Shown: positions 1 through 64,000, numbered from the stretch's first letter. The stretch is DNA of 64,000 nucleotides from an uncultured bacterium (GCA_964514655.1 CAZEQY010000006.1:33609-97608); one strand, 5' to 3'. Translations and numbers: made by a program. The notes: generated by a model from the letters alone, not told the origin.

Positions 1-1712
1 GCGTTTAGGCTTGATTGTCTAATAAGTGAGCTTGCTCGAGTGTTGTGATTTGTAATCCAGCAATCGCGTTGTTCTTGAGTGGCATAAGGGTCTTTATCAA
101 GCTGTTCAGCAAGGCGAACACATATTTGATCAAGGTGCAAAAGCCATCTTGCTTTAAGCGCACTATGACCTTCAAGCTTTAAAAGCAAGACTTGCCCTGC
201 TGTGAGACACGCTCGGTGGTTTGTTTTAAGCAAGCAGTCTATCCAGCTTTCTACGAGGTTGCTTGGATCTACAGAAAGTGAAAGTCCATTTGCCATAAAG
301 GCAACTTGCATACCCAAAATATGATGTTCACTTGCAAATGGCACTAGCACGTGGGAAAATGTGCGGCCAAAGAGGGCTGCAAGTGCAAGCTGCACGTCGT
401 AGTGAGCACTAGGCTTTTCTACAAGGTATTTATCGAGTGTTGGAGAGCATCTTCGCTTGTCGATAAGGCCGCCCAGTAGCGCGCGCTGGAGGTGGCGTGT
501 GCAGCTCAGGTCGCCTATCGCTGCAACGGTATCAAGTGCTTTTGCAAAGTCAAAGGGCACCTTAAATGTGCAGTTGGCATCGCGAAATACAAGAAATGGA
601 ATTCCTATAGCATCAGTGCAGGTTATGTGTAGACCATTTTGCGATTCAAAGCGACAGCCTATTGCTCCAAACACCTGCATCAGAGCTTCTAGTTCATGAA
701 ATGATACGTGGGCTAATAGGGCGACACATGCATGCCAGAGGCTTTTTGTGGGGTCAACTTCTAAATCTTTTGCAAGTGCTCTAATTGCGTGAGCACCTCC
801 ACGATAGGCATATGCATGACAAAGATGTAGAGTGCCTTCTACTGTAGGGCTCTCTCTAAATGCCCGGTAGTCAGTCAGCCGATCTGGCGTTATAATGGTC
901 TCGTAGCCATTTTGTAAATTTGCAAGTACTACTAGATCGCTCTCTTCGTCATCATAATAAAAGTGCGAAAGTCTAAGCATCGCATCAAGACACCACTGAT
1001 TTGCAACTCCTACATCAACAAAGTAAGGGGTGTCCTTGCCATCAAGATGCCCTTCTGTAAGCATGATCTGTAGCCCTTCACCGCTTGTGCGACAGGGAGC
1101 TTTGTCTTCTGTCACAAAGCAAAAGTCTACATTTTGATACCTAAACCCTTGCATATTTTGGTGTAGACATGAGTTTTGGGGGGTCAGCAGATTTTTTATC
1201 ACGAGCAGGTTGTAGAGGGATTGAATGTTTACGCGTTCGCGAATAATAAAGCGAAAAGTAAGCCTAGAGGGCTGTTTTGCGCATGCAGCCTTTGCTTCTT
1301 CCAGGACTTCTTGGCTTAGAACTGCTTCTAAGGTTAGCGACTCATCTCTTTGATGCAAAAGTTCTAAAAAGCGATTTGATAAAAAATTCCACCCTGCAAG
1401 TCTTTCAAAGCCTTCACCACATAAGACAAGGGCGGAGCTTCTTTTGCCAAGGCTTTTGCTTAAAACCTTGAGGATTTCGTGAGTATTATCCGTTCGTATA
1501 AAGGCAGAAAGGTTTTCTTTAAGCTCTTCTGTTGCAATATAGGAAAAGCCAAATCCGGGAAGTACGTACATAGAGTCATCGACGATGCCGAGCTCTCGTA
1601 GACGAAGAAAGTTTTGTGATGTAGAGACTTCTGTTTGAGGGGGTTCTGTATCAGAACCAATTTGAACTGTTTGTAATTGTGCAGATAGCGCTTTAGTAGT
1701 ATCAATTGTCAT
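1..1712 (-). CDS. Hypothetical protein, N-terminal 570 codons; the ORF runs off the window start (3' end missing)
   Basis: Manual translation from ATG (complement of 1712-1710) gives MTIDTTKALSAQLQTVQIGSD... with no stop codon down to position 1. It is absent from the ORF track because no stop lies in the window. Track ORFs 457..699, 1277..1471 and 1460..1705 lie inside it in other frames. I recognised no family motif. Confidence 0.6.
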   Translation of the reverse strand, partial: MTIDTTKALSAQLQTVQIGSDTEPPQTEVSTSQNFLRLRELGIVDDSMYVLPGFGFSYIATEELKENLSAFIRTDNTHEILKVLSKSLGKRSSALVLCGEGFERLAGWNFLSNRFLELLHQRDESLTLEAVLSQEVLEEAKAACAKQPSRLTFRFIIRERVNIQSLYNLLVIKNLLTPQNSCLHQNMQGFRYQNVDFCFVTEDKAPCRTSGEGLQIMLTEGHLDGKDTPYFVDVGVANQWCLDAMLRLSHFYYDDEESDLVVLANLQNGYETIITPDRLTDYRAFRESPTVEGTLHLCHAYAYRGGAHAIRALAKDLEVDPTKSLWHACVALLAHVSFHELEALMQVFGAIGCRFESQNGLHITCTDAIGIPFLVFRDANCTFKVPFDFAKALDTVAAIGDLSCTRHLQRALLGGLIDKRRCSPTLDKYLVEKPSAHYDVQLALAALFGRTFSHVLVPFASEHHILGMQVAFMANGLSLSVDPSNLVESWIDCLLKTNHRACLTAGQVLLLKLEGHSALKARWLLHLDQICVRLAEQLDKDPYATQEQRDCWITNHNTRASSLIRQSSLN

Positions 1713-1754
1713 AAGCCGGACAATGTACTTTACTATCTGCAATTATTGCAAGTC

Positions 1755-2831
1755 TTAAGCACTTGGAGTTGTAGCTGAGACACAGGATTTAAAGTCTCTC
1801 CAAAAGGCATCGCATTGTTCTCGTAGACGGCTTTGTTCACGTGCATCTAATCGAGCAATTCGAGCTGCCTCATTTCCGAGGGCAATCAAAACCATGTGAA
1901 ATGCCATCGGCACACAGATGTCGCCCTCAATATATTGAACATAGGAAAAGACTGTAGGTTTTTGCGGCTTTACCGGATTGCCATTTTGTAGCAGTGATTG
2001 ATAAATTACCTCTGTTGCAATTTTATGTAGCTTTTGTGCCTCAGGATGTTCTCCAACCTGAGTTACCATATGATCTCTAAACTGTAGCGGAAGTGTCTCG
2101 TAGACATGTTGGAGTGTCAGTTCGTCGGTTGCCAATTTTTTGATAGTAAAGGCAGTTTGCAGCTGATACATTTTTGCATTGTTATCACCAACAAACGCAA
2201 CAGGTTTATCGTGTACTGTGGGTAGAGAATTAAAGACCATAACATTGCCACTTTGCACCTTGCATAGCATGAGGTGGCCTTTGTTTGTATCTGGGGCAAC
2301 ATATGCGATTGGAAGTAGTAGTTCATTGCCCTTTGCAAGTGTTTCAAGGTGTTCTTGCTGTAATAATGCTTGGATGGCTGCGCGATAATTGGGGAGTTGA
2401 CCATCCGGATGATGTCTGAGAGAGCTGATGAGAGTTGAATTTATAAGGTAGGTTCTAAGAAGGCCTTGTAATCGTGATAGTACTTTAGTGGTAAAAAGAG
2501 ATGGGGGAGATTCTGCAAGTACACGTCGTACGTAATGCGAAAGAGCTGTTGCTAGATAGATATGGCTACATCCTGATAAAAGAGCAGCTTCATATGAGAC
2601 AGGGCAAATTTCAGCGCGTAAAACATGGTTAACATTTTGCCAGCGCTTTAGGGATTCCGGATCACGGACCTGACCCATATTTGTAAATTCAGCATCTAGA
2701 AGTTCACAGAATGTTCGAGAGTAGGCTCTATGTAGCTGTATGGTTCCTTCACCATTCTTAAGTCGGGTAACTTGATTGTTATGTGCTAGTCGTAATTCGT
2801 GTAGATTGCTGGGTCCAGTGGTCGATTGCAC
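1755..2831 (-). CDS. Hypothetical protein, paralog of 4732..6300; possible His/Asn/Cys cysteine peptidase (CE-clan-like order)
   Basis: 358-aa ORF. It shares colinear motifs with the 522-aa ORF: LKRWQ..H / LKWQ.H, IQAL, LAKGxxLxxP / LAVGKSLAIP, KGHLML / KHAMML, and VQYIEGDIC / GQIGGSC. It ends 43 bp upstream of the 1..1712 ORF on the same strand. Confidence 0.6.
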   Translation of the reverse strand: MQSTTGPSNLHELRLAHNNQVTRLKNGEGTIQLHRAYSRTFCELLDAEFTNMGQVRDPESLKRWQNVNHVLRAEICPVSYEAALLSGCSHIYLATALSHYVRRVLAESPPSLFTTKVLSRLQGLLRTYLINSTLISSLRHHPDGQLPNYRAAIQALLQQEHLETLAKGNELLLPIAYVAPDTNKGHLMLCKVQSGNVMVFNSLPTVHDKPVAFVGDNNAKMYQLQTAFTIKKLATDELTLQHVYETLPLQFRDHMVTQVGEHPEAQKLHKIATEVIYQSLLQNGNPVKPQKPTVFSYVQYIEGDICVPMAFHMVLIALGNEAARIARLDAREQSRLREQCDAFWRDFKSCVSATTPSA

Positions 2832-2915
2832 AGCTTTCCTCCCTAAATAGGTTTGTCATTAAGTTATCATACTATAATAAATAAAATCCAGTCATTTCTT
2901 TAATAACTATATAGA

Positions 2916-3491
2916 TTATTTTATAATAGCGTATAGTTTTCTGTCGGAAATTACACCGTTTATAACCTTGTAATTACGTAGATAGCCTTCATACTGCATG
3001 CCGCATTTTTCGAGTATTTTGGCGCTTTGGTGGTTGTTGGGGTGGCAAGTTGCCTGTACCCGGCATAAATCTAGGGTATTTAGGCCAAAATCTACGAGCT
3101 TTTGGGCAATTTCAGTGCCATAACCCCTATTCCAGGCTTTTTGGGCAAAAATATAGGCAATCTCGGCCCTTTTGTGGGCAGGGATGATATCAAATAGCGA
3201 ACAGACCCCAACAATATCACTTGTCTCCTTTTCTTCAATAACCCAGGAAATGTGCACCTTGTTTGCAAAGGCCTCCCATGTGCGTTTGATATACTGTTCG
3301 GTATCGTCTATAGTGGTTTGACAGGGAGCTCCGACATATTGCATCACGTGCTCATCAGACATAAAGGCAAATATATCAGGTGCATCCTCTAAGACCATCC
3401 TGCGTATCTTTAATCGCTCTGTTTCAAGGCTTGGGTGAGTATCGGCAAAGCAGGTGCTTGTAAGCAAAATACATAAAAGAAGTATGCGCAT
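2916..3491 (-). CDS. GNAT family N-acetyltransferase (RimJ/RimL-like) with an N-terminal signal-peptide-like leader
   Basis: The N-terminus MRILLLCILLTSTCFADT is hydrophobic and followed by AD. Next comes the RimJ/L-type start ERLKIRRMVLEDAPDIFAFMSD, a GNAT core (..WNRGYGTEIAQKLVDFGL..), and a C-terminal DRKLYAI. Confidence 0.8.
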   Translation of the reverse strand: MRILLLCILLTSTCFADTHPSLETERLKIRRMVLEDAPDIFAFMSDEHVMQYVGAPCQTTIDDTEQYIKRTWEAFANKVHISWVIEEKETSDIVGVCSLFDIIPAHKRAEIAYIFAQKAWNRGYGTEIAQKLVDFGLNTLDLCRVQATCHPNNHQSAKILEKCGMQYEGYLRNYKVINGVISDRKLYAIIK

Positions 3492-3505
3492 AAAAGGTTC
3501 CTCTA

Positions 3506-4666
3506 CTAACCAGCTGATTGTTCATAGCGGTCGATTATTTTGCCATCTTTATCTACAGCCCAAAATGATCGCTTTTGCGGCGTAAGCTCCACGACAAGTG
3601 CTTGTTGTTTTTGCGCGGTTTTAGCAAGGTAGGGGCGTTTACTTGGCTTTCGTGGCTTTACGCCCCAGGAGCCGTCGCCAAAATAGACAATGCCTCTAGA
3701 GTGCTGTTTATCCCGTATGAGAGGATAGGTGCGTTTATAGGCATGGTCGTGACTTTCAAAGCAGGCATGTATTTTGTACTTTTCAAAGAGTGGTACCCAG
3801 TGTTTTCGTACAGATTGACTAGTTGTAGAAGTAAATCTGTTAGATGATGGGTAAGCTCCTACGTGATAGATAGCAAAGCGGTGGAGGTGATTTTTGTTTT
3901 TCCTAAGTACCTTTTCAAGCCACTTAGTCTGCTCGCCTTTGATTTTTTGCGTGTGGTTTGAATCTAAGAAGGTGAGGTGGCACCAGTTGCCAAAACTAAT
4001 GTCATAGGTCGCCTTTTCGAAGAACATATAGTAAAAAGGGGCATCGCGCATCGAGCGGTTAAAACTACCGGTAACTTCGTGGTTGCCAATTGTTACGAGT
4101 AGGGGAATCAAGCAGCCATCTTTATCTTTCATTACCTGTGACCAGCAGCTAAAAAACTTCTGCCACTGCTTCCAGTTTTCCTTGCCTCCCTTTTTAGGGG
4201 CAGCATAAGAAAGATCGCCTCCAAGAATGGCAAAGCGAGGGTTTTGTTTTGCTGCCTGCTTGCACATTGTTTCAAAGCGTTTAAAGTTGTTATGAAAGGC
4301 GTCGCCTCCGGTTACAAAACGTATAGCTTTTGATAGTTTTTTGGGCATTGTATGAAAGGCATATGTTTTTGACCGATCGCCAATAGTAAAGCGATAAATT
4401 GTGTCAGCTTCGAGGCGGCTAAGTTCTACTTTATGCAGAAAATAGGGTTCTTTATTTGGCAGCTTATGGTGAGATCCTTTTGCATGTTGCCAGTTTTTAT
4501 TGCCTGTTTTTTGATATGAAATAGCATCGTTAGTATCGTTATTTTTTGTGATCCACATAACTGTCATTGTAGATGTTGGATCTTTTTTCCAAGTAAGATA
4601 TACGCTTGGCTCTTCTGCCAATAAATGAGTTGTAAATAACAAGAATAGAAGTGCCCAATTTTTCAT
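3506..4666 (-). CDS. Secreted calcineurin-like metallophosphoesterase (purple acid phosphatase-like)
   Basis: Signal peptide MKNWALLFLLFTTHLLAEE. Metallophosphoesterase motifs are GGDAFH, GGDLSYA, GNHE and ESHDHAYKRT, preceded by an N-terminal PAP-type beta domain (YLTWKKDPTSTMTVMW). Confidence 0.8.
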   Translation of the reverse strand: MKNWALLFLLFTTHLLAEEPSVYLTWKKDPTSTMTVMWITKNNDTNDAISYQKTGNKNWQHAKGSHHKLPNKEPYFLHKVELSRLEADTIYRFTIGDRSKTYAFHTMPKKLSKAIRFVTGGDAFHNNFKRFETMCKQAAKQNPRFAILGGDLSYAAPKKGGKENWKQWQKFFSCWSQVMKDKDGCLIPLLVTIGNHEVTGSFNRSMRDAPFYYMFFEKATYDISFGNWCHLTFLDSNHTQKIKGEQTKWLEKVLRKNKNHLHRFAIYHVGAYPSSNRFTSTTSQSVRKHWVPLFEKYKIHACFESHDHAYKRTYPLIRDKQHSRGIVYFGDGSWGVKPRKPSKRPYLAKTAQKQQALVVELTPQKRSFWAVDKDGKIIDRYEQSAG

Positions 4667-4731
4667 AATCTGTCCTTTTATTATAATAATCGGGCAGTAT
4701 TATGAACTAATTGCGTAGATAAACGAAAGCC

Positions 4732-6300
4732 TTATTGCTGTTGAAGAAAGGTTAGTCCTTCAGGAATTATAAGTTCATCTTCAAAATAGTGTTTTTGATA
4801 TGGAGTTATGTAGCTGTCAAAGTGAGCATTAGTAAAATAGGAGCTTAACCCAAGGCCATTATAGGCAGCATGCATCGAAAAGTTAAAAAAACCGATTTTT
4901 TTTAGGAACTTTGTGGAGAAGAGTATTTCGTGTTCTCTCCTAAGCTTTCTTGTTGCGATTGCTAGCAACGATGAGGCCACAGTCAGCACATAGATCTGCT
5001 CTTTAGTAAACGGGGTTTTATGATGGGCGTCTATAAAGCGAGTTGTAACTTTGATGAACCGTTTTATCTCTGTGGGAGTTTTTGGGTTTATATCAAGCAG
5101 AGATGGTATTACCTTTTCCAAAGTGTCGATGCTAAACTGGCCGTGTGTTAAACGCGTTAGAGCCGTTTGTAGGGTATTTGCTTGGTGCCAAACGGCCTTG
5201 GGCGCTTGTGTTGGAGGGGGAGGGCGTACGCCGACTTGTATCTTAGGAGTCTTTGTTGCTTGCACTTTTTTGGGTGGCTTTAGCTGCTTTTTCATTGTCT
5301 TTAGTAGATCAGGTAGTTCTAACTTTCGCTTTTTTAGGCTATGCTGAAGTGATCGTACGATTTCTAGAGTAACCGTTATTTGTGTGCTGTTATTGCCCCA
5401 GCCACTTTTAATTTGCCTATAAGACTTTAATAGTGCTTCTACTCTTCCTAGATCTCGAAACGTTTTATAGCTTGCTTTATCTAATTGCGAACGTACGATA
5501 GAGAGCACACAAAGTGCGCTGCATGATCCGCCTATTTGTCCGTGGCCCCAGAGGCGTTGATCGAGGCTTGGTGGAGCAAGCCTTCCTTTAAGTTGTGGGA
5601 GTATTTTTTCATAAAGGTTTTCTACGGACCCGTGTTGATCATTATCAAGAAGTTGATTGATGAAGGAGGAGCCTTCTCTACACAGGTGTTCTTCTGTAAC
5701 ATCAAGAAGTTCAAGAGCTGTCTGAAAGCGCAGCTTGCCGTCAGTTTCTACATTTCTATAGTGATAATTATCAATTCCTGCACCTTGGTTATGCTGCACC
5801 ACCTTATATATCTTTTTTCCTGATTCATCTATTCCCGTGCAGGTGATAAAAAGCATCATAGCATGTTTACTGCTGCTGCTGGGGATTGCAAGGCTTTTGC
5901 CGACCGCTAGGTTTTTGATGTCCTGCTTGATGATTTTTGGTGCAATGTCTATCTCACATAGTCTTTGGGCATAGGATAGTGCTTGAATCAAATCTGCGGG
6001 TGGATTTTCTAGTTTTCCTAATAGCTTTATTGTTTTGGCTGTAGCAAAACTCGTGAGATTGCCAGAAAGGTTCCCTCTAGCAAGGTGTTCTGCAAACATA
6101 TGGGTTTGCCACTTTAAAGCATTGTTGCCAATAACATGGCTATATAACCAGCCAAAGAGCTTGCGAATCTTAGCTATAAGACCAGCTGCTATTTGCTGGT
6201 TATTTAAGAGAGTAAATTGACGGGCATATCTTGTAGTAAAAAGGCTATGTTGAGGCTCGTCTTTTCGCTCGTGTGGCCTGCTCGGCTGAATAAACACCAT
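4732..6300 (-). CDS. Hypothetical protein, paralog of 1755..2831; possible His/Asn/Cys cysteine peptidase
   Basis: 522-aa ORF with RBS-like AAGGAG upstream of the ATG. Candidate triad: H146 (SSKHAMMLF), N171 (VVQHNQG), Q255/C260 (GQIGGSCSALC). A Pro/Lys-rich linker (KPPKKVQATKTPKIQVGVRPPPPTQAPK) precedes a C-terminal helical region. Confidence 0.6.
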   Translation of the reverse strand: MVFIQPSRPHERKDEPQHSLFTTRYARQFTLLNNQQIAAGLIAKIRKLFGWLYSHVIGNNALKWQTHMFAEHLARGNLSGNLTSFATAKTIKLLGKLENPPADLIQALSYAQRLCEIDIAPKIIKQDIKNLAVGKSLAIPSSSSKHAMMLFITCTGIDESGKKIYKVVQHNQGAGIDNYHYRNVETDGKLRFQTALELLDVTEEHLCREGSSFINQLLDNDQHGSVENLYEKILPQLKGRLAPPSLDQRLWGHGQIGGSCSALCVLSIVRSQLDKASYKTFRDLGRVEALLKSYRQIKSGWGNNSTQITVTLEIVRSLQHSLKKRKLELPDLLKTMKKQLKPPKKVQATKTPKIQVGVRPPPPTQAPKAVWHQANTLQTALTRLTHGQFSIDTLEKVIPSLLDINPKTPTEIKRFIKVTTRFIDAHHKTPFTKEQIYVLTVASSLLAIATRKLRREHEILFSTKFLKKIGFFNFSMHAAYNGLGLSSYFTNAHFDSYITPYQKHYFEDELIIPEGLTFLQQQ

Positions 6301-6358
6301 ATCCCCACTCCTTATCTATATTATAACTAATAATTTGAATTATATCAGAAAATAACGA

Positions 6359-6387
6359 TTGCATAAAATGTAACAGTGTTATATAAT
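6359..6387 (+). promoter_or_regulatory. Sigma-70-like promoter (TTGCAT-17 nt-TATAAT) with an embedded 11-bp palindrome TAACAGTGTTA, a candidate TetR operator
   Basis: TTGCAT lies at 6359-6364 and TATAAT at 6382-6387, with a 17-nt spacer. The palindrome TAACA-G-TGTTA at 6371-6381 sits inside that spacer. The site is about 22 nt upstream of the tetR-family ATG and its AGGAGA RBS. Confidence 0.5.
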
Positions 6388-6408
6388 TTGGGAAAAGCAG
6401 GAGAAACA

Positions 6409-6999
6409 ATGGCAATACAAGAGCGCAAGCAGCGAGAAAAAGAGCAATTTAAGGCGCAAGTTCTTGAGGCGGCATATGCGATAATCAGAAAGGGTGGGCT
6501 AGAAGCGCTTTCACTAAGAAAGCTAGCTAGTGCACTTGAGTATAGCACAACAAAGCTTTACCACGAATTTGGCGAAAAAGAACAAATACTATCTCTTTTG
6601 GCAGAAGACATCTGCAAGAGACAAAACATTCGGCTAGAGGCATTGGAAAAGATGCCAACTGCTGAAGAGCAGTTTTTACTGCTTACACATGAGGCTATTT
6701 GTTTTTATGTGCAAGAGCCTAGTTCGGCCGAAGTTTTGCGAGCTGTCCGGTTTAGTGATATGGCGCAGCCTATAGCATTTCAGTTGGCTGCAAGGCGTTA
6801 TCGAGCCCATCTTGAGGCTCTTAATCTGCCAAAGCTTGCTACAGAACAAGCGCTCGATGAGGCGATCATGCTAACGCGTGCATTAACACTTGGAGCGCTT
6901 AGCATTTTACATCACGGAAGTGACGAGAATAAAAAAAAATTAAGCACAAAAATAGTAGACGATGGCATTCGGCTTTTTATAGCTGGATGGAAGTCATAG
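6409..6999 (+). CDS. TetR/AcrR family transcriptional regulator
   Basis: The N-terminal HTH region (QFKAQVLEAAYAIIRKGGLEALSLRKLASALEYSTTKLYHEFGEKEQIL) is typical TetR_N. I chose the ATG at 6409, preceded by AGGAGA, over the track's GTG at 6376. Confidence 0.85.
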   Translation: MAIQERKQREKEQFKAQVLEAAYAIIRKGGLEALSLRKLASALEYSTTKLYHEFGEKEQILSLLAEDICKRQNIRLEALEKMPTAEEQFLLLTHEAICFYVQEPSSAEVLRAVRFSDMAQPIAFQLAARRYRAHLEALNLPKLATEQALDEAIMLTRALTLGALSILHHGSDENKKKLSTKIVDDGIRLFIAGWKS

Positions 7000-7006
7000 G
7001 AGAATT

Positions 7007-7781
7007 ATGATACATACAATGGTAAATGGGCTTACAGATGTTCTTTCAGAGTTTGTTTTAAGCCGGCAGTATAGTAGCGAACGTGAATTTTCAGCTACAG
7101 TTGCACAAGTGAATCACGATATAATATGCCAGCATCGGCATACGTTTACAGCGGGTGATCAAGAGGTAGTAGCAGCCATCTGGCAAAGCTATCTAGAAAT
7201 ACGTCGTGTAGAATATATACCCATTCAAGTTCAAGAGTTGATTTTTTTGCTACGCGAAAGACCCGGGCTTGAAAGATTTAAAATGCGCCCATATTGTAAT
7301 ATGGGCGCATTTTAAATCTCTTCAATCGCGGGACTTTGGCGCGCAAAAAAACCAACTCTTGAACTTGAATGGGTATAACTACCTGGCAAGACTTTCTGAA
7401 AGCATACGACACTGTGTTTTTGATAAGGCGTTTGTTGAAGCTGAGATGGCGGAGGGCAATTTCATAGATTCAGCCCATCATCTAGAGTCAAGGCTCATAC
7501 GACCATATATCTCGATAATTTTTCAGGAACATGTTGTAAGTTTGAGGTTAGAAAGGACAATGAAGCCTGAAGAGCTTCACAGGAGATTATATCGAGTGTT
7601 AGAGCTAAACACTCTGCCTCTTTCGCGCGCGCTTTTTGCCAAATTATCAGTAGAGCAGCTAAAAAGCGTTATGGATGTACTTGAAACAAGTGCAGGCAAA
7701 AAACTTTTCGAGCTAGAACTTGCATGGCTGCAGCTGTACCGAGCAAGAAAAGCAGGAAATTTTGTTGATCATAAAAATTAG
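7007..7781 (+). pseudogene. Gene of unknown function split into two out-of-frame ORFs (7007..7315 and 7269..7781) by insertion of a palindromic element
   Basis: Deleting 7218..7377 (160 nt) joins ...RRVEY to NYLARLSES... in one frame. That gives 615 nt, or 204 codons plus a stop. See the mobile_element at 7216..7377. Confidence 0.7.
7216..7377. mobile_element. MITE-like long palindromic element, copy 1 (162 bp including flanking TA dinucleotides)
   Basis: Perfect 25-bp terminal inverted repeats: TATACCCATTCAAGTTCAAGAGTTG (7216-7240) and CAACTCTTGAACTTGAATGGGTATA (7353-7377). The arms are imperfectly complementary throughout. A perfect central palindrome AAAATGCGCCCATATTGTAATATGGGCGCATTTT lies at 7280-7313. 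TA is present at both ends. A second copy lies at 54896..55038. Confidence 0.8.
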
Positions 7782-7821
7782 AGTACCTATTGTTTTGTTC
7801 AGTATATAACCGGGGGTGGAT

Positions 7822-8907
7822 ATGAACAAACAAGTGCTCGCTTTATGCTTTGTCTTTGTGCCGCTATGTGCCTTTGCGTCACATAAAAACACTGTTGTTG
7901 CAACGATCAATGTTGGTGTAACGCCAGATGGCCTTGCCATTACGCCTGATAGTCACTATGCATATGTTGTGAACAACAATAATTATGGCATTGCTGATCA
8001 AGATTCTGTCAGCGTTTTAGACCTTAAAAATAACACCCTTAAAGAAACCATCCACGATGCAAGCTTTAATGAGCCATTTAGAGTGGCAATAAGCCCAAGT
8101 GGCAAAAAAGCCTATGTAGCAAATAGCAACGGCACAACACTTTCTGTCATCGATACCAAACACAATACTGTAACAGAGGTTATCGATGGTTTTGATGGGC
8201 CTTCCGGTATTGTGATAACGCCAAATGGCAAATATGGCTACGTTAATAACTATGGTGGCCCAGATGGCGTTGGTAGTGGTAATGGCCGCACTGTAAGCGT
8301 TGTTGACCTTCATGCAAATGCTATTGTTGAAGATATCATCGTAGACTTGGCACCAGCTGCTCTAGCAATGGCTCCGGATGGTAAATTCGTTTATGTTATC
8401 AATTATGTCGACGGCACGCCAAACACAGGCACACTAAGTATCATTAGAACAAAAGATAATACAGTTGTCGATACAGTGCCTGGCCTTTTTGGACCTTTTG
8501 GTATAGCCATAACGCCAGATGGCAAACATGCCTATGTAACAAATTTTGGCAGTAATGATTTTGCCCCGATTGGCACAACTGTGAGCGTAGTAAGCTTGCA
8601 CCATCACCCAAAAATTGTAGATACGATCGATGTTGCGATACAGCCATCCGGCATTGCAATAACCCCAAATGGCCGCTATGCCTATGTGTCAAACTATAAT
8701 ACGCTTTACGCTGGTGCTCACTTTACAAACCTAACGCCAGGGGCCGGAACCGTAAATATCATCGACACGCATACACACGAGGTGATACCTCCCACAATAG
8801 CCGTAGGACAATCTCCAAACACTGTCACTGTATCGCCAAATGGCAAATACGCTTACGTAACAAACTTTATCTCCAACACCGTGAACGTCATTCAGTTAAA
8901 AGACTAA
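7822..8907 (+). CDS. Secreted YVTN-family beta-propeller repeat protein
   Basis: Signal peptide MNKQVLALCFVFVPLCAFA. About 7 repeats of the type ITPDGKYAYVTN / ISPSGKKAYVANSN / VSPNGKYAYVTNF. I chose the ATG at 7822 over the GTG at 7816. Confidence 0.8.
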   Translation: MNKQVLALCFVFVPLCAFASHKNTVVATINVGVTPDGLAITPDSHYAYVVNNNNYGIADQDSVSVLDLKNNTLKETIHDASFNEPFRVAISPSGKKAYVANSNGTTLSVIDTKHNTVTEVIDGFDGPSGIVITPNGKYGYVNNYGGPDGVGSGNGRTVSVVDLHANAIVEDIIVDLAPAALAMAPDGKFVYVINYVDGTPNTGTLSIIRTKDNTVVDTVPGLFGPFGIAITPDGKHAYVTNFGSNDFAPIGTTVSVVSLHHHPKIVDTIDVAIQPSGIAITPNGRYAYVSNYNTLYAGAHFTNLTPGAGTVNIIDTHTHEVIPPTIAVGQSPNTVTVSPNGKYAYVTNFISNTVNVIQLKD

Positions 8908-9570
8908 TCTGCCACTTTCAAGGTGGTGTCGGGTGTGGCAGCGGGAGGCAAGGTCTGGGCTGTGGGTGACTGCGATGAGGGCTTTTTGCTTTTCTTCAAC
9001 CCAGGAAAAGAGGAGGTCTTGGATTTCAGAGGCGGTTTGATGGTCGAGGTTGCCGGTGGGCTCATCAGCAAGGATAAGGTCAGGGTTTGTGATAAATGCG
9101 CGGCCTATTCCTAGGCGCTGCTTTTCGCCGCCAGAAAGTTTGAGAGCGTGAAGGTAGCGTCTATCGTAGAGCTTTAGCTTGTCTAAAAGTGTTAGCGCAA
9201 GTTCATAGTTTTCAGAGCCTTTATGCGTTGGCTCTCTTCCGATTGCAAGGGGCAAAAGGAGGTTTTCGAGCAGGGTGGCATCTTCTAAAAGGTGAAATGC
9301 CTGAAAGACAAAGCCAAGGTGCTTGTTTCGAAAACGGTCCTTATTTTGGTTTGTAATTGGCTCACCAAGGATTGATAATATGCCGCTTGTGGGGTTGTCA
9401 AGTGTTCCTAAGATGTGTAGAAGTGTTGTCTTTCCTTCGCCTGATTTTCCTACGATAGCGACACTTTGTCCGCGCTTAACAGTGAGTGAAATGCCTTTAA
9501 GTATCTCTAGTGGCACGGGATCAGTAAAGGTTTTGGTAAGCTCATCAGCCTGTAAAATCACATCATTCAT
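8896..9570 (-). CDS. lolD: Lipoprotein-releasing system ATP-binding protein LolD (ABC ATPase)
   Basis: Walker A GKSGEGKT, signature LSGGEKQR, and Walker [12 protein letters not shown]. It overlaps the upstream FtsX/LolCE-type permease gene by 8 nt. Confidence 0.85.
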
Positions 9571-10957
9571 TGCGCAGGGCCTCCGATGTGTTGATTCTAC
9601 TAGCCTGTATAGCTGGAATCATGCCTGCAAGGCATGAGGCTACTGCTGCCATGCATAAGACAAAGATAAGGCTTGTTGTGCTGACCTCATTTGGCAGGCT
9701 ATCTGCATAAAACGTTGCATGCAGCACTTCAAAGCCCTGCAGCTTGCTTAAAAAAGCTAATAGGCTAGAAAGGTTTCGCAAGGTGAGTACTGCAAGTACA
9801 GCGCCAATAAAGCTGCCAATTGCCCCCAAAAGAAAACCGCATAGGCCAAAGATAAAGGCAATGCTTGATTTGGATGCACCAAGGGCGCGCAAGATTGCCA
9901 CTTCCTTGCGTTTATCGTGCACCAAGATGATGAGCATGCTGATGATGTTTGAGCAGGCGACTATGAGGATGATTATGGAGATAAGGGAAAAGAGGTTTTT
10001 GTCGCTCCGCATCTGCTGAAAGATGTCTTTTGTAAATTCATACTCATCATACGTTTGAACTTGCCAGTATTTTGCAAGGTGCTCACTTTGCAATAAGGCA
10101 ATAACTTTATCCTTAATCTTGTGAGCTTGGCTTAAGTCTGTAAAGTCTACGGTTATCCCTGTAGGCAGGCCGCTATCATGGCTAAAGCTTGCAGAGAGTA
10201 TTTGGGCAATAAAGGATTCTGGCACTAAGACAACTTTTCCGCCAATTGGCAATATGCCGGGATCATAAAAGCCGGCTACTCGTACTTTTGAGCGCAGCTC
10301 TTGCGTAGATGTTGCTCCAAAGCCCTTATAGCCAATATATCCCTCATCGCCAACAGTAACGCCTGCATCTTTAAAGCTTTTTGGCAGTAGCATGGGGGCG
10401 ATGTCGGATGTAGACTTTGGCAGGGTATGTTTAGCATCTGCACTCATGAGGTAGGTGTTTGTGCTGAGTTCCTGTTCAGAAAAACCACGTACAAGGCGGA
10501 TGTGAAGAGATCCTTGGGCTGTTTCAAAAATGCTACTTTTAGTTCCAGAAAGTGTTGCAAGGAGCTTCATCGTCTCTTTTACAATATCGACTGATTCTTT
10601 TTGCGGAAAGTTTCTTGGAAGCGTGGCATCTTGATTCGGATCGTAAGGGTCACTTTGAGGGGCATTAAGCTTTTCACGCAGGGTCTTAAAGGCGTAGTTA
10701 GAATGTTCTGCATGAGCGTCTATTTGGTAGTAGTAGCTATTGTAGTATTCTTGAGTTGGAGTGAGGCGTAAAGGTCCTGTGAGGGCTACCATTTTTTCTG
10801 TCCAGCTTCTCTCAATGCCTTCTTGAGCAGAAAAAAAGACAATGCTTAGCCATACGACTATAGCGATAACAAAGACAGAAATGAGGCTAATAATTGAGAC
10901 AGAAAGCTGACGCACGCGCGGTATTAAGTACTTGCGTGCGACAGATAGTTCGAACAT
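9563..10957 (-). CDS. LolC/LolE-family (FtsX-like) lipoprotein-release permease
   Basis: N-terminus MFELSVARKYLIPR..., then a TM helix, a large periplasmic loop and three C-terminal TM helices (FtsX topology). Adjacent to lolD. Confidence 0.8.
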   Translation of the reverse strand: MFELSVARKYLIPRVRQLSVSIISLISVFVIAIVVWLSIVFFSAQEGIERSWTEKMVALTGPLRLTPTQEYYNSYYYQIDAHAEHSNYAFKTLREKLNAPQSDPYDPNQDATLPRNFPQKESVDIVKETMKLLATLSGTKSSIFETAQGSLHIRLVRGFSEQELSTNTYLMSADAKHTLPKSTSDIAPMLLPKSFKDAGVTVGDEGYIGYKGFGATSTQELRSKVRVAGFYDPGILPIGGKVVLVPESFIAQILSASFSHDSGLPTGITVDFTDLSQAHKIKDKVIALLQSEHLAKYWQVQTYDEYEFTKDIFQQMRSDKNLFSLISIIILIVACSNIISMLIILVHDKRKEVAILRALGASKSSIAFIFGLCGFLLGAIGSFIGAVLAVLTLRNLSSLLAFLSKLQGFEVLHATFYADSLPNEVSTTSLIFVLCMAAVASCLAGMIPAIQASRINTSEALRNE

Positions 10958-10962
10958 GTGCG

Positions 10963-11118
10963 TTATTTTGTTTCCTTAAACTCGCAGTGCTCGCGAACGG
11001 TCGGGTCAAATTTGCGAAGGGTAATGCGATCTGGAGTTTTTGTTTTATTCTTAGTTGTGTAGTAGTGGAAGCTGCTTTTTGAGCTTTTGAGTTTAATCTT
11101 TTCGCGCTTACTTGCCAT
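10963..11118 (-). CDS. rpmG: 50S ribosomal protein L33
   Basis: Manual translation gives [51 protein letters not shown] (51 aa). This matches the L33 pattern (..HFYTT.KNKR..P.KL.LRKFDP.VR.H..). It is below the ORF-track size cutoff. Confidence 0.85.
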
Positions 11119-11241
11119 TGTAGGTCTCTCCTAAAATTTAAAGGCGAGAGTATATCATAAGAGGCTATAGCTGTCAATTGCAATGACACAAAAATATGAG
11201 GTATCGTATAAGCTAGAGAAACTTTGTGGACTGATATACCT

Positions 11242-12237
11242 ATGACTTTTTTTACATCACAGCAGTTTCCTGTAGTTCGTGCTCATCGTCTAAGACGTTA
11301 TCCCTGGCTTCGCAACATGGTTCAAGAAAATTATGTAACACCGCACGACCTTGTGTGGACGGTTATTATTCGTGATGAGCATGTTGACCCCAATATCCCT
11401 GGCATGCCAGGCTGCTTGCGCCTTACTGTAAAAGAACTTGTTGAACACGCAAAGGAAGCTGTTGATCTTGGCATACCGGCTGTCGCATTTTTTCCCCATG
11501 TTGACCAGGATAAAAAGGACGAGCAAGCATCTGAAGCGCTAAATCCAGACTCGCTAAATATTCGCGCGATAGAAGCTCTAAAAAAAGCATGTCCCAATAT
11601 TGGCGTGATTTCTGATGTAGCCTTAGATCCCTTTACCACTCACGGCTTTGATGGACTTATGATTGGTGATACGATAGACAACGACTCTACAATTGAGCTA
11701 TTAGCAAAAAGTGCCGTCATGCATGCTGAAGCCGGTAGCGATATCATTGCACCATCTGAAATGATGGATGGGCGCATTGGGGCTATAAGGAGCGCTCTTG
11801 ATGCATCCGGCTACTCTCATGTCTCTCTTTTATCATACTCTGCAAAGTATGCATCAAGCTTTTATGGGCCCTATAGAGGCGGCATTGGCTCCTTAAAGAA
11901 CCTTGGAAAAGGTGATAAAAAGACCTTCTATCTAAATCCTGCAAATAAGGCTGATGCCTTAAGGGAGGTCTCTCAAGACCTTTTAGAGGGTGCTGATATG
12001 GTAATGGTAAAACCTGGTCTTCCCTACCTTGACGTCATTGCTGCAATAAAAGAGACCTTTCAGGTGCCTACATTTGCTTTTCATGTAAGTGGGGAGTATG
12101 GCTGCTTAAAACTTATGCATGAAGCCGGCTTTCTAGACTTTCATAGAGCCTTTCACGAAGTGCTTCTTTCATTCAAGCGAGCAGGCTGCGACGGCATTCT
12201 TACCTACGGCGCACTCGAATACGCTAGATCTTGTTAG
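11242..12237 (+). CDS. hemB: Porphobilinogen synthase (delta-aminolevulinic acid dehydratase)
   Basis: RAHRLRRYPWLRNMVQE, PSEMMDGRIGAIR, and VKPGLPYLDVI (active-site Lys region). I chose the ATG at 11242 over the TTG at 11224. Confidence 0.9.
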   Translation: MTFFTSQQFPVVRAHRLRRYPWLRNMVQENYVTPHDLVWTVIIRDEHVDPNIPGMPGCLRLTVKELVEHAKEAVDLGIPAVAFFPHVDQDKKDEQASEALNPDSLNIRAIEALKKACPNIGVISDVALDPFTTHGFDGLMIGDTIDNDSTIELLAKSAVMHAEAGSDIIAPSEMMDGRIGAIRSALDASGYSHVSLLSYSAKYASSFYGPYRGGIGSLKNLGKGDKKTFYLNPANKADALREVSQDLLEGADMVMVKPGLPYLDVIAAIKETFQVPTFAFHVSGEYGCLKLMHEAGFLDFHRAFHEVLLSFKRAGCDGILTYGALEYARSC

Positions 12238-13345
12238 CTAAAATATCTTCGCGAATTTGGTGCATCTTTTGCACCATGAAGTGCAAGTTATGAATAGTTG
12301 CTAGCTGCAAGGCTACAAGTTCTTTTGCCTTGAAAAGATGGTGCATATAGGCGCGGGTAAAGCGCGTGCAGGTAAAGCAGCTACAGCCATCTACCAATGG
12401 ACCATAGTTTGTCTTGTTTTCACCCTTAGTCATGTTGACATTGCCCTGTGGGGATAGCGCCATACCATGACGAGCAAGCTTTGTGGGGTATGAACTATCA
12501 AAAGTGTCTAGCCCGAAAGGTATTGCAGCTTCTAGCGAGCCAAGATCGCCTATGCCTAAAAGGTGGCGTGGGTGAGAGTCCGGTAGATGCGGGGTTGTGT
12601 GGGTTAATAGCTCTAGCATTTCAGCTTTATGCTTGCCAAGACTTCCGCCTATTGCAAAGCCATCAAAGGCTAAATTTCGTAGTATCTCACAGCTTTTTTT
12701 GCGAAGGTCCCAGTTTACGCCGCCGTGGACGACAGCAAAGATAGCCTGGTCTTGAACGGATGCAAGGTGGGTGTTTAAAGATCGTTCCTGCCAGCGGTGC
12801 GTGCGGTTAAATGACTCTAAAAGTGCATCGTTACTAATGTGATAGGGTGGTAGCTCATCAAAAGGAATAATAATATCTGCCCCAAGATCCTTTTGGGCGA
12901 TAATGGAGCTTTCAGGCGTCAGCAGCACCTTTTGGCCGTCGATGTACGATCTAAAAAGCACGCCTTCTTCTGATATCTTAATGACAGAGTTTCCATGTTT
13001 TTTTGTGCCGCGGCTTTTGAGCTCATCAGCTACAGAGCCGTAGGCGAGGCTAAATACCTGAAAACCGCCAGAGTCTGTGATGATAGGCATTTTGCGGTTG
13101 ATAAATCTGTGTAGGCCACCGGCATCTTTTACCACCTTTGTGCCAGGCTGCAACAGAAGGTGATAGGTGTTACAGAACATAAGCTGCAAGCCTATGTCAT
13201 GAAGGGTAGCATTGTCTAGAGACTTAAGCGTGCCGTTTGTACCAACCGCTACAAAGTTTGGCGTGTCGATAATGCCGTGAGGGGTGTGTATGCGGCCAAC
13301 CCTTGCGCGCGATTTTGTTGATGTATGCAAAAGTTCAAACTTCAT
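12224..13345 (-). CDS. tgt: Queuine tRNA-ribosyltransferase (tRNA-guanine transglycosylase)
   Basis: N-terminus ARVGRIHTPHGIIDTPNFVAVGT, plus DSGGFQVFSL and the zinc motif CSCFTCTRFTRAYMHHL. Confidence 0.9.
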   Translation of the reverse strand: MKFELLHTSTKSRARVGRIHTPHGIIDTPNFVAVGTNGTLKSLDNATLHDIGLQLMFCNTYHLLLQPGTKVVKDAGGLHRFINRKMPIITDSGGFQVFSLAYGSVADELKSRGTKKHGNSVIKISEEGVLFRSYIDGQKVLLTPESSIIAQKDLGADIIIPFDELPPYHISNDALLESFNRTHRWQERSLNTHLASVQDQAIFAVVHGGVNWDLRKKSCEILRNLAFDGFAIGGSLGKHKAEMLELLTHTTPHLPDSHPRHLLGIGDLGSLEAAIPFGLDTFDSSYPTKLARHGMALSPQGNVNMTKGENKTNYGPLVDGCSCFTCTRFTRAYMHHLFKAKELVALQLATIHNLHFMVQKMHQIREDILANKI

Positions 13346-13991
13346 GGCGTACTCGTTTAAGCGTAGAGAGGTTCAGGATAAAGGCAATAGAGAGCTTTAT
13401 GAGAAAGCTTATAAGTATAACATCAAGAATCTCACTCACAAGGCCCCAAAGGCCAAGGATTGAAAATAACAGCGTGTCGATAAATTGCGATAAGGTTAGG
13501 CATATGCAGTTTCGAGTAAAAAGGGAGAGGTGGTTGGCTTTTGTCTTTAAAAAGTGAAAAAACTGTACATCAAACCATTGTACGCATAAAAATGCAGTGA
13601 TGGAGGCCATCACAAGGCGCGGCGTTGTAGAAAGAATAAGCTGATATGCGGCTTGTGAGTAGTCGTGGGGACTTGCCTGGTATAGAAGGTGAATCAGCGA
13701 CATAAGCACAAAAAAGACAAGCATGATGAATGATATCCACACGCCCTTTTTTGCCTCTTCTTTGCCATAGTATTCTTGCATAAGGTTTAGGCCAAGAGCG
13801 CAGTTTACCGCGTATACATCGCTACAGGTTACCGTAAAGCCATATAGAGAAATTTGTTTGAGCACAAATAGATTTGCAAGCACAGGCTGAAGGCCTATCC
13901 AGCACATGAGGCCCGTCTTGCCAAATTTCATGCATGGCCACAAAAAGAGCCCCGCAATAAAAAGATGTAATATAAGTAAAATTTCGTTCAT
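13335..13991 (-). CDS. yhhQ: YhhQ/DUF165-family queuosine-precursor transporter
   Basis: Polytopic membrane protein carrying the family pattern ...ASITAFLCVQWFDVQFFHFLK...FTRNCICLTLSQFIDTLLFSILG. It overlaps tgt by 11 nt on the same strand. Confidence 0.7.
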   Translation of the reverse strand: MNEILLILHLFIAGLFLWPCMKFGKTGLMCWIGLQPVLANLFVLKQISLYGFTVTCSDVYAVNCALGLNLMQEYYGKEEAKKGVWISFIMLVFFVLMSLIHLLYQASPHDYSQAAYQLILSTTPRLVMASITAFLCVQWFDVQFFHFLKTKANHLSLFTRNCICLTLSQFIDTLLFSILGLWGLVSEILDVILISFLIKLSIAFILNLSTLKRVRHEV

Positions 13992-14020
13992 ATAGTATAA
14001 GTAGTATACTATATAGGTGC

Positions 14021-14971
14021 TTAAGTTCCAAAGCTAAAGGTGTAGAAGGAGATACCTGGGGGAACCCAGAGGGTGATGGTGTGTGTGCCAACCTCTCCTT
14101 GTTGGTCTACAAGGTCATACTTTCTATCACCGCTAAGAAAAATTTGACCTTCTGCGTTTATATCGGATGTGTAAAATTCTTTTTTTAGAGGTTTACCATC
14201 AAGATAGACTGTGATTGGGTCCGCACTTGAGCCTGCTATGACAGCATGAACCTTGCCGGCTGTAACCTTGAGCTCGATTTGGCAGTTAGAGCCTGCGCTT
14301 GTGATGCTGTCCGGGGCCACTCTCCATAGTCCCTTAATACCGACGGTATCGTCACGAAGCGGGGGTTTGAAGGTGTACGCGTGCACCTTATTTGGCTCTA
14401 TGTGAATTTCTGGGGCATAATTTTCTGCTCGAGATGAGCCTAAATAGATTTCTGTCGTTATACTTTTTCTTGGTGATTCAGGAAGTTCACTTTCTATGGC
14501 CGCAAGTCCAAGCTGAGCTCTAATAGCATTTTCAAGTTCAAGGTATTTGCCTTCGCCAATATGTGTGAAGACGATTTCTCCTTCTTTATTCACTAGATAG
14601 GTTGTAGGCCAGTATTTATTTCGGTAGGCTCGCCATGTTTTATAGTCGTTGTCTAGTCCTACAGGATACTGTATACCAAAGCGCTTTACGGCAGCTTTTA
14701 CGTTTTCAATAGATTGCTCAAAAGCAAATTCTGGCGTATGAATGCCTATAACGGTAAAGCCTTTATCTTTGTAGGTGTTATACCAGGTGTTTAGATGAGG
14801 TATTGTGCGGATGCAGTTAATGCATGTATAGTCCCAAAAGTCAATGAGAACTACCTGTCCGCGCAAATTTTCCAAATTCTGTGGCTCAGAATTAACCCAC
14901 TTAGAAATTCCTTGAAAATTTGGTGCAATAGGGGCTGTAAGCAATGTAAGTGCGCATAAAAGAAGATGCAT
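14021..14971 (-). CDS. Secreted thioredoxin-fold thiol-disulfide oxidoreductase (redoxin/TlpA-like) with an extra C-terminal beta-rich domain
   Basis: Signal peptide MHLLLCALTLLTAP. The CxxC motif sits in FWDYTCINCIRTIPHL. A C-terminal extension of about 150 aa resembles the DipZ-type C-terminal domain. Confidence 0.7.
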   Translation of the reverse strand: MHLLLCALTLLTAPIAPNFQGISKWVNSEPQNLENLRGQVVLIDFWDYTCINCIRTIPHLNTWYNTYKDKGFTVIGIHTPEFAFEQSIENVKAAVKRFGIQYPVGLDNDYKTWRAYRNKYWPTTYLVNKEGEIVFTHIGEGKYLELENAIRAQLGLAAIESELPESPRKSITTEIYLGSSRAENYAPEIHIEPNKVHAYTFKPPLRDDTVGIKGLWRVAPDSITSAGSNCQIELKVTAGKVHAVIAGSSADPITVYLDGKPLKKEFYTSDINAEGQIFLSGDRKYDLVDQQGEVGTHTITLWVPPGISFYTFSFGT

Positions 14972-15053
14972 AGATCACCTCTTCTGTTGCTATACTCAAA
15001 ATATCGATTTTTGAATAGTAGAGATAATACTCAATTAGGTAATCTTGTTGGCG

Positions 15054-15860
15054 ATGAAGAAAAAGTACTTGTCGGAACTGCATATTTATCCCGTTAAGTC
15101 ATGTAAGGGGATGTCGCTTCGTAGCGTAAAGGTGGGTCCAAAAGGTCCTGCTATGGACCGTCGTTGGATGGTTGTTGATAAAGATGGCCGATTCCTTTCG
15201 CAGCGTGTGCTTCCTAAAATGGCAATAATCCATGCTTACTTTGATGATCGCTACCTTTTTCTTTCTGCTCCGGGAATGGTGCCACTCATGGTGCCTAATG
15301 CGCCGGCTTCTGAAACGCGCGATGTGGTGGTGTGGAAGGATACGTGCCATGCCCACGATATGGGAGACAAGGCAGCATCTTGGATCAGTGAATTTCTCAA
15401 AACGGAAGCTCGTCTTGTCTTTTTACCTGAAGAGTCCATTAGAAAGGTAAATCCTGACTACGCAACAAATCCTGAAAATCAGGTTGGCTTTGCTGACGGC
15501 TTTCCATTTTTATTGATATCTGAAAACTCTCTTCAGGATCTCTGTAAGCGCATTGGCAGAAAACTGCGGATGAACCGCTTTCGCCCAAACCTTGTCGTAG
15601 CTAACTGCGAGCCTTATGAAGAAGATAGCTGGAAGAAAGTTCAGATCGGTGAGATTATCTTTCACTTTGTAAAACCATGCTCGCGCTGCATTATTCCAAC
15701 AGTTGATCAAGAGCGCGCTGAATCAAGCCCTGAGCCTCTTGCAACGCTATCTCGCTTCCGAAAAGTAGACGGCCGCATTCTCTTTGGCCAAAATCTAATC
15801 CACGAAGGTACCGGCACTATCGAAGTCGGCACCGAAGTCAAAATCCTCGAACGCCACTAA
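15054..15860 (+). CDS. MOSC domain-containing protein (MOSC_N beta-barrel plus MOSC; YcbX-like)
   Basis: LSELHIYPVKSCKGMSL (MOSC_N start), FADGFPFLLISENSL, RFRPNLVV, and the conserved Cys in KPCSRCIIPTVDQ. Confidence 0.85.
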   Translation: MKKKYLSELHIYPVKSCKGMSLRSVKVGPKGPAMDRRWMVVDKDGRFLSQRVLPKMAIIHAYFDDRYLFLSAPGMVPLMVPNAPASETRDVVVWKDTCHAHDMGDKAASWISEFLKTEARLVFLPEESIRKVNPDYATNPENQVGFADGFPFLLISENSLQDLCKRIGRKLRMNRFRPNLVVANCEPYEEDSWKKVQIGEIIFHFVKPCSRCIIPTVDQERAESSPEPLATLSRFRKVDGRILFGQNLIHEGTGTIEVGTEVKILERH

Positions 15861-15988
15861 TTGTCTCTCTCGTTTCAGATTTTTTGATCGCGTACGAAAA
15901 ATGTCTTTCAAAAAATGCGCAAAATACCTATTTACCAGAAAAAAAGCAACTATTTGTTACTGGGCTAATAATATTTCGGGGATAGAAT

Positions 15989-17302
15989 ATGGCAAGCGTA
16001 TCGAGGGCGGGCAAGGCGCATCGACATGTACATGGGCACCACAGCGAAGTCAAGAAAGGTGGTAGGGCGGTAAAAAAGGGCTCAAACATATCTCAGCATG
16101 AGGTTCATAGCGATCCTAAAATTAAAAAGATCGCGGAACTTGTGCTTCGAGCTAAGTCGTGGACAAGTGAATCTGAAGCTAAGCGAATTATCCAAAAGCA
16201 CGGTCAACACAAATTTGAACGCATGCTTATGGCGTGCGAAAATATCACAAAGCTTTCACAAGATGTTGGGCTTACAAAAGATCAACTTTTTAAGATGGCA
16301 AAGTACATAGAAGTTAAGCTGCCACAAAAAGTAAAGCATGGTAAGGCTTATCTCAAAAAAGAAAAAACAGGTCTTGCGCGCACGATTGAATTTAAGTCTA
16401 ATCGTGCCTTTATCCACCTAAAGACTCACGGTGTACAAGCCTTAGGGGCGGGCGTACATAAGCGAGTAACCATTTCAATAATGTATGCAGCGCATAAGCC
16501 TGAAATCGTTGCAAATGGGGTTGGCGACGCTACAGTAATGAAAGAGGGCAAAGTTCTTAAAAAACTTAGAGGCTCTGAAGGCATTGCAAAGACATATGCA
16601 GTCAGCAGCCACAAGTCTGATCACAAAAAAGTCTACTCGATCATCAGCAAACTATATAACGCTCGCACAGTGCGTCACTATGAATACAACAGATCCTCTA
16701 TGAACCATGATGAGGAAGTCTATATTGCGCGCGATCTCATGAAAGGGCTAGAGAGTATGCATGCAAAACGCATGGCACACCGCGACCTTCATAGCGGCAA
16801 TTTTATGGTGAATAGACAAGAAGATCCCGATACCAAAAAAGTCAAAATTACTGCGGCATTAATTGACTTTGGCCAAGTTGTCTCCTTTGACAAGGCTAAA
16901 AAACTGGTGCCTCGGATTGAAGTATCACGTCACCTTATTACTCCCGAAAGCCTTATTAAGGGCAAGCATAGGGTTGATGTTCGTAAGGTTGAGGCATTTG
17001 CTGTTGGCTGCAGCCTCTATCATCTCTTCTTCGGAAGCGGACCTGAATGGTGCGAGATGATGCGAGAGCAGCAAGTAAAGAAAATGAGCAAACGTAAGAG
17101 AAAAGAGCTATCGAACCGTCTTATAACAGAAATTTACCAAACTATCGACAAGCGTAGAAAAGAGCTTGCTGCAAGTAATCTTGAACGCAAAGACCTTGCT
17201 GAAGTTATTTTTAAACTACTAGATCCTAGCGCAAAAGAACGGTCTGCGCCCCACAAGGCCAGAAAACAGCTAGATCAGATCATCAAAAAGATGGAATCTT
17301 AG
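15989..17302 (+). CDS. Eukaryotic-like Ser/Thr protein kinase domain protein (candidate effector)
   Basis: Gly-loop-like LGAGVHKRV, catalytic loop HRDLHSGNF, DFG (LIDFGQV), and APE-like ITPESL. It has a basic His/Lys-rich N-terminus and no signal peptide. Confidence 0.7.
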   Translation: MASVSRAGKAHRHVHGHHSEVKKGGRAVKKGSNISQHEVHSDPKIKKIAELVLRAKSWTSESEAKRIIQKHGQHKFERMLMACENITKLSQDVGLTKDQLFKMAKYIEVKLPQKVKHGKAYLKKEKTGLARTIEFKSNRAFIHLKTHGVQALGAGVHKRVTISIMYAAHKPEIVANGVGDATVMKEGKVLKKLRGSEGIAKTYAVSSHKSDHKKVYSIISKLYNARTVRHYEYNRSSMNHDEEVYIARDLMKGLESMHAKRMAHRDLHSGNFMVNRQEDPDTKKVKITAALIDFGQVVSFDKAKKLVPRIEVSRHLITPESLIKGKHRVDVRKVEAFAVGCSLYHLFFGSGPEWCEMMREQQVKKMSKRKRKELSNRLITEIYQTIDKRRKELAASNLERKDLAEVIFKLLDPSAKERSAPHKARKQLDQIIKKMES

Positions 17303-17375
17303 TCGGCTTTTGCATATATTTCTCTCTAAAGTCAATCGGGCTGAAGAGTTGGTCCAATAACATAATATATGGCAG

Positions 17376-17470
17376 TGATTGGACTTCGTGCCCTTGCCCG
17401 TGTCCCTGCCCGCTAATTAATACTTAAAATAGCGGGCAAGGGCACAGGCAAGGGCATGGGCACGAAATCA
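17376..17470. repeat. GC-rich imperfect 95-bp palindrome (hairpin) built from reiterated TGCCC/GGGCA motifs
   Basis: Left arm TGATTGGACTTCGTGCCCTTGCCCGTGTCCCTGCCCGCT (17376-17414). Loop AATTAATACTTAAAAT. Right arm AGCGGGCAAGGGCACAGGCAAGGGCATGGGCACGAAATCA (17431-17470). It lies between the kinase gene and the lipoprotein gene. Confidence 0.75.
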
Positions 17471-53946: not shown

Positions 53947-54893
53947 TGCTGCGCGTCTTTCTTAGCGGCCTTTTTGTGGGCGCGGCTGATATTGTTCCCG
54001 GCATTTCCGGAGGTACTGTTGCCTTTATCATAGGTATCTATGAAGAGCTTTTAGCAAGTATTGCAAGCATCAATGCTCAAGCGATCAAAAAGCTCTGCAC
54101 GCTGCAATTTCGTGCCTTTTTTACTGCCGTTCGGTGGCAGTTTTTGTGCCTCTTTATTTTGGGGGCAGCTTGCTCGTTCGTCACTCTTGCAAAGACCTTT
54201 CAGTATTTTCTCAATCACGAGATATATAGAACCTTTCTCTATTCAGCCTTTATGGGTCTTGTTGTAGGTTCTGTGATCTTTTGTGCAAAACAGCTTTCTA
54301 AATATACCCTAAAGGTATTTTTGTGTGTAACAATCGGTGCAGTTTTGGCTTATTTTTTGTCTGGCACTGACCTTATGCCAACTGCCGGCACAAACTCTGA
54401 GCAACTAGTAGACCTTTGGGTAATAGCCTGCGGTGCAATGGCCATATCAGCTATGCTTCTTCCTGGCATTTCTGGTAGCTATATTCTTAACATACTTGGC
54501 ATGTATGGTCCCATCCTTGGCGCCTTTGTTGCTTGGGTTGATGGCATCAAACAGGGGATCTTTGACTTTGCCTCTTTTCGCATTGTTTTGAGCATGGGTA
54601 TCGGTATAGCTCTTGGCGCTATCTTCTTTAGCCGCATTGTGCGATATCTGCTAGCCACTTACCGAGAAGCCACAATAGCTCTTTTAGTAGGCTTTATGGT
54701 GGGTGCCATGCGTTCAATCTGGCCCTTCTGGAGCGTGGAACAGACAGGTGATATGCGCCTACAGCTTGTAGAGCCTATCTTGCCAGAAGTTACTTCGCTT
54801 CATTTTGCCTATTCATGTGCCTTTTTTGCACTCGGCCTATCGCTTGTCTTTTTAGTCGAGCACCTCGCAACAAAAAAACAAGTCCAGAATTAG
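53946..54893 (+). CDS. DUF368 family membrane protein (family of PopT undecaprenyl-phosphate translocases)
   Basis: Duplicated motifs VPGISGGTVAFIIGIYEEL and LPGISGSYILNILGMY. The start overlaps the rodZ stop (ATAATG). Confidence 0.8.
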   Translation: MLRVFLSGLFVGAADIVPGISGGTVAFIIGIYEELLASIASINAQAIKKLCTLQFRAFFTAVRWQFLCLFILGAACSFVTLAKTFQYFLNHEIYRTFLYSAFMGLVVGSVIFCAKQLSKYTLKVFLCVTIGAVLAYFLSGTDLMPTAGTNSEQLVDLWVIACGAMAISAMLLPGISGSYILNILGMYGPILGAFVAWVDGIKQGIFDFASFRIVLSMGIGIALGAIFFSRIVRYLLATYREATIALLVGFMVGAMRSIWPFWSVEQTGDMRLQLVEPILPEVTSLHFAYSCAFFALGLSLVFLVEHLATKKQVQN

Positions 54894-54895
54894 TT

Positions 54896-55038
54896 TATAC
54901 ACCCATTCAAGTTCAAGCCCGGGCCTAGGATGTTGATTTAACGTGGTTTTATAAAAATGACTTAATGGTAAAATGTGTCCTTCGTGCCCGAGCCTTTCGC
55001 GCAGCAAAAAAACTAACTCTTGAACTTGAATGGGTATA
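54896..55038. mobile_element. MITE-like palindromic element, copy 2 (143 bp, intergenic, left arm internally shortened)
   Basis: Left end TATACACCCATTCAAGTTCAAG. Right end GCAAAAAAACTAACTCTTGAACTTGAATGGGTATA. Both match the termini of copy 1, and both copies contain CCCGGGC. It starts 3 nt after the DUF368 stop and ends 8 nt before the truA stop. Confidence 0.8.
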
Positions 55039-55045
55039 CAATCAC

Positions 55046-55834
55046 TTAGGCGCGGTCAATGACGCTGGTTGTGAGCGTGTAAAAGACTTTGTGTAGGGAT
55101 AGCCCGCGAGCAGGGGCGGTTATGCCGGCTTGGGGGCGCTTAGCTCCTTGAAAGAGATTTGCGACTTGGCCGCAGGTGAGTTTGCCAAGGCCTACATAGA
55201 CGAGTGTACCGACGATATTGCGGCACATTTTGTAAAGAAAGTTATTTGCCGTGACCTTTATTTCTAAGACATCTTTAGTGCCTGTAGAAATGTCAATGCT
55301 CGTAACGCGTCTTACGGTGTCGTTATAGTCTTTACCTTTACGGTGGTTGCGAAAGGCTATAAAGTCATGCTCGCCGGTGATGATGCCTGCTGCTCGCTGC
55401 ATAAGCTCTAGGTTTAGTGGTAAAGCGACATGCCAGTGTGTATGGCGGTAAAATGGCAAGAGGGTAGGGCCGGTATAAATTCTATAGACATACTGCTTTG
55501 CTGTAGCTGACATAGTGGCATGAAAGTCAGTCTCAGGTGCGCAAGTTGCCGATAAAACCCGAATGTCATCAGGCAGTAAGCAGTTTAGAGCGTACATCAG
55601 CCGCTCTAAATCAAGGTCATCTTTTGTAGTTATAAAGTTTACAACCTGGCCTTCAGCATGCACGCCGCGGTCTGTACGGCTTGCTGCTTGAACGTCTACC
55701 GGGTGCTGCAGGATCTTTTCTAAGGTGCTTTGTAGGACAAATTCAATGCTTGGCTGAAGATGATCACGATCTGTCTTTTGCCAGCCAAGATAGCATGTAC
55801 CCTCATACGCAATAAGCAGCACTACATTTAGCAT
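55046..55834 (-). CDS. truA: tRNA pseudouridine(38-40) synthase
   Basis: Catalytic Asp motif AASRTDRGVHAEGQVVNF. N-terminal YEGTCYLGWQ. Confidence 0.9.
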   Translation of the reverse strand: MLNVVLLIAYEGTCYLGWQKTDRDHLQPSIEFVLQSTLEKILQHPVDVQAASRTDRGVHAEGQVVNFITTKDDLDLERLMYALNCLLPDDIRVLSATCAPETDFHATMSATAKQYVYRIYTGPTLLPFYRHTHWHVALPLNLELMQRAAGIITGEHDFIAFRNHRKGKDYNDTVRRVTSIDISTGTKDVLEIKVTANNFLYKMCRNIVGTLVYVGLGKLTCGQVANLFQGAKRPQAGITAPARGLSLHKVFYTLTTSVIDRA

Positions 55835-55837
55835 GTA

Positions 55838-56425
55838 TTAGCCGTGCTTAAAGAGTAAAAGTATACCCTCGCTTAGTCGCTGTACAGAGATAAGCACTAG
55901 CACCATACCCATAAGCTTCTCGCACGCTGTAATGCCGCTAGAGCCTAAAAGGCCAAGAATTCTACGCGAGTTAATCAAGATGATGCTTGATGCAAGCCAT
56001 GCAAGCAAGATTGCTACAAGCATTGGCCACATTCTTGTTTCTGTGTCAGCATAGAGCATAATTGTTGCTAAAAGTGCAGGCCCTGCAATCATCGGCACGG
56101 CAAGAGGCACAACAAATGGCTCACCGGTTAGGCCGTTAGTATCTTCTCGCTCAGTATTTCCAAAGATAATCTTAATTGCGATGATAAAGAGAATAAGCCC
56201 AGATGCAAGGTATACTGTTGTGTCAGAAATAGCAAGCAGGTTAAAGATAAATTCGCCCAAGAGGTTAAACGCTAGCATAAAGCCAAGAGCAATAAACATC
56301 TCGCGCCATATGATGAATTTTTGGCGCTTAGGTTCTATGTGTTTGAGGCATTCTATAAAGCCCTTAATATGGCCAACAGGGTCCATGATCAGAAATAAAA
56401 TGAGGGTAAGTGTGACTAAGGTCAT
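55838..56425 (-). CDS. MarC family (UPF0056) integral membrane protein
   Basis: About 6 TM segments. Family-typical DPVGHIKGF and VPLAVPMIAGPALLATIM. Confidence 0.8.
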   Translation of the reverse strand: MTLVTLTLILFLIMDPVGHIKGFIECLKHIEPKRQKFIIWREMFIALGFMLAFNLLGEFIFNLLAISDTTVYLASGLILFIIAIKIIFGNTEREDTNGLTGEPFVVPLAVPMIAGPALLATIMLYADTETRMWPMLVAILLAWLASSIILINSRRILGLLGSSGITACEKLMGMVLVLISVQRLSEGILLLFKHG

Positions 56426-57012
56426 GAAAACTCCTTCAAAAACATCGTAAAGCCTTTAACAAAAATTTCGGTAGAAATAAGAGCCAAGATCATACCCATA
56501 AGCTGTTCAAGAGCGATTAAGCCTCGTTTTCCAAGCAGCTTTTGTAGGTAGGCTGAGCTTACTACAACTGCCGTTACGCCAACATAGGCAATAAGGCAGG
56601 CAAAGAACATCTTGGGCATATTTTGTTCTTTCGCAGAAAAGTACATGATTGTTGAAAGCACGCCGCCCCCAGAGATAAGCGGAATAGCTATTGGCACAAT
56701 AAAGGGCTCTTGGGGAATGCGATCAGATCCATTTGTAGGAGTCTTTGGAAAGATCATGCTGAGTGCAATAAGAAGCAGTACTGTACCGCCCGCTAAGCTT
56801 ATTGCATAGGGCTTAATTTGAATGATGTCAAAAAATGCTTTGCCTACAAAAAGGTAGAAGAGAGCAAGCATAAACGAAAAAATAGATTCTCTAAATAAAA
56901 TAACTTTTTGTCTTTCAAAAGTAAAGTTTTTTACTAGCGACACAAATACCGGGGCATTTCCTATTGGGTTTGCCACCAAAAAGAGCGCAAGTGCAATCTG
57001 CCAAGTAGACAC
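56422..57012 (-). CDS. MarC family (UPF0056) integral membrane protein, tandem paralog
   Basis: ANPIGNAPVF and VPIAIPLISGGGVLSTIM. 4-nt overlap with the downstream paralog. Confidence 0.8.
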   Translation of the reverse strand: MSTWQIALALFLVANPIGNAPVFVSLVKNFTFERQKVILFRESIFSFMLALFYLFVGKAFFDIIQIKPYAISLAGGTVLLLIALSMIFPKTPTNGSDRIPQEPFIVPIAIPLISGGGVLSTIMYFSAKEQNMPKMFFACLIAYVGVTAVVVSSAYLQKLLGKRGLIALEQLMGMILALISTEIFVKGFTMFLKEFS

Positions 57013-57021
57013 TCTGGTTTC

Positions 57022-57432
57022 CTATGTTGATTTGTTACTTCGTACCAGCATTATTTCGTGCGTAAAGCCGTGCAGTATCCCTAATCCTAAGGCTAGCATG
57101 CCGCATAACACGGGAAGCTGCCTCATAAACACTGCCGAAACAAGTCCGATCACAAATTGTATTCCATATACCCTATTGGTTAGATCAATAGCAGCATACT
57201 GACATTTTTTACAAAAAGTATAATCCTTAAACACAATTCTGACAATAGATGTGCCAACAAAAGCAAGTGAGGCTAAATAAATAACTTTGCATGGCGAGTA
57301 TCGCCATACATCAAATGCAATCTTGCTTAGTGTTGCCACAATAGCACCGCTTAAAACCGCACGTGAGAGCGTTGTGTGCTTTATTGTGTCAGTGGCAGCT
57401 GGCGCCCATGTTTTTCCTTGTGCGCTAATCAT
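57022..57432 (-). CDS. Hypothetical membrane protein
   Basis: 136 aa with 4 predicted TM segments. Its start overlaps the dapL stop by 4 nt. Confidence 0.55.
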   Translation of the reverse strand: MISAQGKTWAPAATDTIKHTTLSRAVLSGAIVATLSKIAFDVWRYSPCKVIYLASLAFVGTSIVRIVFKDYTFCKKCQYAAIDLTNRVYGIQFVIGLVSAVFMRQLPVLCGMLALGLGILHGFTHEIMLVRSNKST

Positions 57433-58616
57433 CGGGTTGCTACGTGCAGTGTGTGCTTTAATCGCTCTATACCTTCTGCTACTGTTTCTTTTGATGCAAA
57501 GCCGCTAACTCGTAAAAAGCCATCGCCACTTGGGCCAAAGCCGGCTCCTGGCGTTGTGATGATATGCGCGCGCTCTAAGATATAGTCAAATGCATCCCAT
57601 GAAGATAGGCCTGGCATCGATGTCCAGATATAGGGCGAGTGCTCGCCTCCATAGGTGTCAAAGCCAAGCTCTTTAAAGGTTTTGGCAAGCTGGCGAGTGT
57701 TATTGAGATAAAACTGTACCTGGGCTTGCACTTCTTTCATACCTTCTTCGCTCAATGCTGCAATGCCGCCTTTTTGAGAAAGTATGGATGCACCATTAAA
57801 GAATGTAGCGTTTATTCGTTGCCAGTCTTGTTTTACAGAGCCTCCGTCGCGGTAGCGAAGTTCTTTTGGCACTACTGTCCAGCCAAGTCTCACGCCGCTA
57901 AAGCCTGCTATCTTCGAAAAGCTACCAAGTTCTATGGCTACCTCTTTTGCGCCATCTATTTCGTAGATGCTTTTGGGGACATCGCCCTGTACGTAAAAGC
58001 TATAGGCGGTATCAAAGACGATAAACATCTTATGTGCTTTTGCATAGGCTACTATTTCTTCAAGCTGTTCTTTAGTGAAAATGGTGCCTGTAGGGTTGTT
58101 TGGAACGCATAAAAAGAGTACATCGCACCCTTTTGCCTTGTCTAGATCAGGAAAAAAGCCATTTTCTTTTGTACACGGCAAAAAGGCAATCTCACCACCG
58201 CGATAGATGAGCGAGCTATCAAGATACACAGGGTATGCAGGATCTTGTAGGGCTATTTTTGCATCTGGCCCAAATAAAAACTGGAGCCTGCCTATGTCAC
58301 ATTTTGCGCCATCTGATACAAAGATATCGTCCGGATCAATGTTGCTGTTATAGACAGTATGGCTTATAGCTTCGCGAAGCTCTGGTATTCCTTGTTCTGG
58401 CCCATAGCCTGTATAACCGTCAACAGTGCCTAGGTTTTGGGCAGCTTTTTCAAGTTGGCTTGTGATGTAGGGGCCAATTGGCTCGGTAGTATCGCCAATG
58501 CCAAGGCGTATTAGTTTGACATCAGGGTGCTTTTGCATAAAGGCATTTGCCCGCACGCGTATTTCTTGAAAGAGGTAGCGAGAGGCTACTTTATCAAAGT
58601 GGTGGTTGCGAATCAT
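57429..58616 (-). CDS. dapL: LL-diaminopimelate aminotransferase
   Basis: N-terminus NHHFDKVASRYLFQEIRVRANAFMQKHPDVKLIRLGIGDTTEPI is the DapL signature region. PLP-Lys region SFSKIAGFSGVRLGW. Confidence 0.85.
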   Translation of the reverse strand: MIRNHHFDKVASRYLFQEIRVRANAFMQKHPDVKLIRLGIGDTTEPIGPYITSQLEKAAQNLGTVDGYTGYGPEQGIPELREAISHTVYNSNIDPDDIFVSDGAKCDIGRLQFLFGPDAKIALQDPAYPVYLDSSLIYRGGEIAFLPCTKENGFFPDLDKAKGCDVLFLCVPNNPTGTIFTKEQLEEIVAYAKAHKMFIVFDTAYSFYVQGDVPKSIYEIDGAKEVAIELGSFSKIAGFSGVRLGWTVVPKELRYRDGGSVKQDWQRINATFFNGASILSQKGGIAALSEEGMKEVQAQVQFYLNNTRQLAKTFKELGFDTYGGEHSPYIWTSMPGLSSWDAFDYILERAHIITTPGAGFGPSGDGFLRVSGFASKETVAEGIERLKHTLHVATR

Positions 58617-59551
58617 GAAAAGACCTCTTGGGTGTTTTTGTAGTAGAGTTCTTCATCAAGAGTATAGCGGCACGCCTCAAAATAGTGCTCGAGAATTTCC
58701 ACACTTTTTGGCGATGGGGGAGTAAGCGGCAGGCGCATGTGGCCTGTATCAAGATTTGCAAGCTGCATTAAAAATTTAATTGGAATTGGGTTTGTCTCGA
58801 CAGATACTGCCTGCATGAGGGGCTTTATAGCATAGTTCATGGCGCGGGCTAAGGCAAAATTGCCAGCCTGAATTGCCTGCACAAAGTTGCACATTGCCTT
58901 AGGGATGATATTGGAGATCACTGACATTATGCCGTGCGCACCAACTGCCATCATGGGCAGTGTCATGGGATCATCACCTGAGATAATGCTAAAGCTAGAA
59001 TGCTTGTGGCAGATCTTTTCGATAATATCCATAATCTGCTGAAAGTTGCCACTACACTCTTTTACGCCTATAATGTGAGGAAGCTCTGCAATGCGCTGTA
59101 GGGTAGAAACTTCTAGATTTACACTTGTACGCCCGGGAATGTTGTATACGCAAATAGGAAGCGATATTGCCTTACAGATAGCTTCAAAGTGCAAAAAAAG
59201 GCCTTCCTGAGTTGGCTTATTCATGTAGGGGAGGATTATCTGTATGGCATCTGCACCAAGATCCTGGGCACGCTTTGCCATCTCTATTGTTTTTTTAGTA
59301 GATGGTGATCCACAGCCTACCATAATGGGGGTTTTGCCTTTTAGCTCTCGTACTGCTGTTTTGATGAGCAGATCTCGCTCATTGTCATCTACTGCAGCAG
59401 GCTCGCCCGTTGTGCCAAGCAGGACAACGCCGTTTACGCCACTTTTTTCTTGAAGGTGCAGCAGTTTTACGAAGGTCTTTTCGCAGATATCGCCGCTTGT
59501 TGTAAAGGGTGTTATAAGGGCTGTAAGGACGCCTTGCATTTTAAATGTCAT
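58613..59551 (-). CDS. dapA: 4-hydroxy-tetrahydrodipicolinate synthase
   Basis: GVLTALITPF, GVVLLGTTGE, and the active-site Lys region GVKECSG. Confidence 0.9.
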   Translation of the reverse strand: MTFKMQGVLTALITPFTTSGDICEKTFVKLLHLQEKSGVNGVVLLGTTGEPAAVDDNERDLLIKTAVRELKGKTPIMVGCGSPSTKKTIEMAKRAQDLGADAIQIILPYMNKPTQEGLFLHFEAICKAISLPICVYNIPGRTSVNLEVSTLQRIAELPHIIGVKECSGNFQQIMDIIEKICHKHSSFSIISGDDPMTLPMMAVGAHGIMSVISNIIPKAMCNFVQAIQAGNFALARAMNYAIKPLMQAVSVETNPIPIKFLMQLANLDTGHMRLPLTPPSPKSVEILEHYFEACRYTLDEELYYKNTQEVFS

Positions 59552-60354
59552 TTTCCGTTGCTCTTTTTATGTGGTTTTTGCCCAAGTTTATCTTCGATCA
59601 TATCATCAAGTGTAAACCAGCCCTTTTTGTCTATTACCCAGTAGGCACTAAGTAGTGCGCCCTTTGCAAAGCCATCTCGCGTACGAGCGCGGTGGGTGAG
59701 GGTGACGGTGTCTTCTTGAGAGTCAAATACAATTTCGTGCGTTCCGGGATGAAAGCCTGAGCGGTGCGTAGAGAGGTGCACATGCTCTTTATCAAGGCCT
59801 TTAGTTTTTGGAAGCTCATGTACGAGCGTGCGTTCCGGATAGTGGCTCATAACCTTGCCTGCAAGGGCTTTTGCAGTTCCTGATGGGGCATCTTGCTTTT
59901 GACGATGGTGCGTTTCCATCATGCCTATATCGTACTCTTCAAAAGGGCAAAAAAGCTCTGCTGCATAGGTGACAAGGCGGCTAAAGAGAGCAATGCCCAA
60001 CGAAAAATTGGGCGACCATAAAAGAGTGCCCTTTTGTTCGCGGATTATCTCTTTTGCTTCATCTTCATATTTTTCCCAGCCTGTAGTGCCTACTATAATT
60101 GGCTTTTTGCTCGCCGCTAAAAGGCGAATACGCTCTAAAATGTCTTTGGATGAAGAAAAGTCAATAGCTACATCGCACCCATCTATTGCCTCTTGCGTAA
60201 GGCTTGTATAGCCGGTGCATGATCCCGGAATGTCTGTCTTCTCGTAGGTAAAGTGCGTGTGCATCACTCCAGAAATGGCAATGCCATACTGGGGAGCTAA
60301 GTGGGCGATAGAATGGCCCATCTTTCCATAACCAATAAGTAGTGCTCGCATCAT
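59548..60354 (-). CDS. dapB: 4-hydroxy-tetrahydrodipicolinate reductase
   Basis: N-terminal Rossmann MRALLIGYGKMGH, plus E(T)HHRQKQDAPSGTA and GTTGW. Confidence 0.85.
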   Translation of the reverse strand: MMRALLIGYGKMGHSIAHLAPQYGIAISGVMHTHFTYEKTDIPGSCTGYTSLTQEAIDGCDVAIDFSSSKDILERIRLLAASKKPIIVGTTGWEKYEDEAKEIIREQKGTLLWSPNFSLGIALFSRLVTYAAELFCPFEEYDIGMMETHHRQKQDAPSGTAKALAGKVMSHYPERTLVHELPKTKGLDKEHVHLSTHRSGFHPGTHEIVFDSQEDTVTLTHRARTRDGFAKGALLSAYWVIDKKGWFTLDDMIEDKLGQKPHKKSNGK

Positions 60355-60409
60355 AAAATGAATGACCTTTTCCTCTACACTACCAAATCAGTGGAGAATT
60401 ATGCAAAAG

Positions 60410-62065
60410 TTAACGCTCAACGCGAACGAACATAATATTTTGTCTACTACAGTCATCAAATGAAAATGGGAAAGAATCGCAAGGGAACTCTCCAATACTT
60501 GCAATTTTGCAATGATCAGTTGTAATCACAAATGAAGCTACAAAGTCATTGTCCTTTGATTTGAGGCCCACATGGTTTGAAAGGTAGTAGTCAAAATTAC
60601 AGTTTTGTTGGTCGACGCCATTATAGCCACGTATTGCCTGGCGCGTATCAAAAGATTTGGGAGTGAGTCGTACATCGCCCTTAAAATGCTTAAGATCTTT
60701 GTCAAAAAAGCTTATCCATACATCGGTGCTGAGCGTAGGATCGCCTGATTTAAAGTTGCGAAAGTCATAAAAGAGCACGCCCACAGTGCCATCTTTTGCA
60801 ACGGCTACTGTTGGTAAAAATGTCTGAACATTAAGAGTATTTGGGTTTATAGGTTTTGGCTTTGACCATGTCTTACCACCATCTTTTGAGTGTTTTATGA
60901 CGCAGCCTGCTTGACCTGTGGGGTTGAATTTAGGGTCAGAATAGACGATGTACACATAGCCATTAGCATGGTTTATAGCCACATCTTTTGTTGTAAAATC
61001 TGTAACGGGCAATATGGGGTCTATGTTGTCAGGATCATAGGCAAGTACATGTGGAATAGCGCTTGCTACTGTATAGCTTTTCCAGGTTGCGCCCTGATCT
61101 TTTGATCTAAATGCCAAAATGCGATCATATGGAGGTGAGCTAAGTCCATCTGGTGGATTTTCTTCGAGGATGGTTGTAAGAAGAAGGGTTTTTTTGCTGT
61201 CAGGCAGCACTTCAAGTTGGTTAAAGACTGGAATTGGGGTGCAAAATGTATCATTATCGGCACTAAAAGACGTGACTATCGCAGGATCTGACCACGAAGA
61301 TCCGGCATCAACGGACTTTTGAAAGATGATATTTTGTGTTCCTGTGTAGCTTGGGTCAAGGCACTTGTCGCTAACGAAGCAGGTGTCATCTGATGATACT
61401 GCATATATAGTATGCTTTCGATAGCAGTCTGCTTTGATGAATGGGTAGTCAAGGAAGTGGCAGGAACCATCATCACGAAAGATAGGAGTTACGTGGGTCC
61501 AGTTTATACCTCCATCGACGGATTTTACAACGAAGTTGCCCTCATCGGTATTTATTTCTGGCTTTTGGTCCGCTGCAAAGATGTTATAGCCATTAAAAAG
61601 CAAGTAGCACATACCTTCACCGTCAAAGCTAATAGTAGGGTAGTAGGCTGCAGAAAAGTTGTTGGGGGCCTTATAGTTTGTGCTGCCCTGACAGCGGCTT
61701 AAAATGGCATCTGACATGTTCCATGTAGCACCACCATCTAGAGTGTAGAGGATTATAATAGATAGTGGCAATGCTGCATTGTAGTTAGCATTCGACAGTG
61801 TATCTTGCTGTGCTACAATGATTATATTTTTAGGATTTTTTGGGTTTACGGCTATTTGTGGATCAAATGCCACATTGTGATAATGTGCAAACCCTGTCAA
61901 TGAAGATATATTATTAAGTTTAAGGCATGCAAGATCTGGAGAGAGCCTTGACATGCTTGTTACCTGAATTGCCTGCGCAATTTTTGCTTTATGAGTGGAT
62001 GAACTATCTGCATAAGAGAGTGAACAGGTGCATGCTAGAATTGCTAAATATTTACATAATTTCAT
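60410..62065 (-). CDS. Secreted BNR/Asp-box repeat beta-propeller protein (sialidase-like fold)
   Basis: Signal peptide MKLCKYLAILACTCSLSYA. Five Asp-boxes: TLDGGATWN, SVDGGINWT, SVDAGSSWS, SKDQGATWK and SKDGGKTWS. Confidence 0.8.
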   Translation of the reverse strand: MKLCKYLAILACTCSLSYADSSSTHKAKIAQAIQVTSMSRLSPDLACLKLNNISSLTGFAHYHNVAFDPQIAVNPKNPKNIIIVAQQDTLSNANYNAALPLSIIILYTLDGGATWNMSDAILSRCQGSTNYKAPNNFSAAYYPTISFDGEGMCYLLFNGYNIFAADQKPEINTDEGNFVVKSVDGGINWTHVTPIFRDDGSCHFLDYPFIKADCYRKHTIYAVSSDDTCFVSDKCLDPSYTGTQNIIFQKSVDAGSSWSDPAIVTSFSADNDTFCTPIPVFNQLEVLPDSKKTLLLTTILEENPPDGLSSPPYDRILAFRSKDQGATWKSYTVASAIPHVLAYDPDNIDPILPVTDFTTKDVAINHANGYVYIVYSDPKFNPTGQAGCVIKHSKDGGKTWSKPKPINPNTLNVQTFLPTVAVAKDGTVGVLFYDFRNFKSGDPTLSTDVWISFFDKDLKHFKGDVRLTPKSFDTRQAIRGYNGVDQQNCNFDYYLSNHVGLKSKDNDFVASFVITTDHCKIASIGEFPCDSFPFSFDDCSRQNIMFVRVER

Positions 62066-62077
62066 GGTTGTATCTCC

Positions 62078-64000
<1,923 letters not shown>

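Follow-up and report, generated by a model that had tools for sequence, protein, structure and literature searches.

Directly downstream of a TetR-family regulator, two open reading frames overlap in different frames, and the overlap falls across a long palindrome. They lie in a 64,000-nucleotide stretch of DNA from an uncultured bacterium, referred to here as the window. The question raised by this locus is whether these are two small genes or one gene that has been split by a mobile element, and, if the latter, what the element is, how it moved, and what has become of the gene. The initial annotation had favored a MITE-like insertion. Our analyses lead to the same view: very probably, a MITE inserted at a TA dinucleotide in codons 70–71 of a conserved gene of approximately 200 codons, which follows a TetR gene in a chlamydia-like bacterium. 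The features discussed are listed in Table 1.

Table 1. Features of the interrupted locus and of the second copy of the element, in window coordinates.
Feature	Position	Strand	Description	Basis
TetR-family regulator	6409..6999	+	Directly upstream, probably same operon	Pfam TetR_N, E = 5e-8
Interrupted gene, 5' part	7007..7217	+	Codons 1–70 and first base of codon 71	GGAG before ATG; ortholog alignment
MITE copy 1	7216..7377	.	158-bp palindromic element (7218–7375) plus TA on each side	Inverted-repeat scan, self-reverse-complement comparison, excision test, fold
Left TA	7216..7217		Inferred target-site duplication	Family ends all TA-flanked where assessable; frame test
Left terminal inverted repeat	7218..7250		TACCCATTCAAGTTCAAGAGTTGATTTTTTTGC	Repeat scan; terminal arm invariant in alignment A3
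Central hairpin	7274..7319		Perfect, 22 bp; variable part of the family	Repeat scan; compensatory changes
Right terminal inverted repeat	7343..7375			Repeat scan; terminal arm invariant in alignment A3
Right TA	7376..7377		Inferred target-site duplication	Family ends all TA-flanked where assessable; frame test
Interrupted gene, 3' part	7378..7781	+	Remainder of codon 71 to stop	Ortholog alignment
MITE copy 2, degenerate	54896..55038	.	Right arm intact; left arm with 2-nt insertion and internal deletion; center non-palindromic

Anatomy of the palindrome

The ORF calls agree with the initial annotation in placing 7007..7315 (102 aa) and 7269..7781 (170 aa) in different frames, overlapping across the palindrome. 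The inverted-repeat scan likewise confirmed its description of a palindrome at 7216–7377 that has perfect 25-bp terminal inverted repeats (TIRs) and ends in TA on both sides. The palindrome is 162 bp long and near-perfect. Its 35-nt arms (7216–7250 and 7343–7377) are complementary at 34 positions (97%), with the outermost 25 of 25 paired, and the inner hairpin (7274–7295/7298–7319) is 100% complementary over 22 nt. When compared with its own reverse complement, the stretch is identical at 128 of 162 positions without gaps, or 89% with gaps. It is predicted to fold as RNA into one long hairpin with an energy of −108 kcal/mol, compared with −37.4 ± 3.9 for shuffled sequences (z = −17.9).

The termini read TATACCC.../...GGGTATA, with the end sequence TACCCATTCAAGTTCAAG. 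The 25-nt TIR occurs three times in the window, where 0.00 occurrences are expected by chance. The element has no coding capacity, there being at least one stop in each of the six frames, and is slightly more AT-rich than the genome (40% and 44% GC, respectively). A consensus scan of positions 6200–8000 found no terminator-like site within it, so that it does not qualify as an intrinsic terminator (a G+C-rich stem with a T run behind it), and the scan of the same region gave fewer promoter-like matches in the element than expected by chance. No part of the window matches Rfam 15 at the gathering score.

Bacterial MITEs are defined as elements of less than 200 bp with TIRs, a terminal 5'-TA-3', a target-site duplication and a long 5'–3' stem-loop (Delihas, 2008; PMC2229807). 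The palindrome is short (below the approximately 300 bp allowed for a MITE), non-coding, bounded by TIRs and present in dispersed copies; the target-site duplication is seen indirectly, as described next.

Excision restores a single reading frame

Excision of 7218..7377, which is 160 nt and comprises the 158-bp element and one TA, produces one ORF of 204 codons (615 nt) that reads ...IRRVEYNYLARLSES... across the join, so that the 615-nt frame proposed in the initial annotation was recovered. The corresponding in-silico empty site is ...GTAGAATATAACTACC.... The two frames rejoin only for deletion lengths equal to 1 mod 3: a deletion of 162 nt generates a TAA stop at the join, and one of 158 nt leaves the frames apart. 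Because 160 nt alone restores the frame, the sole workable symmetrical model is a 158-bp element together with one duplicated copy of TA. The flanking TA could formally belong to the element; however, a 2-bp duplication is favored by the frame count and by the protein alignment described below, which has no gap. We infer the duplication from these two observations and from the TA that flanks every assessable end of the family.

A clean join has a prior chance of 1 in 3, and is therefore suggestive by itself, short of decisive. It could be a coincidence of this kind if there had never been one gene, but instead two small genes separated by a structured intergenic palindrome. We consider this extremely unlikely.

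Relatives carry one gene at this position

Orthologues were located solely by synteny with the TetR gene rather than by direct homology search. Relatives have an intact gene encoding 190–253 aa after the TetR orthologue. A 1.25-Mb contig (L015, ERZ25039475) has an uninterrupted gene of 190 aa after TetR and GCA_018239985.1 (L016) has one of 248 aa; in both cases the two called genes overlap by 4 nt, and the TetR protein, immediately before this intact member of the family, is 55–59% identical to that in the window. The uninterrupted orthologue implied by the initial annotation is therefore present beside TetR in both.

Over residues 2–187, the rebuilt 204-aa protein can be aligned with that of L015 (26% identity, E = 2e-11), and it also matches the L016 protein (E = 1e-7). 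The junction is free of gaps in both alignments, where SYLEIRRVEY/NYLARL (the slash marks the join) is matched by AYQTVRKVEYRFCDAA and YLQVRRIEYTFCQEV, respectively, although a one-codon shift at the junction is remotely possible because the identity between orthologues is low (21–26%). A profile built from the three proteins recovered two further family members, P0024 and P0025, and all five aligned sequences share R66, E69 and Y70 at the insertion junction. The homologues spanning the join that were anticipated for a genuine single gene thus do exist. On this alignment, the insertion sits in the most conserved motif of the host-gene family.

The two halves were also compared separately with the intact orthologue P0022. 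Residues 2–70 of the N-terminal half match residues 5–73 (E = 5e-5), with the alignment stopping exactly at the junction, and the 3' half matches residues 102–179 (E = 4e-7); the two matches are collinear. The notion of two independent genes draws its support from the isolation of the protein in databases. No Pfam, NCBIfam or PDB-profile match was found for the rebuilt protein, a word-indexed protein search gave zero matches, and phmmer against 1.8 billion representatives returned its own fragments and one weak match, P0003. Against two genes stand the syntenic orthologues, which are single and collinear with both halves, the N-terminal alignment that ends exactly at the junction, and the occurrence of the palindrome as a dispersed repeat at unrelated loci.

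The AlphaFold model of the rebuilt protein is all-helical and of low confidence (pLDDT 60), and places the junction inside a helix comprising residues 49–84. P0003 is a repeat protein of 1191 aa, and its weak phmmer match was treated as motif-level or spurious. It repeats the motif Y-V-Q-A-R-Q-I-Q-Y-N-T-S-D-F-L-D-S many times, which resembles the junction motif SYLEIRRVEYNYLARLSES (library-wide E = 3e-6); this likeness may reflect either real domain homology or a compositional effect.

The regulator upstream

The TetR stop codon occupies 6997–6999 and the interrupted gene starts with the ATG at 7007, and the two are probably co-transcribed. The initial annotation described the interrupted gene as the cargo of the regulator. 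The adjacency conserved in L015 and L016 agrees with this description, but it does not extend to all TetR orthologues: in L017 (3001–4787) and L018 (3001–4798), where the TetR proteins are 54–55% identical to that in the window, the downstream gene instead encodes an FAD-binding monooxygenase of 392–393 aa. The gene that follows this regulator therefore varies between lineages.

The divergent promoter region ahead of the TetR gene is AT-rich and contains, approximately 30 nt before the start, a perfect 11-bp palindrome, TAACAGTGTTA (6371–6381). This is a candidate TetR operator, judged by its sequence and position.

The element belongs to a dispersed family

The initial annotation treated the palindrome as one member of a mobile family, and further copies do exist: a second in the window, one in a Chlamydiales MAG and several on metagenome contigs. 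Copy 2 in the window lies between convergent genes at 53946..54893 (+) and 55046..55834 (−) and takes up 143 nt of their 152-nt spacer; one of these genes is VCA0040-like and the other encodes a tRNA pseudouridine synthase. Its fold is weak (z = −4.5). Just past the tRNA pseudouridine synthase gene, two tandem genes for MarC-family membrane proteins are found at 55838–57021.

A scan of 185,579 species genomes with the 21-nt TIR core gave two loci, one of which (L001) is a full copy of 161 bp in the Chlamydiales MAG JAJFUY010000367, flanked by divergent genes; the other is a chance match to a single arm. The metagenome scan gave ten loci: copies were seen on six contigs from ERZ1066138 and on one from ERZ1066140, and three loci look unrelated. 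The two assemblies together hold at least seven copies or remnants. L012 is a full copy of 162 bp, 92% identical to the window copy, and L009 is a full copy cut by the end of its contig, 95% identical; the identity of the full copies in L001, L012 and L009 to the window copy ranges from 87% to 95%. L010 is a perfect 72-bp derivative consisting of the arms only, and L005, L008, L011 and L013 are one-armed or internally deleted remnants. The remaining loci of these TIR scans (L002, L006, L007 and L014) were rejected as chance or unrelated, being matches to a single arm in G+C-rich or coding sequence, with no TA and no second arm. No copies were found in the plasmid and viral collections searched.

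Every assessable end in the family reads TA-TACCC or GGGTA-TA, and the outer flanks are unrelated. The copy at 7216–7377 is the only one inside a gene, all others being intergenic or at gene ends. The element can be oriented, since its arms are unlike in their sub-terminal segments and this asymmetry is kept among copies; the L001 and L009 copies are inverted relative to the window copy. In L012 (115–276), a minus-strand stop-to-stop frame (221–1639, 473 codons) enters the element approximately 56 nt before its stop, and the element may supply the last codons and the stop of the neighboring gene.

The contig L011 is orthologous to window 14997–15852, comprising a MOSC gene (72% nucleotide identity over 865 nt) and the start of the next gene. 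The spacer between the MOSC and kinase genes is approximately 350 nt long and contains a remnant in L011, compared with 128 nt and no remnant in the window. Occupancy of this site therefore differs between related genomes.

Age of the insertion and reality of the assembly

Two Logan unitigs from SRR26839107 (L003 and L004) cover the same locus and encode identical TetR and β-propeller proteins. Compared with the window, L003 and L004 show 25 and 36 substitutions, respectively, which makes 61 in 11.1 kb, and no indels (identity 99.3% and 99.5%); consequently they represent a separate strain or sample. Both junctions between gene and element are present in these unitigs. As a strain of approximately 99.4% identity carries both junctions, the insertion predates the split between the strains. 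A single strain difference falls within the gene (7708 T>C, F to S), and none within the parts of the element that are covered.

The insertion is probably evolutionarily young, yet fixed in a small clade: the arms are perfect and the gene is otherwise intact, but it is not brand new, because a strain diverged by 0.6% shares it. The initial annotation had called the insertion recent, with duplication of a TA, and the element active or recently active. Duplication agrees with the frame test and the TA flanks of the family. Activity, present or recent, has indirect support; the insertion is present in two strains approximately 0.6% apart, and neither an empty-site allele nor a transposase was found. 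At the DNA level no empty site was found: exact-protein look-ups returned only the sister strain that bears the insertion, those of the fragment ORFs 7007..7315 and 7269..7781 gave zero matches, and no relative closer than about 75% nucleotide identity reaches the locus, a syntenic relative at about that identity ending 1.9 kb short.

Both unitigs stop inside the palindrome, L003 at window position 7291 and L004, coming from the other side, at 7349; the ERZ1066138 contigs L005 and L009 are likewise cut off within a copy. When these genomes are assembled from short reads, the family is probably a cause of fragmentation. The broken unitigs, and the lack of a single independent contig spanning the whole element at this locus, would also be seen if the palindrome were an assembly artefact, either a fold-back chimera or a repeat-induced misjoin. 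Unitig breaks are, however, expected at long palindromes in de Bruijn graph assembly. An artefact is hardly credible here, given that both junctions recur in unitigs from a sample differing by 0.5–0.7% from the window, and that the same element with the same boundaries is found in unrelated assemblies.

Fate of the interrupted gene

The ATG at 7007 is preceded by GGAG, and translation from it would run through 32 codons encoded by the element before reaching a TAA stop at 7313–7315. The gene shows no lesion besides the insertion. As judged from the sequence, it has most likely been inactivated, because of this stop, because the final 134 codons lack their own start and ribosome-binding site, and because the mRNA would contain the −108 kcal/mol hairpin. 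The ORFs 7007..7315 and 7269..7781 are on this reading the halves of one pseudogene, and should be treated as such in annotation.

Alternatively, the insertion might be tolerated or even useful, either with the halves expressed separately (from a restart at TTG 7269 or ATG 7446) or with the hairpin acting as a regulatory or terminator module in the TetR operon. The two halves have no further stops or frameshifts, and the gene has one substitution between strains when the overall divergence is about 0.55%, but a single change over 615 nt is not enough to gauge constraint. There is a weak promoter-like match at 7269–7297; set against it are the number of promoter-like matches in the element, which is below chance, and the absence of a convincing ribosome-binding site ahead of either possible restart. 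Other copies lie at gene ends, where hairpins could terminate transcription, but the scan found no terminator-like site in the element. Finally, the junction interrupts the best-conserved motif and, in the low-confidence model, falls midway along a long helix. We therefore regard a tolerated insertion as improbable and inactivation as the better description.

Mobilization and the central stem

In the mechanism that we propose, a non-autonomous DNA transposon of the bacterial MITE type would have inserted at the TA dinucleotide within codons 70–71. The TA would have been duplicated on insertion. The net gain of 160 nt shifts the frame, such that translation from 7007 stops within the element, and the gene would have lost its function. 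The insertion would have been carried out in trans by a cut-and-paste DDE transposase that targets TA, whose gene would lie elsewhere in the genome or have since been lost. An enzyme of the IS630/Tc1-mariner type would be the most likely, the TA duplication being the one feature that suggests it.

No transposase was found in the ORFs or gaps of the 64-kb window, nor beside any of the copies fetched. The genome, metagenome and viral scans gave no pair of TIRs at an IS-like spacing of approximately 1–1.5 kb, and no IS with termini matching those of the element.

The structure comparison covers the four full copies. Of the cells in this alignment, 97.8% pair. The terminal arms are invariant, and nearly all the variation is confined to the central stem, where five pairs have changed on both sides with pairing kept; slid controls gave 0–1 such pairs, and 10 of 500 shuffles reached five. 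These compensatory changes, in four sequences, are suggestive: either the hairpin is under selection or one arm has been corrected against the other. Selection on the hairpin itself, which would make the family more than selfish DNA, is an unlikely possibility: the hairpin might serve a mobilization step that reads the structure, or else be a domesticated module placed at gene ends in chlamydia-like bacteria that works as RNA or terminator in both directions.

Some IS5-family (IS427-group) elements also make 2-bp duplications. The family might then be mobile but moved by something other than an IS630/Tc1-mariner enzyme, that is, by an IS5/IS427-like DDE transposase, or by an HUH/RAYT-like enzyme acting on single-stranded hairpins, in which case the TATA termini would be the element's own. 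We think this unlikely while taking it seriously, since neither a partner transposase nor an IS with matching ends was found in the window and the scans, and the compensated pairing of the central hairpin would suit an enzyme that reads structure. On the other hand, the family keeps its inverted repeats at the very termini, and these repeats are what does not vary among copies, as would be the case if a DDE transposase bound there. For an HUH/RAYT enzyme in particular, the REP/RAYT elements described in PMC3733652 are 20–40 bp long with GTAG or CGTC tags, unlike this element; and insertion with no duplication does not agree with the frame test, where 162 nt fails and 160 nt succeeds. A TA-targeting enzyme of the IS630/Tc1-mariner type remains our preferred candidate.

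Comparison with known palindromic elements

The element resembles bacterial MITEs (PMC2229807) in being 158–162 bp long and non-coding, with TIRs, TA termini and a single long stem-loop, and in having multiple dispersed copies that are mostly intergenic, with an occasional one inside a gene. It differs from those described in its host, a chlamydia-like lineage, and in being only slightly more AT-rich than the genome.

Between the Correia elements (CREE/NEMIS) of Neisseria and the present element, we know of no sequence similarity past the TATA ends, and the hosts belong to different phyla. The two are alike in their general design: Correia elements, which are among those treated in PMC2229807, are approximately 105–155 bp long with long TIRs and a TA duplication, and their copies begin with TATA. 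They too have variants with internal deletions, comparable to the 72-bp L010, and no known cognate transposase.

RUP elements of Streptococcus pneumoniae, like other IS630-derived MITEs, insert at TA, and an IS630-family transposase has been proposed to mobilize them in trans (PMC2229807). The TIRs of RUP match those of IS630-Spn1, whereas here no matching IS was found and the link to IS630 comes from the TA only. By analogy, the present element would work in the same way as the Correia and RUP elements.

Rickettsia palindromic elements (RPE) offer another parallel, as they are also palindromic repeats found in coding genes of an obligate intracellular bacterium (PMC2229807). RPE are in frame and are translated with the host protein, unlike the insertion described here: its 160 nt are not divisible by 3 and introduce an in-frame stop at 7313–7315, so that the gene is disrupted. 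An RPE-type insert was rejected on these two grounds. A REP/BIME element was also rejected, the present element being 162 bp long with TATACCC.../...GGGTATA ends rather than a 20–40-bp palindrome with a GTAG or CGTC tag (PMC3733652).

The host and other features of the window

The window encodes giant ankyrin-repeat proteins, an OTU protease, a eukaryote-like kinase, collagen-repeat proteins and enzymes of the mevalonate and shikimate pathways, a gene content typical of a protist-associated intracellular bacterium. Genes for TLC and DUF2709 proteins adjoin the L016 orthologue, and DUF2709 is a domain that we take to be specific to chlamydiae. Together, the nearest copy of the element in a Chlamydiales MAG, the TLC and DUF2709 genes near the L016 orthologue and the symbiont-type genes point to a chlamydia-like host.

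A second and unrelated hairpin of approximately 153 nt follows the HMG-CoA reductase gene, in the spacer at 39059–39211. It has arms of 28 nt that are 89% complementary, and folded as RNA it reaches −68.7 kcal/mol (z = −11.3). Tandem TTAATC hexamers are present in the left arm and complementary GATCAA/GATTAA repeats in the right, and the hairpin may belong to another palindromic repeat family. Two ORFs consist of collagen triple-helix repeats (49743–51662 and 62078–63940; Pfam Collagen, E = 7e-75 and 3e-67). Each contains a nested ORF, 49990..51261 on the same strand and 62595..63695 on the opposite strand, and these are probably artefacts of the GXY repeat.

Significance

The knockout of a gene by a MITE is a textbook kind of event, here unusually clean, and changes no general concept. 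What distinguishes the locus is that the insertion can be checked from the sequence itself, together with its TA duplication, and that a conserved lineage-specific gene has been hit. The 162-bp consensus can be used as a strain-typing marker and as bait for the partner transposase, and the element can explain contig breaks in these MAGs. Full-text literature searches found no report of a MITE in Chlamydiae, and this family in environmental chlamydia-like bacteria appears to be undescribed. Mobile DNA is thought to be limited in obligate intracellular lineages such as chlamydia-like bacteria. If mobilization does involve reading of the hairpin structure, this would be a step not described for TA-duplicating MITEs; and if the hairpin has indeed been selected, the copy at 7216–7377 would record ongoing transposition in an obligate intracellular lineage.
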